64,000 nt of DNA from Promethearchaeota archaeon (GTDB taxonomy: Archaea; Asgardarchaeota; Lokiarchaeia; Sigyniarchaeales; SOKP01), in assembly GCA_016839555.1 (NCBI GenBank), contig JAEOUA010000008.1:262372-326371 (forward strand). The letters run 5' to 3'. Under the pieces are notes generated by a model. The model had not been told where the DNA came from. It did not search any database and saw only the letters and a list, made by a program, of their open reading frames with translations. The first letter of the stretch is position 1; every line of letters begins with the position of its first letter. The position numbers and the translations under genes were made by a program. Positions 1 to 64,000 of the stretch are shown in pieces.

Positions 1-2
1 AT

Positions 3-1031
3 TCTAGTTTAACAAGATTTTGTCCACCTTATCAAGAGAGCAAATTACTTTATAGTAACATAAGTCAGTGGGATCCAGGGGAAATTAATGAAGGGATTAA
101 TGATGAATTTAATAATACCTATGATTGGTTTAATGTATCATTAAATGGAGGGATATCTGAATCAGTGAAAATTAGTCAAGAATATATTGTTACCTTAAAT
201 GCAATTTCTTATCAAAATATAAATTATTCTGATATTGGTACATATAATAAATCTGATATAATGTTTGATTTATATTGTAATAGGTCTGAAAAATATTATA
301 ATATTAGTGATCCTGATTTAATTTCTCTTTCAGACAGCCTTTCTTTAGGTTTAACAAATCCTGTTGATAAAGCAAGACAAATTTTTAATTGGGTAAGTCG
401 GAATATAAGATATAATGGAGCATTACCAGCACAAGAAAAAGGAGCGTCATGGGCTTATGATAATTTAGAGGGAGACTGTTCAGAATATTCCAGTTTAATG
501 ATCACTCTACTACGAATTCAAGGTATTCCGGCTCGTAAAGTGACTGGATTAGTTTTTTCAAATATTATTCCGTTTTTCCCTTTTGTAGGACAAGAACTTT
601 TATTTACATTTGGAAATGTTAAACCAAATTATATTTTAGGACATGCGTGGGTGGAATATTATGTTCCAAATATCGGGTGGATTGCTTGCGATCCCACATG
701 GGGTTATTTTAATCAAATTGATTATCTTCGAATTGGGTTTAACGTAGGGCAGTGGTTTGAAAATGCAACTGGTGGATTAACTAGTGAGTTCCCATATCCA
801 CAATTATATGGATTTGGCAGTGGTACCGTTGAATTTAATTATGAACTTAAAGCAACTGTTTTAAACGCGAGTTATTGGCCATGGATTCTGCTATTTTATT
901 TCCCACCAGCTCCCTCTGAGGATCAAGATTTAAGTATTTATCTTTATGTTGGGACAGGAGCCGTAATTGCTATAGCATTATTATCCACTGTAATTGTCCT
1001 TGTAAATAAAGAACGAAAGGGCTTAATTTAA
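3..1031 (+). CDS. Transglutaminase-like cysteine protease domain protein with C-terminal membrane anchor (5' end lies outside the window)
   Basis: Frame is open from position 3; Cys-His-Asp triad motifs GDCSEYS, HAWVE, CDPTW; hydrophobic C-terminal helix followed by basic tail. Confidence 0.85.
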   Translation, partial: SSLTRFCPPYQESKLLYSNISQWDPGEINEGINDEFNNTYDWFNVSLNGGISESVKISQEYIVTLNAISYQNINYSDIGTYNKSDIMFDLYCNRSEKYYNISDPDLISLSDSLSLGLTNPVDKARQIFNWVSRNIRYNGALPAQEKGASWAYDNLEGDCSEYSSLMITLLRIQGIPARKVTGLVFSNIIPFFPFVGQELLFTFGNVKPNYILGHAWVEYYVPNIGWIACDPTWGYFNQIDYLRIGFNVGQWFENATGGLTSEFPYPQLYGFGSGTVEFNYELKATVLNASYWPWILLFYFPPAPSEDQDLSIYLYVGTGAVIAIALLSTVIVLVNKERKGLI

Positions 1032-1177
1032 AGAATAAATTATCTTTTTATCTTATATTTTTTTTATAATTTTTCTTTTTTTCTCTAAATTGATTATTAA
1101 TATTTAAAATATTTCAAAAAATAAAATTCAGAAAATAATAAGAAAAAAATGGAAGAACAAAAATTATTTAAAATTTA

Positions 1178-2890
1178 TTAGAATATCCACACAAGTAATA
1201 AGATAATGCCGACGATGAATAATAGAACTGCCCAAATATAGCTCAATTGTTTACGATAATTCTTAAAAATTCTTCCTGATGCCGTCTCAATTATTTTCAC
1301 TTGAAAGTAGGGAATTGGTCCTCTTCTAAACCAACCTTTAATTCTGACCCATTGTCCTACCATCCGGTCTGCACGACGGATTGCCCAGATGAGGTCAGCA
1401 ATACCTAATCCGAAGCGATAATCGATATAAAGCAGTCCTGTTTCATCTTTAAAGTATAAATCATCACTAAGATAATACCCTGGAGCTCCCTTTCCTATAA
1501 TTTGTCCCTCAATAACAGCTGGAATACATCTGACTGGAGAAACTTTCACGTTGGTTATAAGATTTAATACTGTTCTAGGTTCAAAGCCACTTCTGTAAGC
1601 AAATTGAATCTTAATGATATAGCCAAAAGCCATTAGATAGAAAGCAATAGCCCAAAGAAATAAGAGTTGGCTAGATGTAATATCCGAGATAAGCGGTAGG
1701 GAATAGAAGTCAAGATAACTGAATAGCCATATTATAGTGAATACTCCAAAGCCCAGAAATATAAATAACGGTAAATATTTAAACAAAACATCTGTAAGAA
1801 ATTCTCCTATCATTGATTTTCCTGCTTGTTCTTCCTTAATTTTACGTGCATTAGAGAAATCAATTTCTGGCTCAATATTATATTGCTCACATTGCTCATT
1901 TAAGCGTTGGATTCTTCTGGCTGGTAATGGATGAGAACTTCTAAGTTGATAAAATCGAGCCCAAGGATTATATAAATCCCAGGCAGCAGCGCCCTCAATA
2001 GTCTCTCTTGAATAGATCCCTTTAGCGGTCATGCTTTGCATTGCTAATGATCTTGCCATATTAGGATCGAATATTCCTAAACCCTTCACACCACGTACTT
2101 TTGATTTATTTCTTTCTTTGATGGTAACACCTTGGTCCGATAATAAACCATATGCAATTTTAACAAGTCCCGTTGAGAGTGCATTCGGATTCTCCAGAAC
2201 TTCAGCCGAATGTTCATCCGCGTAATATTCTCGAACTCTGCTTACGAAGAGAGAAATTAAAAAACCCACATAATAGAATATGAAGGATAAAATCGCAATA
2301 GCAATCATAGCTAATCTCCAATATGCTTGTTCTTCGCCTCTTCTACCTCCTGAGAATATGCTCGCATAATATGCCCATCGTGCAATTGTTAAAAATACCA
2401 TTGGAATTGCGAAGACCAAGGTCATTAGAATGAAATCTTGATGCACTACATGTCCCAATTCATGTGCTAACACTGCTTGTTGTTCTTTTTCATTCAAAAA
2501 TTCGAGAATGCCATCGGTTAGAATGACCCTTGCGCTATTTTTCGTGTGACCGAAAGTAAAGGCATTAGGATTGCCATCATGGATTATTCCAAGCCGAGGC
2601 ATATCGATATTATTAATACCGACGACTTTATCAAGGACTTCTGTCAAATGAGGATACCTCATCTTATATTGTTCATAAGGAATCCAATCAATTCTGTATA
2701 CCATTTGAAGAATATACGGAGATATGGCGTATTGTATCAATATCATTCCAAGAGAGAAGCCCACCATAATAACCAGAGAGATCCAATTGAAAGGCAAAAA
2801 CCAAATTGTGATAGCGAACACTATAGCATATATAAGTCCAAAGAGAAATGTCAGTGCTAATATGGACACCATACTTAGTTTTAAATTCAT
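1178..2890 (-). CDS. htpX: M48 family zinc metalloprotease (HtpX-like) with C-terminal membrane/beta-rich extension
   Basis: PNAFTFG, HELGH zinc motif, REYYADE, SHP..RI motifs; multiple TM helices. Confidence 0.85.
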   Translation of the reverse strand: MNLKLSMVSILALTFLFGLIYAIVFAITIWFLPFNWISLVIMVGFSLGMILIQYAISPYILQMVYRIDWIPYEQYKMRYPHLTEVLDKVVGINNIDMPRLGIIHDGNPNAFTFGHTKNSARVILTDGILEFLNEKEQQAVLAHELGHVVHQDFILMTLVFAIPMVFLTIARWAYYASIFSGGRRGEEQAYWRLAMIAIAILSFIFYYVGFLISLFVSRVREYYADEHSAEVLENPNALSTGLVKIAYGLLSDQGVTIKERNKSKVRGVKGLGIFDPNMARSLAMQSMTAKGIYSRETIEGAAAWDLYNPWARFYQLRSSHPLPARRIQRLNEQCEQYNIEPEIDFSNARKIKEEQAGKSMIGEFLTDVLFKYLPLFIFLGFGVFTIIWLFSYLDFYSLPLISDITSSQLLFLWAIAFYLMAFGYIIKIQFAYRSGFEPRTVLNLITNVKVSPVRCIPAVIEGQIIGKGAPGYYLSDDLYFKDETGLLYIDYRFGLGIADLIWAIRRADRMVGQWVRIKGWFRRGPIPYFQVKIIETASGRIFKNYRKQLSYIWAVLLFIVGIILLLVWIF

Positions 2891-3150
2891 TTATATCACT
2901 TTTTTTAAAATTTTATAGTTTTATTAATTAATTGATTTCATTACCTTAAATATTAATATATAATAATAAATTTTATTCTTTTTATTAAAAATAAATAAAC
3001 ATAAAAGCTTTTTCTATCGATATCCTCATAATTTTAGATATATAGATATATAGAGCTTTTAATAACTAATTAAAAGAGGATTTTTAAAAGGATTATTGTC
3101 CATTTTAGGATTTAATAGAATATGCTTATAAGAAATAAATAAAAAGATAT

Positions 3151-3223
3151 TGATTTGGGAAGTGTGGCTAACTTTTAAGGAAAAAATATTATCTAATTTT
3201 TTATTTTATCCCTTCCAAATCAT
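3151..3223 (-). promoter_or_regulatory. 3'-UTR hairpin directly after the candidate selenoprotein (SECIS candidate or terminator)
   Basis: Inverted repeat TGATTTGGGAAG (3151-3162) / CTTCCAAATCA (3212-3222); the mRNA reads AUGA immediately after the stop. Confidence 0.3.
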
Positions 3224-3676
3224 TTAATTCTTCAATTTTTTTATGATTTCAAATAACTGGTCATTTTCAGGAATATCTTTCATTGACTCTCCATAATATG
3301 CATATCTAACTATATTTTCGGTATCAAGTATTAATAATGCCGGCATTCTTCCCAATTTTAGCAATTTCCATTCTTGGTTTAACATTTTTGTAACTTTTTT
3401 ATTTGAATCATAAAAAATTGGATATTTTCTCGCATATTTTTTTTCCATTTTAATCGCGTTATCTTTCTTATCTACTAAAATAGGATAAAGCTCAGTATTT
3501 AATTCTTGAAATTTTTCATATTCTCTCCGTAAATGAGCAGCATGCCAGCGACAATATGGTCAATGGATATCTCTAAATAGAATTACCACCACATTTTTTC
3601 CTTGCAAATCTCTTATATTTACAGTTTTTCTACGACTATTGGGTAGAGAAAATTTTTGTATTTTCTTGTCCACCAT
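3224..3676 (-). CDS. Peroxiredoxin-like (AhpC/TSA) protein, probable selenoprotein (in-frame TGA at 3562-3560)
   Basis: ATG 3676 gives MVDKKIQKFSLPNSRRKTVNIRDLQGKNVVVILFRDIH-TGA-PYCRWH..., in frame with the 74-aa ORF (MPALLILDTENIVRYAYYG); TGA sits at the first position of a UxxC redox motif. Confidence 0.8.
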
Positions 3677-3903
3677 TTGGAATTTATCTTTAATTGAAAA
3701 ACACCATGTTAAAAGTATGTATATGCTACTTATTCTTATCTTAAATAAATGATATTTAAATCTTCTTTTAATAATTCAAATAAAAATTTATATATATAGC
3801 GAATTAAACTTAGAGAGTTAGATTGATTTATTTTTTATAAGCTTAAATGTTTTATTCCTATAATACTTACATTTTCCACAAGATAATGTAAATTATATAT
3901 GAG

Positions 3904-4304
3904 TTGATGTTTATTCCAAAAGAACCTAGAAATGTAGGTATAGAAAACGGGAAATTTTATCCGTGCCCAGAAAAGCATGTATGCGTCTCCACCCAAGCTC
4001 CTAATGATGATGAAAAACATTATATAAAGCCCATAGAATATTCTATTTCTCTTGAAGAAGCAAAAAAGAAAATTATAGATATCATTAATTCGATATCGCG
4101 TACGGAAATTTTAGAAGAGAGAAGTAATTACGTTCATGCTATGTTCACCACATTTCTATTTAGATTTAAAGATGATGTAGAATTTTATTTTGATGAAGAC
4201 ACAAATTGATACACTTTCGTTCTCAATCAAGAATAGGGGGTTATGATTAGGGTACAAACCGAAATAGAATGGAAAAAATCAGAAAGAAATTTGAAAAAAA
4301 ATAA
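3904..4304 (+). pseudogene. DUF1499-family gene, disrupted by a frameshift near 4205 and a TAG at 4248-4250
   Basis: CP...CVSTQ and FRFKDDVEF motifs; the family C-terminus LIHFRSQSRIGGYD*GTNRNRMEKIRKKFEKK continues in another frame to TAA 4304. Confidence 0.75.
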
Positions 4305-4427
4305 TAGTATTTCCTTATAGAATTGCATATCCTCTATTTTACTTTTATAATATTTATTACTTAGTTTTAAAATATAGCAATTAATTTCTTTTTAGATCTC
4401 TTTTTATCTATTAATAAATACTCGCTG

Positions 4428-5294
4428 GTGCTGATAATTTTAATCTCCGAATTTCATAGACTTTTTAAAAATGAAGGTTTAACAGAAAATATTATCCAGA
4501 AATTTCAAGAGATAATTTATGATTATTATCATCATGCTGGTCGTGAATTTCCCTTTCGAAAAAAAATTACACCTTATTATGTGGTGGTATCTGAAATAAT
4601 GCTTCAGCAAACACAAACCAGCAGAGTATCTCAGAAATTTTTAGAATTTATTGAGCAATTTCCTGATTTCGAAACATTAGCAAACGCAACTCTTGAAAAT
4701 ATATTAAAAGTATGGAAAGGTTTGGGGTATAATCGAAGAGCAAAGGCATTACAACAAATAGCAAAGAAAATTTTGGATGAATATGAGGGAATATTACCCG
4801 ATTCAGTTGAAAAACTAAAAAAATTTCCTCAAATTGGGCATAATACGGCGTCTTCTATTGTTGCATTTGCCTTCAATAAACCAACATATTTTATTGAAAC
4901 TAATATTAGGAGAGTGTATATATATTATTTTTTTCCTGGAAGAAATGATGTGGATGATAAAGAAATAATGATTCTATTAAAAAAAATAATGGATTTTAAT
5001 AATCCTCGAGAATGGTATTATGCCTTAATGGATTATGGAGTTATGCTCAAAAAAACTTATCCCGAACTAAATAAACGATCAAAGCATTATAGAAAGCAAA
5101 AATCATTTAAAGGGTCCACTAGACAGCTGCGTGGAAAAATTCTAAGTTTATTAGTTAAAAATTCTAAGCTAAAAGAGGAAGAGTTAATAAATACTTTGAA
5201 ATTCTCACCGAAAAAAATTAAGGAAATAGTAAAACAACTTGAAAAAGAAGGATTTTTAAAAATTAAGCAAAAAGAAATATCTATTGCTAAATAA
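4428..5294 (+). CDS. mutY: HhH-GPD A/G-specific adenine DNA glycosylase (MutY-like, no Fe-S cluster motif, C-terminal wHTH)
   Basis: VSEIMLQQT, WKGLGYNRRA, HhH LKKFPQIGHNTA, ETNIRRV, ALMDYG. Confidence 0.8.
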   Translation: MLIILISEFHRLFKNEGLTENIIQKFQEIIYDYYHHAGREFPFRKKITPYYVVVSEIMLQQTQTSRVSQKFLEFIEQFPDFETLANATLENILKVWKGLGYNRRAKALQQIAKKILDEYEGILPDSVEKLKKFPQIGHNTASSIVAFAFNKPTYFIETNIRRVYIYYFFPGRNDVDDKEIMILLKKIMDFNNPREWYYALMDYGVMLKKTYPELNKRSKHYRKQKSFKGSTRQLRGKILSLLVKNSKLKEEELINTLKFSPKKIKEIVKQLEKEGFLKIKQKEISIAK

Positions 5295-5630
5295 GTCTCT
5301 TAATAATTGAGACTATTACTTAATAAGTCAGAAATTTTTTTTCCAATCTTTTTTGTTTTTTCCGTTTCTAATGCTGCGGCAATTGCATTCATATTACAAA
5401 TAGTCTCCTTTTGATAATAAGAAATGAAAGCGACACTTTTTAACACAAATCTTACCCTTTTTTTCTTATTTTATATTTTCGCTTTATATAGAATAGTAAT
5501 TAATTAAAATAAACTAAAAAAGAGCAAAAAAGATTTTCATTATAAAAATTAAAAATATTTATTAATAGAAGTTGTTATGTCTATATAAACCATTTATTAA
5601 TTATTAAAAATTATACTTTTCGATTTAAAA

Positions 5631-6089
5631 ATGTTTAATTGGTTTATTGCTGAGGGTGTTGAGGAAGTAGGTATCAGCTTTTTAGATTTCTACTCAGTAG
5701 GGCATATATGTATGGGAATAGGTATTTATCTATTATTTTCCCTATTTTATACTATTCCAATGGGTAAAGAAGAGGGTTCAAGCCAAATTTTATTGCCGCT
5801 ATGGGCTGTATGGGTGATAACGGTTATCATTGGAATTATCTGGGAAATTATAGAAAATTTCTTATTCTTTGGGTTAGATATAAAATTTGAAGGGAGATTA
5901 GACAGTCCTGCAAATATAATTTCTGATATTCTTTGTGTTGCTTTAGGAGGAGGAGGCATGTGGTTATTTGCACATTTAATCTTCAAATATCATAAGAAAG
6001 TATGGCCCTATTATATACTGGGATTGTTAGGTTTGGGATCTTGGATTATTGTGTTTCTTATTTTAAGAGCGACTACATTAATTCTTTAA
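5631..6089 (+). CDS. Membrane protein with putative metal-binding H...WExxE...D...D pattern (DUF2585/VanZ-like)
   Basis: DFYSVGH, IIWEIIEN, DSPANIISD; four TM helices. Confidence 0.55.
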   Translation: MFNWFIAEGVEEVGISFLDFYSVGHICMGIGIYLLFSLFYTIPMGKEEGSSQILLPLWAVWVITVIIGIIWEIIENFLFFGLDIKFEGRLDSPANIISDILCVALGGGGMWLFAHLIFKYHKKVWPYYILGLLGLGSWIIVFLILRATTLIL

Positions 6090-6113
6090 TTTCTTTTTTA
6101 TTTATTTAATGAA

Positions 6114-6872
6114 ATGAGATCATTTAAAAAATATATTAAATTTCAGAAAGGAAACATCCCCTTAATAATTTCAATTCCTCACGGAGGTACCATTAAGCTT
6201 AGAGATATTCCAAAAAGAAGGAATGGGGTAATAGGGATTGATAAAGCAACTATCGAACTTGGAAAAGATATAATAACCAATATAGAAGAAAAAATTCAAA
6301 ATTCAAAAATATTATCTTCAAAATGTTATTTCATCATCTCTAAAATCCATAGAAGTAGAATCGATATTAATAGAAGTCCAGAAAAAGCTTATAACCAGAA
6401 TTCTAAGCTTGCCCGAAAACTTTATTATTTATATCATAAGAAGTTAAAAAAGTACATCTCGCATTCAATTAAACACAACGGATATACAATTTTAATAGAT
6501 ATTCATGGATTCGAATCTTATAAGAGGCCTGAAGGATTTAGAGATGTTGATTTGATTTTGGGAACAAATAATTTAAATTCTCTTTTTCCTCATTCCATAG
6601 CCAAAAGAGATTGGAATAAAAATATCCGTGGAAAAATAATAGAAAGATTTTTAAAGTTGGATATCCCTATTGCCCCAGGACGACCAAGAAGAGAAGAATA
6701 TGTTCTGAAAGGAGGGTATATTACCAAACACTATGGAGCATCTCAAATAAAACACAGTAAGGCTATACAAATTGAATTTTCTGAAAGAATAAGAATTTGG
6801 GATAAACATATGCGGAATCAGGTAATTAATGCTTTAACTGAAGTGCTTTATAAAGAGATTTTTCATAATTAA
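6114..6872 (+). CDS. N-formylglutamate amidohydrolase-like protein
   Basis: ISIPHGG, HRSRIDINR, LIDIHG, GGYIT, AIQIE motifs. Confidence 0.75.
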   Translation: MRSFKKYIKFQKGNIPLIISIPHGGTIKLRDIPKRRNGVIGIDKATIELGKDIITNIEEKIQNSKILSSKCYFIISKIHRSRIDINRSPEKAYNQNSKLARKLYYLYHKKLKKYISHSIKHNGYTILIDIHGFESYKRPEGFRDVDLILGTNNLNSLFPHSIAKRDWNKNIRGKIIERFLKLDIPIAPGRPRREEYVLKGGYITKHYGASQIKHSKAIQIEFSERIRIWDKHMRNQVINALTEVLYKEIFHN

Positions 6873-7041
6873 ATATATTAATTTATCATCTTTGAGAATC
6901 AGTATTAAATCCATATAACTCCTTTATAATAACATTTATTTCGTGAAGATAAAATGAATTATTAATTCTACATTAAAAAAATTTTAGAATATGGTTTTCT
7001 ATAGAAATTTTTTTAACTTTTTTGTGATTTTTTACTTTAGG

Positions 7042-7761
7042 ATGGAAAACTCGATTGGTTTCTGCTTTGATCTTGATGGGACGTTAATAAATACAACCGA
7101 AATAGGAGATAAGATTGAGAAAGAGATTTATAAAAAATTTAATTTAAAAATTGATGATAAGACAGAGAGAGAAATTGAAGAACTTACTTATGAGATCTTG
7201 CAAAGAGAAAATCGTAATAATTTGGGACTTAAGTTAATGTGGGAAATTTTTAAAAAGTTGGACCTTAACTTTTTTCAGCGGATTAAAGCACTATTAATCT
7301 CATCAAAAATATTTAAAGAAGAGCTTAAAAAGATAAAGTTATTTGATGGTGTTAAGGAAGTTTTCAGGTTTTTAGATGAAAAAGGTATTCCGTATTCAAT
7401 AGCTACAACATCTTCCCAGAAAGAAGTTGATGATCGTCTCTCTAAGTTTCCAGATCTTTATGCTAAATTACAAGAGAAGATCATTACAAGGACGAATGTC
7501 CAACACTTAAAACCAGATCCTGAAAGTATTATTAAAGCTTCAAAAATTATGAAGCTTCCACTAAATAGAGTCATTATGGTGGGAGATATGCACCATGACA
7601 TTATGATGGGTAAAAAAGCAGGTACTTTAACTATTGCAGTATTAACTGGAATCTTTTCTAAAGCGGAAATCCTTAAGTATGAGCCGGATTTTATAATTGA
7701 TTCCGTAGCTAAAATCCCTAAAATTCTTCCCGAAATTATTCATAAATTAAGTTTTAATTAA
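7042..7761 (+). CDS. HAD-superfamily hydrolase (phosphoglycolate phosphatase-like)
   Basis: FDLDGTL, KPDP, MVGD..D motifs; likely start ATG 7042 (ORF track starts at 6991). Confidence 0.85.
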   Translation: MENSIGFCFDLDGTLINTTEIGDKIEKEIYKKFNLKIDDKTEREIEELTYEILQRENRNNLGLKLMWEIFKKLDLNFFQRIKALLISSKIFKEELKKIKLFDGVKEVFRFLDEKGIPYSIATTSSQKEVDDRLSKFPDLYAKLQEKIITRTNVQHLKPDPESIIKASKIMKLPLNRVIMVGDMHHDIMMGKKAGTLTIAVLTGIFSKAEILKYEPDFIIDSVAKIPKILPEIIHKLSFN

Positions 7762-7906
7762 TAAATTTTTATAAACATCAGACCAATTTTTGATTTTAAT
7801 ATATAATAATCAAACTTTCATAATGAAAAATATAAATATTTAATTAAAAACCTATATCATTATTAGATAGGAAAAAAAATTTTTCGATTAAATATCAATC
7901 CTAAAT

Positions 7907-8248
7907 ATGACAGACCCAATAGATTTAAAAGATCTAGAATCATTTATTGACGGATTAAAATATTCTTTTGATAGCCTTGAAAGATTAGAATCAAATGGTT
8001 CAAAAGGAATGCAAGCAAAATTAGCGAAAGCTATATCTCAATTAAGAGAAAAAAAATTAGATAAAATCCTACCAATTCCTAAATTTCTTGGGGTAGTTAC
8101 TAAAGAAGATTGGAAAATTTTTTTCCTTGACCAATTAAAATATTTAACCGATTTATTAGAATCAAGCCAATATCCTGAAAGTCAAAAATTTAAGCTGGTA
8201 TTGAAGATCACTAAATTAAGGGAAAAAATTAATAAATTTTATCGGTAG
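7907..8248 (+). CDS. Hypothetical helical protein
   Basis: 113-aa ORF with normal codon style, no recognisable motif. Confidence 0.6.
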   Translation: MTDPIDLKDLESFIDGLKYSFDSLERLESNGSKGMQAKLAKAISQLREKKLDKILPIPKFLGVVTKEDWKIFFLDQLKYLTDLLESSQYPESQKFKLVLKITKLREKINKFYR

Positions 8249-8350
8249 AAAAAAATACACACTAATTTAAAACATATCATTTTAAAAAAGTAAATCTATT
8301 AGCATTTTAATTCCAACTTTATTTTTATACCAAAATTAGAAAATTATACT

Positions 8351-9106
8351 ATGTTAATCGACATTCATTGCCATCTAAATTTGTATTTAAATCTTGAAGA
8401 AATATTAGAGGAGGCAAAAAAGAAAGGCATTGAGAAAATTATTGCTGTATCAATGAGTGAATTGAGTCTAAAAAGAATAATAGAAATCTCTAAAAAGTTT
8501 TCCATGGTATATCCTGCATTAGGGATTCATCCCGAAGAAGTAAAAATGAATAAATCAATTGAAAAAAACTTAGATTCCATAATTAGATATATTAACTCAA
8601 ATAAGGATTTTATATGTGCGATTGGAGAAATCGGACTTGATCATCATTTTGTAAAGGATAAAACGCTCTATCCTCTCCAAGAAAAGATTTTTAAAAAGAT
8701 GCTTTCTTTAGCTCAAGAATTACAATTACCAGTTAATCTTCACACGAAAGGAGCGGAAAAAGAAACATTTGAGATTTTACCTTCCTATGATATTCCAAAT
8801 ATAAATATCCATTGGTATTCTGGTCCAGATGAATATCTTCGGTTAGGCAGTGAAAGAGGCTATTTTTTTTCCATTACACCCGCACTCATGTATTCTCCCG
8901 CGGTTAAAAAAGTTGTAGAAGAAATTAACATAGATCAATTATTATTGGAAAGTGATGGACCTGTAAAATTTTCTGGCCAAGTAGGAGTTCCAGCGATGAT
9001 AAAAGATGTTTTAATTAAAATCTCACAATTAAAAAATATGGATAGAAATGATTTGGAATTCCAAATCAAAGAAAATACTAAAAAAATATTTCCAAAAATC
9101 TTCTAA
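8351..9106 (+). CDS. tatD: TatD family hydrolase/DNase
   Basis: DIHCHL, GIHP, IGEIGLD, LH, HWY, LLESDGP. Confidence 0.9.
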   Translation: MLIDIHCHLNLYLNLEEILEEAKKKGIEKIIAVSMSELSLKRIIEISKKFSMVYPALGIHPEEVKMNKSIEKNLDSIIRYINSNKDFICAIGEIGLDHHFVKDKTLYPLQEKIFKKMLSLAQELQLPVNLHTKGAEKETFEILPSYDIPNINIHWYSGPDEYLRLGSERGYFFSITPALMYSPAVKKVVEEINIDQLLLESDGPVKFSGQVGVPAMIKDVLIKISQLKNMDRNDLEFQIKENTKKIFPKIF

Positions 9107-9127
9107 TTCAAGAAAAAATAAGTTTTT

Positions 9128-10129
9128 TTAAACAGGCATTAATTCTTCTATCTGTTTTGGTAATTCTCCTTTATTTTTCATCCTTGTCAGGATATCTTCT
9201 ACCTCTCTAAAAGTATTTCCGTAAATATGTAATGAATTACTGAAATCTACATATGAGCCCATCTCAATACCAAGTGCATCAGCTACCATTTTTTGAATCC
9301 TAATCATTCCATTCACATTAGGTTCAAATGCCCTGAGCAAATCTCGGCTCCTCCATGTAGTTTGCATTATTAATTGATTATTTTTGACTCTCATCCAGAT
9401 TCTCTGCAAACATGGAGGATCTTCATGAAAAGGGTCTATGTAAGGACGCCATGTAATTGCTTGGGCTCTTCTGCTATAAGGTTTATCCTTTAATTTATTA
9501 ATAATGTAATTCATTTGCTCCATTTTAGGAAAGTGTAATGCTCCTAATGGTATTTTAGTAATTCCAAGCTGTTCTGAAATATTTTTATCTAAGTCTAATT
9601 CTACTCCATTCTCTAATTGCCAAATCGTGGAATCATCCGTTTCCTTGATTTTGCCAGCCTTTTTTAGTTTTTGATGTTCTCTGACGAAATCTTTATCCAC
9701 CAGTTCAACATTATAAGTTTTATGGATTGTATCTTCAATAGAATATGGTACATAATTAAAAATGCGATCATGGTAAGAGTAGGGAAAACTTACTCCAGAC
9801 TCCCACAAGAAATGATCATTAATGCCTTCTAGAATTTCTTCGATATATCCGCTCTGAATTGATCCCATTAAATAAGTATCAGCTAAGCATCCATAAATTT
9901 CATAAGAGTTCCCAAATTTAGAAGTAATATTGATCACTCTTCCTTTTCTTTCTATGGGTTTACTCATTGGATTTTTAATTTCAATTAGGACAGTTGCATC
10001 TTTTGATGGAGGATCTTCTGGTTTATCATATTCTGTTTTTATATTATCTCCTTTGTAAAAAACTTGTCCTATAGCACTTAGCCAGGCATCCTTTACGTTG
10101 TTCTCAGAGATAAAAAAAACTTTTGCCAT
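9128..10129 (-). CDS. thyA: Archaeal-type thymidylate synthase family protein with internal insertion
   Basis: YSYHDR, SRRA, DPPCLQ, RSRD...N, SLHIY motifs; likely start ATG 10129 (track 10210). Confidence 0.75.
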   Translation of the reverse strand: MAKVFFISENNVKDAWLSAIGQVFYKGDNIKTEYDKPEDPPSKDATVLIEIKNPMSKPIERKGRVINITSKFGNSYEIYGCLADTYLMGSIQSGYIEEILEGINDHFLWESGVSFPYSYHDRIFNYVPYSIEDTIHKTYNVELVDKDFVREHQKLKKAGKIKETDDSTIWQLENGVELDLDKNISEQLGITKIPLGALHFPKMEQMNYIINKLKDKPYSRRAQAITWRPYIDPFHEDPPCLQRIWMRVKNNQLIMQTTWRSRDLLRAFEPNVNGMIRIQKMVADALGIEMGSYVDFSNSLHIYGNTFREVEDILTRMKNKGELPKQIEELMPV

Positions 10130-10348
10130 TAAACAAACTCCTATTATTTTGTTAGAATAAAATTTTAAAAAAACTAATAATTTATTTGTTAAAATATTAA
10201 TAAATACCATTAATTAAACGAAATTTCGATAAAAAAAATATTGTTTCAAATAATTTTAAAATCAAACTGAGAAAGATTATTATAAACTAAGAAAAATAAG
10301 AAAAATTTTTTCTCATTTATAGAGAGCTTAATTATCATTATAAAATTT

Positions 10349-10564
10349 TCAATGTTTATCCTTTGTCCAAATTACAAATTGTATTCTTGTTAAAATTAAA
10401 ATTCCAGCAAGAAAAATCCCGATTCCTATATAAAGCAAAACCAAATAATCCTCGGGAGTAAAAATAAATATTACTAACCAAATTACTAGTAAAATAATTC
10501 CAATAAATAATATTAAAATTGAAATATTTCGTAGTCTTTTATCCATAATATTAATTATTTCCAT
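10349..10564 (-). CDS. Small two-TM membrane protein
   Basis: Two hydrophobic segments in 71 aa. Confidence 0.55.
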   Translation of the reverse strand: MEIINIMDKRLRNISILILFIGIILLVIWLVIFIFTPEDYLVLLYIGIGIFLAGILILTRIQFVIWTKDKH

Positions 10565-10713
10565 TTTTCAACACATTTGGATAACAATTTTTAGGTTATA
10601 ACAAAATATCATTTCACACATAAGTGTATTTAAATTTTTTTAAATTAATAAAATTTACAATGATTTTTTAAAAAATATATCTTAAATATAATATTGTTGG
10701 AAATAGATAAACA

Positions 10714-11322
10714 TTGAAAAAAATTATATTAGCTTCAAAATCTATTGATAGGAAAGAAATTTTTCAACAAGCACAAATTCCTTTTATAGCTATTAGTTCT
10801 GAGATAGATGAAACTTATTATAAAAAAAAGATTAAGGATCCACTCAGATTAGTTCAAACTTTAGCAAAAAAAAAAGCATTGGATATAAAAAAAAAGAAAG
10901 CTAAGCATTTTAAAGACGCAATCATAATTGCTGCTGATACCATTGTTGAATATAAAGGAGAAATAATTGGAAAAGCTAATAATGAACAAGAAGCTTTTAA
11001 AATCCTTAAAAAACTAATGGGAAAAACCCATGATCTTATTACAGGATTAGCCATTACACAGATGGGAAGTAGACAGTTAGTTTTAGATTATGATATCACA
11101 AAAGTAGAATTTCTGCCTCTTTCTGATAATGATATTTGGGATTATATTAATTCAAGAGAATGGAAAGGAAGGGCAGGTGCCTATTCTATTAGAGAGCGGG
11201 CTGGATTATTTATAAAATCAATTCATGGCTCATATTCAAATGTTCTTGGCCTTCCGATGCAAAAAGTATTTCAAATTCTTAAAGAAACATTTAATTTAAA
11301 TCTACTAGATTATATTATCTAA
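10714..11322 (+). CDS. maf: Maf family nucleoside triphosphate pyrophosphatase
   Basis: IILASKS..R, IAADTIV, IIGK, AGAY, GSYSNVLGLP. Confidence 0.9.
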   Translation: MKKIILASKSIDRKEIFQQAQIPFIAISSEIDETYYKKKIKDPLRLVQTLAKKKALDIKKKKAKHFKDAIIIAADTIVEYKGEIIGKANNEQEAFKILKKLMGKTHDLITGLAITQMGSRQLVLDYDITKVEFLPLSDNDIWDYINSREWKGRAGAYSIRERAGLFIKSIHGSYSNVLGLPMQKVFQILKETFNLNLLDYII

Positions 11323-11438
11323 TTTAGTGAGTTTTAATTTAATTTTCTAGTATCAATATTTTAAAACATTAAAATTCATAGATATCTTATTAAATTGTAT
11401 AATCCCAATTAAAAAAAAAAGAATTTAATAAAAAGGAT

Positions 11439-12236
11439 ATGTTATTTAAAACCAGAGATGGTATCTCTCTTCATGGGAGATTGGCAGGATGCGGTAGGGA
11501 TTTAGTGATTTATGCGCCAGGAGCAGGAAGCAATATAATAGATGCAGAAAAATGGTGTGAGCCTTTAGAAGATATTTACGGATATTCTACCTTTTCATAT
11601 GATTTACGAGGTTTTGGGTCTAGTAAGGGTTTCAAATTTGATTTTAAAAACCAACTTGATGATATAATGGATGTAATTGATGCCGCTATTGCTAAAATGG
11701 AGAAAAGGGGAGAAAAACCTAAAAAGGTAATTCTAATTGGGCATAGTCTAGGAGCCTTAGCATGTTTAAATGTAGGAGTAAAACATCCAAAAGTTGACAC
11801 AGTTTTTGCAATATCTGCTTTTTATTCAATTGAGGATTATTTAGCAGATGAAGAGAAGATAAATACTGATAATTCTCTTTATTCAATTGGAAAAAAAATT
11901 ATAAATATATTAAAAAAAACATTAACTCCTCCCTGGTGGTTTAAGAAATTTATAAGTCTCATGTCTGAAGTATCTGAAGATAAAACCCATTTCATGCCTA
12001 AATATCATTTAACAGAAGAACTTATGAAAAAAGTATTTCTCATTCATGGTTTAAATGATGAATACATCCCTTATGAAAAAAGTGGAAAAAAAATAATTGA
12101 GAAATTTAATCTTAATAAAGATAGATATTTATTGGTAGATACAGGACATACATTTGAAGGGAAAATAGAAGAGGTTTTAAAATGGATACATTCTAAAATT
12201 TCAAATAAAAGAGCATTCAATTTACATATTTTTTGA
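11439..12236 (+). CDS. Alpha/beta hydrolase
   Basis: DLRGFGSS, GHSLG nucleophile elbow, IHG.ND, GH. Confidence 0.85.
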   Translation: MLFKTRDGISLHGRLAGCGRDLVIYAPGAGSNIIDAEKWCEPLEDIYGYSTFSYDLRGFGSSKGFKFDFKNQLDDIMDVIDAAIAKMEKRGEKPKKVILIGHSLGALACLNVGVKHPKVDTVFAISAFYSIEDYLADEEKINTDNSLYSIGKKIINILKKTLTPPWWFKKFISLMSEVSEDKTHFMPKYHLTEELMKKVFLIHGLNDEYIPYEKSGKKIIEKFNLNKDRYLLVDTGHTFEGKIEEVLKWIHSKISNKRAFNLHIF

Positions 12237-12242
12237 AGAAAA

Positions 12243-12800
12243 ATGCAAATTTGTGTAGGAAGTTTAAATCCAGTGAAATATTCTGCAGTTAAACAGGCGT
12301 TTAATACATATTTTAATAAGTTTGAAATATATCAAATTAAAGCAGATTCAAGAGTCCCTAATCAACCCATAGGAAAGGAGATGATACTTACTGGAGCATT
12401 TAATAGAGCGAAAGCCGCATTAGATTTTTTGAGATTAAATAAAGATCTAGACTCAAAGATTTATGGGATCGGTATAGAAGCTGGTTTGGTTAAAATTCCT
12501 CTTGCAACCTCAAAATATATGGATTTCCAATTTTGTGTTATTATAGATAAAATGGAAAAGATTACAATAGGCTCTGGTGTGACATTTGAATATCCTAAAT
12601 TTATTATTGACAAGGTTTTATCAAAAAATATTGAAATTGGAGAAATCATGGGAGCACTAGCTAATAATAGAAATCTGAAATTTGAAGAAGGGGCAATTGG
12701 ATATCTATCTAAAAACCAAATAAAACGAGAAGAGATTCTAAAGCAAGCAGTTATTTGTGCTCTCTTACCCCGAATCAATCAAGAATTATATACTCTTTAA
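12243..12800 (+). CDS. yjjX: Inosine/xanthosine triphosphatase
   Basis: VGSLNPVK, S.VPNQP.G, GAFNRA, GIEAG, GAIGYL. Confidence 0.88.
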   Translation: MQICVGSLNPVKYSAVKQAFNTYFNKFEIYQIKADSRVPNQPIGKEMILTGAFNRAKAALDFLRLNKDLDSKIYGIGIEAGLVKIPLATSKYMDFQFCVIIDKMEKITIGSGVTFEYPKFIIDKVLSKNIEIGEIMGALANNRNLKFEEGAIGYLSKNQIKREEILKQAVICALLPRINQELYTL

Positions 12801-12966
12801 AAAAACCAGCGCACATTTTTTATACATTATTTTAAATTATTTATATCCTAATCTTAATTAAACTTATATATTATTTAAAGAGAAAATATAAAAATAAAGA
12901 TATAAATATTAAAATAATTAAAAATAAAAATAATATAAAAATAATTTCAAAAAGGTTAAAAATAAT

Positions 12967-13326
12967 ATGCCAAGAAAATATTCTTATAGACATAGAGGTT
13001 TGATAAAACTCTTTGCAATCCTCGGTGCGCTGTTAGGTCTTGCTATCTGTGTATGGCAAATTGCCGGAGGAGCCCCTCATCTATTATATTTATATGCGGG
13101 AATAACAGGATATGGTGGTGAAATCGGATTTTATATTCTTTATGTAATTGGAATTGTCATCTGCGTTCTTACAATTTTAATGGGGATGGATTCAACTGCC
13201 ATCCCTCTCCATTGGGTTCTCTGTTTCGTGTTCGGCATTCTCATTTTAGTATTTGGGGGCGGCGTTTGGGCTTTAATTTTGCTGGTTATAGCAGGCACCA
13301 TAGGTATAGTGGATGAACTTTCTTAA
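12967..13326 (+). CDS. Small multi-pass membrane protein
   Basis: Four hydrophobic Gly-rich segments. Confidence 0.65.
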   Translation: MPRKYSYRHRGLIKLFAILGALLGLAICVWQIAGGAPHLLYLYAGITGYGGEIGFYILYVIGIVICVLTILMGMDSTAIPLHWVLCFVFGILILVFGGGVWALILLVIAGTIGIVDELS

Positions 13327-13363
13327 AATTCTTAATTATTCTCTTTTTTTTCTCTTCTCTATT

Positions 13364-14233
13364 TTATTTCTTAATATTCTTTAAAAAATAATCAATTATT
13401 TTTTTTGCTAAATTAATTTCTGTTACTTGCTGAAGGGCTGTGAAACCCGGAATAGAATTAACTTCAATAACTTGTAATCCTTTTTCGCTTTCTATGATAT
13501 CCACTCCGGCAATCTCGGTTTTGACAACTTGAGCTGCTTTTATTGCTAAATCCTTTAATTCAGGAGTAAGTTCTATTTTCTTCATTGATGCACCTGCAAA
13601 GATATTTGTTTTCCAGTTATCAGCTACACGATACATACCAGCTACTGCTTCGTTTCCTAACACAAGTACTCGAATATCTCGGTTATAATGCTCAACAAAT
13701 TCTTGTAGATAAAAAATTTCATTTAATTGTCCCAATGTATAGATTACATTTTCTGCAAAAGCTTTATCATTCAATCTTGTAATACCAATGCCTTTTGAGC
13801 CGTATAATGGTTTAAGAATTACATCACCTCCTAATTTTTCAAAATTAGCTAGCGCTTTAGTAGCATCTTCACATATTATTGTTTTGGGAGTGGGAATACC
13901 ATTTTTTTTTAAAAAAATAGATGTTAAGAATTTATCACTAGCAATCTCCAATGACTGGCGTGAATTAATTAATTTAATTCCTAATTCTTCTATAGCAGTT
14001 AAAATATCTAATCTAAAAAATATTTTCTGAGTGGCAGCCGCTCCAAAACCTCTTACTAATGCCCCCTTTGGATTGAGGTCTTTGAATTTTTCTGAGAAAG
14101 TATCAATATCAACGATGCAATCTGCGGGTACAAAAAGCTCAACTTTGAAATCTCTTTTTTCCAACTGTTTTGCTAAAGTTTGAACTTCAAAATCAGAAGG
14201 ATTTGGCGTGATGATCATTGAATTTTTTTTCAT
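13364..14233 (-). CDS. RimK/MptN-family ATP-grasp alpha-L-glutamate ligase
   Basis: ASDK, KPLYGSKG.G, LQEF, DIRV, WKTN, AGVD, IEVNSIPG. Confidence 0.85.
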   Translation of the reverse strand: MKKNSMIITPNPSDFEVQTLAKQLEKRDFKVELFVPADCIVDIDTFSEKFKDLNPKGALVRGFGAAATQKIFFRLDILTAIEELGIKLINSRQSLEIASDKFLTSIFLKKNGIPTPKTIICEDATKALANFEKLGGDVILKPLYGSKGIGITRLNDKAFAENVIYTLGQLNEIFYLQEFVEHYNRDIRVLVLGNEAVAGMYRVADNWKTNIFAGASMKKIELTPELKDLAIKAAQVVKTEIAGVDIIESEKGLQVIEVNSIPGFTALQQVTEINLAKKIIDYFLKNIKK

Positions 14234-14239
14234 AGCAAT

Positions 14240-14275
14240 ATTACTTTTATTATAAACATTACTTTTATTATAAAC
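14240..14275. repeat. Perfect 18-bp tandem duplication ATTACTTTTATTATAAAC x2
   Basis: Copies at 14240-14257 and 14258-14275; contains a TATA-like TTTATAAT on the minus strand just upstream of the RimK-like gene. Confidence 0.85.
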
Positions 14276-14339
14276 TTATGATACGCATGTTTTTTTAAAT
14301 AAATAAATCTTAATTTTTAATAAACCATATGCAATAAAA

Positions 14340-14948
14340 ATGCAGAAAAAAGCCAAAGATAGTGAAATTGAAAAATTAACACAGATTCTTACCTCTTTAC
14401 AAAATCTTTATTATAAAAAACAAGGACAATTAAAGGAATTAGAAGATGAATTAGCGGAGTTAAAAGAAATACTCAATAACCTAAATTCTCTAGTTTCAAG
14501 AAAATCTTTTTCAAGTGCTAATGAAATCTATTCTCAATACACTCACGCCAAGGCTCAAGAAGAATCAGCAGAAGAAGATTACTTCATTAGAAATATTCCT
14601 CAAGAAAAATTGACGGGCACAAAAATTAAAAGAAAAATATTTTTACAGAAGAATGATGGGGAAGAAGAGCTGATATGTATCTTAAATTTATATGATATGG
14701 ATAAATTGGAAATTAAAATATTAGATCCCCCTCAATATAATATAAAAGAAACCTCTGAAGCATTTATCAAAACCTTCTTAAAAGGTGCATTAATCCAGAT
14801 TAAAGAGCAAAATCCAGATTTAGAATTATCTTATAAATACTATAAAAATACGGATATAATCGAAATGATCTTGATCACAAACTTGAAATCGATTGATAGC
14901 TATGACTTAATTACTGAAAAACTCAGTGAATTCTTAAAATCAAATTAA
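14340..14948 (+). CDS. Hypothetical protein with N-terminal coiled coil
   Basis: Heptad-rich N-terminus followed by an alpha/beta C-terminal region. Confidence 0.65.
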   Translation: MQKKAKDSEIEKLTQILTSLQNLYYKKQGQLKELEDELAELKEILNNLNSLVSRKSFSSANEIYSQYTHAKAQEESAEEDYFIRNIPQEKLTGTKIKRKIFLQKNDGEEELICILNLYDMDKLEIKILDPPQYNIKETSEAFIKTFLKGALIQIKEQNPDLELSYKYYKNTDIIEMILITNLKSIDSYDLITEKLSEFLKSN

Positions 14949-15149
14949 ATAAAAATTTAAAAATCAAAATTATTATTTTTAGATTAACTTGAAAATAGAA
15001 CAATCATAATGTAAGAATTATATATTCAATCTAAAAGATCGAGTAAAAATATATAATATTAATTTCTTATTACACTAAACAATAAAAACAATAATTTCTT
15101 GATAATATAAGAAATAACTTTTTAATATAAGAGGAGAGAGAAAATAAAA

Positions 15150-15950
15150 ATGAAACAAGATTGGATACCAAAGGTCCATAGCAAATTTAATACCCCATCC
15201 TTAGAAAAAGCTTTGATCGATAAGGCAAGTAAATTTCTGGAAGATAGAAAAGGAGAAACACCTTCGTTTATGTTTCTATCTGGGGGTTTTTTTGATGTTC
15301 ATGGATTTGCATATTCGGCAGTAAGGGCTTGGAAAGGAGCAACAAAACCGACTGAAACTAATGGAGGAAGAAGGCCCCTTTTAGAGGCAACATTTGCATC
15401 ATTATCTGTATATCTAAGCTCTCTGTTATCTTTTCAATCTGATTTTTATTTTGCATATGACGAGGTAAAGGAGATATTATTAGAAAAAAATAGGCGAGAT
15501 TTATGGGAAATTATTTCGGAAAAGATTCCCTTTATTTCTGTCCCTCCTAAAGAAATGTACGGAAAACAAGTATCGCCGATTTCTCCCTACTTTATAATTC
15601 AGCAAGATGAGGAACTTATATTGGGAGAGCTTTATCCTTCTGTCTATTTAACAAACATAATCTCCTCAATAAAAACCAGGTTTTTTGTGTTTTTTCATCA
15701 TAATGGATATACAGCTTTTGGATTTTTTAATTCATTACCCCCTCGAAAGAACTTTGGATTTGAAGAAACTGCCAGAAGGTTCGAGAAGGAACCAACTTCA
15801 GATAATCTCATTAAATATACTAAAAAAGCCAAAAGTCTAAAGGAAGTTCTTATCGCATTAATTCATTCACATAATAATGCCTATCTTGAGCAATTTTTAA
15901 TAGAAGACTATGAAACACTTTTAAGGGAACTTCTCGGAGATGAGGTATAA
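15150..15950 (+). CDS. Hypothetical protein, first gene of a putative operon with a small GTPase
   Basis: 266-aa ORF with GAGGAG ribosome-binding-like sequence upstream; no recognised motif. Confidence 0.7.
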   Translation: MKQDWIPKVHSKFNTPSLEKALIDKASKFLEDRKGETPSFMFLSGGFFDVHGFAYSAVRAWKGATKPTETNGGRRPLLEATFASLSVYLSSLLSFQSDFYFAYDEVKEILLEKNRRDLWEIISEKIPFISVPPKEMYGKQVSPISPYFIIQQDEELILGELYPSVYLTNIISSIKTRFFVFFHHNGYTAFGFFNSLPPRKNFGFEETARRFEKEPTSDNLIKYTKKAKSLKEVLIALIHSHNNAYLEQFLIEDYETLLRELLGDEV

Positions 15951-16013
15951 TATGAAACTAGATAGATATCTATTAACAATCAATAAAATAATCAATAAGG
16001 ATGGGGTTAACGC

Positions 16014-16643
16014 ATGGTAAATATTGGTTTATTAGGTGATATATCGGTTGGAAAAACCTCTATTTTAAGATTATTTGTAAAATATTTAAATAAAGGAGAT
16101 ATTGAAAATGTGGAAGGTGGGAAGAAATGCACTGTGGTCAAAACAGATTTTTCGGGCGAAGCTACTTTACCTGGTGGAGATAAAGAAAATAAACTTAATG
16201 AAAAGGAAACCAAAACCATTCATCCAAATAGAGTTGTCTTTCGAGAAGATGATACAAATAAAGCACATACTATCTTTGCTCCAGGAGGAGACCGAAAAAG
16301 AGCAGTAGTGAAGATGGGCATAATAACTATAAGTAGAATTGCAACCCATATCATTGCTGTTTTTTCTTGTGATAGAGATCTAGATACTCAATTTCAATTC
16401 TTTAATGATGTAAGGTTTTTTCCATATAAAATTTATGTAGCTATTAATAAGGTGGATTTATTGGAAAGAGATGATCAAGAAAAGCTTGAGAAGATGAAGA
16501 AATCCATTGAAAGTTTCTTTGAAAAACGTAAAATAAACATAATGGATTATTTTATAACCTGTGGAGAAAGAATTGAGGGATTTGAAGATACAGATATGTA
16601 TAATAACCATGTTGCTGAGATGATTTTAAAAATAACTACTTAA
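16014..16643 (+). CDS. Ras-superfamily small GTPase with atypical G3 (MglA-like)
   Basis: G1 GDISVGKT, G2 KT, G3 position FAPGG (no DxxG), G4 NKVD, G5 TCG. Confidence 0.75.
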   Translation: MVNIGLLGDISVGKTSILRLFVKYLNKGDIENVEGGKKCTVVKTDFSGEATLPGGDKENKLNEKETKTIHPNRVVFREDDTNKAHTIFAPGGDRKRAVVKMGIITISRIATHIIAVFSCDRDLDTQFQFFNDVRFFPYKIYVAINKVDLLERDDQEKLEKMKKSIESFFEKRKINIMDYFITCGERIEGFEDTDMYNNHVAEMILKITT

Positions 16644-16688
16644 AATTAATATTTCTCCATTCTATTTTAATCAAGATTTTGGATTAGA

Positions 16689-17237
16689 TTATTTCTCTTT
16701 AAGATCTTTTTTATTTTTTAATTTTAAGGATAATTTCATAAAAAGTTGAGGAAGATCTAATTGATATCCTATTAAGGGGGTTATACTAACCTCATTTATC
16801 TCCTTATTAAATTTTATATAACCAAGTTGCTCTAGTTTTCGTAAATCTTTTAAAATTCCTTTCTTTTTTCTTAAATCCTTAATATCTTTTACCTTTGAAT
16901 GTCCCAAATTAGAAAGACAACAAACGAGCACACAAAATAAGGTTGCTGCAAGCTTTGGTTTATCTTCGAAAGGATTTGCAGACACTAAATTGGAAACTTC
17001 CATATCGTATGAAATAAACCAATGGTTATCTAGAGGATTAAATCTTATAAATAGTCCTAAAGGTTCGATATATTTTGATAAGTTAGAGATTAATTTATGA
17101 AAATATACCTGTTCGTTTTTTCCAGTTATATGAAGTTTTTCAATGATTTCCTTTTTTGATGCTCCCATTTGAAAGTTGTTGATTTTTCTACTTAATAAAT
17201 GGAGGAGAATAGAAAATTCGTTAATTATTATCACCAA
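16689..17237 (-). CDS. Tandem winged-helix KITE-family protein (ScpB/Nse1/Nse3-like)
   Basis: Two wHTH-like halves: LISNLSKYIEPLGLFIRF and AATLFCVL...ILKDLRKLEQLGYI; size and linkage to SMC/kleisin genes on the same strand. Confidence 0.6.
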   Translation of the reverse strand: MVIIINEFSILLHLLSRKINNFQMGASKKEIIEKLHITGKNEQVYFHKLISNLSKYIEPLGLFIRFNPLDNHWFISYDMEVSNLVSANPFEDKPKLAATLFCVLVCCLSNLGHSKVKDIKDLRKKKGILKDLRKLEQLGYIKFNKEINEVSITPLIGYQLDLPQLFMKLSLKLKNKKDLKEK

Positions 17238-17320
17238 TATTAAATATTAATTGAATTAAAAGAAATTAACTTCTTATTTTTAATCACAATTGAAATCTAT
17301 TTATTTTACATTTAATGGAA

Positions 17321-18128
17321 TCAGCTTATTAAATATGTTAAATTCTTTTTTTCAAGATATTCTTCTAAAAGAGAAATCCCGTATTTATTTATTATTGAGT
17401 TGCTGAAATTTTGTGTTATATATTCTGAAAAATTTTCTTTTTTGATGCTTAAATTCTTTCTTAAAGAATTAATTATTAGATTTAATTCTACTAATAAAAG
17501 GTCTATTTCATCTGAAAGCATATTAACTGTTTTTTTTTTGATCTTTAATTGATAAGGCATTTTTTAATAAATCGGATTCGAAACCCAAATCATATTCCCA
17601 AGGAGTATTAAGAATATTTTTATCAGAATCTAATATGAGTGTATCTCTGAAAAGATTTGTTAATATATAGGGTTTTAAAAAATAAAAATCATCAAATTTT
17701 GAAATTGCTAATTTATTATTAATCTTTATTTTTTCATTGAAATAATCCTCAATTAAATCAATATATTCATCTGGAAAAGTACTACTAAAGATCTTTACAT
17801 TATAGTTAAAAATTTTAGCATGAAAAAGACATATAGTACCATATATTCCAAATAAATAAATTAAACCATTTAATGAGAATGAACTTTTAAGAGCTTTAAA
17901 TTCTTCAGAAGATATTTTCAAAGTAATATCTATTTTTTGCGATCCCACGATTTTTCTTTTTTTAGGATCAAAAATTACTATAAAAGTATGGTTACAAATT
18001 CTTTCAGAGACTTGAATTTTAACAAGATTAAACTTTTTTTGGTTTAATATATTTGCTGGAAGTGGTATCTTCTTGGTTGCTTTACACACAGGGCATACAA
18101 TTTCAAATTCTTCAGTTGAGAGCTCCAT
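17321..18128 (-). pseudogene. Zn-ribbon (CPxC...CxH) hypothetical protein, frameshifted in an A10 run
   Basis: ORF 17523-18128 ends just after the T10 run at 17530-17539; removing one base joins it to ORF 17321-17560 (DQKK-TVNMLSDEID...). Confidence 0.6.
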
Positions 18129-18254
18129 ATTTAATTCACTAATTTAAAGTTATACTTTTTAGTCTAAATGAATAATATCAATATCTACATTTAAATATTA
18201 TAAATTTGTATATTTATATATTAATTAACTTAAGATAAAAGAGCAATAAACATT

Positions 18255-19442
18255 ATGTTCAGAATTATTGTTAATATTCTTAAAGGAAAAGCAAAAGCAG
18301 CTTTTGGAAAACCATTGAATGGTAATGAACGTTTTTTATTAACTTCTCTTTTTTCTAAAACTGATAGAATTGCATCCGCAATAGTGGCTAATAACGTTCA
18401 CCCTAAGTTAATTGACCAAAATTATGATTTTGTAAAATTAACGTCAAGCGTTGAGGCAAATCTAGAATTATTTGAAATCCTTTTAGATAGGTTTCCTTTC
18501 TTTGATGCGTGCCTTGCTCCATCATGGCTAGGATTAGCAGGCAATGGATTAGAAGAATTAGGAACTTCTATGCGTATTACTCCGATGGTAGACCCTACAC
18601 CTTATAAATTTGCGTTGGATAAAGTCTCTTTTAATGAGCTTACTCTCCCGGAAAATACTGGTTATTTAGAGAAACAAATTCGGCTAATATGCGAAGTGCA
18701 AGACCGCTATGCAATGAATGCTCCTCCTATAATATTAGGAGCATTTGATCTTGCGATGCTATTACGTGGAGAAAAACTTATCACAGATTTTCGCATTTAC
18801 AGAGATTATATGAAAGCCTCTAATGAATCAATAAAACAAAAAATAGAAAAAAAAGGCGATCCAAATTTCTTCCCAAAACTTTTAGAATTCACAACTAAAG
18901 CGAGTATCCATATCGGGAATATGTATAAATCCCAAGGAGCCAATATGCTAGGGATTGTTATAACTGACCAATATGCAAATCCTCCACTTATGAGTCCTGA
19001 TGATTTTTTGACCTATATTTATCCCTATGTCGAAAATGTGTGGAAAAAATTCAAAAGATACCGACCTACAGTGGGTTATATGCCACCTTCTCCAATGGTT
19101 GCAGAACAAATAACCGACTACCCTGCTCTAAGTGGGATTGCCAGTTTTAACAATTATATGTTTCCACAAGATGAGATAGGGCTTACTTCAGCAGAATATG
19201 ATACTCAGATGGTCGAATTATCTAAAAAAGTTAAAATACCTTACCAATATATTATACATGGAAAATTTTTAAGAGATTGTTCTGAAAAAGAATTAGAAAA
19301 GGAATTAGTCCGTGTTTGCAATATGGGGACGGAAGAAAATATTCCTTTATCAATAGGCTTAGTTTCAGTACCACTTGGAACTGATTTATCAAAATTAGAT
19401 AAAGTTATAGAAGTTATAAAAGAATACGGGGTGTATGATTAA
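18255..19442 (+). CDS. Uroporphyrinogen decarboxylase/MtaA-like methyltransferase family protein, copy 1
   Basis: GAFDLAMLLRG, MSPDDF..YIYPY and VPLGT motifs; overlaps the start of a corrinoid protein gene. Confidence 0.7.
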   Translation: MFRIIVNILKGKAKAAFGKPLNGNERFLLTSLFSKTDRIASAIVANNVHPKLIDQNYDFVKLTSSVEANLELFEILLDRFPFFDACLAPSWLGLAGNGLEELGTSMRITPMVDPTPYKFALDKVSFNELTLPENTGYLEKQIRLICEVQDRYAMNAPPIILGAFDLAMLLRGEKLITDFRIYRDYMKASNESIKQKIEKKGDPNFFPKLLEFTTKASIHIGNMYKSQGANMLGIVITDQYANPPLMSPDDFLTYIYPYVENVWKKFKRYRPTVGYMPPSPMVAEQITDYPALSGIASFNNYMFPQDEIGLTSAEYDTQMVELSKKVKIPYQYIIHGKFLRDCSEKELEKELVRVCNMGTEENIPLSIGLVSVPLGTDLSKLDKVIEVIKEYGVYD

Positions 19443-20065
19443 TGTCAATTAAAGATATAGTGTCTGATGGAGATATTTATAGTATCCAAGAGGTTGTAGA
19501 AAATGCTGTAAAACAATCCAAACCAATAAAAGTATTAGACGAATTGGTTGATGGATTACGCTATGCTGGTGAATTATTTGCCAATGATGAAATGTATATT
19601 GTTGATTTAATGGTCGCTGCAGAAACTTTTCAAGAAGGATTAAAGGTTCTTCAACCTCTATTAGGTGAAAAAAAAAGAGAAGCTATTGGAAAGGTTGTTA
19701 TAGGTACTGTTGAAGGAGATGTACATGATATCGGCAAAAATATTGTAAAGATTATGCTTGAGACAGCAGGATTTGAAGTTATAGATCTAGGTAAAGATGT
19801 CCCCGTGGATAATTTTATTAATGCCATAAAAGAACATCAGCCTCAGATTTTAGGGCTTTCAGCATTACTAACTTCAACTATGGTCGAGATGGAAGGCGTT
19901 ATAAAAGCAATTGACGAGGCAGGCCATCGAAACGATATTAAGATAATGATAGGTGGCGCTCCGGTGTCAGAAAGATATGCCCAATCTATTGGCGCTGATG
20001 CGTTTGCAGGAGATGCAGTTCATGCAATTGACGAAGCAAAAAAACTTATAGAAATGTCAAAATAG
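19442..20065 (+). CDS. Corrinoid (B12-binding) protein, MtaC/MtbC/MttC family, copy 1
   Basis: GDVHDIGKN (DxHxxG), SALLT, GGAP, IGAD. Confidence 0.92.
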   Translation: MSIKDIVSDGDIYSIQEVVENAVKQSKPIKVLDELVDGLRYAGELFANDEMYIVDLMVAAETFQEGLKVLQPLLGEKKREAIGKVVIGTVEGDVHDIGKNIVKIMLETAGFEVIDLGKDVPVDNFINAIKEHQPQILGLSALLTSTMVEMEGVIKAIDEAGHRNDIKIMIGGAPVSERYAQSIGADAFAGDAVHAIDEAKKLIEMSK

Positions 20066-20329
20066 CTACAAATTAAAGCATTATTTTTTAAGCTTTATGA
20101 AATATATAAAAAAATCAAATATTTTAATGAGTAGGATCCTTTTAGAGCTTTATACTCTTCAGAAGATATTTTTGATATAATATCTATTTGATATGATCCT
20201 ACGTTTTTTTTTATTAGCTTTAAGTTTAGCAACTTAATTTTAATAGATAACACTAAGAACTATATTTAAATATGATAAAAATGTATATTTATTTATCAAT
20301 TAATTGAAGAATAAATAGCGAAATAGATT

Positions 20330-21514
20330 ATGTTTAAAATTATTTTAAATATTCTTAAAGGAAAAGCAAAAGCAGCTTTTGGAAAACCATTAAAGGGTGA
20401 TGAACGATTTTTATTGACTTCCCTTTATTCCAAAACTGATAGGATTGCAACATTAATTACAGCTAGTAATGTCCATCCAACTCTAATTGATCCAGATTAT
20501 GACTTTGTTAAATTAACAGAAAGCGTGGATGCAAATCTAGAATTATTACAAAAACTCCTCAATCGTTTTGATTTTGATGCCGCTATGCCTCCTTCATGGC
20601 TCGGATTAGCTGGCTGTGGTTTGGAGGAATTAGGAACTTCTATGCGTATCACTCCTATGGTAGAACCCACACCTTATAAATTTGCGTTAGATAAAGTCTC
20701 TTTAAATGAACTATCTCTTCCGGAAAATACTGGGTATTTAGAGAAACAAATTCGGTTAATATGCGAAGTTCAAGACCGTTATGCCATGAATGCTCCTCCT
20801 ATAATATTAGGAGCATTTGATCTTGCGATGTTATTACGTGGAGAAAAACTTATCACAGATTTCCGTCTTTATAGAGATTATTTAAAAGCTTCTAATGAAA
20901 CTATCAAGCAAAAAATAGAAAAGAGGGGCGATCCCAATTTCTTCCCACGGCTTTTAGACTATACAACTAAGGTCAGTATTCATATTGGGAATATGTATAA
21001 ATCGCAAGGAGCCAATATGCTAGGGATTGTAATAACTGACCAATATGCCAATCCTCCACTTATGTCTCCAGATGATTTTTTGACATATATTTATCCGTAT
21101 GTCGAAAAAGTATGGAAAAGTTTCAAAAAATATCGACCCACAGTAGGTTATATGGCACCTTCTCCAAGTATTATAGAGGAAATTCTCGAATACCGTGCTT
21201 TAAGCGGAATAGCTTGTTTTAACAATTACATGTTTCCACAAAATGAGATGGGGGTTACTTCAGCAGAATACGACGCTCAGATGGTAGAATTATCAAAAAA
21301 ACTTAAAACACCTTACCAATTTCTTATACATGGAAAATTTATAAGAGATTGCACGGAGAAGGAATTAGAAAAGGAATTAGTGCGAGTGTGCAATTTAGTG
21401 ATGAAAAATAATATTCCTTTATCGATAGGTTTAGCAGCTGTACCTCTTGGAACCGATTTATCAAAAATAGATACATTTTTAAAAGTAATTAACAAATATG
21501 GGGTGTATGATTAG
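20330..21514 (+). CDS. Uroporphyrinogen decarboxylase/MtaA-like methyltransferase family protein, copy 2
   Basis: Close paralog of 18255-19442 with long identical peptide stretches. Confidence 0.7.
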   Translation: MFKIILNILKGKAKAAFGKPLKGDERFLLTSLYSKTDRIATLITASNVHPTLIDPDYDFVKLTESVDANLELLQKLLNRFDFDAAMPPSWLGLAGCGLEELGTSMRITPMVEPTPYKFALDKVSLNELSLPENTGYLEKQIRLICEVQDRYAMNAPPIILGAFDLAMLLRGEKLITDFRLYRDYLKASNETIKQKIEKRGDPNFFPRLLDYTTKVSIHIGNMYKSQGANMLGIVITDQYANPPLMSPDDFLTYIYPYVEKVWKSFKKYRPTVGYMAPSPSIIEEILEYRALSGIACFNNYMFPQNEMGVTSAEYDAQMVELSKKLKTPYQFLIHGKFIRDCTEKELEKELVRVCNLVMKNNIPLSIGLAAVPLGTDLSKIDTFLKVINKYGVYD

Positions 21515-22137
21515 TGTCTATTAAAGATATAGTATCTGAAGGAGATATTTACAGCATCCAAGAGGCTATAGAAAAAGACCTTCAAAAATCCGAACCAATA
21601 AAAGTATTAGATGAATTAATTGAGGGATTACAACATGCTGGTAAATTATTTGCCGATGATAAAATGTTTATTGTTGATTTAATGGTGGCTGCTGAAACAT
21701 TTAAAGAAGGATTAAATATTCTTCAACCATTATTAGGTGAAAAAAAAAGAGAAACTATTGGAAAGGTCGTTTTAGGAACTGTTCAAGGAGATGTACACGA
21801 TATTGGCAAAAATATTGTAAAGATTATGCTTGAAACTGCGGGCTTTGAAGTTATTGATCTTGGAAAAGATGTTCCAGCTGATAATTTTGTTGATGCCATA
21901 AAAGAACATAAGCCACAAATATTAGGTTTATCTGCCTTATTGACTTCAACGATGATTGAAATGGAAAACGTTATAAAAATGATTGATAAAGCAGGTCATC
22001 GAAATGATATTAAGATAATGATTGGTGGTGCTCCAGTCTCAGAAAGATATGCCCAATCTATTGGGGCTGATGCTTTTGCTGGAGATGCAGTCCATGCAAT
22101 TGACGAGGCTAAAAAACTGCTAGGAAAGTTGAAATAG
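21514..22137 (+). CDS. Corrinoid (B12-binding) protein, copy 2
   Basis: GDVHDIGKN; close paralog of 19442-20065; GTG start overlapping the upstream TAG. Confidence 0.92.
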   Translation: MSIKDIVSEGDIYSIQEAIEKDLQKSEPIKVLDELIEGLQHAGKLFADDKMFIVDLMVAAETFKEGLNILQPLLGEKKRETIGKVVLGTVQGDVHDIGKNIVKIMLETAGFEVIDLGKDVPADNFVDAIKEHKPQILGLSALLTSTMIEMENVIKMIDKAGHRNDIKIMIGGAPVSERYAQSIGADAFAGDAVHAIDEAKKLLGKLK

Positions 22138-22165
22138 CTATAAATTAAGGCATTAATTCATTAAG

Positions 22166-22849
22166 TTATATGTATAGAGTGTCAGTGTCTGGTTGATATT
22201 TTATTTTTTTTAGCTGCAATAAATGAAGAAGATAGATAAAATTTTCATATATCTGGATTTGATTTTCCATATCCTCAAAAACCTCATTAAACTTACAAGG
22301 TAATTTTTTTTTTATTTTTTCATAAAAATTTAGCATTTTTTCTGTAAATTTATGTTTGGGCAATTTTAAAATGAAATCTTCATCTATTTCTACTTTTTGT
22401 AGATGCTGTATGGTAAAAGAAGAAGTTTTATCAACCATAAGTCTCTCTTTACTCGATTCTAAAAAAGTATATGATAAGGGTTCAAGATTAAATGTTTTTA
22501 GCCAGCATCCACTAAAAAGCTCTAAAATTTCTGAATCTTCAGGTTCTGATTTTAAATATTCTTGAAATCTTTTTTCTTCATCTAAGGAATTCAACAAAGC
22601 TTTTAATTCTTCGAATTTTTTATCTAATAATTCACATGCTTCAATATAAGTTTTAGAAGTTTGATTAATATTTGAAATATTTAGAGAATCCTTTAATTGA
22701 TTGAAAATAGGAACTAACTGATATTCTAATAAAGAAATTTTACCTTCAAGAACGTCTTGATGTACTTTTTTGATCTTTTTTTGTATTTCTTCCAATAAAT
22801 TGTTAGAATCGGTCATTAATATGTTTGATTTCTTATTTTTCTTTTTCAT
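22166..22849 (-). CDS. Kleisin (ScpA/Nse4-like) subunit of an SMC complex
   Basis: Directly downstream of SMC; N-terminal helical region; C-terminal wHTH IYENFIYLLHLLQLKKIKYQ; likely start ATG 22816. Confidence 0.65.
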   Translation of the reverse strand: MKKKNKKSNILMTDSNNLLEEIQKKIKKVHQDVLEGKISLLEYQLVPIFNQLKDSLNISNINQTSKTYIEACELLDKKFEELKALLNSLDEEKRFQEYLKSEPEDSEILELFSGCWLKTFNLEPLSYTFLESSKERLMVDKTSSFTIQHLQKVEIDEDFILKLPKHKFTEKMLNFYEKIKKKLPCKFNEVFEDMENQIQIYENFIYLLHLLQLKKIKYQPDTDTLYI

Positions 22850-25800
22850 TTACTATTTTGGGAGGGTCAAAAATTTTAGAGACTTCTTTCTTGCCAATAC
22901 TCGCCACCCCAATTAATTTGTCTGCTAATCGATATAAAGCATTGGAAGATTTAGGTAAAAACAGGAGCATTTGAATCGGATTTTGGTCCAATGTTGATTT
23001 TATTAATTCATAGGTGATTTCGGCGTTTTTATCATCTAAAAACATCGCTGCTTCATCAAACATGCATAGTGGAGAGGGTTCCATTTCCTGTAGTGAGAGG
23101 ATAAGAGCTATTGAAACCATAGATATTTGACCTCCACTTAAGGCACTACAAGATATTAATGGATTATTTGATGTAGCAGCCTTGATATCGACTCCTAATT
23201 CTTCAAAAGAACCAACCAAATCTAATTCACAATATACATTTATATTAGTATCTTTGAATTTTTTATTTATTTTAGATTCTAGATTATTTAAAACATTTCT
23301 AAATTTATCATAATATGTATCTTCTAATTTGGTTTCTGTTTTTTTAGCTGCTTGAATATCTAATTCCAGATCATTTTGATTTTTAGTTATTTTCTTAAGA
23401 GAAGATAAAATTCTATCTTTTTCAACTAAAATAGAATCATCCACATCATAATATTTTAATAATTCTTTATCGATCTTTTGAATATTCTTTTGAATTTCTT
23501 CAATTGGTCTTGGTTTAAAATCTTCTTTTTTAACCTTTTCTCCGATCTCAGAATCTATTCTTTTTAAATCCTCGTTTTTGGCATTGAAATCTTGCTGTAC
23601 AGTTTCTAATTTATTTTTATGATCTTCTAAAGTTAAATGTAAAGACATATCACGTTTATTTAAATCCCCTTTTCTTTCTAATTTCTTTTTCTTTATTTCC
23701 ATATTTCCTTGAATTGCTTCTTTTATTTCATCTATAGATTCCTCAATCCTATCTAGCTCCCTATAAATTTCAAATGCCTCGCGATCTGCCTTCTCAAATT
23801 CTTTTTTTTTTGATTCATACTCTGCGGTTTGAAGATCTAATTCATTTTTAGATATATTTAGCTTTTGTTCTACGGCGTTTATTAATTCTTTTTTTTCTAG
23901 TAAATTTTCATTCCACCTTTTTTTCTCTTCATTAAGTTGTTGTAAAATATTGGGAATTTCCTTTATTCGTTTATTCCACTCGAAAAAATGAGGACTTTTC
24001 TTTTTCTCTAAAGCTTGTATTTGGATATTTAAGTTTTCAATCTCTTGAGAATATTGTGAATTTAACTCCTCCAACTCAATTTTTTTATCATATAGACTAT
24101 TTTTTTTATTAGTGATACGTTGTTTTTGCCTAAAATTATAAAGTAAATCATTAAAAGATTGTTTTTTATGATAGATATCTTGCTGAATATCATCTAATTT
24201 AGACGCTCTTACTTTTAATTCAGAGATTTCATCACTTAATTCCTTAATTTCTTCTTCTAACTTATCAGCTTGCTCTTTTTGTGTTCCTGCACTTAACAAA
24301 CCTTTTAATTTTTTATGATAAGGAGTTTCATATACATATTTATAAGAAATAATTTGTTCCCCCTTTAAGGTAACACATTTTCCTTTGAAATTATGTTTCT
24401 TATAAAGTTCTTGTCCATTTCTATAATTATTTACCACCAGACAATTCTTTATTTTAGAGTAGATTACTTTTCTAACGTCTTGATCATTCGTGTTGATTAG
24501 CTCAGCTAAATAACCTATTACCCCATCTGCATTGAAGGGTTTAAGTGGTTGAATTTGTTGTTTTTTAGGAATATAAAAATTACAATAAGCGTTGAATTTG
24601 GTTTTTAATCTTTTTAATAGGTTCATAGTGTCCCAATTCTTTGCGATAAAGCTATAGAGCTGTTTTTCTCCTAAAACAGATTCAATAGCATAGCTTAATT
24701 TATCATCATACTCAATATATTCAATTATAGGACCCTTTACTTCCAAATTTCGCTTTAAAATCTCTTCTTTTAAAATATTTATATTTGTCGGTAAAATTAT
24801 TCTCCGTTCAATCAATGAACTTTGTATCCTTCGAAATTCCCCTAATAAATTAGATTTCTTATATTCGTCTCTTTTTAATTTTTCTTCAAGATCATATAAT
24901 TGAGAAGAAATTTTTCTCAATTCTTTATCCAATTCCCCTAATAGATTTGGTGTTGGATTTTCAAGAAACCACTTATTTTTCTTTAACTTGTGATCAATCT
25001 CATGAAAACTCTCAAACAGTTGGTTAATTTGACTCTCAAAATCCTTAATTAATTCCTCATTTTTTCTAACATTGTTTTGTTTTTCTTCTCTTTGGGTAAT
25101 TAATTCATTATAATTTTCTAGAAATTGCTTATTTTTTTCTACTTTTTGTGCCAATTCTGCTTGTTCGTTAATTAGGTTCTCAAAATTTTTATCTATTTTC
25201 TTAATTTCCTCTTGAATAGTATTTATATTCTTATTAATGCTTATTTTTTGATTCTGATAATTTTTTAAAGTTTTATTTGTATCTTTGATTTTATTAGCAA
25301 TTTCATCGAGCTCTTGTTTCTTTTTTATTTTATCATATTGCCATTTATTAATTTCATCAATAAATTCTTGTTTTTTATATCTTTTTTCTCCAAGACTTTC
25401 AGAGAGACGATTTATATTCTCATCAATGTTATTAATTTTATTTTCAATTTTTTGAATCTTTATTAGATTCTTATTCTTCAAATCATCTGTTTGTTGGATT
25501 AAGGATTTGAATTTTTTAACACTTTCTGCCAAATTTACAATTTCTAATAGTAATTTCTGCCTATTTGCCCATAATAATTCATCTTGATATTTCCTTCTTT
25601 CTCTTAGTAATGCATTTTTTTCTTCCAATCGTTCTAGTTTAGGTCGTAGTAAATCTAAACTAATATTTAACGTTTTTTTTTGAGTTTTTAATGAACTTAA
25701 CTCAGTATATAAATTTTCTGTATTTCTTTTTCGCTCTAATATTTCTACCCTTAAACCTTTGAGTCCTATTCCTTCTTCAAGAAAAGCACAAAGTATCGTG

Positions 25801-26276
25801 GGTTTTAGATCTTTCAGGGAGTCGATCTTACCTTGACTCACATATGCAAATTGATTATCAACTTTATATCCTAATTCACTAACTAAATCATGGACTTCCC
25901 TTGCCTGAATTCTTTTAAATTCTGTGTCATTTTTACGTTGTATTGTAAAATAGGGAGATTGTCCTCTTATTACGATTCTTCTGAGTTTAATAATTTCCTC
26001 ATTATTTTGAATATGAAGCTCGACCATGGCATGCTCCTGATCATGTCTAATGAAAGAGGACCAATTAGTATATCTGTCATCTCTTTCATTACTTCCAAGT
26101 GCAAACTTAATCCCTTGAAATATGGTTGTTTTACCACTCCAATTTGGACCTATTATAATAATAAATTTAGAATCCCCAAATACAACCTCATCTTTTTGAA
26201 AGGAGAGAAAGTTTTCTAAAATAACTTTGTGTAGATGTATGCTATTATATTCAATAAGTTTTGCTTTGGCATCCAA
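22833..26276 (-). CDS. smc: SMC family ATPase, SMC5/6-like
   Basis: LENFLSF, Walker A GPNWSGKTT, Q-loop YVSQG, long coiled coils, hinge VKGPIIEYI...AIESVLG, signature LSGGQ, Walker B/D-loop CMFDEAAMFLD. Confidence 0.88.
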   Translation of the reverse strand: MDAKAKLIEYNSIHLHKVILENFLSFQKDEVVFGDSKFIIIIGPNWSGKTTIFQGIKFALGSNERDDRYTNWSSFIRHDQEHAMVELHIQNNEEIIKLRRIVIRGQSPYFTIQRKNDTEFKRIQAREVHDLVSELGYKVDNQFAYVSQGKIDSLKDLKPTILCAFLEEGIGLKGLRVEILERKRNTENLYTELSSLKTQKKTLNISLDLLRPKLERLEEKNALLRERRKYQDELLWANRQKLLLEIVNLAESVKKFKSLIQQTDDLKNKNLIKIQKIENKINNIDENINRLSESLGEKRYKKQEFIDEINKWQYDKIKKKQELDEIANKIKDTNKTLKNYQNQKISINKNINTIQEEIKKIDKNFENLINEQAELAQKVEKNKQFLENYNELITQREEKQNNVRKNEELIKDFESQINQLFESFHEIDHKLKKNKWFLENPTPNLLGELDKELRKISSQLYDLEEKLKRDEYKKSNLLGEFRRIQSSLIERRIILPTNINILKEEILKRNLEVKGPIIEYIEYDDKLSYAIESVLGEKQLYSFIAKNWDTMNLLKRLKTKFNAYCNFYIPKKQQIQPLKPFNADGVIGYLAELINTNDQDVRKVIYSKIKNCLVVNNYRNGQELYKKHNFKGKCVTLKGEQIISYKYVYETPYHKKLKGLLSAGTQKEQADKLEEEIKELSDEISELKVRASKLDDIQQDIYHKKQSFNDLLYNFRQKQRITNKKNSLYDKKIELEELNSQYSQEIENLNIQIQALEKKKSPHFFEWNKRIKEIPNILQQLNEEKKRWNENLLEKKELINAVEQKLNISKNELDLQTAEYESKKKEFEKADREAFEIYRELDRIEESIDEIKEAIQGNMEIKKKKLERKGDLNKRDMSLHLTLEDHKNKLETVQQDFNAKNEDLKRIDSEIGEKVKKEDFKPRPIEEIQKNIQKIDKELLKYYDVDDSILVEKDRILSSLKKITKNQNDLELDIQAAKKTETKLEDTYYDKFRNVLNNLESKINKKFKDTNINVYCELDLVGSFEELGVDIKAATSNNPLISCSALSGGQISMVSIALILSLQEMEPSPLCMFDEAAMFLDDKNAEITYELIKSTLDQNPIQMLLFLPKSSNALYRLADKLIGVASIGKKEVSKIFDPPKIVNEKEK

Positions 26277-26293
26277 TATTTATCACTATCCTC

Positions 26294-27577
26294 CTATTTC
26301 CCGAAAGATTTCTTTATTAAATCTATCCTTTTTTTTGCTTTCTCTAAATTTATCTGTGCTCTTGAAGGATTATCATTTAATATAAAAGGATATTCTGCTA
26401 ATATTTTTCTATCATTATCTTCAAGTGGTTCGTTTTTATCAAGTTTATCAATAATAATAACTAATTCGTTATAATTTTCCGAAGCAGCATTTTCATATAA
26501 TTGATCTAACATAAATTTTGAATAATTTTTTTCCTTTATCTCATCGATTATCTCCTTTATATTTAGATTTGAACCTATTTCTACACGTCTTTCTTCACTA
26601 TAGATTGGTTTTTCTCCTATTAATTCTTCCCTTGTTATTTTTTTTCTAAATTTAGAACTTTTTTTTTGACGAAGAGCCTCTTTTTTACAAGCTGGTATAT
26701 ATTCTCCATTTTGAATTACCTGGATAATGCTATCTGTTATTTCATTGCTTTTTGTGGTTAATTCTGAGTTTAAATAATGTTTTAAAATTGCAATTTTTAT
26801 TAATTGCTTAATTTCATTGACTTCCCAATCATTAGTTTTCTCAACTACTGTATTGAGTTCAAATACAACCTCTGGATTTTTTTCCATGAATTTTCTTAAG
26901 ATTTCTTGCCTATCTAATTTATTAAGTCTTGGAATTCTGATAAAATAATCGAAAATGTTAAATAATTCTCCCTCATAATCTAAAATCTCATTATAATCAT
27001 AATTGATCCAAATCAACACAAAATTGTTATTTAATAGATTATTTAAATTCTCATTTTCTTGATAATGAGTTAAAAGTTCCGTTAATAAATTTTTTCCTTC
27101 AAATATCTCTCGATATTCTTGTTTTTGGTTTATGATTAATAATTTCTTTTTCTTTTGTAATTGCTTTAATTTAACCTGTTTTTCTTCCGATTGCAATTCA
27201 TCTGATTGTAGTTTTTCTGAAATTAATTTATCAAAATTATTCAAAATTACATTAAAATTATTTAAAAAGTCCAATGGATTTTTTCTTATCTCTGATTCTT
27301 TTAATTGGACAAGACTTATATAATAATTGGAAGAAATTAATTTTAAATAATCTATGAGATCTGTTCCTGAAAAAATATTGATTAAAAGAGTTCCTTTGGG
27401 TTTTATGAAACTAAATATCTTTAATTCTTCTGAATAAGTTAAAAGTAATTTAAGATATTCAATAATTTCTTTATATTCATCCCGATAGAAAATACTCTCG
27501 TTACTAATTTCAATCTCCGAAGGGTCTATTATCTTGAGAAATTTTATTAAATGATTATTTGCAGTCAATTTCGTCAT
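26294..27577 (-). CDS. Degenerate (pseudo-ATPase) AAA+ domain protein
   Basis: PKGTLLINIFSGTD in place of PKGxLLxGPPGxGKT; FDYFIRIPRL...RQEIL and lid-like TNDWEVNEIKQLI; Walker A lysine absent. Confidence 0.6.
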   Translation of the reverse strand: MTKLTANNHLIKFLKIIDPSEIEISNESIFYRDEYKEIIEYLKLLLTYSEELKIFSFIKPKGTLLINIFSGTDLIDYLKLISSNYYISLVQLKESEIRKNPLDFLNNFNVILNNFDKLISEKLQSDELQSEEKQVKLKQLQKKKKLLIINQKQEYREIFEGKNLLTELLTHYQENENLNNLLNNNFVLIWINYDYNEILDYEGELFNIFDYFIRIPRLNKLDRQEILRKFMEKNPEVVFELNTVVEKTNDWEVNEIKQLIKIAILKHYLNSELTTKSNEITDSIIQVIQNGEYIPACKKEALRQKKSSKFRKKITREELIGEKPIYSEERRVEIGSNLNIKEIIDEIKEKNYSKFMLDQLYENAASENYNELVIIIDKLDKNEPLEDNDRKILAEYPFILNDNPSRAQINLEKAKKRIDLIKKSFGK

Positions 27578-27897
27578 TAAAGTAATAATAATTAATCATA
27601 ATAAATCTTTTTACATAAAATATTTAAGGCTTAATTTTTAACTTCTTTCCATTATTTTAACCGACAAAATTGACGATACTATTTTCCATTTTTCCCAAAT
27701 AATTCTGAATTAAGCCAAAATATAGTATTCGAGATAAGAAAAACGAGATTTTATGTTCAATTTTTCTTCTTTTTTTGACATAAAAATAAAAAATTCATGG
27801 AAAAATAACAATAGGAAATAAATTATAAATATTCGATTATAACTTATTTACATAATAATATAATTTTTATTAAAAAACTCAAAAAAGTGAAAAAATT

Positions 27898-27984
27898 ATG
27901 GATCCGTTTTGGATCTTTATAATCATCCTTGCTGCAGTAATCATAATAATCCTTATACTTGTGTATATATTTGTATTAACTTGA
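27898..27984 (+). CDS. 28-aa single-TM micro-protein MDPFWIFIIILAAVIIIILILVYIFVLT
   Basis: ATG preceded by AGTGA; entirely hydrophobic helix; below the ORF-track cutoff. Confidence 0.5.
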   Translation: MDPFWIFIIILAAVIIIILILVYIFVLT

Positions 27985-28092
27985 TCTCAAACACGCTTGC
28001 TCTCAAAAATAATACAATTATAAAGATTTTTTCTTTATTTATTTAAGAAAAATAAAAACATTAATTATTATATATTTCTTATTCAATTATTT

Positions 28093-28488
28093 TTAGACTC
28101 GTAATTCATATATAAGTAAATTCAAATAATATTCTAATTTTTCTCTTAAGATCTGATAATGAGTAAATTTGCCTTTTTTCCACCCTCTAATTAATCCTAT
28201 TTTTTCTAATTCCCGTAAATGATGTGAAATTGTTGATTGTGCTCTATTTAAAATCGCCTCTAGTTCACAAACACAATAATCTTTTTTTTTTAAGCTTTCG
28301 ATTATTTTTAGCCGTTCTTCATTTCCTAAGCTATTACAAAAGTTTAAAATATCACGAAAATTAGCCTTATGTTTTATAACCTTCCCAAATTCTTGTAATT
28401 CTTTAAAATACTCATCAACATTCACGCTTTTTAAATCCACACAACTTTCTAAAGTCTCAACTAGTTCCCTTTTTCTGGCTTTTTTAAT
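28093..28488 (-). CDS. arsR: ArsR/SmtB family metalloregulator
   Basis: RLKII...YCVCEL...QSTISHHLRELEKIGLI; frame is open to ATT 28488, placed 6 nt after AGGTGA (track start GTG 28440); divergent from acr3. Confidence 0.85.
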   Translation of the reverse strand: MKKARKRELVETLESCVDLKSVNVDEYFKELQEFGKVIKHKANFRDILNFCNSLGNEERLKIIESLKKKDYCVCELEAILNRAQSTISHHLRELEKIGLIRGWKKGKFTHYQILREKLEYYLNLLIYELRV

Positions 28489-28556
28489 CTCATTTCACCT
28501 TTTTCAAAAAATATCTACTTAAATTATATAATAATCAAATTTATTAAAAGATATAA

Positions 28557-28574
28557 AATCGATTCTTTTTGATT
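28557..28574. promoter_or_regulatory. Candidate ArsR operator AATCGA-N6-TTGATT
   Basis: Imperfect palindrome in the arsR/acr3 divergent intergenic region. Confidence 0.35.
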
Positions 28575-28662
28575 CAAATCGACAAACTTAAATCTGAGCC
28601 TAAATTATGATAAAATGGAGTTTTAAGTTTAAAGTAAACAAAATTATACTTGTTGATTAAAG

Positions 28663-29730
28663 TTGATTGATAAAGAAAAAAAACAAACAATAGTAAGGGA
28701 ATTAGAGGAGAGAGAAAAGAAACTTGTTTATTTTGAAAAGTATCTACCGTTATGGGTTTTAATATGCATTATTATAGGACTTCTTTTTTCTCAGTTGCTT
28801 CCTGGAATCGCAAATTTTATTGACTCTCTACAATTAGCAGGCATCTCAATACCTATTGGGATATGTCTTTTCCTAATGATGTATCCCGCTATGTTAAACG
28901 TGCAATTCAGTGAACTAAAAAAGTTAGGAAAACAACCAAAACCCATTATATTAACATTAATTTCTAATTGGCTAGTTGCTCCATTCGTAGGATTGCTTAT
29001 GGCTAAAATATTTCTTGTCGATGAACAACTAATCGTTGCTATTATATTATTATCGAGTTCTCCTTGCACGGCGATGGTTTTAGTCTGGGGATGGTTAGCA
29101 AAAGGGAATCAAGAACAGAATATTATAACCACAAGCTTAAATACAATAACCATTATAATTGGTTATGTTCCATTAGTGAAATTTTTGACGGGTCTCCAAA
29201 ATATTCCTCTCGATTGGTTACAACTATTAATTTCAGCTGGGGTATTTATTGGATTACCCTTATTAATTGGAATTCTTACAAGGTATATGTTAATAGATTC
29301 GAAAGGTCGAGAATGGTTTGAGGATACTTATAAACCAATAGTAGGAAAAGTTTCAATAGTTGCGCTATTATTCACTCTAATAATTCTTTTCTCATTAAAT
29401 GGAGAAGTATTAATAACTAATCCAGATTTAATGCTAATTATATCTATACCTCTATTAGTTGGATTTGCAATTGTGGTTGGTTATAATGTCTTAATAACTA
29501 AAATAGCAAAACTCGAATATCGTGAAGCAATTATCACCGTCATCATTGGTTCCTCAAGCCACTTTGAAATTGCAATTGCTACTGCTATCGCATTATATGG
29601 GGTTGGATCAATTGCAGCTTTGGGAACAACAATGGGATTATTTTGGGAGATCCCAGTTATGCTTTCCATAGTATATCTAGGAAGATATCTTGCTAAAAAG
29701 AAGTTCTGGAATCCTAGATCAATAAAATAA
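28663..29730 (+). CDS. acr3: ACR3 family arsenite efflux transporter
   Basis: FEKYLPLWV, MMYP, NW..AP, PCTAMVLVW, HFEIAIA, EIPVML. Confidence 0.92.
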   Translation: MIDKEKKQTIVRELEEREKKLVYFEKYLPLWVLICIIIGLLFSQLLPGIANFIDSLQLAGISIPIGICLFLMMYPAMLNVQFSELKKLGKQPKPIILTLISNWLVAPFVGLLMAKIFLVDEQLIVAIILLSSSPCTAMVLVWGWLAKGNQEQNIITTSLNTITIIIGYVPLVKFLTGLQNIPLDWLQLLISAGVFIGLPLLIGILTRYMLIDSKGREWFEDTYKPIVGKVSIVALLFTLIILFSLNGEVLITNPDLMLIISIPLLVGFAIVVGYNVLITKIAKLEYREAIITVIIGSSSHFEIAIATAIALYGVGSIAALGTTMGLFWEIPVMLSIVYLGRYLAKKKFWNPRSIK

Positions 29731-29883
29731 TTTATTTTAATTTTTATATTGGTGAGAACAATAGCAATTACTTATATGAAAAAACTTTGCGATCTCTGAT
29801 AAAAATTATTTAAGAATTAAGTAAGAATAAGATATATAATCTATAAAAATAAGATTTATATCAAAATATTAAATGAGGAGAAT

Positions 29884-30312
29884 ATGAAAAAACCCAATCT
29901 TATATTTTTATGTACACATAATGAAGCAAGAAGCCAAATGGCTGAAGCTTTTTTGAAAAAATACGTAGGAGATTATTTTAATGTGTTCAGCGCAGGATTT
30001 GAAAAAAGAAAAATACATCCTTCAACAATAAAAGTAATGGAAGAGAAGGGTTTTGATTTAAGTGAACATTATTCTAAAGAATTGAAACGATTTTTAGGAG
30101 AGAAAAAGTTTGAAATCGTTATCACAATGTGTCAAAAAGCTGAAGAACTCTGTCCTATTATTCCAAGAGTTATTACAAAATTATTTTGGGATATTGAAAA
30201 TCCTGCTTCGTTTGATGGAACCAAAGAAGAGCAAATACAAAAATTCCGAGAAATTCGAGATCTTATTGAAAATAAAATTAAATTATGGTTAAAAGAACGA
30301 GAAATTTTGTAA
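29884..30312 (+). CDS. arsC: LMW-PTP-fold (thioredoxin-dependent) arsenate reductase
   Basis: FLCTHNEARSQMAE, SAG, C...CP, W.IENP, FREIRD. Confidence 0.88.
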   Translation: MKKPNLIFLCTHNEARSQMAEAFLKKYVGDYFNVFSAGFEKRKIHPSTIKVMEEKGFDLSEHYSKELKRFLGEKKFEIVITMCQKAEELCPIIPRVITKLFWDIENPASFDGTKEEQIQKFREIRDLIENKIKLWLKEREIL

Positions 30313-30384
30313 ATAGGCTTATTAAATTCTTGAAATTCTAAAATTATTGTTTTATTGAATATAATTAGTTTAATTGTAATTTTA

Positions 30385-30582
30385 TCAATCTTTTTCTTCT
30401 TTATAGTTTTCTTCCTTAGTTTTTTTCTTATATTGAATAATAAATTTAATAATATGATATAAAATGTAAAAGAAAACAGCAGCAATACCCAGAGTACCGA
30501 TTATTATCATCATATAAAAGGGCGTTAAGTCCGTATAAAATATCTGTAAAAGGGTTTGTAGTAGTATTATTATTAACCACAT
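30385..30582 (-). CDS. Small membrane protein
   Basis: Hydrophobic segments followed by a charged tail. Confidence 0.45.
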   Translation of the reverse strand: MWLIIILLQTLLQIFYTDLTPFYMMIIIGTLGIAAVFFYILYHIIKFIIQYKKKTKEENYKEEKD

Positions 30583-30699
30583 AATTGAACTTGTTCTATT
30601 TAGCTTAAAATTATAGTTATGAAAAACATTATTTTTTTATATTAATAGTTTATCAATAAAAATTTATTTGTTTTATTAATATTTTTGGAGTAGCTACTG

Positions 30700-31302
30700 A
30701 TGGACGATAATACTGAGAGAAAACAGAATATATTAAAAGTCAAGAATTTTGCTAAAAAAAATTCATTAGATGATGATATACACGGTTTTGAGCATGTTAA
30801 GCGAGTTTATAAATTATGTCTTGAAATTGGAAAAAAATATAATGCTAATTTATATATTTTAGAAATTGCGGCTCTGCTACATGATATAGGAAGAATTCAT
30901 GAAAAAGAAAATATTTCAAAACAAAATCATGCGGAATTATCAGCTCAAAAATGTTTAGAATTTTTTAAGAGAGAAGATCTAAACCTAGATCAAGAAGAAC
31001 TCAATAATATTATTCATGCTATAAGAACGCATTCGTTTTCTAATAAAATAAGTCCGCAAACGTTAGAAGCCAAGATTTTATCAGATGCAGATAAGCTTGA
31101 TGCTCTGGGCGCCATTGGATTATATCGAACTATAGGATTTACAATTAAGAATAAAGGAGATTTGAAGGACGTCTTAAAACATTTAGAAGATAAGATTCTC
31201 GATTTAAGAACTCAGATGTATCTCAAAATATCTAAAAAAATAGCAGAAAAGCGCCATAAAATAATAAAGAAGTTTTATAAAGAGATTAAAACTCAATTTT
31301 AA
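30700..31302 (+). CDS. HD domain phosphohydrolase
   Basis: H...H..RV, ALLHDIGR, H, DADKLDALGAIG. Confidence 0.88.
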   Translation: MDDNTERKQNILKVKNFAKKNSLDDDIHGFEHVKRVYKLCLEIGKKYNANLYILEIAALLHDIGRIHEKENISKQNHAELSAQKCLEFFKREDLNLDQEELNNIIHAIRTHSFSNKISPQTLEAKILSDADKLDALGAIGLYRTIGFTIKNKGDLKDVLKHLEDKILDLRTQMYLKISKKIAEKRHKIIKKFYKEIKTQF

Positions 31303-31443
31303 AATTCTTGCGGTTTTAAATGTAATTAAGCCTGATAATTTATTAAACTGATTTAATATATGTACAGTACAGGATTAAATTTAGAAATAAATTTTAAATT
31401 TAGAATCTCATAAATTAAGAAGAAAAAAATAGTAAATTTCTAT

Positions 31444-32175
31444 TTATTTACTTTTTAAGATGAGTCTTTTAAACCAATCTGGGAGTAAAAATCCTAAATA
31501 AAATTCAACTGCACTAGAGATCAATAAAATACGAATCAATACTAAAAAAACAGGCCCTAAATCGATACCTGCGTCAAAAAGTACTCCTATTAAGAAAGAA
31601 ATAAAAGCTAATAAAAGCAACTTCCCTTTTAATCTAATTTCCGGATCATCCGATTTTAGCGAATCGCGGGCAAATAAAAATCCAAGAATAACCACAGAAA
31701 AGTTTAGAAATAATAAATATATTAGAACAAAACTTGTATGCTCAGTGCTAAAAACTCCACTTCTGTACCCTATTAGGGAAAGATCTGTGAATAAAAAATA
31801 GAGAAAAAATATCTCAAAAGCAGCTCCAATAATTGCATAAATAATAACTAAGACTTTTTGCTTATCCCTAAAAATCAGTTCCGTAATACCCCAAATATAA
31901 ATAACGCTAATGAATGGTATAAAGAAGTTTCCAAGAAAAAAATATAATTCATCGCTAAATGATTGCCCAGTTAGGATAACATACGTAAAATTGAAACTAC
32001 TAGGATACCATGGACATGCTAATCCCATCAATGCAATCCCTATTAGAAGAAGTGCTTTATGTTTATATTTAAAATACTTTATTAAAATTAATAAACCACT
32101 AATTGTGAATATCACAATTAAAAAAAGACTCATAATTCCTTGTATAAATTCCTCAGGCGCAAGAATTATTACCAT
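31444..32175 (-). CDS. Seven-TM membrane protein, paralog A
   Basis: About seven TM helices; shares PW.SS, GNFFIP and SL...DP...LKGK.L..AFISF with the neighbouring gene. Confidence 0.75.
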   Translation of the reverse strand: MVIILAPEEFIQGIMSLFLIVIFTISGLLILIKYFKYKHKALLLIGIALMGLACPWYPSSFNFTYVILTGQSFSDELYFFLGNFFIPFISVIYIWGITELIFRDKQKVLVIIYAIIGAAFEIFFLYFLFTDLSLIGYRSGVFSTEHTSFVLIYLLFLNFSVVILGFLFARDSLKSDDPEIRLKGKLLLLAFISFLIGVLFDAGIDLGPVFLVLIRILLISSAVEFYLGFLLPDWFKRLILKSK

Positions 32176-32235
32176 TTTTTTATCACTTCAAATTATTGTA
32201 TATGAAAACTTAATAGAATTTATGTATGTTTTTAT

Positions 32236-32946
32236 TTATTTTTTTAGAATTAAATTCTCTATAGCGGGGGGAAGTATATAACCTATATAAAAAAATATGG
32301 CACTCAAAACGAGCACTAATCGAGTAATTGGATTGGTTATAATGATATCAAACGCAGTTCCCAATAAAAAGGAAATAAAAGCAACAATTAAAAATTTGCC
32401 TTTTAATTTGACGCGAGGATCATTTGTTCTTAAAGAATTGATTGCGAAAATAATCCCTGTAAGAAATAATATAATTAAGGAAATGAATAAATAAATAATT
32501 ACCAATACTGAAAAATTTACATCAACAGGACCTTGCATTTTTCCAAGAAGCGTATAATCCGTAATTAGAAAATATAAAAAGAAGATCTCATAAATAACTG
32601 AGCAAATACTAAATACAATCGTAAAAATATGCTTTTTTCCAAGATTTGTTAGATCTTCCATGGCTAGAAGCCAAAATAAAATAAATATCGGTATAAAAAA
32701 ATTACCTATAAAAAGATAGGCTTGATCACTTAAACCAATTCCATTAAAAAGTGCAACTATGAAAGAAACTGAGGATGACCACCATGGTTCACTTAATCCA
32801 ATCCATGCTAGGCCAACATAGAGATAATTTAGATCCTCAAATTTTTTATACTTAATCATGATTAAAAATCCTACTATAACACAAATAATAACAAAAATAA
32901 GGCTAGAACTCCCATTTATGATTATTATCGGGTCTAACAAATTCAT
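32236..32946 (-). CDS. Seven-TM membrane protein, paralog B
   Basis: Tandem paralog of 31444-32175. Confidence 0.75.
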   Translation of the reverse strand: MNLLDPIIIINGSSSLIFVIICVIVGFLIMIKYKKFEDLNYLYVGLAWIGLSEPWWSSSVSFIVALFNGIGLSDQAYLFIGNFFIPIFILFWLLAMEDLTNLGKKHIFTIVFSICSVIYEIFFLYFLITDYTLLGKMQGPVDVNFSVLVIIYLFISLIILFLTGIIFAINSLRTNDPRVKLKGKFLIVAFISFLLGTAFDIIITNPITRLVLVLSAIFFYIGYILPPAIENLILKK

Positions 32947-33035
32947 TACCTCAATATTTTTAGATATTGGTAAAAATTAGCTATTCAAAATATGAAACTT
33001 TTGATTTATAAACATTTCCAAAAAAAAAGCACATT

Positions 33036-34298
33036 TTATTTCTTAAGGTTCAAAACTAAATTTTTAAGAACCTCAAATTTTTCTTCTGATGCCCAAATTA
33101 AATAAATAACATTGTCTACTACTATTGCGATTTCTTTAATAACTAAAATCCAATCCTCCCCAAGCTGTTTTGCTGTAGGACTTCCTTTCTTAAATTTTAT
33201 GAAAATATTTGCTCCATAATAATTCTGAATTTCTTCTTCCTCAAATTTAGTATATTCATCAAGATTTCCAATATCTTTTATTTTCTTCTTTTGCTTTAAA
33301 TTTTTTATCTGTTCTCTAATTTTATCATATACCAGAGCTAGTTTATCTTTAGCTCGAATTTCATCTGCAATTTTTTCTTCATACTCGAAAATAACGATAC
33401 CAAAATCTTTTTCAAGTCCCATAAAGCCTAATACGTCAATATCAAACACATCTTTTCCAAAAGATTGTATCTGATCATAATACTGGGATTTTTCCAATCC
33501 TTCAATAAAATATTCTTCTATTAAAAATTGAAAGCTTTTTAAAATTTTGATTTCTTCTTCTTTTTCTTCTATAATTTTATTGACTAATTTATTAATCGGA
33601 CGTGCAATATATATTTGTGTACCTTTAGGGGTTTTGGATCCCTTTTCAACCCAATTACTCTTTATAAGCCTATCTATTATACGATAAATGGTTGTACGCT
33701 TGATATCTAATTGTTTATTGAGATTTCCCACAATATTTCCGTGAGAACCTTTCTCTAATAAAGTTAGATAAACTTTACTTTCTTCCAGGGTTAATCCAAA
33801 TTTTTGAAGTCCTAATCGTCTTAAAATTCCCATGGTATCAAAGAGAAATTTTGGAGATATCTTTTGAAATTTCGTATCAGGTGAAAATATTATATTTGGG
33901 GCAATGAAAGGTTCACGAGAACTCATAGAACTTAAAGAGCGACCTAAAGCTGTGAAAATTTTCATTAACTCCATAAAAACTTCTCCTTCCTTACAGATTA
34001 TTTTACAAATTATCCCCATTCCCTGAACTCTATAACCAATAAGCCAATGATTTCTGCCTTTTGCTGCAAATCTTTCAGGCGTATTATTGAAAATTCTGTA
34101 ATTTCCTTCCCCAATAGATAATAATTTTGGCTCTTTTTTTCCCCATTTAGAAAATATTTCTCGTAATTCTTTTTCGTTCGTGATATCCCATGTCTTAGTT
34201 TGATATGAAATTTTGTTTTCATTCTCAAATATTGCAAGTGATATTATATTCGGGTTATCTTTTATTAAATCACTTATGACAGATTCATAACCCGTCAA
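33036..34298 (-). CDS. Profilin-like domain fused to a TrmB-type winged HTH transcription regulator
   Basis: N-terminal ~125 aa resemble Asgard profilins (LAIFENENKISYQTKTWDI, LSIGEGNYRIFNNTPER); central GLTLEESKVYLTLL...IKRTTIYRIIDRLIKSNWVEK...YIARP is a TrmB HTH. Confidence 0.75.
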   Translation of the reverse strand: MTGYESVISDLIKDNPNIISLAIFENENKISYQTKTWDITNEKELREIFSKWGKKEPKLLSIGEGNYRIFNNTPERFAAKGRNHWLIGYRVQGMGIICKIICKEGEVFMELMKIFTALGRSLSSMSSREPFIAPNIIFSPDTKFQKISPKFLFDTMGILRRLGLQKFGLTLEESKVYLTLLEKGSHGNIVGNLNKQLDIKRTTIYRIIDRLIKSNWVEKGSKTPKGTQIYIARPINKLVNKIIEEKEEEIKILKSFQFLIEEYFIEGLEKSQYYDQIQSFGKDVFDIDVLGFMGLEKDFGIVIFEYEEKIADEIRAKDKLALVYDKIREQIKNLKQKKKIKDIGNLDEYTKFEEEEIQNYYGANIFIKFKKGSPTAKQLGEDWILVIKEIAIVVDNVIYLIWASEEKFEVLKNLVLNLKK

Positions 34299-34377
34299 AG
34301 TATTAATCCCTTTTATTTTATTTTTGAGTATATAATTTAATTCTAGTAATTTTTTTTCACTTATAACATTCCTTTAT

Positions 34378-34572
34378 TTAATATTTTTCTTTAAGTTTTT
34401 TTTTTAATTCATCTAAAAGTGTTTTAAAATATTTTTTTGTTTTCATATCTAATAAATACGAAAAGGAATTATTCTGTTTAATAGAACTAAGTTCTCCTTT
34501 AAATTTTATTATTCCTTCGTCTAACACTATACAAGGAATTCCTTTTAGTTCTTTTATTATTAAAATGCTCAT
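34378..34572 (-). CDS. Small protein, paralog 2 (GIPCIVLDE motif)
   Basis: 64 aa; shares GIPCIVLDE and an L.ELKK helix with the adjacent ORF; 6-bp gap. Confidence 0.75.
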   Translation of the reverse strand: MSILIIKELKGIPCIVLDEGIIKFKGELSSIKQNNSFSYLLDMKTKKYFKTLLDELKKKLKEKY

Positions 34573-34578
34573 TCCCTC

Positions 34579-34782
34579 TTATTTCTCCTTATTATTATTA
34601 TCATCATCAAACCTTTTTTTCAACTCATTTAACACATCTTTTAAATTTTTTAAGTCATTTGAATTTTGAAAAAACATAAAATTATTTTTTTCCTTCCAAT
34701 CTTGAAATTTTGAAAATTCTTTATCTATTTCTTCATCTAAAACAATACACGGAATACCTTCTACATATTTTATTCTTATCAT
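34579..34782 (-). CDS. Small protein, paralog 1 (GIPCIVLDE motif)
   Basis: 67 aa; AGAGGT ribosome-binding site; paralogous to 34378-34572. Confidence 0.75.
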   Translation of the reverse strand: MIRIKYVEGIPCIVLDEEIDKEFSKFQDWKEKNNFMFFQNSNDLKNLKDVLNELKKRFDDDNNNKEK

Positions 34783-34900
34783 TTTAGACCTCTTTTTGGT
34801 ATTTATCCTACTTTCAGATTTTTTATTTTGAATTAATAGATCTTATAAAAAAAAAGAATTTTGAATTAGATTTTTTCCTTAAAAACATGTGCTAAAGCGC

Positions 34901-36040
34901 TTAGAAGCATCTGTGAATGACTTGCGGCCCCAATTCTTTATATTCGCGTCTGGTAATCCACATACGATGGAAAGTCTTTAAAGAACTCAAGATTGAACCG
35001 CCAATCCACACAGAATACATTCTTTCAGGTGGAGCGATGATTTTTACATCGACGGATTCTGGAATTTGCTCTCTTATTTCCTTAGTCAATCGCTCTTTAA
35101 TCCCAGGGAACATGGTAGAACCTCCAGATAACACAATATTACTGTAGAGATCTCTCCGTAAATCGACATCACACTCATCTATCGCATTTACCACTAAATC
35201 GTCCATCGGTGGTAATTCTTTCCCAATAACAGAAGGATTAAAGAGACACTCTGGGGCTAAAAATCGCTCAACTCCCACTTTAACGATCTCACCATCTGGA
35301 AGCATATATGCTTTTTCCATTCCCGCTACTTTTTTTGAAAGTATCATTTCTTTTTCAGGATCTATTGCGATATAGCAGAGTTTCTCCTTAATATCGCGAA
35401 CTATCTCGACTTCCGCCGTTGTGATCATTGGGATACCATTTTGCCTCAAAAGTCGCTTTAAATATTGTGTTACATCTCGTCCTGCAAGATCCACTCGTTC
35501 AATTGCATGGCCTAGAGCAAATCCTTCAAAGATCGGAACAATATGAGACACTCCATCCCCTATATCAATAACAACACCAGTTGCACGACCAGAAGCATAT
35601 AAAGAGAGAACCGCTTGGGTTGCAACATAAAGTGCGGGTACATTAAAGGTCTCAAACATAATTTCCGTCATTTTCTCTCTATTAAATCGAGGATTTAAAG
35701 GCGCTTCGGTTAATAGAATTGGATGCTCAGAAGGATCAACCCTTAAATCTGTATAGAAGGTATAATGCCAAATCCGCTCCATCGCAGGCCAATCGTTAAT
35801 AGTTCCATGAGTAATTGGGAAGTTTAAATGCATAACACCTTTTAATTTCATCGCATCATCTCCTATATACCATTCTCTGCCATAATCTTGTAACTCTGGC
35901 ATAATATTCCCATATTTAGGTCGCCCAGTAACTGTAGGAAACACGGAACGGGGTTGATCTTCACCAGCAAAACCGTTTTTAGTAATCCCTGTCCCATTGT
36001 CCAAAACAATTGCTTTATTAAAAATCTCATTTTCAGCCAT
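34901..36040 (-). CDS. Asgard actin (Lokiactin family)
   Basis: DNGTG, FAGED.PRSVFP, LLTEAPLNP, FETFNVPA, QAVLSLYASGR, GDGVSH, LAGRD, IVRDIKE, LPDG, NIVLSGGSTMFPG, SVWIGGSIL, C-terminal HRCF. Confidence 0.97.
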   Translation of the reverse strand: MAENEIFNKAIVLDNGTGITKNGFAGEDQPRSVFPTVTGRPKYGNIMPELQDYGREWYIGDDAMKLKGVMHLNFPITHGTINDWPAMERIWHYTFYTDLRVDPSEHPILLTEAPLNPRFNREKMTEIMFETFNVPALYVATQAVLSLYASGRATGVVIDIGDGVSHIVPIFEGFALGHAIERVDLAGRDVTQYLKRLLRQNGIPMITTAEVEIVRDIKEKLCYIAIDPEKEMILSKKVAGMEKAYMLPDGEIVKVGVERFLAPECLFNPSVIGKELPPMDDLVVNAIDECDVDLRRDLYSNIVLSGGSTMFPGIKERLTKEIREQIPESVDVKIIAPPERMYSVWIGGSILSSLKTFHRMWITRREYKELGPQVIHRCF

Positions 36041-36085
36041 TTTTATTCCTCCACATATTTTATTTTTTTATATTTGTTTTTTAAT

Positions 36086-36183
36086 ATAGAAATCTTATCG
36101 AATTTCTATTAAATTCTGTTTATATGGCAAACGGAGTATGGAATAGGACATAATTTTGCATTAATCTCTATTCTTTCCGTTTG
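36086..36183 (-). promoter_or_regulatory. Structured 5' leader of the actin gene (two hairpins)
   Basis: CAAACGGA(36128-36135)/TCCGTTTG(36176-36183) with inner GAATAG/CTATTC; ATAGAAAT(36086-36093)/ATTTCTAT(36102-36109). Confidence 0.45.
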
Positions 36184-36224
36184 TTTTTTTCTATTTTTTC
36201 TTATGAATATAATGAAATTGATCC

Positions 36225-36279
36225 TATTTAAATGTTGTCACGATATGGTGACAATATAGTCTGGATATGGTGACAATAT
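36225..36279 (-). promoter_or_regulatory. Actin promoter: TATA box plus tandem operator
   Basis: TTTAAATA on minus strand (36232-36225); palindrome TTGTCAC-N6-GTGACAA (36235-36254); perfect 16-bp direct repeat GATATGGTGACAATAT at 36242 and 36264. Confidence 0.65.
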
Positions 36280-36385
36280 GATAATACAATTGTTAATAAT
36301 TTAATTGTAAGGAGAAAAATATTAATTTTTCAAATGAAATAAAAGTCAAAAGCTTTAAAAAAAGAAGTTCTTAAAATTATTTTAT

Positions 36386-36410
36386 TGTAATACATTTATA
36401 TATGTAATAC
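36386..36410 (+). promoter_or_regulatory. vapBC promoter with autoregulatory operator
   Basis: TGTAATAC repeats (36386, 36403) flanking TTTATATA (36395-36402). Confidence 0.55.
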
Positions 36411-36429
36411 TATTATTTATAATATAAAT

Positions 36430-36660
36430 ATGCCAACAATAAGTATAAGAATCGATCCTAAATTAAAAAGAAAGATGGATTCCTTTAAACATTTTAATTG
36501 GAGTGAAGTGATACGGCAAGCAATAAAAAATAAAATAAATGCTGAAAGAGAAAAAAATTTAGCAAAAGCGGTTCTACTTAATGAACAAGTTCGTAAGAAA
36601 GCACCTAAAGATTTTAACACTACGGATATAATTCGAATATTTCGGGAAGAACGCCATTAA
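36430..36660 (+). CDS. vapB: RHH-type antitoxin (VapB family)
   Basis: TISIRID..LK..M...NWSEVIRQAI; upstream of a PIN toxin. Confidence 0.85.
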   Translation: MPTISIRIDPKLKRKMDSFKHFNWSEVIRQAIKNKINAEREKNLAKAVLLNEQVRKKAPKDFNTTDIIRIFREERH

Positions 36661-36679
36661 ATGAAAGGAGAAGAAAAAA

Positions 36680-37111
36680 ATGGAAATTATCCAGATAGTT
36701 GTTGATGCTAATGTTATTACAAAATGGTTTATTGAAGAGAAAAACTCAGATAAGGCAAATAAAATAAAGGAGAAATATATTAATGGAGAAATTGATATAT
36801 TAGTATCACCATTATTATTTTTTGAAGTTCTTAATGCATTAAAATATAGTCAATTATTTGATAAAACAGAACTTAATTCTGTGGGAGAGAGCATAGAAAA
36901 TTATGGATTTACAATTGTTACTATTCAAAAGGAGATTCGCAAACAAATGATTCACATTGCTGTTAATCATGAATTGTCAATATATGACGCATCTTATGTA
37001 GCTTTGTGTTTAGAAAATAATTGCATCTTATATACAGCAGATAATAGGATTATTGAAAAGCTTCCAAATAAATTAAAACAATACGTAAAAAATTTGAGTG
37101 AATTTAAATAA
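36680..37111 (+). CDS. vapC: PIN-domain toxin (VapC)
   Basis: VVDANV, EVLNAL, LSIYDASYV, LYTAD. Confidence 0.9.
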   Translation: MEIIQIVVDANVITKWFIEEKNSDKANKIKEKYINGEIDILVSPLLFFEVLNALKYSQLFDKTELNSVGESIENYGFTIVTIQKEIRKQMIHIAVNHELSIYDASYVALCLENNCILYTADNRIIEKLPNKLKQYVKNLSEFK

Positions 37112-37368
37112 ACGGATAATTTAAAACCATAAAAAGCTAAATTTTTTTTCATGATGGAAAGTTTTATTTAATAACATATTATTCCCATTATACTAATCGA
37201 TTTTATTTTATCCTTATTCCCAACTTTTCTGTTAGTTAATATAACTTGTAGAAAATACAATAGAATTGAGAAAAAATCAAACTTTATTCGAAATTAAAAA
37301 TTATTACTCATTTTTAAATAATAGAAAGAATTCTATAAGGTATTAATTATTGAAATGTAAAATAAACA

Positions 37369-38622
37369 ATGAAGATGTCTTCTAATAAAGATTCCATACA
37401 ATACCATTTATATATTTCCTTAATCGTGCTGGTAATTATAATTCTTTATATCTTATTTACAAGTATCTTATTTCCATCTGGTTTTAGAAAATATATCGTA
37501 TATATCCAAATAGGTCCCTTTTCTCCGTATTTTTTTACTATTGCCGCAATTTTTGCCATATTTGGAACTATGATATTATATCATAGTATAAAATTTGAAC
37601 TGACCTCCCTTACCTTTATCATATGCGCGTTATTTTCCTCTGCTCTTTCTTATTTCTTTGGGTGGTTGAATTGGAATCCTGCTGGAGAAGTACCTAAAAC
37701 AGGTTTATATGAGGCTCAAATTTTATTATCTTCTATTGCTCTTTTCTTTCTTTTTCTTCATTTCGAGCTAAATGAAAGAGAATCTCCCAGAGCGTGGTTA
37801 ACAAGTATTATATCCATTTGCCTCTTTCCCTTGTCTTTTAAAAATATATTTTCAATATTAAGTGGCATTTATGAATTTAATACAACCTTTGAATATTTTC
37901 TCGGGATCTTAGTTCAAATTGGAGCAATAGTAATATTTATAGCAAATTTCGTTATTGCTTTGAGAATATCGAAAGCTGTTTTTGTTCGCAACGAAGAATT
38001 AAGAAATCTCGGAGGAATCCAATTTGCAGGGTTATTTTTTCTATTCTTTCATGTGTTTTTCGAATTTAGTGAAGGGCTTATTAAAATTATAAATCCTAAA
38101 TTTTCGGTTTTTAACACACCGATATTAGTTATAGCGATGCTTTTAATTAGCATACCATACTATAAAAAACCAGAGGTTTTATCATTTGTCTCCCCTAATG
38201 TTAAAGCGATTGGACTAGTAGATATAAATGGAATCACCCATTATTTTAAGGCAACCTCAGAAGAATTTGAGGAAAGGCGTAATATCTCTGAAGAATTATT
38301 TGGAGGCCTTACTGTAGCATTCCAGAGTGTAGGAAAGGAAGTAGCGCAAGCCAAAAAGGGGGTTGATTCTTTGAAATTTGGGGATCGTGCGATTATTATT
38401 GAATATCTTAACCCCTTTTATTTTGTGGTAATAGCAGAACGGAGTTCCTATTTTCTTCATCTCGAAATGAAACAATATTTAAAAGATTTAAAAACTTATT
38501 ATAAAGAATTTCCAGAATATGGTGAAGTAATCTCGGAGGATATTATTAAACAATTAAATGAAAAGTTTTATCCAATGCCACCATATTATTTTGCAACAGA
38601 ATCCAAAAATGAAAAAACATGA
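37369..38622 (+). CDS. Multi-pass membrane protein with C-terminal longin/roadblock-like domain
   Basis: About 8 TM helices, then AIGLVDINGIT...ELFGGLTVAFQSVGKEV...SLKFGDRAIIIE. Confidence 0.65.
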   Translation: MKMSSNKDSIQYHLYISLIVLVIIILYILFTSILFPSGFRKYIVYIQIGPFSPYFFTIAAIFAIFGTMILYHSIKFELTSLTFIICALFSSALSYFFGWLNWNPAGEVPKTGLYEAQILLSSIALFFLFLHFELNERESPRAWLTSIISICLFPLSFKNIFSILSGIYEFNTTFEYFLGILVQIGAIVIFIANFVIALRISKAVFVRNEELRNLGGIQFAGLFFLFFHVFFEFSEGLIKIINPKFSVFNTPILVIAMLLISIPYYKKPEVLSFVSPNVKAIGLVDINGITHYFKATSEEFEERRNISEELFGGLTVAFQSVGKEVAQAKKGVDSLKFGDRAIIIEYLNPFYFVVIAERSSYFLHLEMKQYLKDLKTYYKEFPEYGEVISEDIIKQLNEKFYPMPPYYFATESKNEKT

Positions 38623-38824
38623 AGATATATAACTCAAGAATTGTACCGCTAATTTGAAATAATTATTATCTAAGATTTTTAATGAGACGATTAAAGATGT
38701 AGCTAAATTTTTATTATTTATTATCTAAACTAATAAGAAATATGATATAAATTATATTCAATATAATCATTTCATTTATATGATTTTCAAAGGTTATTAA
38801 TAAATAGAATAATAATTTATCGTA

Positions 38825-39649
38825 ATGAAACTAAAATATAGAATTAAACATTATTTAGTTAATAGCTTAGAGTTGTTTTTGAAAAACAAAGCTTTTATAG
38901 TGAATAAGGGATTAATAAAAGGTATCAAGATTAAGGGAACACGTGGGTTTTATTATAGTAAATATATTTTCTTTTTAAATAAAGAGGAAAGTGCAGAAGA
39001 ACTTTTTTTTCAGGAATTACCTTTAAAAAATAAAATAGTATATGATATTGGAGCTCATATTGGAGTATTTACTATGTTCTTTTCTAAAAAAGTTGGAAGA
39101 AATGGGAAGGTAATAAGCTTTGAACCAAACAAAAATTCGTTTAAAACTTTAAAAGAACATATAAAAATCAATAGAAAAGAACTCTACAATAATATTAAAA
39201 TTTTTAATAAGGGTATTGGAAATAAAACTGAAACACGGAAATTAAAATTTTCACAACATTTTAGTGCTACCGGAAGTATAGTTAAGACAATTCAAAATAA
39301 CTTGGCAAAAAGACATCCAAATTTAAAAGAAATGGATGTAAAAATAGATTCTTTAGATAATATTATAAAAAATTATAAAATCCCCGCACCAGATTTCATA
39401 AAAATTGATGTTGAAGGGATGGAATATTTTGTTCTAAAGGGAATGATTTCTACTATTATTAAAAATAAAAAACCATATTTGTATATTGAGGTACATAATG
39501 TTAATGGAGAAGAAAAATTAAAGAATATTAAGCGAATTTTCGATTTATTACAAAAATATAATTATAAAATTTTTCATATTGAATCAAAAGAATATTTAAC
39601 CCATAAAAATTATGAGATTGGGAGCAGTGGTCATTTATACTGCATATAA
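38825..39649 (+). CDS. FkbM family SAM-dependent methyltransferase
   Basis: YDIGAHIG, SFEP, FIKIDVEGME. Confidence 0.88.
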   Translation: MKLKYRIKHYLVNSLELFLKNKAFIVNKGLIKGIKIKGTRGFYYSKYIFFLNKEESAEELFFQELPLKNKIVYDIGAHIGVFTMFFSKKVGRNGKVISFEPNKNSFKTLKEHIKINRKELYNNIKIFNKGIGNKTETRKLKFSQHFSATGSIVKTIQNNLAKRHPNLKEMDVKIDSLDNIIKNYKIPAPDFIKIDVEGMEYFVLKGMISTIIKNKKPYLYIEVHNVNGEEKLKNIKRIFDLLQKYNYKIFHIESKEYLTHKNYEIGSSGHLYCI

Positions 39650-39939
39650 TTGATAATCATCATGATAATTATTAATTCTTTAAAAAAATATTAATATAAT
39701 CATACTTTTTATAGATATTACCAATAAAAAAGAGAATTTAATTAAGTGGATGAGTGAAATTTTAGATTTATAAAGCTATCTTCTATAAAATTATTAAAAG
39801 CATTGAGTTGGAGTTTTAATAATATTTATTAAAATTAATATTTTTTATGAATTTAGAATAGGAGGTATCTAAATTATTCTAAAATTAATATCTATACTAT
39901 AAGATTATATCAAAAATAAGAGGAGGGTTTTATAATTAT

Positions 39940-40920
39940 ATGTACTTATTATTATCACATTTTGATAATGTGTTAGGACCAAAAATTTTTAAATCATTAC
40001 CGGAAAAATTAGAGAGAGATTTAGAGAAAGAAGTTTTAGAATATATGAAGATTAATGTGGAAAAAGGTTTTATCGTAGGTATATCCAGCTCTCCAGATAA
40101 AAAAATTAAAATAATCAATTATCTTTTTGAAGTGCCATCTAAATTAGCCAGAGGAAATAATGAAACATTAATGATCTCCTTAATTGTAGAAAAAAATTAT
40201 AGAGTTGAAATGTTCCAAGAAAAATTAAAAGAATTAGGTAATGAAATAATTAATACTCCTAATATTTATAAAGCTTTTTACCAAAAAACTATTAAAAATT
40301 CTCCAGATAAAGGAATTAGTAATGCAATTACTAGATTAGATGAAATTTTATCTGCATTTTTTAAAATAATTTCAAAGCTAATCGATAATCCAGATTTAGG
40401 TGATTTTCTGATAATAGGCATTTCAAAAGTAGGGAAAAGTACAATAATTCATTATTTAAAATCAAAGGTATATAATCCTGATATAAAACCCACTCTCGCA
40501 TTAAAAGTAATTCGAATGATATTAAATGATAATATTTTTAAAATTATTGATGTGAGTGGTCAGAAACGCTTACGTTTTCAATGGTGGACCTATACAAAAA
40601 AGCCTACTGCAATCATATTTGTTATCGACATAAATGATTCAATTAAACATCTTAAAGAATCAAAAAAAGAACTCTTTAAAGTAAAAAACCATCTTTTTAA
40701 TGAATATGATAAATTACCTCAAGATGTTCCTATTTTGATATGTTTAAATAAAATTGATTTATTTAGTAATTATAAGCAAAAAGAGAGTGAAATTTATGAA
40801 CTTTTAAACCTTGAGAATTTAAATTTAAATTATAAAGTGCAGCTAACCAGTGCAAAAACAGGGCAAGGAATTCAGGAGGGATGTACCTGGATTTTCCAGG
40901 AGCTACTTAAAATACATTAG
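39940..40920 (+). CDS. Longin/uDENN-like domain fused to an Arf/Rag-like small GTPase
   Basis: N-terminal HFDNVLGP...RG module; G1 GISKVGKST, G2 PT, G3 DVSGQ, G4 NKID, G5 SAK. Confidence 0.8.
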   Translation: MYLLLSHFDNVLGPKIFKSLPEKLERDLEKEVLEYMKINVEKGFIVGISSSPDKKIKIINYLFEVPSKLARGNNETLMISLIVEKNYRVEMFQEKLKELGNEIINTPNIYKAFYQKTIKNSPDKGISNAITRLDEILSAFFKIISKLIDNPDLGDFLIIGISKVGKSTIIHYLKSKVYNPDIKPTLALKVIRMILNDNIFKIIDVSGQKRLRFQWWTYTKKPTAIIFVIDINDSIKHLKESKKELFKVKNHLFNEYDKLPQDVPILICLNKIDLFSNYKQKESEIYELLNLENLNLNYKVQLTSAKTGQGIQEGCTWIFQELLKIH

Positions 40921-40945
40921 AAAATATAAAAAATATTCCGTCAAT

Positions 40946-43027
40946 CTAATTAATTAAGGTGAAATCAAATGAATTAACTATTTCTGTAAATTTACTAAAT
41001 ATTCCAACATTCCCAGAAAAATATTTTAATTCAGTGGAATATTCTTTCCAAAATCGCTTATAAATTATTTCTAACATTTTATTGACTGTCTTTGCGGCAC
41101 TTTTTAGGGAAGATCGCCCAAGAATGAAAAAATTATAGCCTTCTTCTTGATATATTGTATATCTATCTTTTCCAATAATTATAGATTTAAGTTCTTGCTG
41201 AGTGACTTGGATACTTAATTGTTTTAAAGCTGTTAAAAAACCCCCAATTAAATCATGATCTATGCCAGTTTCTGGGGCATAAGAATAAATTAATAAACCA
41301 GAATCACCAGAAAAAATCCATATTTCTTTTAATTCTCCTAATGGATATATTTTTTTTGGTTTTCTTTCTCGAAAATTTTCCAATTTTTTGGAAAGAGCAT
41401 TAATTTCTTGAGATATTTTAGAGATTTTTACTTTATTATTTTGTTTCGCATATATTTTCTTTATTGCTTTCAATAATGTAATATCCTCATAAATAGAAGT
41501 AGATAGGCTTTTAAATATATTATGCGCTTTCAATAATTTGGTTAATCCTTTCTGCTCATCACCTCTTGAAATCAAGGCCATTCCTAATTCTTTATATAAA
41601 ATTGCCTTTGTAAATAAATCAATAAAAATACTTTTTTCATACTCTGTAAGAAATTCAGTTATAATTTCGACATTTTCTTTGTGTTGTCCTTTATTTGCTT
41701 GTTTCTTAATTATTTTTAACAAGATGTTTACTATGTTTAAAATTTTTTTGCTTTTTCTTGCACTATCATATGCCAAATACAAATATTTAATCACTTCATC
41801 GTCATTATTTAATAATTCATTGATATTAGAAAGGTAAGAATAGATTTGAGTAAGAATGTCCCATTCCTCTAATTTTATGAGGCTTTGTGAAGATTTCTTG
41901 AAATATTTAAGTGATTTTTTTAAAGGAGATTTAAATTCTTGCTCATTATAGATATATATATTATTAGTATTTCGAAAAGCAATTCGGTAATTAATTATAC
42001 CTAATTCATAATAAAGATGTGCTATTTGCTTTTGTTTGGTTTTTATATTCTCCTCTTCAATTAAATCCAAGGCTCTCAAGAATTTCTGCTCTGCTGCATT
42101 GAAATCCATCATATAATTTAGTGTTTTTCCATAAATTGTATAAAAACGTAATTTATTTATGTGCTTTAATCGATATAATTCTAATTCTCTTAATTTGTCT
42201 AATGCGTTCTCATAATTTTGATTTTTATAATAGCAAAACGCATCCATAAAGCTACTTATTTCCCGAAACCTTTCATGATCAAATCTATTTGCTAATTTTT
42301 GTAATTTTTTAAAATATTTTTGTGCGTTTTTAAATCGTTTCTGCTGAGCAAAAATTGACCCGATTAAGTAAACTACCTCCATCACTAAGCGATCTTGCCT
42401 TTCTTGTTTAAATTTTGCTAATATTTTCTTCAATAATTCATATGCTTGAACATAACTTGATTTTTTGAAGAGATTTACCGCCGCTTTAAAATCCTCAACA
42501 GCCGCAGTATAAGAATAATATTCACTTATTTCCGGCTCTGATTCTTTTTCATATTCTATGAGCTCAAATTTATTTTTAATTTTTTGATAATAATTTTCAA
42601 GAGGAAGAAATTTTTCTTGAGGAGAATCTTGAGTATGACAGTAATCTTGAGATATTTTTAATAAGATATCATCAAAAATCTCTAATTGTTTTTTAGTATA
42701 AAAATCAGGAGCTAACAAGACCACAATAAAAGGCTGAAACCCCCCTCTAACTTCGGGATTTGGAATAGAATCTAGTAATACTTTTGCCTTTTTATTGATT
42801 TTTCTCACTGGGAGCATAAAAGAGGCTCTTTCAAATTTAGTCTCTGGTATATCCCAAAAATATTCGTATGCGGTAAAAATCTGAATTGCTAAATCTTCAA
42901 TGTCACCTATATTGACTCTCGGATATAAATCAGCTATTTTTGGGCCAATCTCCTCATCCCAAATGGAAATAAAACAAGGATTTTCTTTAGGATATTGGAT
43001 TATAGGGTATTTTTTTTCTGATGTCAA
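40946..43027 (-). CDS. uDENN-like + TPR + C-terminal longin-like protein, paralog A
   Basis: WDEEIGP...RGG N-terminal module; TPR-like helices; SGLLIYSY...LIGGFLTAL C-terminal module. Confidence 0.75.
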   Translation of the reverse strand: MTSEKKYPIIQYPKENPCFISIWDEEIGPKIADLYPRVNIGDIEDLAIQIFTAYEYFWDIPETKFERASFMLPVRKINKKAKVLLDSIPNPEVRGGFQPFIVVLLAPDFYTKKQLEIFDDILLKISQDYCHTQDSPQEKFLPLENYYQKIKNKFELIEYEKESEPEISEYYSYTAAVEDFKAAVNLFKKSSYVQAYELLKKILAKFKQERQDRLVMEVVYLIGSIFAQQKRFKNAQKYFKKLQKLANRFDHERFREISSFMDAFCYYKNQNYENALDKLRELELYRLKHINKLRFYTIYGKTLNYMMDFNAAEQKFLRALDLIEEENIKTKQKQIAHLYYELGIINYRIAFRNTNNIYIYNEQEFKSPLKKSLKYFKKSSQSLIKLEEWDILTQIYSYLSNINELLNNDDEVIKYLYLAYDSARKSKKILNIVNILLKIIKKQANKGQHKENVEIITEFLTEYEKSIFIDLFTKAILYKELGMALISRGDEQKGLTKLLKAHNIFKSLSTSIYEDITLLKAIKKIYAKQNNKVKISKISQEINALSKKLENFRERKPKKIYPLGELKEIWIFSGDSGLLIYSYAPETGIDHDLIGGFLTALKQLSIQVTQQELKSIIIGKDRYTIYQEEGYNFFILGRSSLKSAAKTVNKMLEIIYKRFWKEYSTELKYFSGNVGIFSKFTEIVNSFDFTLIN

Positions 43028-43241
43028 AAATATTTCTTCTCATTCTTCCATTTCTTATTATTATAAGATTTTATCATTATATAATACTTTATTCTTTATT
43101 TTAAAAAATGCTTTCAAAATTTCTTTCCAGTTTTCTATTACTTTTAAAATTTAATAGGAACTCATTAAATATTAAATACTTGAAGATATTCATTCCTAGT
43201 GGTTTTTATTAAAAAATTACTTTTTCATATCAATATCACAG

Positions 43242-43300
43242 AATTACTAATTAAGATAATATTTTTATTTAAAAAGCCTTTAATTACTAATTAAGATAAT
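43242..43300. repeat. 19-bp direct repeat AATTACTAATTAAGATAAT x2 flanking a TATA-like element
   Basis: Copies at 43242-43260 and 43282-43300; TATTTAAAAA lies between them. Confidence 0.75.
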
Positions 43301-43492
43301 TAGCTATCTTCTAAAAAAATGCAAAGTAAAAATAGAGATAGAGAAGCAGAGATCTGGATAAAATATTGCGATGATTGTATAAGAACTAAAATTGGTAATA
43401 AAAAGAATTCTAAGGCAAATAAAAACAAAACTTAAGATTTTAAGGGAGAGCTATTTTTATTTTTCTCTCAATTCTTTTATAATTAATTTTAG

Positions 43493-43515
43493 AGACTTCT
43501 TATTTTAAGAAGTCT
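43493..43515. terminator. 10-bp stem hairpin downstream of 43530-45551
   Basis: AGACTTCTTA-TTT-TAAGAAGTCT. Confidence 0.4.
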
Positions 43516-43529
43516 ATCAATTAAATAAG

Positions 43530-45551
43530 TCATAAATTAACTAATATATCAATAAACTTTCCAAATGAATTTTGGTCATATTCTTCACTTTCTATGATTG
43601 AACCAAAATTTTCTTCAAAACTTCTAAAGATTTTCTTGAGAAGATATCGTATGGTTTTTTCAGAATGATTAACACTTGCTCTCCCAACAATAATATATTT
43701 TTTGTCAACTTTTCCATATATGAGATACTGATCAAACCCTAATTTTATAGCATTTAACTGTTCAGAGGCCATCTCGAAACTAAAATTACGTAAAGCTGTT
43801 AAAAATCCACTAAGAAGTTGAGGATCTGAGCTAGATTCAGGAGCATAAGAAAACAATTCTTCTCCTTGAGTTGTAAAAATCCATATATCTTTAATAGTAT
43901 TAAGAACATGTAGTTTAGTTTGTTCTTTTTCAAAAATATCTAATTTTTGTAGATATTCTTTATATTTTTCTTTATAATACTCTAAAAAATTAACTTCATT
44001 AATCTTTGAATATACTTTTATTATATTTTTAAGGAGTTTTAATCCTTCTTCTCTCGGATTTTCAAGTTCATTATATATATTTAAAGCAATTAAAAATTCG
44101 GATAAACACTCTTTCATATATCCCATTTTGAAGTATAATTCTCCTAATTTAGTATGATATCGTGCGATGGTGGGAAGATCCATAAAGGCATAAGTTTTGA
44201 TTTTATAGAGGATCTCATCAATTTCTTTTATCAATTGATATTGTTTACCTAAAATCATTAGATCATTGATTACTAAATCAAATAATTTCATTCTACTTAA
44301 TACATCATTGTTTTCTTCAGTATATCTTATTGCTTTTCTATAATAAATAATCGCCATCGTAGGATCTCCCATTTTTTCATATAAATTTCCGATGATTTGA
44401 TGTGATATTATTAAATTGGTATAATCATTAAGTTCCAATAAAAATTCATTTGCCTTTTCATAATAATCTATGATCTTTTTAAGATCGTTTTCATAAATAG
44501 TTCCACTAAAATTGCTTAGCATTTTTTCCGTCGTATTAAAAAAATAAGAATGCCCCATTTCGAAATATAGTTTTGCTAATTTATTTTTCTTTTTCTTGTC
44601 TACACCCTCAATTTCTATATTTTCTATTGCTTTATTAAATATCTTTATCGCCTTGGAGTATTTTTTCAAAAGTCTTAATAATCTTCCATATAAAAAATAC
44701 AAATCAAAACGATTAATGAATTCAAGATTAGATGAATCTAATTTCTCATATATTTTAAGCGCAAGATCATAATATTTCATCTTATAAGCACAAAAGGCAG
44801 TCATAAAGGACGCCTTTTCATAATATTTTTGATGATCTAATTTTTTTGCTAAAATCTCTAATTCTTTAAAATAATCAATAGCAATATTGAATTTATTCAA
44901 TTTACTTAAAATAGTCGCTAAAAAATATGTGGAGTCAAGTAATAGTCTAATATTATTCTCATTTTTAAATTTCAAATATGATTTTTTAATTATAAAATAG
45001 GAGATTTTATATGCTTTATTAGAAAAAAGTTTTAAACCTTTTTTAAAATCTTCTAAGGCTTCATTTTCAGTATAGTCAGTATCTAATATAATTTCTGAAT
45101 CTTGGAGTTTTTGTTTTAAATTAAATTTAGAATAGATCCTCTCAAAATAGTTTTTTAATTCAAGTGTACGGTTTTTTCGAAATTGTTGATTTAGTAATTG
45201 AAGTTCATCGTCGAAATCTTTAATTTGATCGCTCGGAAAATAATCTGGCAACAAAATCACAATAATATATGGCTTAATATCACCAATAGATTCTCCAGAA
45301 TGAAAAGCATCAATTAAAACACTCGCAAATTTATCTTTTTCTTTAATAGGTAATTGAAACAGCGTTTTTTTATATTTTTTCGATTCTTCTGACATATAAA
45401 AATTTTCAAAAAACAGAAAAATTTTCCAGGCTAATTGTTCTAAATCATAATCAAAAATTATATTAGGATGATGTTCTAATATTTTAACACTTCTCATTTT
45501 ATCCCATTCCCCAATGAATAAAACAAGTTCTTCTTCTAGCATTTTTCTCAA
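43530..45551 (-). CDS. uDENN-like + TPR + C-terminal longin-like protein, paralog B
   Basis: Same architecture as 40946-43027 (IWIF..G..FSYAPE...LLSGFLTAL). Confidence 0.75.
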   Translation of the reverse strand: MRKMLEEELVLFIGEWDKMRSVKILEHHPNIIFDYDLEQLAWKIFLFFENFYMSEESKKYKKTLFQLPIKEKDKFASVLIDAFHSGESIGDIKPYIIVILLPDYFPSDQIKDFDDELQLLNQQFRKNRTLELKNYFERIYSKFNLKQKLQDSEIILDTDYTENEALEDFKKGLKLFSNKAYKISYFIIKKSYLKFKNENNIRLLLDSTYFLATILSKLNKFNIAIDYFKELEILAKKLDHQKYYEKASFMTAFCAYKMKYYDLALKIYEKLDSSNLEFINRFDLYFLYGRLLRLLKKYSKAIKIFNKAIENIEIEGVDKKKKNKLAKLYFEMGHSYFFNTTEKMLSNFSGTIYENDLKKIIDYYEKANEFLLELNDYTNLIISHQIIGNLYEKMGDPTMAIIYYRKAIRYTEENNDVLSRMKLFDLVINDLMILGKQYQLIKEIDEILYKIKTYAFMDLPTIARYHTKLGELYFKMGYMKECLSEFLIALNIYNELENPREEGLKLLKNIIKVYSKINEVNFLEYYKEKYKEYLQKLDIFEKEQTKLHVLNTIKDIWIFTTQGEELFSYAPESSSDPQLLSGFLTALRNFSFEMASEQLNAIKLGFDQYLIYGKVDKKYIIVGRASVNHSEKTIRYLLKKIFRSFEENFGSIIESEEYDQNSFGKFIDILVNL

Positions 45552-45672
45552 ATCAATATAAAATCTTTTAAACCATTTAAACTAATTAATTTATGTGAAT
45601 GAATATTTATAATTTTAAATTTTTGTATCAGATAAATAAGAATTTTCAAAAAATCTAAAAGAGGAATCAAAT

Positions 45673-46608
45673 CTGAAAAAAAAATCCCGTGGACTCAAAA
45701 AAGAATTAGGTAAAATTGAAAAAAATTTATCAATACTGCTCGTAGAAGATAATGAAGATATTCTGTATATTATTAAAAATATTTTAGAATATCATAAATA
45801 TAAGGTAATCCTTGCCAAAAATGGAAAAGAGGCATTAAAAGTACTTTCTGAAATAGAAAATACTCCTGATCTTATTATATCTGATATTATGATGCCCACG
45901 ATGAATGGGTATGATTTTTTTAAAACTATTTCTAAAGATCCACAATATTTACAAATTCCTTTTATATTTCTCTCGGCCTTAGATTCTCCAGAAGATGTTA
46001 GATTAGGAAAGCTCTTAGGTGTAGATGATTATCTTACGAAACCAGTTAATGAGGATGACCTATTAGCTACGATAGAAGGTAAAATCTCTAGGAATAAAAA
46101 AAGAGTACAAATCTCTGATGAATTAAAAGAATTTTTTCTGTCTCAAGAAACTGAAATGAAAGAACAAATCTCAGAGAAACAAAAAAGTCAGGTTTACATA
46201 TTAAGAGTGGATTGGGATGATAAGTTTGGTCCTAATTTAGTCGAAAACTATCCAAAAGAGTCAAATTTACCTCTAAAAAAAATAGGAAATCAATTATTTC
46301 AGGCTATTAGCACAATTTATGGACAGCAGAGTTTAACGGAGGCAGAAGGAATTCTTATTAATATAGAAAATTTCAAAATTGCAGGTTATTCATTATTTAA
46401 TTCATATATAGATAAGCAATCAAGAGGTGGAGAAAAAGAATTTATGCTTGCTGTAATTGCTCCTAGTATATCATACTTTCAATCATTACAAATTAAAAAA
46501 ATCTTATTAAATATGTCCAATTACATCAAACAAAAAAAAGAACTTAATTTTAAAGAGGTTTGGGGAAAAATCACAAAAATTCTTATCTCCTTACCATTAC
46601 AGCAATGA
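45673..46608 (+). CDS. Response-regulator receiver domain fused to a longin/uDENN-like domain
   Basis: In-frame sequence upstream of track start 45889 encodes ILLVEDNED...PDLIISDIMMP; FLSA and YLTKP; C-terminal WDDKFGP...RGG; likely CTG start at 45673 after GAGGA. Confidence 0.8.
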   Translation: MKKKSRGLKKELGKIEKNLSILLVEDNEDILYIIKNILEYHKYKVILAKNGKEALKVLSEIENTPDLIISDIMMPTMNGYDFFKTISKDPQYLQIPFIFLSALDSPEDVRLGKLLGVDDYLTKPVNEDDLLATIEGKISRNKKRVQISDELKEFFLSQETEMKEQISEKQKSQVYILRVDWDDKFGPNLVENYPKESNLPLKKIGNQLFQAISTIYGQQSLTEAEGILINIENFKIAGYSLFNSYIDKQSRGGEKEFMLAVIAPSISYFQSLQIKKILLNMSNYIKQKKELNFKEVWGKITKILISLPLQQ

Positions 46609-46776
46609 AGAATTATTTTATTTGCAGAGAAATTCTATTCTTTATCTAGCGAATTCTTATATATGCTATGAAGTTTAATAATATAAAATATTGAGATTAT
46701 GTTATAATGATCAAAACTATTATTAAGAACTTGATTATAATTAATTAATTAACAGAATATTTATCAATATTTTCAC

Positions 46777-48075
46777 ATGATTCACCTCCCATTATTGATA
46801 TTTATATTGGTGATCTTCGCATTAGTCATAGTAAGCTATAGTCTTGAGCGTATTGATTTCCTCTCAATTTCTATTGTTCTAAGTTTCCTCGCAGCAACTG
46901 TAACAGGATTGGTGCTTGAAAAAGATATTTTCGATTTTCTTAATTATATAAGCTTTGAAGCAATATTAGTAATATTAGGAATTAGCATAATAACTAAAAT
47001 TGCTCAAGATTCCAATATTTTGGAGTATATTGCGGTTAAATTATTTAAAGTTGCAAGAGGGAGAAGAAGAACTTTTTTTTATTTATTATGCACCCTTACC
47101 ACGCTTCTTGCAGCTGTAATCACAGATGTTGTTGTTATTATTATTTTAGCGCCTGTAGTTATACGTTTATGCCGATTTTTAAGGATTCAAGCAGGTACTT
47201 ATTTGATGGGAATGTCTATCTGTGTAAATATAGGTAGTACTATGACCCCCTTCTCAAGTGGAAAAAATATTATCATCTCAACCGCGTTTAATTTAGATAC
47301 TTTATATTTTATCCAATATTTTTGGATATTTGATGTAGTATTATTGGTTATAACCGTTTTTCTTATTGATCGGATATTTTTAACAAAGGAACCCCGTATA
47401 GAACAGCAACATAGAACATTATATTTAGAATTAATAAATGAGGATGTGATGGTGGAAAACAAAAAAATGTTTGTGTTTAATAGTATTGCGATACTGATTA
47501 CCATTATTCTACTTATTGTTTTACCGTTGATATATCTGACGGCTGTGTTTTCAGCTTTTATTTTAGTTATCATTAATAAAAATTATACTAAGAAGAAAGC
47601 TGCTGAATTTTTTAAAGAGATAGAGTGGGAAATTATTTTCTTTTTTATTTCTCTTTATTTAATAATTGGTTGTTTACTTGAAGCAGGATTTAAGGAACTC
47701 TTTGAACTATTGCCTTTTCAACAATTAAATCCACTCTTAATACCCATAATTGTGCTCATTTTTGTAAGTATCATTAGTGGGTTTGTAGCCAATAATCCAG
47801 TGGCTATTATCCTCTTACCAATAGTAGAAGTTCTCAGCTCCTCTGTAACTAGCACAATTCCATTATATTTCGCATTTATCTTTGGTTTAAGCCTCGGGGG
47901 AAATCTCATTCCGCAAGCGAGTTCGGTAAATATTATGACCTTAAAAGTAGCTAAGGATGCTAAAGTAGAAAATCTTAATTATAAAAGAAGTTTAAAGATG
48001 GGAGCCACCTTTACTTTTATCCATGTAGTACTTTCATTAGGATATACTATATTACTAAGCTTAATTTTTGGTTAA
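46777..48075 (+). CDS. ArsB/NhaD/SLC13-type ion transporter (IT superfamily)
   Basis: About 11-12 TM helices; NIGSTMTP....N, SGFVANNP, GGNLIP.AS..N. Confidence 0.8.
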   Translation: MIHLPLLIFILVIFALVIVSYSLERIDFLSISIVLSFLAATVTGLVLEKDIFDFLNYISFEAILVILGISIITKIAQDSNILEYIAVKLFKVARGRRRTFFYLLCTLTTLLAAVITDVVVIIILAPVVIRLCRFLRIQAGTYLMGMSICVNIGSTMTPFSSGKNIIISTAFNLDTLYFIQYFWIFDVVLLVITVFLIDRIFLTKEPRIEQQHRTLYLELINEDVMVENKKMFVFNSIAILITIILLIVLPLIYLTAVFSAFILVIINKNYTKKKAAEFFKEIEWEIIFFFISLYLIIGCLLEAGFKELFELLPFQQLNPLLIPIIVLIFVSIISGFVANNPVAIILLPIVEVLSSSVTSTIPLYFAFIFGLSLGGNLIPQASSVNIMTLKVAKDAKVENLNYKRSLKMGATFTFIHVVLSLGYTILLSLIFG

Positions 48076-48259
48076 AAATTTTAATCATAAGTTCCAATAT
48101 GAATATATATACAAAAATTAAAATAATATTATGGGCTAGAAGGATAGTTATAGTTGCTTAAAGATTTATTTTTTAACTTATAACTATAAAGTTTAAGTAC
48201 ATCTTTTTATTGATTTGAATTAATAAAATATTTATAGACTTAAAAGTGAAGATTAAAAC

Positions 48260-48397
48260 ATGAAATGGGAATGTATGGTTTGCGGATGGATTTATGATGA
48301 AGAAGAACAAGGAGTTAAGTTTGAGGATCAACCAGATGATTATGTATGTCCTGTTTGTGGTGCTTCAAAAGATCAATTCGAAAAAATTGAAGAATGA
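48260..48397 (+). CDS. Rubredoxin (45 aa, missed by the ORF track)
   Basis: [45 protein letters not shown]: two CxxCG knuckles. Confidence 0.95.
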
Positions 48398-48604
48398 AAA
48401 ATATATCTATCGTTACAATATTCTAGATCTTCTCTCAACAGAATAATTTAAATTGATTAACAAACATGGAAAACTTTTAAAATATAAGATAATTTTTATT
48501 ATCCTTATTTTTTTATTTTTATTTCTTTTTTTTATAATCTTTCAGATTGAAATAAAACAAAGGTAACTAAATAAAAGAAATAAGAAATAATACTTTTGTA
48601 AGAA

Positions 48605-49732
48605 TCATTCATTAAAAATTTTTATTTTATACGGTTTTCCTCCAGATCTCGCTGATTTTGAAGCAGCGATACCTGCCATACAAAAATTAGCACCTATTTT
48701 TGCATGGAACTTAGGTTTTGTATTTTGTTCAATTGCCAAAAGCCAATCATCCATTATACGTACTTGGGCGCCATAAAAAACTCCTTCCACTGGGGCTATT
48801 ATTTCTGCCAATCTTTTATCATCAATAATTTTACTTTCGCCCTTTCTATGTTTACTGCGAGTGATGATATGATCTTTTGCTAAAAAGAGTCGCCCGGGTT
48901 TACCGATTTCATAACATTCATATGTTCCCGTTCTGCCCACCACCTGAATCATAATCCTGCTTGGTTCTCTAGCAAATATATAAGCATTTGCGCATTTTGC
49001 GATTGCGCCCGTTTCAGTTATAAATAATCCTATATGAAATGCTTTTGCGGGACTACAGATTGGATCCCCTTGATACCCCCCGATATCATTCGCATAGCTT
49101 ACTACTTCTATGAATGGTCTTGGATTCTCGATTCCACCTAGACAAACTTGAGCAGGTCCAATCGAATGGGCATACATAAGCGGATCAAATAATTGATACC
49201 AAGAATAAACGCGGGGGGTGTCTACTCCTCCAGAATTATCTTTTCTCCAGCGATAGGTCACATCGTGAAGATACTCAGATTCCACATAAACCGTTAGACC
49301 AATTTTTCTGGACGATGTGAGATACCCTGCATATAAAACCTCGGGCAAAAAGCAATAATTTTCACCTAATTGATATATCTTCCCAGAGTTTTCTTCAGCA
49401 GCGATTACTTTTTTAATATTTTCTTCCTTAATGCACATCGGTATTTCTGAAAATACATGGTATCCCGTTTCTAATGCTGCTATTGTCTGTTGAGCATGAA
49501 ATTGTGGAGGGCTACATATAATAACGGCATCGAGCTTAGGAGTATCTAATAGATCATCAAAATTTTTAGCGATTTTAATATTGCTTTCTTTTTTGAGATA
49601 TTCTTGAGCCTTTGGATCTGGGTCATATCCGACTATTAATTTTGTACGGCCTTTTAATTTAAGATGGGTCTGAAGCTCTACTTTCTTCGCAAGTGCATAT
49701 AATCCATACCCGATTATACCAATATTTAACAT
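48605..49732 (-). CDS. Gfo/Idh/MocA family oxidoreductase
   Basis: IGIIGYG, DAVIICSP...H, HVFSEIP, EN. Confidence 0.85.
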   Translation of the reverse strand: MLNIGIIGYGLYALAKKVELQTHLKLKGRTKLIVGYDPDPKAQEYLKKESNIKIAKNFDDLLDTPKLDAVIICSPPQFHAQQTIAALETGYHVFSEIPMCIKEENIKKVIAAEENSGKIYQLGENYCFLPEVLYAGYLTSSRKIGLTVYVESEYLHDVTYRWRKDNSGGVDTPRVYSWYQLFDPLMYAHSIGPAQVCLGGIENPRPFIEVVSYANDIGGYQGDPICSPAKAFHIGLFITETGAIAKCANAYIFAREPSRIMIQVVGRTGTYECYEIGKPGRLFLAKDHIITRSKHRKGESKIIDDKRLAEIIAPVEGVFYGAQVRIMDDWLLAIEQNTKPKFHAKIGANFCMAGIAASKSARSGGKPYKIKIFNE

Positions 49733-49991
49733 TAGTTTGAATTATTTATGAGAGTATTTATATTAAGGCTATTTTAATTTAAAAGAATATGGAATAGATA
49801 TAATTAATAATTTTTTATAATTAGAAAAAAATTGCATAACTTGATATGAATCAAGCCTAATCTTTTTAAGATACCAATTTTATTCGAATTTCTTTTATTT
49901 AAAAAGAATTTATATTATATTTAATTAATAATTTTTTATAATTAGGAAAGGCTCTATATCTTAATACAAACAATATATTTTAGTTAATAAA

Positions 49992-50528
49992 ATGGAGCCG
50001 TCAAAAACAGAAATTTTGGAAAAAGCTTATAAATTAGGAGAAAAATACGAGCAAAAATGTACTGGGTGCGCCCAGACCGCTATAGCTGCTATTTTTGAAG
50101 CATTAGGGATTTGGAATGATGATGTATTCAAGGCAGCATCCGGCTTAGCTGATGGATTAGGGTTGACGGGAGATGGATCATGTGGAGCATTAGTGGGGGG
50201 TTCAATGGTGATCGGCTATCTTTTTGGAAGAGAGAAACACAATTTTTCAGATATGTATAAGCCAATGAAATCATATTCACTGGTAAAAAAATTACATGAT
50301 GAATATATTAAAAAGTATGGGACTTGCAGGTGCTATGATGTACAAAAATCGACTATAGGAAAGACATTTAATCTATGGGATCCAAAGGAATTAAAAAACG
50401 CGGTAAAGTCGGGTATGCTGTTAAATTGTTCAAAAGTAGTAGGAAATGTTGCGAAAATGGCTACAAATATTATATTAAATAATGGATTCCAACCAAATAT
50501 AAGTAAATCCACTGATTTAGAAGGCTAA
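49992..50528 (+). CDS. C-GCAxxG-C-C family putative redox protein
   Basis: GCAQ, SCGALVGG, later C and C residues. Confidence 0.82.
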   Translation: MEPSKTEILEKAYKLGEKYEQKCTGCAQTAIAAIFEALGIWNDDVFKAASGLADGLGLTGDGSCGALVGGSMVIGYLFGREKHNFSDMYKPMKSYSLVKKLHDEYIKKYGTCRCYDVQKSTIGKTFNLWDPKELKNAVKSGMLLNCSKVVGNVAKMATNIILNNGFQPNISKSTDLEG

Positions 50529-50734
50529 ATTTCCAATATTATACAGAAGACCCATGAATAGGTTTAAACGTAAAAATTTGATATATCTCTCTAAAAATAA
50601 GGAGATATTTACAAAAATATAATTATCTATTGTATCAAACGTAAAATATCGAAATTTAAGATTTTTTAAGAACTTTTAAAATACTTTGATTATTTTTTAA
50701 AATATATTTTAATAGAAAATATTAATACTCAATT

Positions 50735-52081
50735 ATGTCCTATAAATTCAGTAAAGAAGAATTAAAGAACCTGCTTATCGATTATAACGAAATCGCTCTA
50801 AAAGATAAAAAAGAAGTCCCTTCGAAGGTGTATATTTGGGATGAAACGCTACGCGATGGAGAGCAAAGTCCAACTGTGTATCTAACTTTGGACGAGAAGA
50901 TTCATCTTGCGAAACTGATGGACGAAATCGGAGTGGAATTGATAGCAGTGGGATATCCTGCCGTCTCTGAAACAGAAAAAAGCATTGTTAAGATAATAGT
51001 GAATGAGGATTGTAAAAATGCATCAATTATGGGCATTGCTCGTCCGAGAAAGGAAGATATTGATGCATGTATAGAAGCCGATCTCGAAGAAATTGTAGTT
51101 TTTATGCCAATTTCTCCTATGTTTATGAAAACATTGAAATTAACTGAAGAGGATGAATTAAATCAAATAACTTCTGCTATCCATTATGCAAAAGATAATG
51201 GATTTAAGGTAAATTGGGTCTCGGAAGACGGTACAAGAGCGGAGTTTGAGCATATAAAGAATGTTTTTAAAACAGCTATAGATGCAGGGGCAGAAAGAGT
51301 GGTTATTGGGGATACTGTGGGTATTCTTACCCCACAATCAGCTAGTTATTTAGTAGGCAGAATTAGAGATGAGGTAATTAAACCTCTTAAAAATAAAGTT
51401 CCAATGGGAATTCATACCCATAATGATTTTGGGTTGGCAGTTGCTAATACAATAACAGGAGTTTTTGAGGGCTGTACCTATCCTCACACCTGTATTAATG
51501 GCTATGGTGAGAGAGCGGGTAATGCTGCTTTAGAAGAAGTGGTAACCATTTTGGAGCGGATGAATATTGACACGGGAATTGACTTAACAAAATTACCAGA
51601 ATTAAGCGAAGTATGTGAAGAATATTTCTGTTTACCACTTGCACAAAACAAGCCTATTGTTGGAGAATATGCATTTAGTCATGAAAGTGGACTTCATATT
51701 GCGGCTATTCTTGCTCATCCATTAACATATGAGCCAATAAATCCTAAAATGGTGGGCCGTAGAAGAAAATTTTATCTGGGAAAGTTTTCTGGTTCAAAAT
51801 CAATTATACATGCCTTGAAAAAGAAAATAAGTGTCTTAGATTTAGATAACATCCCTGAAGGAGTTATTAGAAAGATAGTTAATGAAGTTAAAAAGAAGCA
51901 TGAGACTCAGTCAAAACAAGAAATTCGGAAATCTTTCCATATAATCAAAAATGAAATAAAAAAGATATCTCAAGGTGTTTCGGATAGAGATTTTTTTGAG
52001 ATTGTCAATAAATATGCTCAACCATATGTCCCCGCTGAATTTAAACCCAAACCAAAGCAAAAACCCCAATTGAACGAATAA
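50735..52081 (+). CDS. Homocitrate/isopropylmalate synthase family (DRE-TIM) enzyme without the LeuA regulatory domain
   Basis: DETLRDGEQ, HTHNDFG, GERAGNA, HESGLH. Confidence 0.85.
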   Translation: MSYKFSKEELKNLLIDYNEIALKDKKEVPSKVYIWDETLRDGEQSPTVYLTLDEKIHLAKLMDEIGVELIAVGYPAVSETEKSIVKIIVNEDCKNASIMGIARPRKEDIDACIEADLEEIVVFMPISPMFMKTLKLTEEDELNQITSAIHYAKDNGFKVNWVSEDGTRAEFEHIKNVFKTAIDAGAERVVIGDTVGILTPQSASYLVGRIRDEVIKPLKNKVPMGIHTHNDFGLAVANTITGVFEGCTYPHTCINGYGERAGNAALEEVVTILERMNIDTGIDLTKLPELSEVCEEYFCLPLAQNKPIVGEYAFSHESGLHIAAILAHPLTYEPINPKMVGRRRKFYLGKFSGSKSIIHALKKKISVLDLDNIPEGVIRKIVNEVKKKHETQSKQEIRKSFHIIKNEIKKISQGVSDRDFFEIVNKYAQPYVPAEFKPKPKQKPQLNE

Positions 52082-52305
52082 GAATAAGATTATTAGGATA
52101 AATAGTGATATAGCTTATTTTTAAATATACCCTATTAATTGATTAGTTTATTGTTTTATTTATTTCAATTTTTAACTGTTTAAACTATATAAATCAATAA
52201 AATTCAAGCTTTTTTAGAAATATTATAAAACAGAAATGGGTGAATTTTTGAAATTTTTATTAAACCAAGAATAAGAATATAAATCTTATTAAATATTGCA
52301 TTTAT

Positions 52306-53403
52306 CTATATATTGCATTTATCTCCGATAATTATATTGCTTTTTGACATATTCTCAATTTGGACATTGCTTCCTATAATTGAATTATCTGTTATAATAT
52401 TTTTCAACTTGGCGTTCCTTTCAATAACACAGTTCTCAATTATCGAATTTTCTATTTTTGAATCTTTTCCTATGGATACATACGGTCCTATTACTGAATT
52501 TTTAATATAGCAATTCTTTCCAATATGAACATAATTTTTAATGAGCGATTTTTCAATCATGATATTTCTACTTTTATAATCATTATTATTTACTATTTGA
52601 TGCTCTAACAAAAATCTATTTCCATGTAACAAGGCTGAGGGCTTTCCAAAATCTAAAATCCCTTTCTTTAATTCGACTGCTGCGATTTTATGTCCAGAAT
52701 CTATTAAATATTGCAAGCTTTCGGTTAAATAAATTTCCTTAGTGAGTTCAGCTCTCTGATCCAGCCTTTCTTTTAAATTCTGAAATAGTGCTTGTGTAGT
52801 AGTATAAGAAAATGCATATATGCCTGCAATAGCTAGATTAGAAATATATTCCTTGGGTTTTTCTACCATTCTTATTATTATATTATTCTCATCGACATCA
52901 ACAATACCATAGGAGCTCGCTTGTTCTTTTGGCACTTTCATAACAGTTATAATCCCATCTACCTCAGATTCATAATAACGATATAAAAGATAGGAATATT
53001 CATCTAAAAGAATCATATCGCCTAAAAAGATCAAACATCCTTCTCGTTTATTATCCTCTGAACTATTAATTTCCACATTATTGAATTTTTCATGCGATAA
53101 ATATACCGCTTCACCTAATCCCCAATAATAAGGGATATTATCTCGATAGCCGCGAGGTGTCTGTTCTATAAATGTTAATTTAAACTTATCAGCATAATGT
53201 TTTTGAACATAATCAATGATCTGACGCTTTTTATATCCAACTATAAGAATTAACTCTGTGTTCTGGTCAAACGTGTTTAAAAATTTCGTGAGAATATGAT
53301 CTAACACCGCTTTCCCTGCTACTCTCATGAATGCTTTTGGTTTACTAAGGGTAAATGGACGTAGACGAGAGCCAATACCAGCTACTGGACCTACTATCCG
53401 CAT
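52306..53403 (-). CDS. Sugar-phosphate nucleotidyltransferase (long-form glucose-1-phosphate thymidylyltransferase-like)
   Basis: AGIGSRLRP.T..KPK, LGD, VEKP, C-terminal left-handed beta-helix repeats. Confidence 0.85.
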   Translation of the reverse strand: MRIVGPVAGIGSRLRPFTLSKPKAFMRVAGKAVLDHILTKFLNTFDQNTELILIVGYKKRQIIDYVQKHYADKFKLTFIEQTPRGYRDNIPYYWGLGEAVYLSHEKFNNVEINSSEDNKREGCLIFLGDMILLDEYSYLLYRYYESEVDGIITVMKVPKEQASSYGIVDVDENNIIIRMVEKPKEYISNLAIAGIYAFSYTTTQALFQNLKERLDQRAELTKEIYLTESLQYLIDSGHKIAAVELKKGILDFGKPSALLHGNRFLLEHQIVNNNDYKSRNIMIEKSLIKNYVHIGKNCYIKNSVIGPYVSIGKDSKIENSIIENCVIERNAKLKNIITDNSIIGSNVQIENMSKSNIIIGDKCNI

Positions 53404-53636
53404 TTATTTAATCTCGTAAATTCTTTCAATTAAAAAACTATAATTAAGATGAATTTTTCCACTTAAAATTCTATTAATTAATATGTTTAAATTAATACTT
53501 TTTTAAATTATTTGTGCCATTTTTATTTGAAGAGGGGATATGTAAAAAAAAAATTAATTGAATTTAGAATACAATTAATAATGTTTCTAAAAATAAAATA
53601 AGATAATAAAAGTAATAAGAAAAATAAAAATCTTGT

Positions 53637-53915
53637 TTATAATCCCATAAATAACAATTTCTCTACAACGTCATGTATTTTATCCTTGTTGTCGCCGAGA
53701 AGCTCGTCTATTTTTATTTTCGCTTGTAAGCCTAATTGGAGACCTTGAACAATTATGTTTTCTGCCATATCATTAAATACGGAGTCTCTTCGCTTAGAGA
53801 AATAATCCACTCGCTTAATAATCGCATCTTGATATTCTTTTGCGGTTGTCGGACGGAGATCAATTAACTTCCTAACTTTTAATCCATCTTTTGTTTCAAT
53901 TACTTCTTGAGACAC
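53637..53915 (-). CDS. Hypothetical 92-aa protein, probably co-transcribed with tes
   Basis: AGGTGA ribosome-binding site, GTG start 10 nt after the tes stop. Confidence 0.75.
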   Translation of the reverse strand: MSQEVIETKDGLKVRKLIDLRPTTAKEYQDAIIKRVDYFSKRRDSVFNDMAENIIVQGLQLGLQAKIKIDELLGDNKDKIHDVVEKLLFMGL

Positions 53916-53925
53916 TTTTTATCAC

Positions 53926-55686
53926 CTACTCCTCTTTTTTGGATTTTTTAGTTCCACCATTATACGCGATTTCTGGATGAATATCTTGGTGCACTTCATG
54001 CTGATCTAAGAGTCTCGTGCCCTTGCTGGTGTCAAATTCACCTTCTACCTTTGCGGTGGTTTTCTTCGCTACTATCTTTTCAATGACAGGCCTATGTAAG
54101 GTATTCATCGTACAGAAAGGTGCCTCATAGACAGACCCATCAGGCATCGCCACACCAAAATGAACCACACATCTCTTTGTTCTTTCGATATCCATATTGT
54201 ATGCATCTTGAAAATGCATTGAACCAATTAGCAGAGATCCGTGCGTGAATGCGCTTACACTTTCCCATTCTCCGTTTAATACCATTCTGGTGAACATCTC
54301 TATTAATTTACCCGGCTTTCTGGTATATTGCAATAATCCAGTGACAAATCTCGCTTTTAATTGTTGTTTATCAAGCCAGTTGAGGCCCTTATCTAAGGTC
54401 TTGCCAAAATCGCCCATCATACCCTCAAAGACTTTGAGTGGCTCCTTCTCCTTATGTTTTATTTTCTCCCAGAATTTATTGGCAAAATCAACAATCTTTA
54501 ACGGATCAAAATATTCCATAATGGGGACCATCTCATTAGAGTCTGGATCGACCACCAAATAGGTAGCGAAGCCACAATCCGGATGGCAGGTAAACTCTAT
54601 TGGCTCAACGTCGGCTAAAAAGGAAATGATCCTTCCTAATTCAACAATGGTTGAAAGTGGATACCATGCATTATCAATCCCAACCTTACTGTTGGTCTGT
54701 CTATCGACCTCTTTGATTACATCAGCATTAGTGATTCTTAAATCTTCGACTTCTTCTACGGTAACTCGTCCACATAGAGATACGGGTTGATAAACAATTC
54801 CTCTAACCACATCGATATTATCAATGGCATATTGGATGACATTTCCAATTTCTATATCTGTAATGCCTTTTACAACGGTCTGGACTAATACCACAGAAGT
54901 TAATCCTGCTTCACGACAATTCTCGATTACTCGCTGTTTATATGGAAAAAGATTTTTAATTCCGCGAGTTTTTTCAAGAGTCGCGTTATTAATTCCATCA
55001 AATTGTAAGTAAAGCGTATCTAATCCCTTTTCAAAGCATTCCTTGGTAAAATCTAAGCCGCCCTTTTTCCTCTGAAAGCCATACCCATTGGTAGCGCAAA
55101 TAACTTCCTTAAATCCAAGATCTTTTGCTATTTTACAAATTTCAGGAAAGTCGGCTCGAACAGACGGTTCTCCACCGGTAAACATGATTGCAGGAGCAGG
55201 AATAGGCTTTTCTCTGAAATGCCTCATGATTCTTTCAAGCTCTTCCATAGATGGCTCGATAAGATATCCCGCTTTCTTTACATTAGCATAACAGAAGTTG
55301 CAGTTGAAATTACACCGATTAGTCGTATCGATTAGAGCTAATGAACATGTAGAAAGATGTTCCTCACACAACCCGCAATTATATGGGCATCCTCGTGGAT
55401 CCTTACCTTTACAGTCGGGAGGGTTTGCTTCACCGTTTTTAAGGAATTTCCATTCCACCTCTCCTTTTTCATTTCGCTTGGCGTAATGGGTCCATTTATA
55501 ATACTTTGCCGAGGAGCTGATTTTATCTTTGAAAGGTCCGTGTTCTGGACACGTTTTTTTCATCCAAATTTCTCCATTTTCTTCAACGATTTCGGCGTCA
55601 ATTTTGTCGAGACATTCGGGACACACGCTTTTAGTTTTAGCATAATATTTTTCATTCAAATAGTCAGTACCGTCAATATGATACAT
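53926..55686 (-). CDS. tes: Radical SAM tetraether lipid synthase (Tes/GDGT-MAS, MJ0619 family)
   Basis: N-terminal CPEC/CPEHG, GCPYNCGLC, TNRCNFNCNFC (CxxxCxxC), TGGEP, YLQFDG, HPDCG, MHFQDAYN.D..R..RC, PFC. Confidence 0.85.
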   Translation of the reverse strand: MYHIDGTDYLNEKYYAKTKSVCPECLDKIDAEIVEENGEIWMKKTCPEHGPFKDKISSSAKYYKWTHYAKRNEKGEVEWKFLKNGEANPPDCKGKDPRGCPYNCGLCEEHLSTCSLALIDTTNRCNFNCNFCYANVKKAGYLIEPSMEELERIMRHFREKPIPAPAIMFTGGEPSVRADFPEICKIAKDLGFKEVICATNGYGFQRKKGGLDFTKECFEKGLDTLYLQFDGINNATLEKTRGIKNLFPYKQRVIENCREAGLTSVVLVQTVVKGITDIEIGNVIQYAIDNIDVVRGIVYQPVSLCGRVTVEEVEDLRITNADVIKEVDRQTNSKVGIDNAWYPLSTIVELGRIISFLADVEPIEFTCHPDCGFATYLVVDPDSNEMVPIMEYFDPLKIVDFANKFWEKIKHKEKEPLKVFEGMMGDFGKTLDKGLNWLDKQQLKARFVTGLLQYTRKPGKLIEMFTRMVLNGEWESVSAFTHGSLLIGSMHFQDAYNMDIERTKRCVVHFGVAMPDGSVYEAPFCTMNTLHRPVIEKIVAKKTTAKVEGEFDTSKGTRLLDQHEVHQDIHPEIAYNGGTKKSKKEE

Positions 55687-55994
55687 CTTAATTCACCTAT
55701 TTTGTAAGATAAAAATGTTTATTTGTTTAACTATTTATTTAAATAAAACAAAATGAAATTTAAACATTCATTTACAAATACTATTATGAATAATATGATT
55801 TGTAGATGAAGACTAAAATGACGAAAGGTAAAAAAAACTTTCTTATTTTTCAGAGAAAAGCAAATGGATTTTTTGAGAGTTATAAACCTTATCAATAAAT
55901 AGAGCTCATAACAAGAGAAGTAGAGATATTTTAACCTTAGACATTAAACATTTAAATAGAGCGGTATCTTTTTTTTAAGCAATAATTAAGAAAT

Positions 55995-56630
55995 TTGAAA
56001 TCAATTGTTAATCAAAAAATGGCTTTTAATAAATATGCGGGTATTTTCCCAATACTTTTTGGGATTTCGACAATTATTATTGGAATATTTTTGCCTCTTG
56101 GAATAGGTTCAATAGATATGATAGGACTTGCTGGATGGAAAATAAATTTATCAGTATCTCCCTTAGAAGTAATTGAAATTGAATTAATAGGAATTCTTAG
56201 TCCTTTTCTAAGTATATTTAGTCCAATCCTTGGGCCCTCTTTGTATTTAGAACTGATCTTAATAGTAATGGGATCTATGATATTATCTCTAGGCGCTTTA
56301 ATCATTTTGTTTGGAATTTTAGAGCTAGTAAAGAAAGAATCTATTGCCTTTCCTATTGTTAATATTATTCTCGCAGTTATGTTAATAATCTTAACAATAG
56401 TGGATTATATTTTATTTACAAGAATAATTTTTCCAAAATATAGAGATTTATTCTATATGGTGAAGTCCTTGGTAAGTTTATTTTATTATCCATCACTTAT
56501 GTTTCTTCCAGCAATAGTGGATATTTATGTTGGAATAGGATTTTATTTAATCTTAATTTCTCAGATAGTTATATTAATCATATCTATTGTTGCTCTCGTT
56601 ATAACTGCGCATCAAAAGAGAAAAGCATAG
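55995..56630 (+). CDS. Four-TM membrane protein
   Basis: Hydrophobic segments; no recognised motif. Confidence 0.6.
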   Translation: MKSIVNQKMAFNKYAGIFPILFGISTIIIGIFLPLGIGSIDMIGLAGWKINLSVSPLEVIEIELIGILSPFLSIFSPILGPSLYLELILIVMGSMILSLGALIILFGILELVKKESIAFPIVNIILAVMLIILTIVDYILFTRIIFPKYRDLFYMVKSLVSLFYYPSLMFLPAIVDIYVGIGFYLILISQIVILIISIVALVITAHQKRKA

Positions 56631-56944
56631 GAATAATATTAAAAATAGATAGTGGGTTTTAGAATATTTATCATAGTTTGAGAATTATAGAATCTAAGGC
56701 TTATCTTTATACTATTTTTTTTTTAATAAATTTTTTTAAAAACCTTAAAGTAAGAATTAAATATTAATTATTAGGAAGGGGTAGTATAAATTCAATTTAA
56801 TAATAAATAGTTATAACTAATTCTATCCTTAACTCCTTAAGATGAGTAATTAATCTATTTATAAATATTTAATATTTAAATAGAGTGTAATATTTTTCTC
56901 AAGCATTATCTAAGAAAATAAAAATAATTTGGTGAAAAATAGGG

Positions 56945-57703
56945 TTGAATACAACAGTTGGAAATAAAGAAGGTAAGAAAAGTGCCTCCTGGAAACACTT
57001 ATTAATTATGGTAGCAGCGACCACAGTGGCGACAGTATTAGCGATATATGCGGTAATTGCCGCGCCAGTAGCACCATTTCCAGGTGTTTCTGGATTATTT
57101 TTAGCTGCGGCAGTATATGTACCGCTGAGTTTATGGTTTGGAGTATGGGGTGTATTAGCAGGATATTTTTCATGCCTCATCCTTGGATTCGTATCGGGAT
57201 TTGGTCTGTGGAGTTTTTATTGGGCGTTAGCAGATTTATTTGAAGCCTTAATACCTTTATTGGCATTTAGAATAGCAAGCGCAGATGTCGATATCGGAAA
57301 TGATTTAAAACGACCCATGGTGGTATATACATTGTTAGTGGTATTGCTTGTTAATCTTATCATCTCTGCCATAGCTACAATGCTTGTGTTATCTATCTTA
57401 TGGCTAATTACTTTTATAATCGCGTTAATTCTCCTGATAGCACTATATGGAATCAATCCCACTAAATCGTGGCTACTTTATATCGTATTTGGTGTAGTTG
57501 GAGCTTCGTTTATTTCGGCTATATTTGGCATTTCAGGATTCATAATTGCAGGAGTTTCAACAGGGGAATCATTTTGGATTGGTGTTATAGGCTGGTTTGC
57601 AGGGGACGTAATAGTTTTATCCGCAATTGCGACTCCTATGATGGTATTTTTGACGGGGAGATTAAAAGAAACATCGGTATTTGTAGAAAAATGGTTTTCA
57701 TAA
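56945..57703 (+). CDS. Multi-pass membrane protein (ECF S-component/QueT-like)
   Basis: PGVSGLFLAAA...LWFGVWG..AGY pattern; GGTGA ribosome-binding site. Confidence 0.55.
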   Translation: MNTTVGNKEGKKSASWKHLLIMVAATTVATVLAIYAVIAAPVAPFPGVSGLFLAAAVYVPLSLWFGVWGVLAGYFSCLILGFVSGFGLWSFYWALADLFEALIPLLAFRIASADVDIGNDLKRPMVVYTLLVVLLVNLIISAIATMLVLSILWLITFIIALILLIALYGINPTKSWLLYIVFGVVGASFISAIFGISGFIIAGVSTGESFWIGVIGWFAGDVIVLSAIATPMMVFLTGRLKETSVFVEKWFS

Positions 57704-57757
57704 TTAAGAAAGGAAGCGTTAATTTTCTAATCAATTTTAAAACTTTTTTTTATTACT

Positions 57758-58933
57758 CTATAGATTAAGTTTTTTTAACATAAAGGCACTGATTTTATGA
57801 TATTTTTTTTCAGTAATAGATGCAACTCCAAGAGAAAGCAGATTGCACGAAATATAGCCTATTAAAAATAATAAGATATCATTAATAGTCCCAAAAAACA
57901 ATGACAAAAAATTGAAAATCGAATAGTGTATGATATAGATGCTATAAGAATAACTTGCCATAAAGGAGATTAGTTTTTTCACTTTTTCAGGATAGGTATA
58001 GGAGGTGTATTGAGTATAAATAAGAAGAAAGAAAAAAGAAAATACCAGTAATAAAATATATTCTAATAAATCTATATAAAATAAAGATCCTATTAAAAAG
58101 AAAAAAATGAAAAAGAGTGCTGCCCATAAAAAAAATTTTGATTTAATAATTCGAATATGAGTACTATTAGTAAATTGACCTTGCAATAAATTAGGTTGGG
58201 TATTAAAATTTTTCAAATTTATAATTGAAGATTTTTTCTTTTTCTGAATAAAAAAATTAATTTCGTTAATTAATATTGAGAAAAATACGCCACAAACCCA
58301 TGTAAACAACAATGTTATATCACCTTTAAATCCTCCTCTATACCATGGTCCGCAAAAGATCATTATCACCATAAATGTGAAAAATCCTAATATAATAAAA
58401 TAAGAATATTTCTTTTTAGTAGTTCTTAAGCCGAGTAGAATCCATCCAAAGAATAAATATGACCAAAAAAACATAGGAAGGGTCCACAACTGAAAGGAGG
58501 TTCCAAAACTGGGTACCCCAAATGCAGAATTATTCAAAAGTATTATATTTAGAAAAAAGGTGGGAATATTATAAGTCTCGGAGGGAAATTCAAATCCCAT
58601 AAATGTAGCCCATATTCCATCAATAAATGCTGTTAAAATCAGACCCACAACTAAAGGAGGAATTATTCTTGAAACTCTAGTAATTAAAAATTTCGGAAAA
58701 TTATAGGTATTTTCTTTTATTTTAGATAAAACGCTATGAGTTATTAAGAATCCACTAAGCAAAAAAAGGAATGGAAATGTGAGAGCCCCAATTAAACCGA
58801 GATTGATGGATATATTTAATTGCGTCATAGCTATTCCATGCACTATTACAATATTATGAATAGCTACTACTCTGAGGAGATTTAAAGTTGTAGATAAAGT
58901 TTCAGAAAATCTAAAAGTATAGTCTCTCATCAA
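57758..58933 (-). CDS. Acyltransferase-3 (OafA/YrhL-like) membrane O-acyltransferase, paralog A
   Basis: LR..A...V..H, FLLSGFLI, F..RVSRI.P, WTL, SYSIYIIH. Confidence 0.85.
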   Translation of the reverse strand: MMRDYTFRFSETLSTTLNLLRVVAIHNIVIVHGIAMTQLNISINLGLIGALTFPFLFLLSGFLITHSVLSKIKENTYNFPKFLITRVSRIIPPLVVGLILTAFIDGIWATFMGFEFPSETYNIPTFFLNIILLNNSAFGVPSFGTSFQLWTLPMFFWSYLFFGWILLGLRTTKKKYSYFIILGFFTFMVIMIFCGPWYRGGFKGDITLLFTWVCGVFFSILINEINFFIQKKKKSSIINLKNFNTQPNLLQGQFTNSTHIRIIKSKFFLWAALFFIFFFLIGSLFYIDLLEYILLLVFSFFFLLIYTQYTSYTYPEKVKKLISFMASYSYSIYIIHYSIFNFLSLFFGTINDILLFLIGYISCNLLSLGVASITEKKYHKISAFMLKKLNL

Positions 58934-58988
58934 TAATTTATAATCCTTTTTGATAGATAAATATATAATATCATTTCAAATATTTATG

Positions 58989-60134
58989 TTAGGCGAATTT
59001 TGAAAGCAAATATTTATTAATTTTATCGTGTCTCATTTCTGTGGGTAAAGCGATACCAATTGAGATAAGATTCGTAAAAAGATAAGCAATAAGAAATAAA
59101 ATAAGATTATTAATAGATTCAAGAAACAAAGAAAAAAAGCTAAAAATAGTATAATGGAGTAAATATAAAGTAAAGGAATAACTTGCCATGAATTTAATTA
59201 TCTTTTTAGATTTTTTTGAATATTTAAAGGTAGTTAATTGGGTATAGATAAGAGCAAAGAATAATAAAAAGATTAATAATATGAGAAAATAAAAGTTATA
59301 AGAATATTGATAAACGACCAGAATATAAATAGCTAATATTAATATCGATACTAAAGTTAATATAATAAATAATTTTAGAATAAATTCACTTCTTAAATAA
59401 ATTTTTTCATGTATTTTGGTTAAATTATTGATATTTTTGTCAGAAGATATTTTATTGGGAATCCATCTTCTTACAATGTATTTATGTAGTTCTTTGAAGA
59501 ATAAGAAGAAGAAAACACCATAGATCCATAAAAATAAGAATTTTATTTTTGATTCAATATCCCACATAAATCCAGAATATATTAAAATTAGCATAACGCT
59601 AAAGAACCCTAGAACCAAGATGTAGAGATATCTTCTTTTTGTACTTCTGAATCCAAGAAGAAGCCAGCCAAAAAATAAGTAAATCCACCAAAATAAGGGT
59701 AGGGCCCAAGCTTGGCGAGCAGAACCAAAAGCAGGAACTCTTAAAAATGTATCATTAAGAAGCAACAAATTAAACACAAAAGAGAAAATATTATAAAATT
59801 TGGGATTCCTAAACCAAATTCCATCAAAAAAAAGGAGAAATAAAAGACATGCAATTAGGGTGGGATAGATTCTCGAGACTCTATTTATAAAAAAATGTTT
59901 AAATGTGTAATTCTCATCTTTCATTTTATTCAAAATAGAATAAGAGATTAATAACCCACTAATCAGAAAAAACAATGCGAGACCTAATCCTGCAAGTATA
60001 AGAGCGATTTGAAGTCTTAAAATGATGCCAATTCCATGCCCCATCGCTACGAGTTGAGCTGCGATTGCTCGAATTAGATAGAGACTTATAGAAGAGGTTT
60101 CTGAAAATTCGAATTTACTATTATTTTTTTTCAT
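58989..60134 (-). CDS. Acyltransferase-3 membrane O-acyltransferase, paralog B
   Basis: IRAIAA..V..GH, FFLISG, RVSRIYP, SFTLYLLH. Confidence 0.85.
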   Translation of the reverse strand: MKKNNSKFEFSETSSISLYLIRAIAAQLVAMGHGIGIILRLQIALILAGLGLALFFLISGLLISYSILNKMKDENYTFKHFFINRVSRIYPTLIACLLFLLFFDGIWFRNPKFYNIFSFVFNLLLLNDTFLRVPAFGSARQAWALPLFWWIYLFFGWLLLGFRSTKRRYLYILVLGFFSVMLILIYSGFMWDIESKIKFLFLWIYGVFFFLFFKELHKYIVRRWIPNKISSDKNINNLTKIHEKIYLRSEFILKLFIILTLVSILILAIYILVVYQYSYNFYFLILLIFLLFFALIYTQLTTFKYSKKSKKIIKFMASYSFTLYLLHYTIFSFFSLFLESINNLILFLIAYLFTNLISIGIALPTEMRHDKINKYLLSKFA

Positions 60135-60179
60135 GATTTAATACAATTTAAAGATTATTTAATAAGGAAAAAACAAGGT

Positions 60180-61556
60180 TCATTTATATTGATTAATAAG
60201 AGAATCCATCAAGTCTTCTAATTTTTTAGAAATATTAACTTCTTGTACCTTGATTTGCTGTAATTTTTTATATTTTTTTGGTAATTTTTTGATATATTCT
60301 TGACAATATTCCTTGATTTCGTCAAGAGTGGGAAGTTCATATATTAATTGGCCATTTTTCATAATTGGAATAAGTAGGGGAGAAGCATTTTCTGGAGGTT
60401 TTTCATCTTCTAATAGCAAAAAATCTTCCTTAAATTTGCCATTCTTATCAAATATGCGATAAACTTGTTTGCTTCCAGGAAAGGTTTTCTTTCCCTCACT
60501 GATTTTTATTTTTGGCTCTCCATTATGTTCCATTAATTTATATACAGCACTCAGAGTAGGATCATCACTAGAAGTAACAAGCTCCGTTCCAACACCAAAA
60601 GTATCAACGGGAGCTCCTTTGTCTAATATTTCTTTGATTTTATATTCATCTAAATCAGAACTTAAGACAATTTTTACCTCTTTACTATTATTTTCATCTA
60701 AAATACGTCTGACTCTTTTTGCTTCTTTTGCAAGGTCACCAGAGTCTATTCTTACTCCCAATATATTATTCTTAAATTTTGCAGCTTTAAGCGTTCCTTC
60801 TTTTATATCATAAGTATCAATAAGATGGATAGTCTTCTTATCATAATATTTATAAAAGATTTCAAAACTGTTCATTTCACCAAATTTTTCAACAAAACTG
60901 TGGGCCATTGTTCCTGAGGCCTCTATTCCTAATTCTAAATCTGCTGTTACATTACTTGTTCCATCGAACCCACTAATATAGCTTGCTCTTGCCGCATATA
61001 TCCCTGCTTGAGGACTATGCGCCCTTCTTGTACCAAATTCTAAGAGTAATTTATCTTTAGCTACGTTTCTTACTCGTGCTGCTTTTGAAGCTATGATTGT
61101 TTGGTAATTAATTACACTGATAATATAAGTTTCTATTAATTGTGCATGAAAAGAGGGGCCCTTAACTCTTACTATAGGTTCATTTGGAAAAAAAATCGTT
61201 CCCTCTTTCATCGCCCATATCTCAAGGTTGAATCGAAAATTTGGTAAATATTCGTTAAAAAAATGTTCATCAATCTTCTTGAACATATCTCTGCTGCGAA
61301 TATATTCTATGATTTGAGGAGAAAAACGAGCGTTTTGTATATAATGAATTAATTGTTCTAATCCTGCAAATATTAAAAAATTTCTATTTTTGGGTAATTT
61401 TCGAACAAAAAGCTCAAAAACAGAAATATCATTCTCCTCTTTTATATTATTTTCAAGATTATACTGATAATATGCAGCACACATTGACAATTGATAAAAA
61501 TCTGTGGAGAGAATCATATTTTTGTCGTTAATGAAGCAAGAATGTGGTTTCATCAA
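60180..61556 (-). CDS. pncB: Nicotinate phosphoribosyltransferase
   Basis: TDFYQLSM, EFGTRRAH, GTSNV, GTMAHS, LIDTYD, VRIDSGD, FGVGT, VYKL. Confidence 0.93.
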   Translation of the reverse strand: MMKPHSCFINDKNMILSTDFYQLSMCAAYYQYNLENNIKEENDISVFELFVRKLPKNRNFLIFAGLEQLIHYIQNARFSPQIIEYIRSRDMFKKIDEHFFNEYLPNFRFNLEIWAMKEGTIFFPNEPIVRVKGPSFHAQLIETYIISVINYQTIIASKAARVRNVAKDKLLLEFGTRRAHSPQAGIYAARASYISGFDGTSNVTADLELGIEASGTMAHSFVEKFGEMNSFEIFYKYYDKKTIHLIDTYDIKEGTLKAAKFKNNILGVRIDSGDLAKEAKRVRRILDENNSKEVKIVLSSDLDEYKIKEILDKGAPVDTFGVGTELVTSSDDPTLSAVYKLMEHNGEPKIKISEGKKTFPGSKQVYRIFDKNGKFKEDFLLLEDEKPPENASPLLIPIMKNGQLIYELPTLDEIKEYCQEYIKKLPKKYKKLQQIKVQEVNISKKLEDLMDSLINQYK

Positions 61557-61659
61557 AATCCCAACTTGAAGTATATTAAATTATAATTGTTAAAATTATA
61601 ATGTTAAAAATTTAAAGTATTTTAGAAATTTAAAAGATTTAGGTTTTAATTGATGAACT

Positions 61660-62859
61660 TTAAGAAGGTTTTTTTGGGTTTGTTGTAGGTTTAGTAACTC
61701 GTTTTAAGACATAATATCCGTGGAAGGTATCCTTATTTATCGTTCCATTACATCCAAAATTATCACCGGCTTTAATCTTTATCTTATCGTATTTATTATC
61801 GCTTAATCGTACCTTTAATTTTTCAAGTTTTTGTATTTTGTTTTCATCAAAATCTTTTTTCGCTTTAATCTGTGGTCCTAATTCTACATTTTTAAGGTCA
61901 ATAAGGTAATAGATTGTGACATATTCTTGAAACTCAGATTCTACTCGCTCAATATTCGTAATTTCTCCTTTATAAACCGTTACTCTTGAATCTAAGTGTT
62001 TCATTAGAATGGCATCATCCGAATCTCTATCTATTAAGGTTAATTCTTCCGCTTCCTCTTCTTTTTTCTTTTCTTCTAGGGCTGTTCCATAGATTTGAAT
62101 GGAATTTATTTGCTCTTCAAAATTCTCCGGTAATCTTGTTAAATGCCAATCTTCTAGTTTAAAAAATCCTTGTTTTAAAGAAAAAATAAATCCAATCCAG
62201 AAATGAGAGCAAAAGCCCATATTTGCACCGATGCGACAATCGCAATCCCTTTCAGGATTTTCTATATTATCCTCTGTAATAGATAAAAATGAGTTAACTT
62301 CCCAATTAAATCCTTTAAAACTAAGCTCGATTTCATTTAAATCTGGGTTCATAATTTTGATTTCTTTAATCATTTCTCGATCTTTCCCCTGAATTTTTTT
62401 GATAGCTAGTTCAATTCCATCTGAGATAATTTCAATTTCTTTATCATATATTAAGCGATTATATTCCTCTTCTGATAAAGAATCCAAGATAAATTCTATT
62501 AATTCACTCTTTTTTAATCCAGAATATCCTTTTAATAGAAAATCTCTACATATTAGTTTTAGTTCCTTTACATTAAGAGACTGTAATAAATAATTTAAAT
62601 ATGTTCTATTATCTATTTTTCTGTCGCTAGCGACTTCTTTTCTCACTTCCTCTGTAGATGATGTATCCTCTTTAATTATTGCTTTTTGCTTTAATATATC
62701 TTTAATATTTTTTTCGGAAAGACTTTTTACAATTAGTGACACTATTTCTGCTTTTTTTAATCCAGAATATCCGCTTATATCATAATTTCGGCAAATATCT
62801 CTAAGCTCTTTCACATTTAAATCATTTAATGATTTCATTATTAAAGACATATTATACAC
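61660..62859 (-). CDS. Two Rho_N/HeH(SAP-like) repeats + SWIM zinc finger + OB-like C-terminus
   Basis: L..LNVKEL..ICR.....GYSGLKK.E twice; CDC.......FCSH; beta-rich C-terminus. Confidence 0.7.
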   Translation of the reverse strand: MYNMSLIMKSLNDLNVKELRDICRNYDISGYSGLKKAEIVSLIVKSLSEKNIKDILKQKAIIKEDTSSTEEVRKEVASDRKIDNRTYLNYLLQSLNVKELKLICRDFLLKGYSGLKKSELIEFILDSLSEEEYNRLIYDKEIEIISDGIELAIKKIQGKDREMIKEIKIMNPDLNEIELSFKGFNWEVNSFLSITEDNIENPERDCDCRIGANMGFCSHFWIGFIFSLKQGFFKLEDWHLTRLPENFEEQINSIQIYGTALEEKKKEEEAEELTLIDRDSDDAILMKHLDSRVTVYKGEITNIERVESEFQEYVTIYYLIDLKNVELGPQIKAKKDFDENKIQKLEKLKVRLSDNKYDKIKIKAGDNFGCNGTINKDTFHGYYVLKRVTKPTTNPKKPS

Positions 62860-63172
62860 CTATTGGAAGCTTAATATTAAATATTTTTGGCAAGAACAAT
62901 TTCCTCTAATTACTTTTAATATACATTTTCCTTTATAATTATTTTTTCATGAATAAGATAATATGAAAATTTGTATTTTTATGTTTTTAAGATTAAAAAA
63001 TTAGCAAATTACTCATTTATACTGATTTATGTCTAAGGATATTACTTCAAAATGAAAATCCATCAATATTATTAGAGTTATTTTAGAATTTTGACTTATA
63101 TCATATAAAATATAATTTTAAATGTAAGTATTGTTTTATTCTAGATGATAGAGTATAAAGTAAAGGAATAAA

Positions 63173-63628
63173 ATGACAAATAAAAAAATTTGGACTATAA
63201 AACTCGATTGGTTAAACATTTTAAAAAAATTGGGATTAACTTCTATTGATCAAATCCCCGAATATAAACGCGAAAGGGCAATTAAAAACATCTCTAAAAT
63301 GTTTGACACGGAAGATTTACTCGCATTTGAGCCGGAAGAACTAGAGGAGCTTGTCGTAGGTGAATTAAGCGAATTAATGAAAAAAGAATTAAGGGAAAAG
63401 AACAGAAAAGAAAGAGAATTAAGAGATCAATTTAATAGCAAAATAATTCCATTAAAACGGGGTGGAATTATTAGAATTGACCCAAATGAATTAAAGGATC
63501 TTGATTTAGATGGGAATCCAGAAGACATTTTAAAATATTTCTATAAAAAATTCTTTGGGAATAAGGATAACGATGACAGAGACGAAGATGATAGAATAGA
63601 TGAAGATAAGACAGGATATTATATTTAA
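63173..63628 (+). CDS. Hypothetical protein with acidic C-terminal tail
   Basis: 151-aa ORF ending DDRDEDDRIDEDKTGYYI. Confidence 0.65.
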   Translation: MTNKKIWTIKLDWLNILKKLGLTSIDQIPEYKRERAIKNISKMFDTEDLLAFEPEELEELVVGELSELMKKELREKNRKERELRDQFNSKIIPLKRGGIIRIDPNELKDLDLDGNPEDILKYFYKKFFGNKDNDDRDEDDRIDEDKTGYYI

Positions 63629-63864
63629 AGTCTCTTATTTCCATACTTAATTCTTATTCTTTTGAAAATCTACATTTTGTTTAGCTAATTTTGATTTTAG
63701 CACTTTTTATATTTTATGAGTAAAATTTTCATTAAGATGGTTTTTAGTGTTTCAAATAATAGAACTATAAAAATAGATTTTATTAGGTGTAATAATGAAT
63801 AAATTATGAATTTCTAACGATAATAGTTGATTTTTATAAAAAGTTGAAGTGTGTATTAATTCTT

Positions 63865-63985
63865 AAAAAAAATTGTGATCAGTAATTAAAAAATGACACA
63901 AGATCAGTAATTTACTGACAAACAAATTTTTACTGCCCACAAGTTATCAGCGAGGAAAAATGTCACAAAAAAGACAATTTTTTTT
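63865..63985. repeat. Palindrome/repeat cluster (operator array or MITE-like element)
   Basis: GATCAGTAATT at 63877 and 63902; palindrome TCAGTAA-T-TTACTGA 63904-63918; 12-bp outer inverted repeat A8TTGT / ACAAT8. Confidence 0.4.
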
Positions 63986-64000
63986 CATTTTTTTATTTCG

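Follow-up and report, generated by a model that had tools for sequence, protein, structure and literature searches.

A second lokiactin gene linked to a profilin-TrmB regulator: a candidate actin-responsive cassette in Lokiarchaeia

The genome of a Promethearchaeota archaeon (assembly GCA_016839555.1, contig JAEOUA010000008.1) contains, within the window of 64,000 nucleotides that constitutes the whole stretch of DNA analysed here, a gene cassette that is best explained as a self-contained accessory unit of one Lokiarchaeia family, made up of a dedicated promoter and operator, a gene for a second lokiactin, in some loci a micro-protein gene, and the gene of a one-component regulator. The cassette provides its host with a second, faster-evolving lokiactin isoform, together with a transcription factor that carries a domain of the actin-binding (profilin) type. 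It is quite possible, if somewhat short of probable, that the regulator controls the linked actin gene in an actin-dependent manner. If actin binding does control the regulator, this would be the first example in prokaryotes of a gene regulator whose ligand is a cytoskeletal monomer, and would represent an independent and simpler answer to the problem that animals solve by MRTF-SRF; even as a plain regulator, the protein would form part of a defined operator/regulator pair, and would show that the archaea most closely related to eukaryotes regulate one of their actin isoforms.

The regulation of Asgard actin has been discussed at the protein level only, via profilins and gelsolins, and lokiactin has been handled as a single conserved gene (PMC9834061, PMC13716822). 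Full-text searches of openly accessible papers turned up no account of a profilin-TrmB fusion, and none of a second lokiactin under regulation.

Organization of the locus

The locus consists of four co-oriented genes on the minus strand (Table 1) which encode, in order, an actin, two paralogous micro-proteins and a 420-residue protein that unites profilin and TrmB domains, as the initial annotation of this DNA had described. In most of 18 loci inspected, the actin gene is followed by an oligo-T tract of 8-14 T. Because this conserved tract trails the actin gene, a single four-gene transcript is in doubt: co-transcription of the actin with the downstream genes appears doubtful, and the regulator may, for the same reason, escape autoregulation by the linked-actin promoter.

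Table 1. Coordinates of the cassette's features within the window
Feature	Position	Strand	Description
Actin gene	34901..36040	-	Second ('linked') lokiactin, 379 aa
Shine-Dalgarno of linked actin	36048-36052	-	GGAGG
T9 tract	34847..34855	-	3' of actin stop codon; terminator- or attenuator-like
Micro-protein 1	34579..34782	-	67 aa; IDGIPCI hairpin motif and C-terminal LxELKKKF helix
Micro-protein 2	34378..34572	-	64 aa; paralogue of micro-protein 1
Regulator	33036-34298	-	420 aa; profilin domain, TrmB winged helix and C-terminal domain
Profilin domain	33915..34298	-	Regulator aa 1-128
TrmB-type winged helix	33603..33809	-	Regulator aa 164-232; recognition helix KRTTIYRIIDRL
Alpha/beta C-terminal domain	33036..33431	-	Regulator aa 290-420
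Proximal operator palindrome	36235..36254	-	TTGTCAC-N6-GTGACAA; BRE position
TATA box	36225..36232	-	TTTAAATA; linked-actin promoter
Distal direct repeat	36264..36279	-	16-nt copy of the operator's left part, its start lying 22 nt further upstream
Leader hairpin	36128..36183	-	In ~160-nt 5' leader; core ACGGA...TCCGT

The linked actin

The linked actin matches the Pfam Actin family at E 2.9e-129 and actins of solved structure at E values of 1e-154 to 4e-171, and its phosphate loops (DNGTG and DIGDG), together with Q142 and H166, are invariant among 38 sequences. It displays the features by which a lokiactin is recognized, namely the actin fold, intact nucleotide-binding motifs and a high identity to eukaryotic actin. 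Another lokiactin, 83% identical to it, is encoded elsewhere in the genome, and a split in the tree with a support of 100 sets the linked actin apart from the housekeeping lokiactin clade. Two lokiactins are encoded in all six genomes that carry the regulator, versus none of the 33 genomes without it, which have one. The linked actin is an accessory second lokiactin, faster-evolving than the housekeeping copy and distinct from it; the two lokiactins also differ in the D-loop. A comparison of the profilin contact surface between the two lokiactins revealed identical contacts and no distinguishing residues, so that a sensor acting through that surface would read total G-actin, beyond the product of its own gene.

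Domain structure of the regulator

The suggestion in the initial annotation that a profilin-like domain is joined to a TrmB HTH was borne out for both parts of the protein. A profile of the regulator family matched the Loki1, Loki2, Odin and Thor profilins at E 6.6e-13, 4.1e-12, 1.4e-9 and 5.5e-8, respectively, and residues 164-225 matched the Pfam TrmB family (PF01978) at E 3.9e-11, with 43.1 bits against a gathering cutoff of 25.6. A single-sequence phmmer search also reached LokiProfilin1/2 (E 3.6e-5). In Foldseek the first five places went to profilins of Loki and Odin, with a TM by target of 0.67-0.77, and VIA likewise put these first (Z 15.7, with 121 residues aligned at an rmsd of 2.4), the stand-alone Asgard profilins scoring Z 15.0-15.7. 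The structure model, with pLDDT of 80-90 across residues 1-125, displays the expected N- and C-terminal helices on an antiparallel sheet. Residues 1-128 of the regulator are a genuine Asgard-type profilin domain, similar to the stand-alone Loki, Odin and Thor profilins (PDB 5yed, 5yee, 5zzb, 5zza, 7pbh) in sequence homology, fold and predicted actin surface. Unlike them, it shares one polypeptide chain with a DNA-binding regulator, and its gene is linked to that of a second actin. The Pfam Profilin model is touched weakly by five of 68 family members (best E 0.0035), and because it barely scores on the family, public records name only the HTH.

That HTH (PF01978) is matched by all 68 aligned members of the regulator family. 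It follows a flexible, disordered linker of some 35 residues (aa 132-165) and precedes a helix modelled at residues 235-265, with low confidence from residue 252 onward; an alignment to TrmBL2 spans residues 145-267 at Z 10.5. The C-terminal domain, when folded separately, was modelled at pLDDT 89 and reached a top Z of 5.8. For this domain there were no Foldseek matches at E <= 0.001, the TrmB sugar-binding domain was absent from the fold lists, and a Pfam search of the regulator returned nothing scoring past the HTH. The same domain is also present in profilin-less TrmB relatives, and represents a possible second sensor of the regulator.

Predicted interaction with actin

A complex model of the N-terminal domain with this actin, the check that the earlier reading of the locus had called for, scored an ipSAE of 0.83 (best control 0.01), passing a mark that was attained by 58 of 80 complexes with solved structures and by 2 of 110 mismatched pairs. 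Contact agreement across runs was at least 90% and partner pLDDT at least 84. In the model the profilin domain occupies the barbed-end cleft of actin, which is the canonical profilin site, with actin residues 148-178 and 356-379 placed against profilin strands at residues 55-91 and the C-terminal helix. The pass may merely reflect likeness to known structures in which a Loki or Odin profilin is bound to actin (5yee, 5zzb, 5zza), which the model could have retained from its training. A Y.I..NT.ER segment at the modelled interface is common to Loki profilins; interface positions display no extra conservation relative to the rest of the profilin domain (entropy 2.05 vs 1.83, p 0.34), and the domain encoded in this genome deviates from the family consensus at conserved positions 36, 71, 91, 93 and 94. 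The regulator probably binds actin.

The absence of special conservation at the interface would also agree with an unlikely but credible alternative, in which the protein is a plain local regulator that binds the palindrome and controls a spare actin, and in which the profilin-derived domain no longer binds actin, serving instead as a dimerisation or other-ligand module like the GAF or Roadblock-like heads of other winged-helix regulators. The signal would then enter through either the profilin-derived or the C-terminal domain. Roadblock domains and CodY-like architectures do appear in the fold lists (Roadblock/LC7 sensor domains lie near the profilin domain fold at Z 12.2 in VIA), profilin-less relatives already work on the winged helix and C-terminal domain alone, and the operator evidence is equal for this reading and for actin sensing. 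It has to contend, however, with the homology of the N-terminal domain to actin-binding Loki and Odin profilins, the interface segment shared with Loki profilins, and a complex model that is confident, canonical in its interface and clean in its controls. The fusion, moreover, is almost always linked to an actin gene and co-occurs without exception with a second lokiactin, which also speaks against this reading.

The genuine profilin domain and its canonical predicted interface could instead indicate a factor of actin dynamics, that is, a profilin dedicated to sequestration or delivery of the spare actin, whose DNA site mainly titrates or autoregulates the protein. Further profilins in the genome, one of them a long form, make such specialisation plausible, but a protein produced at transcription-factor levels behind an oligo-T tract could hardly buffer abundant actin, and the near-invariance of the recognition helix and half-site suggests that DNA binding is a core function under selection; we consider this reading decidedly improbable.

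Promoter, operator and leader

The operator reads TTGTCAC-CATATC-GTGACAA, and since only 2 nt lie between its end and the TATA box (TTTAAATA), it occupies the BRE position. The tandem palindromic operator originally proposed for this promoter is upheld for the proximal palindrome, but only partly for the distal repeat, the second (right) half-site of which is degenerate (4/7). The palindrome occurs once in the window, where 0.05 occurrences are expected, and is single-copy in the 3.74-Mb genome when one mismatch is permitted; the promoter of the housekeeping lokiactin lacks it.

The related regulator TrmBL1 binds TATCAC-N5-GTGATA, and acts as an activator from upstream sites and as a repressor from downstream sites, while at the TM promoter TrmB exerts repression by obstructing TBP/TFB (PMC4706686). 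The protein described here resembles TrmB and TrmBL1 of Thermococcales in having a winged helix of the N-terminal type, followed by a helix that may be long enough to serve in dimerisation, and a palindromic TCAC-N5/6-GTGA-type site at the BRE/TATA, its binding to that site being predicted from co-occurrence. It differs from them in carrying a 128-residue profilin domain and a disordered linker of approximately 35 residues ahead of the winged helix, and a C-terminal domain that resembles no known fold clearly (top Z 5.8); unlike TrmBL1, which governs a regulon, it has a single predicted target site in each genome.

The TATA box sits approximately 190 nt before the actin ATG, which implies a long leader. 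This leader has a folding z of -5.4, and the sequence of its hairpin is kept among relatives in the genus. No Rfam family matched the leader here or in eight related loci, and RNAalifold, applied to leader alignments, returned none or nearly none of a consensus, with only a hand-set closing stem countable. The possibility that the leader is a MITE or other repeat was rejected for this genome, where it is single-copy and the remaining matches are short, A-rich chance ones.

Conservation and distribution of the cassette

Of 45 informative species loci, 44 (including Lokiarchaeum GC14_75-type contigs) have an actin gene directly upstream of the regulator, which confirms the linkage anticipated for related genomes; at one locus the regulator has neither a neighbouring actin nor a palindrome. 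The expected conservation of the operator was likewise found. The half-site GTGACAA is retained 2-3 nt before the TATA box in all 44 distinct promoters, a perfect GTCAC-N5-7-GTGAC is present in 30 of the first 42, and the TATA box itself is near-invariant over the 44 aligned promoters. Across 41 related genomes the operator co-occurs with the regulator: the strict operator-plus-TATA pattern is restricted to genomes with a full-length regulator, once in each, and at that promoter. In other species the palindrome recurs in full, or further half-sites are present, at a spacing of 10-22 nt, and the closest profilin-less relatives of the regulator have TTGTCA-N7-8-TGACAA at their own promoters. Assignment of the palindrome to the divergent RHH/PIN (vapBC-like) pair at 36430-37111 was considered and rejected, since no relative has this same upstream neighbour, yet in each the palindrome and TATA box remain beside the actin gene.

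This pattern of co-occurrence suggests that the regulator very probably binds the operator palindrome. A search for covariation between recognition helix and half-site was uninformative, both being nearly invariant, so that no link between them can be drawn from that source; this leaves some room for a reading in which the palindrome is the site of another factor and its tie to the fusion protein is merely positional. Such a reading is highly improbable, given that the site is genome-unique and, among the 41 genomes, confined to those with the fusion, that related TrmB proteins have similar palindromes at their own genes, and that the motif is of a type that fits TrmB-family sites.

The second lokiactin isoform is found in about one third of the species of one Lokiarchaeia family, and within the genera that carry the cassette over half of the species lack it. 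Within a genus the whole cassette is present or absent between identical flanking genes, and no remnant of it was found in the 250-nt intergenic gap of a cassette-less relative. The cassette is chromosomal, residing on contigs that exceed 1 Mb and reach 1.28 Mb.

Proposed mechanism and relationship to known systems

In the mechanism that we propose, a dimer of the regulator would form via the TrmB-type helix, and its winged helices would bind TTGTCAC-N6-GTGACAA, overlapping the BRE position. The two flexibly tethered profilin domains of that dimer would grip ATP-actin monomers by the barbed-end cleft, and their occupancy would alter either DNA binding or contact with TFB/TBP, such that the output of the spare actin gene would follow the free-actin pool. 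Were both the actin and the operator to be bound, a coupling between the two events would on balance be expected. Repression through the hindering of TFB has a slight edge as the sign of regulation; activation, by analogy with TrmBL1, could also be exerted from a position ahead of the TATA box.

In animals, the MRTF-SRF system employs a transcription component that binds G-actin, with the result that actin-gene output tracks the monomer pool; MRTF is an SRF cofactor that possesses RPEL motifs and undergoes nuclear shuttling. The cassette resembles that system in its proposed logic only, and there is no homology between them. Here it is the protein bound to DNA that carries the profilin domain, the cell has no nucleus, and an effect of actin is predicted.

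The layout of the cassette also recalls the type II plasmid partition loci ParMRC and Alp7ACR, in which a cis-site in the promoter is followed by genes for an actin-family ATPase and a DNA-binding adaptor. In ParMRC that adaptor binds its actin-like partner in the cleft that corresponds to the barbed-end cleft of actin, and autorepresses its operon. A tether might be envisaged on this basis, in the manner of ParR/parC/ParM, in which the DNA-bound regulator couples a chromosomal site to the barbed ends of spare-actin filaments, its two profilin domains capturing or feeding those ends and thereby positioning or moving DNA in the Asgard cell. The gene order and operator-in-promoter layout match ParMRC, the cleft used by its adaptor is equivalent to the one modelled here, in several species the palindromes number two or the half-sites form runs, spaced by 10-22 nt, and the linker at residues 132-165 is long and flexible. 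Nevertheless, a tether is decidedly improbable. Neither the iteron array nor the plasmid or replicon-specific location of a type II partition locus is found, the cassette having one or two operator palindromes and residing in chromosomal contigs of more than 1 Mb; its absence from over half of the species of carrier genera would be odd for a segregation device; and a profilin on the barbed face would stop subunit addition unless released. The proteins differ as well: the cassette encodes an actin of the eukaryotic type, and its regulator combines a winged helix with a profilin domain in place of the ribbon-helix-helix and peptide of the ParMRC and Alp7ACR adaptors.

The micro-proteins

The micro-proteins, which the initial annotation had placed within the regulatory circuit as a paralogous pair, are 37% identical and have a GIPCIVLD block in common. 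The pair is present here but is not a fixed part of the cassette: the duplication is peculiar to this genome, related loci hold a single copy or none, and about half of the loci lack the micro-protein. It matches no Pfam family, a word-based search found three close relatives only, and an Atlas search returned nothing usable; a profile search collected 68 representatives, every one of which is small and stand-alone. Two weak outliers sit in unrelated, unannotated contexts. The C-terminal helix of the micro-proteins has a candidate reading as a WH2-like element.

Organization and distribution of the cassette

The four co-oriented genes that the initial annotation had reported (actin, two small proteins and a regulator) are borne out, on the minus strand, by gene calls and Pfam matches. 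The full-length profilin-TrmB fusion, represented by approximately 110 clusters in the protein collection (among them one Loki's Castle (LCGC14) protein), was found in 46 species-representative genomes; within the class it is present in 44 of 161 genomes, confined to one family and to 4 of its 13 genera, where between about one third and two thirds of species carry it. Synteny across Lokiarchaeia, which had been put forward as a check, upheld the linkage: an actin of 77-86% identity is located on the same strand, directly upstream of the regulator, in 44 of the 45 loci that have enough sequence upstream of that gene. A single locus (L044, 570-1929) holds the fusion regulator alone, with neither actin nor palindrome, and with a divergent oxidoreductase-like gene 70 nt upstream. 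The two micro-proteins, originally counted as members of the circuit, are both present here, but about half of the loci have one such gene between actin and regulator and the rest have none (a gap of 55-127 nt); among the loci compared, two copies occur in this genome only. In one genus relative the cassette is flanked by genes for a DNA glycosylase and a membrane protein, and in another the same two genes are adjacent with nothing in between; the cassette is therefore gained or lost as a unit.

Features of the locus (window coordinates)
Feature	Position	Strand	Remarks
Regulator, 420 aa	33036-34298	minus	sole Pfam domain, TrmB winged helix (aa 164-225)
Micro-protein 2, 64 aa	34378-34572	minus	without Pfam family
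Micro-protein 1, 67 aa	34579-34782	minus	without Pfam family
Oligo-T tract	34847-34855		between actin stop codon and downstream genes
Actin gene	34901-36040	minus	Pfam Actin, E 2.9e-129
Leader with hairpin	36086-36183		5' leader of actin
TATA box, TTTAAATA	36225-36232		upstream of actin
Palindrome, TTGTCAC-CATATC-GTGACAA	36235-36254		upstream of actin; followed by CA, then TATA box
16-nt direct repeat of palindrome's left part	36264-36279		22 nt further upstream
VapBC-like pair (ribbon-helix-helix + PIN-domain)	36430-37111		divergent from actin promoter; pair not conserved here among relatives

A profilin domain within the regulator

Public records name these proteins 'TrmB' or 'helix-turn-helix' because only 5 of 68 family members touch Pfam Profilin, and those weakly. 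The first 128 residues of the regulator, initially described as 'profilin-like', are a real profilin domain, a claim strengthened as follows: (i) phmmer matched these residues to LokiProfilin1 and 2 (E 3.6e-5 and 9.3e-5); (ii) a profile of the 68 family members matched the Loki1, Loki2, Odin and Thor profilins (E 6.6e-13 to 5.5e-8), and that search returned nothing noteworthy beyond them; (iii) Foldseek, using the AlphaFold model of the regulator (pLDDT 80-90 in the profilin domain), placed Loki and Odin profilins at the top ranks; and (iv) index-free comparison by VIA aligned 121 residues with LokiProfilin1 (Z 15.7, rmsd 2.4), with Roadblock domains lower (Z 12.2). The profilin domain is followed by a disordered linker (aa 132-165), the wHTH, a long helix and an alpha/beta domain (aa 290-420) that is well folded by itself (pLDDT 89) and for which structure searches gave no convincing match (best Z 5.8). 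The closest profilin-less relatives (293-311 aa), which have the wHTH and C-terminal domain in common with the regulator, were detected exclusively in genomes that lack the fusion, twice next to the same neighbouring genes.

Conservation of the operator

With 0.05 matches expected, the window contains the full palindrome once; the 3.74-Mb genome likewise has one occurrence, even when one mismatch or a variable spacer is allowed. Of the tandem palindromic operator originally described at the actin TATA box, the proximal palindrome stands, but the second half-site of the distal repeat is degenerate. Conservation among relatives, likewise proposed as a check, was confirmed: GTGACAA is found 2-3 nt ahead of the near-invariant TTTAAATA in all 44 distinct promoters, most of which display a TTGTCAC partner at N6, and several of which contain either another full palindrome or additional half-sites, at a spacing of 10-22 nt. 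One clade (L051, L054, L058, L065, L081 and L084) displays a symmetric TTGTCGC-N6-GCGACAA and a third half-site, GTGACAA, beside the TATA box, with the recognition helix unchanged. Among 41 related genomes, the strict operator and TATA pattern was found in three, all of them fusion carriers, once each and at the linked-actin promoter; the remaining three carriers have operator versions with one mismatch, and a search of the housekeeping lokiactin promoter revealed no such operator. The distance from operator to start codon varies by lineage from 60 to 215 nt, and in short-leader species the operator is plainly a site of the actin promoter. Assignment of the palindrome to the divergent RHH/PIN pair was ruled out, since the gene upstream of actin varies between genomes.

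The profilin-less relatives display TTGTCA-N7-8-TGACAA in the promoters of their own genes, in most cases immediately downstream of TATA, a notable shift relative to the upstream position in the fusion family; the TrmBL1 site, TATCAC-N5-GTGATA, is a like palindrome (PMC4706686). Together with the conservation and co-occurrence of the operator, these sites make recognition by the regulator the natural reading, and from such sequence comparisons it appears highly probable that the regulator binds the palindrome.

A second lokiactin and its predicted binding by the profilin domain

The genome holds two lokiactins, mutually 83% identical, and among the 41 genomes two copies are present in all six fusion carriers and one in each of the 33 scorable others. 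A tree of 73 actin sequences groups the unlinked copies in a single tight clade with a support of 100 and a mean identity of 95%, and places the linked copies, which are far more divergent (83% mean identity), outside it. An actin gene is linked to the regulator as claimed, but the circuit therefore concerns a spare, faster-evolving isoform, the second of two, rather than 'the' actin gene. The linked set shows no variation in catalytic or phosphate-binding residues. The positions that separate linked from unlinked lokiactins are 48, 51, 54, 70, 76, 81, 141 and 167, of which those from 48 to 81 cluster in the D-loop and subdomain 2, which hints at a spare isoform with different filament contacts or dynamics.

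Prediction of a complex between the linked actin and regulator aa 1-130 gave an ipSAE of 0.83 in three runs (best of three controls, 0.01), a mark that 58 of 80 solved complexes attained, as did 2 of 110 mismatched pairs; at least 90% of contacts agree between the runs, and the pLDDT of the partner is at least 84. The predicted interface, which involves actin residues 148-178 and 356-379 (in the cleft between subdomains 1 and 3) and, on the regulator side, the central strands and the C-terminal helix of the N-domain, corresponds to the textbook profilin-actin contacts, and includes a Y.I..NT.ER segment common to the regulator N-domain and Loki profilins. This modelling, suggested at the outset, therefore recovered a canonical interface, but because Loki and Odin profilin-actin complexes have been solved, the pass may reflect likeness to them rather than retained binding by this copy; the interface positions are, as a class, no better conserved than the rest of the profilin domain. 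Actin binding by the regulator's profilin domain is considered likely. Linked and unlinked lokiactins hardly differ in the residues predicted to contact that domain, which, if it binds actin, would be unable to distinguish them.

Proposed mechanism

In the most likely arrangement, a dimeric one-component regulator would be seated at the BRE of a strong TATA promoter, and its two tethered profilin heads would load with G-actin. The bound actin would modulate either DNA binding or the recruitment of TFB, and thereby match the output of the spare actin to the free-actin pool. If the regulator does bind both operator and actin, coupling between the two activities is a reasonable expectation; the conjunction of operator binding, actin binding and coupling is more tentative, and somewhat doubtful. 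The overlap of operator and BRE suggests repression at the linked-actin promoter, by analogy to the action of TrmB on the TM promoter; sites located upstream of TATA can also confer activation, as described for TrmBL1 (PMC4706686). Neither a fusion of profilin and TrmB domains nor a second lokiactin under regulation was found described in full-text literature searches or in two Lokiactin papers.

Additional features of the cassette and related genes

In many lineages a 5' leader of 110-160 nt folds as a long hairpin with z from -1.5 to -5.4 (in the window and at L033, L035, L041, L042, L045, L049, L056, L059, L062 and L069) that is single copy, has no Rfam entry, and is missing from short-leader species. 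Its closing stem is kept in 10 species despite changes on both sides, with 80% of cells paired versus 30-59% when slid, and covariation in 4 of 8 pairs.

In at least 15 species (at L045, L048-L050, L052, L056, L061, L062, L064, L066, L067, L069, L070, L072 and L074) the reading frame of the linked actin is devoid of ATG, GTG and TTG from the upstream stop as far as the essential DNGTG loop, and these loci have ATT, 6-8 nt past a GGTGG Shine-Dalgarno, where other species have ATG or TTG; ATT therefore appears to be their start codon. Gene callers shorten the linked actin in such cases (for example, to a 333-aa call at L033).

In most of the 18 loci compared, the actin stop codon is followed after 15-50 nt by a conserved oligo-T tract of 8-14 T, which may be a terminator or attenuator between the actin and regulator genes; the tract would be consistent with a high output of actin and little read-through into the regulator, and equally with a separate regulator promoter.

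In one genus relative (G001; L028, 1583-2719) the linked actin is split into two overlapping frames with stops, while the micro-protein and regulator genes are intact; its unlinked actin has two stops as well (in a 700-contig assembly), so that assembly error and decay are equally likely. In three species of one genus (G075, G082 and G114) the regulator gene is interrupted by one in-frame TAA but otherwise full-length.

A family of 'long profilins' (204-285 aa), found in most genomes of the family and including one on another contig of this genome (L023:1501-2358) and one at L016:1279-1893, combines a profilin domain, which matches Odin profilin at E 9e-15, with a low-complexity linker and, at the C terminus, a conserved helical module of approximately 45 aa (FL.WI...GL..F..YYLQ). 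The regulator N-domain is closer to the head of these long profilins than to short profilins.

Follow-up and report, generated by a model that had tools for sequence, protein, structure and literature searches.

The protein described here joins a profilin domain to a TrmB-type winged helix-turn-helix (wHTH) and is encoded downstream of a second, faster-evolving Lokiactin-type gene that carries an operator-like palindrome at its TATA box. We tentatively propose, with somewhat less than even confidence in the chain as a whole, that it is an actin-responsive local regulator of this spare actin gene, with the profilin domain as its input. Known profilins are free-standing regulators of the cytoskeleton, and known TrmB regulators are sugar sensors. 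The analysis started from a window, that is, the whole 64,000-nt stretch of DNA studied, from Promethearchaeota archaeon (Asgardarchaeota; Lokiarchaeia; Sigyniarchaeales; SOKP01), assembly GCA_016839555.1, JAEOUA010000008.1, positions 262,372-326,371 of the forward strand. In window coordinates, the gene and its parts are as follows.

33036..34298, minus strand: the whole profilin-TrmB fusion gene, an intact ORF of 420 aa with a TTG start and 114 full-length homologues.
33921..34298, minus strand: profilin domain, residues 1-126 (PDB profile matches, AF2 topology, Foldseek, predicted actin complex).
33822..33920, minus strand: disordered linker, residues about 127-159 (pLDDT <50).
33600..33821, minus strand: TrmB-type wHTH, residues 160-233 (PF01978; invariant recognition helix).
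33510..33596, minus strand: long helix after the wHTH, residues 235-263 (AF2), presumed to be a dimerisation coiled coil, as in TrmB proteins.
33036..33509, minus strand: orphan C-terminal alpha/beta domain, residues 264-420, plus the stop codon (pTM 0.71 when folded alone).

The 114 relatives of the fusion protein came from a search of 5.8 billion proteins; nearly all are 400-440 aa long and align over their full length, and they are annotated only as TrmB or HTH proteins. Conservation extends across all three domains in an alignment of 32 sequences, with a mean column identity of 38% in the N-domain vs 55% in the C-domain, the N-domain being the least conserved and fastest evolving of the three. 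In Pfam, TrmB PF01978 was the sole match of the 420-aa protein, and NCBIfam held no family for the whole fusion protein or for the small ORFs and the long profilin described below.

The initial annotation had read a profilin pattern into residues ~1-125, and this was borne out by both profiles and structure comparison. Residues 5-87 alone give E 3.6e-5 against Loki profilin-1 (5yed/5yee) and 9.3e-5 against Loki profilin-2 (5zzb). With a profile of residues 1-126 built from 32 sequences, the PDB matches were Loki profilin-1 (3.8e-15), Loki profilin-2 (2.4e-14), Odin profilin (5zza; 4.4e-11 across the entire domain) and Thor profilin 7pbh (3.2e-8), and the next match after the profilins was noise (E 0.07). 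The N-domain modelled by AF2 (pLDDT about 74-89) has the order helix, two strands, helix, five strands, helix, which is the profilin topology. In a Foldseek comparison with the PDB, ranks 1-30 were all profilins and the five best matches were Asgard profilins (TM by target 0.70-0.75; Asgard rmsd 2.5-3.8), while the first Roadblock appeared at rank 31 with an rmsd of 6.1. A better match to a roadblock, longin or GAF fold, which had been named as the outcome that would speak against the assignment, was thus not found: profilins outrank all other folds. As the sequence profiles on their own establish homology, the profilin call stands, and the N-domain of the fusion is confirmed as a true profilin homologue.

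It is a diverged one. Pfam Profilin PF00235 found no match in residues 1-130 at E up to 10, but the canonical 133-aa profilin of the window genome, at 24.1 bits, also falls short of the model's own cut-off of 25, and a long profilin scores 17.2, so that the scores fall along a graded chain of divergence from canonical profilin through long profilin to the fusion N-domain. The motifs NW(D/N)IS and NT.ER are common to the N-domain and the stand-alone Asgard profilins. The latter are free-standing proteins of about 120-145 aa, whereas here the profilin is followed by a disordered linker, a wHTH and an orphan domain.

The second part of the protein is of TrmB type. The TrmB HTH initially placed at residues ~160-245 corresponds to PF01978 at residues 164-225 (E 3.9e-11; 43.1 bits, curated cut-off 25.6), and its recognition helix is strongly conserved among 32 homologues, K200, R201, Y205, I207 and R210 being invariant and T202 and R206 nearly so. 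The AF2 helix that follows (residues 235-263) drops below pLDDT 50 from residue 255 onward. The order thus predicted, a PF01978 wHTH and then a long helix, is also that of the TrmB regulators TrmB, TrmBL1/Tgr and TrmBL2, and Foldseek gave a weak overall architecture match to TrmBL2. Relative to these regulators the N-terminal profilin module is an addition. The sugar-binding effector domain of the TrmB family is absent from the C-terminal part, so only the DNA-binding domain is held in common: TrmB-family regulators combine a sugar-binding effector domain with a sugar regulon, whereas the fusion has an orphan C-domain and one candidate site per genome.

The C-terminal ~150 aa, left without an assignment at the outset, stay so: about 155 aa show no convincing fold or sequence match. 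Foldseek against the PDB returned nothing at E 0.001 or better, and the best score of a VIA-wide fold search, Z 7.2, lies within that search's stated background; the weak fold likenesses (Z <=7.2) are to Mog1/PsbP/DcrB-like sandwiches. An Atlas search by shape gave the protein's own family plus weak DcrB/DUF4946 resemblances only, and by features nothing usable. No match was obtained for the C-domain by sequence profile in the PDB or for residues 262-420 in Pfam. An exhaustive profile search of 1.84 billion cluster representatives yielded 35 relatives, all of which are fusions of the same type, forms of ~283-302 aa without the profilin domain, or fragments. The orphan C-domain is private to the profilin-TrmB regulator family.

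To trace the fusion we scored its parts with separate models. The model of profilin plus linker gave 123-145 bits for long profilins of ~204 aa from the same archaeal family, 70 bits for the 285-aa long profilin of the window genome and 61 bits for the canonical profilin, and the model of wHTH plus C-domain gave 221 bits for a 291-aa regulator that lacks the N-terminal part. Judged by these scores, the fusion seems to have arisen by joining two kinds of gene that already resided in the same family. The closest relatives of the N-terminal part are the long profilins (~204 aa; 285 aa in the window genome, L006:1501-2358), of which the papers searched gave no description; they end in a helical domain of ~50 aa, where the fusion instead has the wHTH and the C-domain. 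A conserved linker motif of the SSK.PY...LGK type, with P130 and Y131 nearly invariant, is common to the fusion and the ~204-aa long profilins, and a linker-only model matched long profilins marginally (E about 1e-4 in a search of six proteins). By sequence, then, the long profilins were probably the donor of the fused profilin domain. The relatives on the other side (~283-302 aa; e.g. L068:497-1372, P0115) have a wHTH and a C-domain homologous to those of the fusion, lack the profilin domain and the linker, and differ at several positions of the recognition helix; the single one inspected is not adjacent to an actin gene.

Full-length copies of the fusion occur in 45 of the 135 genomes of one Asgard family, spread over four genera (5/7, 16/54, 21/42 and 3/10 genomes). 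Two further genomes hold pseudogene remnants with stop codons, and one genome has two cassettes, as we call the linked actin and fusion genes. Two phylum-wide searches found the fusion in none of 266 genomes from more than 30 other Asgard families, true 1.4-Mb Odin genomes included. An Asgard-wide cassette had been suggested by NCBI labels of Thor, Odin, Hod and Hermod on MAG records, and the genome-based searches led us to reject it. The oddly labelled proteins are 63-83% identical to one another, and their nearest genome matches (70%) are in genus g2 of the window organism's own family. The cassette belongs to a single Asgard family and does not extend across the phylum.

Upstream of the fusion gene and on the same strand lie two small paralogous ORFs and the actin gene.

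34901..36040, minus strand: cassette actin, a second Lokiactin-type paralogue of 379 aa (PF00022, E 3e-129).
34847..34855, minus strand: T9 run, 45 nt past the actin stop; it may act as an archaeal terminator or attenuator.
34579..34782, minus strand: small ORF copy 1, 67 aa, of the G-I-P-C family, an optional part of the cassette.
34378..34572, minus strand: small ORF copy 2, 64 aa, of the family with the conserved G-I-P-C motif.

Cross-reading of two separate genome searches placed an actin gene directly upstream, on the same strand, at 43 of the 46 fusion loci, with a truncated actin at one more. Of 25 cassettes, 11 include the small G-I-P-C ORF, of which the window has two copies; in many other cassettes the regulator gene begins only 32-92 nt after actin. 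Downstream of the actin stop, 13 of the 25 have a run of 9-14 T. Since archaeal transcription terminates at oligo-T, such a run may attenuate read-through into the regulator gene. A scan with bacterial-type promoter and terminator models gave 21 sites vs 20.1 expected, bacterial models being uninformative for an archaeon. The locus is chromosomal and its flanks are partly conserved (HD-domain and YdjM genes). No conserved gene follows the regulator: the 236-aa membrane protein in the window is unrelated to the 182-aa protein found there in genus g2.

We considered whether the neighbouring gene was the main Lokiactin of the organism and rejected this, given a second and more canonical copy on contig C1 and the actin tree. 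The housekeeping Lokiactin-type gene on C1 is 83% identical to the cassette actin, is nearer to the solved Asgard actin 9wc4 (633 vs 572 bits) and is also nearer to eukaryotic actins. Across the 135 genomes of the family, those with the fusion have two Lokiactin-type actins and those without it have one; the housekeeping copy, common to all of them, is nearly invariant (about 721 bits). In a quick IQ-TREE ML tree that took its outgroups from four further Asgard families, all 24 cassette actins formed one clade (SH-aLRT 100), nested within the housekeeping actins of the family and with much longer branches. Of 379 alignment columns, 182 vary among cassette actins vs 36 among housekeeping copies, and only four differences between the two are fixed, all of them conservative. 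This shows that Lokiactin was duplicated in one Loki-type family, giving a near-invariant housekeeping gene and a faster-evolving spare copy.

The promoter of the spare copy contains the following elements.

36225..36232, minus strand: TATA-like box TTTAAATA of the cassette-actin promoter.
36236..36253, no strand assigned: candidate operator, the palindrome TGTCAC-N6-GTGACA, 4 nt upstream of the TATA box.
36264..36278, minus strand: additional half-site, a second copy of TATTGTCACCATATC, 22 nt upstream of the palindrome.

In the 3.74-Mb window genome the sequence GTCAC-N6-GTGAC has a single copy vs 0.055 expected, and the promoter palindrome remained the sole site in the genome when one mismatch was allowed in its 12 specified bases; no other member of the profilin-TrmB regulator family was found in that genome. 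Five other cassette-bearing genomes (four genera, 3.9-4.7 Mb) likewise have the palindrome once each, at the cassette promoter, and five cassette-less genomes have 0, 0, 0, 0 and 1 copies. Among 26 cassette loci, 22 have a perfect palindrome upstream of actin and three have a variant at that position: one differs by a single base, one has a symmetric GTCGC-N6-GCGAC and one an everted pair. The sole locus without a site has a truncated actin. The palindrome occurred in none of 19 housekeeping and none of four outgroup actin promoters. The loci with a perfect palindrome comprise 21 distinct promoters; all 21 keep the same arms and the T and A that flank them, with a freely varying spacer. The half-site proximal to the TATA box lies 4-5 nt from it in 21/21. 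This half-site is an arm of the palindrome in 19 promoters; the remaining two have the palindrome 15 nt away and a third half-site in the proximal position. The palindrome stands alone in 13 of the 21; in the remaining eight it is joined by one or two further half-sites, spaced at roughly 11 or 22 nt.

The position so occupied is the one where the BRE usually lies in archaeal promoters. A core TCAC...GTGA beside BRE/TATA is also a feature of TrmB operators, and the palindrome, a candidate operator of the fusion regulator, resembles the TrmBL1/Tgr operator TGM, TATCAC-N5-GTGATA (PMC4158304). A TrmBL1/Tgr site upstream of BRE/TATA activates and one downstream represses (PMC4158304). Because the palindrome falls on the usual place of the BRE itself, this position rule gives no sign of the regulation here.

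To ask whether the profilin domain might bind actin, its complex with the neighbouring actin was predicted, the inputs being the profilin-domain alignment and an alignment of six cassette actins. All three runs gave an ipSAE of 0.83 vs 0.01 for the best control; solved complexes attain this mark in 58 of 80 cases, mismatched pairs in 2 of 110. Similar complexes have been solved (5yee, 5zza, 5zzb), however, and the pass may reflect the predictor's knowledge of them; it speaks for likeness, not for binding by this copy. At least 98% of contacts agreed, and partner pLDDT was at least 84. The predicted interface involves residues 148-178 and 354-379 of actin, which form the barbed-end groove, and residues 68-91 and 105-123 of the profilin domain, on the face made by beta4-6 and the C-helix. 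As modelled, the profilin domain would dock onto the barbed-end groove of actin. Cassette and housekeeping actin do not differ over the surface predicted to contact profilin, so a sensor of this kind could not tell the two apart and would respond to total actin.

Conservation of actin-contact residues had been proposed as a further check on the profilin assignment, and here the expectation failed. Conservation at the predicted contacts does not exceed that elsewhere in the domain (mean entropy 1.94 vs 1.81; 77% of random position sets are as low), and the window protein deviates at three conserved core positions, N71, Y89 and V91. This, together with the rank of the N-domain as the least conserved of the three and its lack of a Pfam Profilin match, counts against actin sensing. 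The lack of preferential conservation at the contacts and of a Pfam Profilin match also favours an alternative that we consider unlikely, though it fares best among those weighed: the protein is a local regulator of the spare actin, but its profilin-derived domain no longer binds actin and instead senses a phosphoinositide-type lipid, a proline-rich or other protein partner, or serves in oligomerisation. The fast evolution of the N-domain fits this, the long profilin from which it would derive is itself uncharacterised, and the operator evidence supports regulation while being silent on the input. Against it, so strict a physical linkage to actin would have to be a coincidence, the core motif common to actin-binding Asgard profilins (Q/N71, T73, E75, R/K120) is retained, and the complex prediction passes its controls, though possibly through knowledge of the solved complexes.

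The arrangement of the locus also recalls type II partition. ParMRC and the cassette each comprise a site, an actin-fold ATPase and a DNA-binding adaptor; ParR engages the pocket of ParM equivalent to the barbed-end groove, and by analogy the same would be expected of the cassette regulator. The protein might accordingly be a ParR-like adaptor that tethers the palindrome, as a centromere-like site, to the barbed ends of cassette-actin filaments, forming a type-II-partition-like module for DNA positioning or segregation that also autoregulates its own operon. The order of site, actin and adaptor, which mirrors parC-parM-parR, the single site per genome, the accessory, patchily distributed and faster-evolving actin copy, the predicted place of profilin on actin and the extra half-sites in 8 of the 21 promoters all agree with such a module. 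We nevertheless think it improbable. The centromere of ParMRC consists of multiple iterated repeats upstream of the operon, whereas the cassette has mostly a single palindrome fixed beside a TATA box, with no iteron array in 13 of the 21 promoters, and the rigid 4-5 nt spacing points to promoter control. The cassette is carried by the chromosome, with partly conserved flanks, rather than by a plasmid, its actin is a near-canonical Lokiactin with only four fixed, conservative differences from the housekeeping copy, and its DNA-binding domain folds as a wHTH where ParR has a ribbon-helix-helix. Still more doubtful is that the palindrome is another factor's site or an actin promoter element, with the fusion regulating other targets and adjacency reflecting co-inheritance: this would suit the oligo-T run that often parts the regulator gene from actin and means that co-transcription is not required, but the palindrome co-occurs with the fusion (one copy in one of five cassette-less genomes), is of the TrmB operator type, and has no second perfect or one-mismatch counterpart in the genome to serve as an alternative target.

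We return to the actin-responsive regulator as the preferred explanation. A one-component regulator that takes its input through the profilin domain would fit all the findings, namely the linkage to actin, the unique operator-like palindrome and the predicted canonical interface. A dimer formed through the wHTH and the coiled coil would sit on the palindrome where the BRE normally lies and would control access of TBP and TFB. Monomeric actin would be bound by the profilin domain at the barbed-end groove, and its occupancy would change either DNA binding or contact with the transcription machinery. The output of cassette actin might then follow the free-actin pool, closing a feedback loop, and the orphan C-domain may receive a second signal or mediate oligomerisation. 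That the cassette is such an actin-monomer-sensing feedback loop in a prokaryote, acting through a single operator at the TATA box and amounting to an independent archaeal invention like MRTF-SRF, is a more doubtful proposition than the regulator itself. A spare actin with its own sensor is puzzling, and this counts against the feedback reading.

In animals, the transcription regulator MRTF/MAL-SRF senses G-actin, and the output of cytoskeletal genes tracks the G-actin pool. The proposed loop would resemble it in logic only, not by ancestry: MRTF-SRF is built from RPEL motifs and a MADS box, whereas the cassette uses a profilin and a wHTH and involves no nucleus or shuttling. To our knowledge, Asgard profilins have appeared in print only as free-standing proteins, and our literature searches turned up neither the fusion nor the cassette nor the second actin. 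The system is small and fully defined, with one protein, one 18-bp site and one actin, and can therefore be tested directly in vitro. If the proposal is true, it would be the first case known to us of a prokaryote that couples gene expression to the state of its actin cytoskeleton, and MRTF-SRF-like logic would have been invented independently in close relatives of the eukaryotic ancestor. The duplication of Lokiactin into a housekeeping gene and a regulated spare copy would bear on the origin of actin-isoform regulation.

The closest relatives of the regulator's fused profilin domain are long profilins of the same archaeal family, for which we found no description in the literature searched. 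In these proteins a profilin domain is joined by an SSK.PY...LGK linker to a conserved C-terminal helical domain of ~50 aa (...YYLQQN...). Their length is ~204 aa in most of the family's genomes; the window's own genome encodes a version of 285 aa with a charged insert. The copies are located as follows:

L006:1501-2358 (contig C1), long profilin of the window's own genome
L064:430-1044, long profilin
L066:288-896, long profilin
L067:406-1020, long profilin

The other half of the fusion also has relatives, as there are regulators of ~283-302 aa that contain the wHTH and the orphan C-domain as in the fusion, without the profilin domain (L068:497-1372 in genome G040; G058:C12; G071:C24; G104:C1; and P0115 in locus L010). 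Several positions of their recognition helix differ from those of the fusion, and in the single neighborhood inspected, that of L010, the N-less regulator had no adjoining actin. A further relative, P0121 (517 aa), has its profilin domain split by a glutamine- and lysine-rich coiled-coil insertion of ~100 aa, which lies after the short helix and before the third strand; the protein matches the N-domain profile with an hhalign probability of 99.3.

Variants of the candidate operator occur in two of the cassettes described here. The second cassette of genome G308 (L030, G308:C16) has an everted GTGAC-N5-GTCAC adjoining the TATA box, and the operator at L031 (G077:C46) shows a symmetric arm change, GTCGC-N6-GCGAC, along with a GTGAC half-site. 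The recognition helix of the G077 regulator appears unchanged despite the variant arms.

Some cassettes encode, between actin and regulator, a family of small proteins of 61-77 aa; it was detected in only 11 of the 25 cassettes and occurs twice in the window. Its members share an invariant G11 and C14 inside an [IL]DGIPCI-type motif and end in a lysine-rich amphipathic helix; the family had no match in Pfam or NCBIfam. LKDV, the WH2 motif of Promethearchaeota according to a 2025 preprint, is present in one copy and is not conserved across the family. These ORFs and the genes flanking the cassette in the window are:

34378-34572 and 34579-34782, minus strand, small ORF family
L001:5729-5923, L004:2969-3202, L011:4567-4752 and L012:3373-3573, small ORF family at other loci
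31444-32175 and 32236-32946, minus strand, immediately downstream of the regulator, a pair of paralogous multi-pass membrane proteins of 243 and 236 aa
36430-36660 and 36680-37111, plus strand, a small ORF and, after it, an ORF of 143 aa, divergent, upstream of the cassette promoter
37369-38622, plus strand, 417-aa protein predicted to have about eight membrane helices, with a soluble region of ~110 aa at the C-terminus

Neither the two paralogous membrane proteins nor the 417-aa protein matched Pfam. The position downstream of the regulator is occupied by a 235-aa gene in a congeneric genome (L011) and by an unrelated 182-aa gene in genus g2. Judged by eye, the divergent ORFs look like a candidate antitoxin and PIN-domain (VapC-like) toxin pair, and the C-terminal strand-helix pattern of the 417-aa protein recalls roadblock or longin domains.

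Four cassette regulators come from MAG records labelled Thor-, Odin-, Hod- and Hermodarchaeota (L001, L004, L009 and L012; GCA_048883265.1, GCA_048885285.1, GCA_048886305.1 and GCA_048886105.1). They are 63-83% identical to one another, and their nearest genome matches belong to a single genus within the window's own family. The labels of these contigs or bins look unreliable. Two genomes hold regulator C-domain fragments, each broken by a stop codon:

G295:C4:86019-86372, C-domain fragment (TAG)
G049:C1:80511-80819, C-domain fragment (TAA)

These look like remnants of lost cassettes, a reading that fits the patchy distribution of the cassette within genera.
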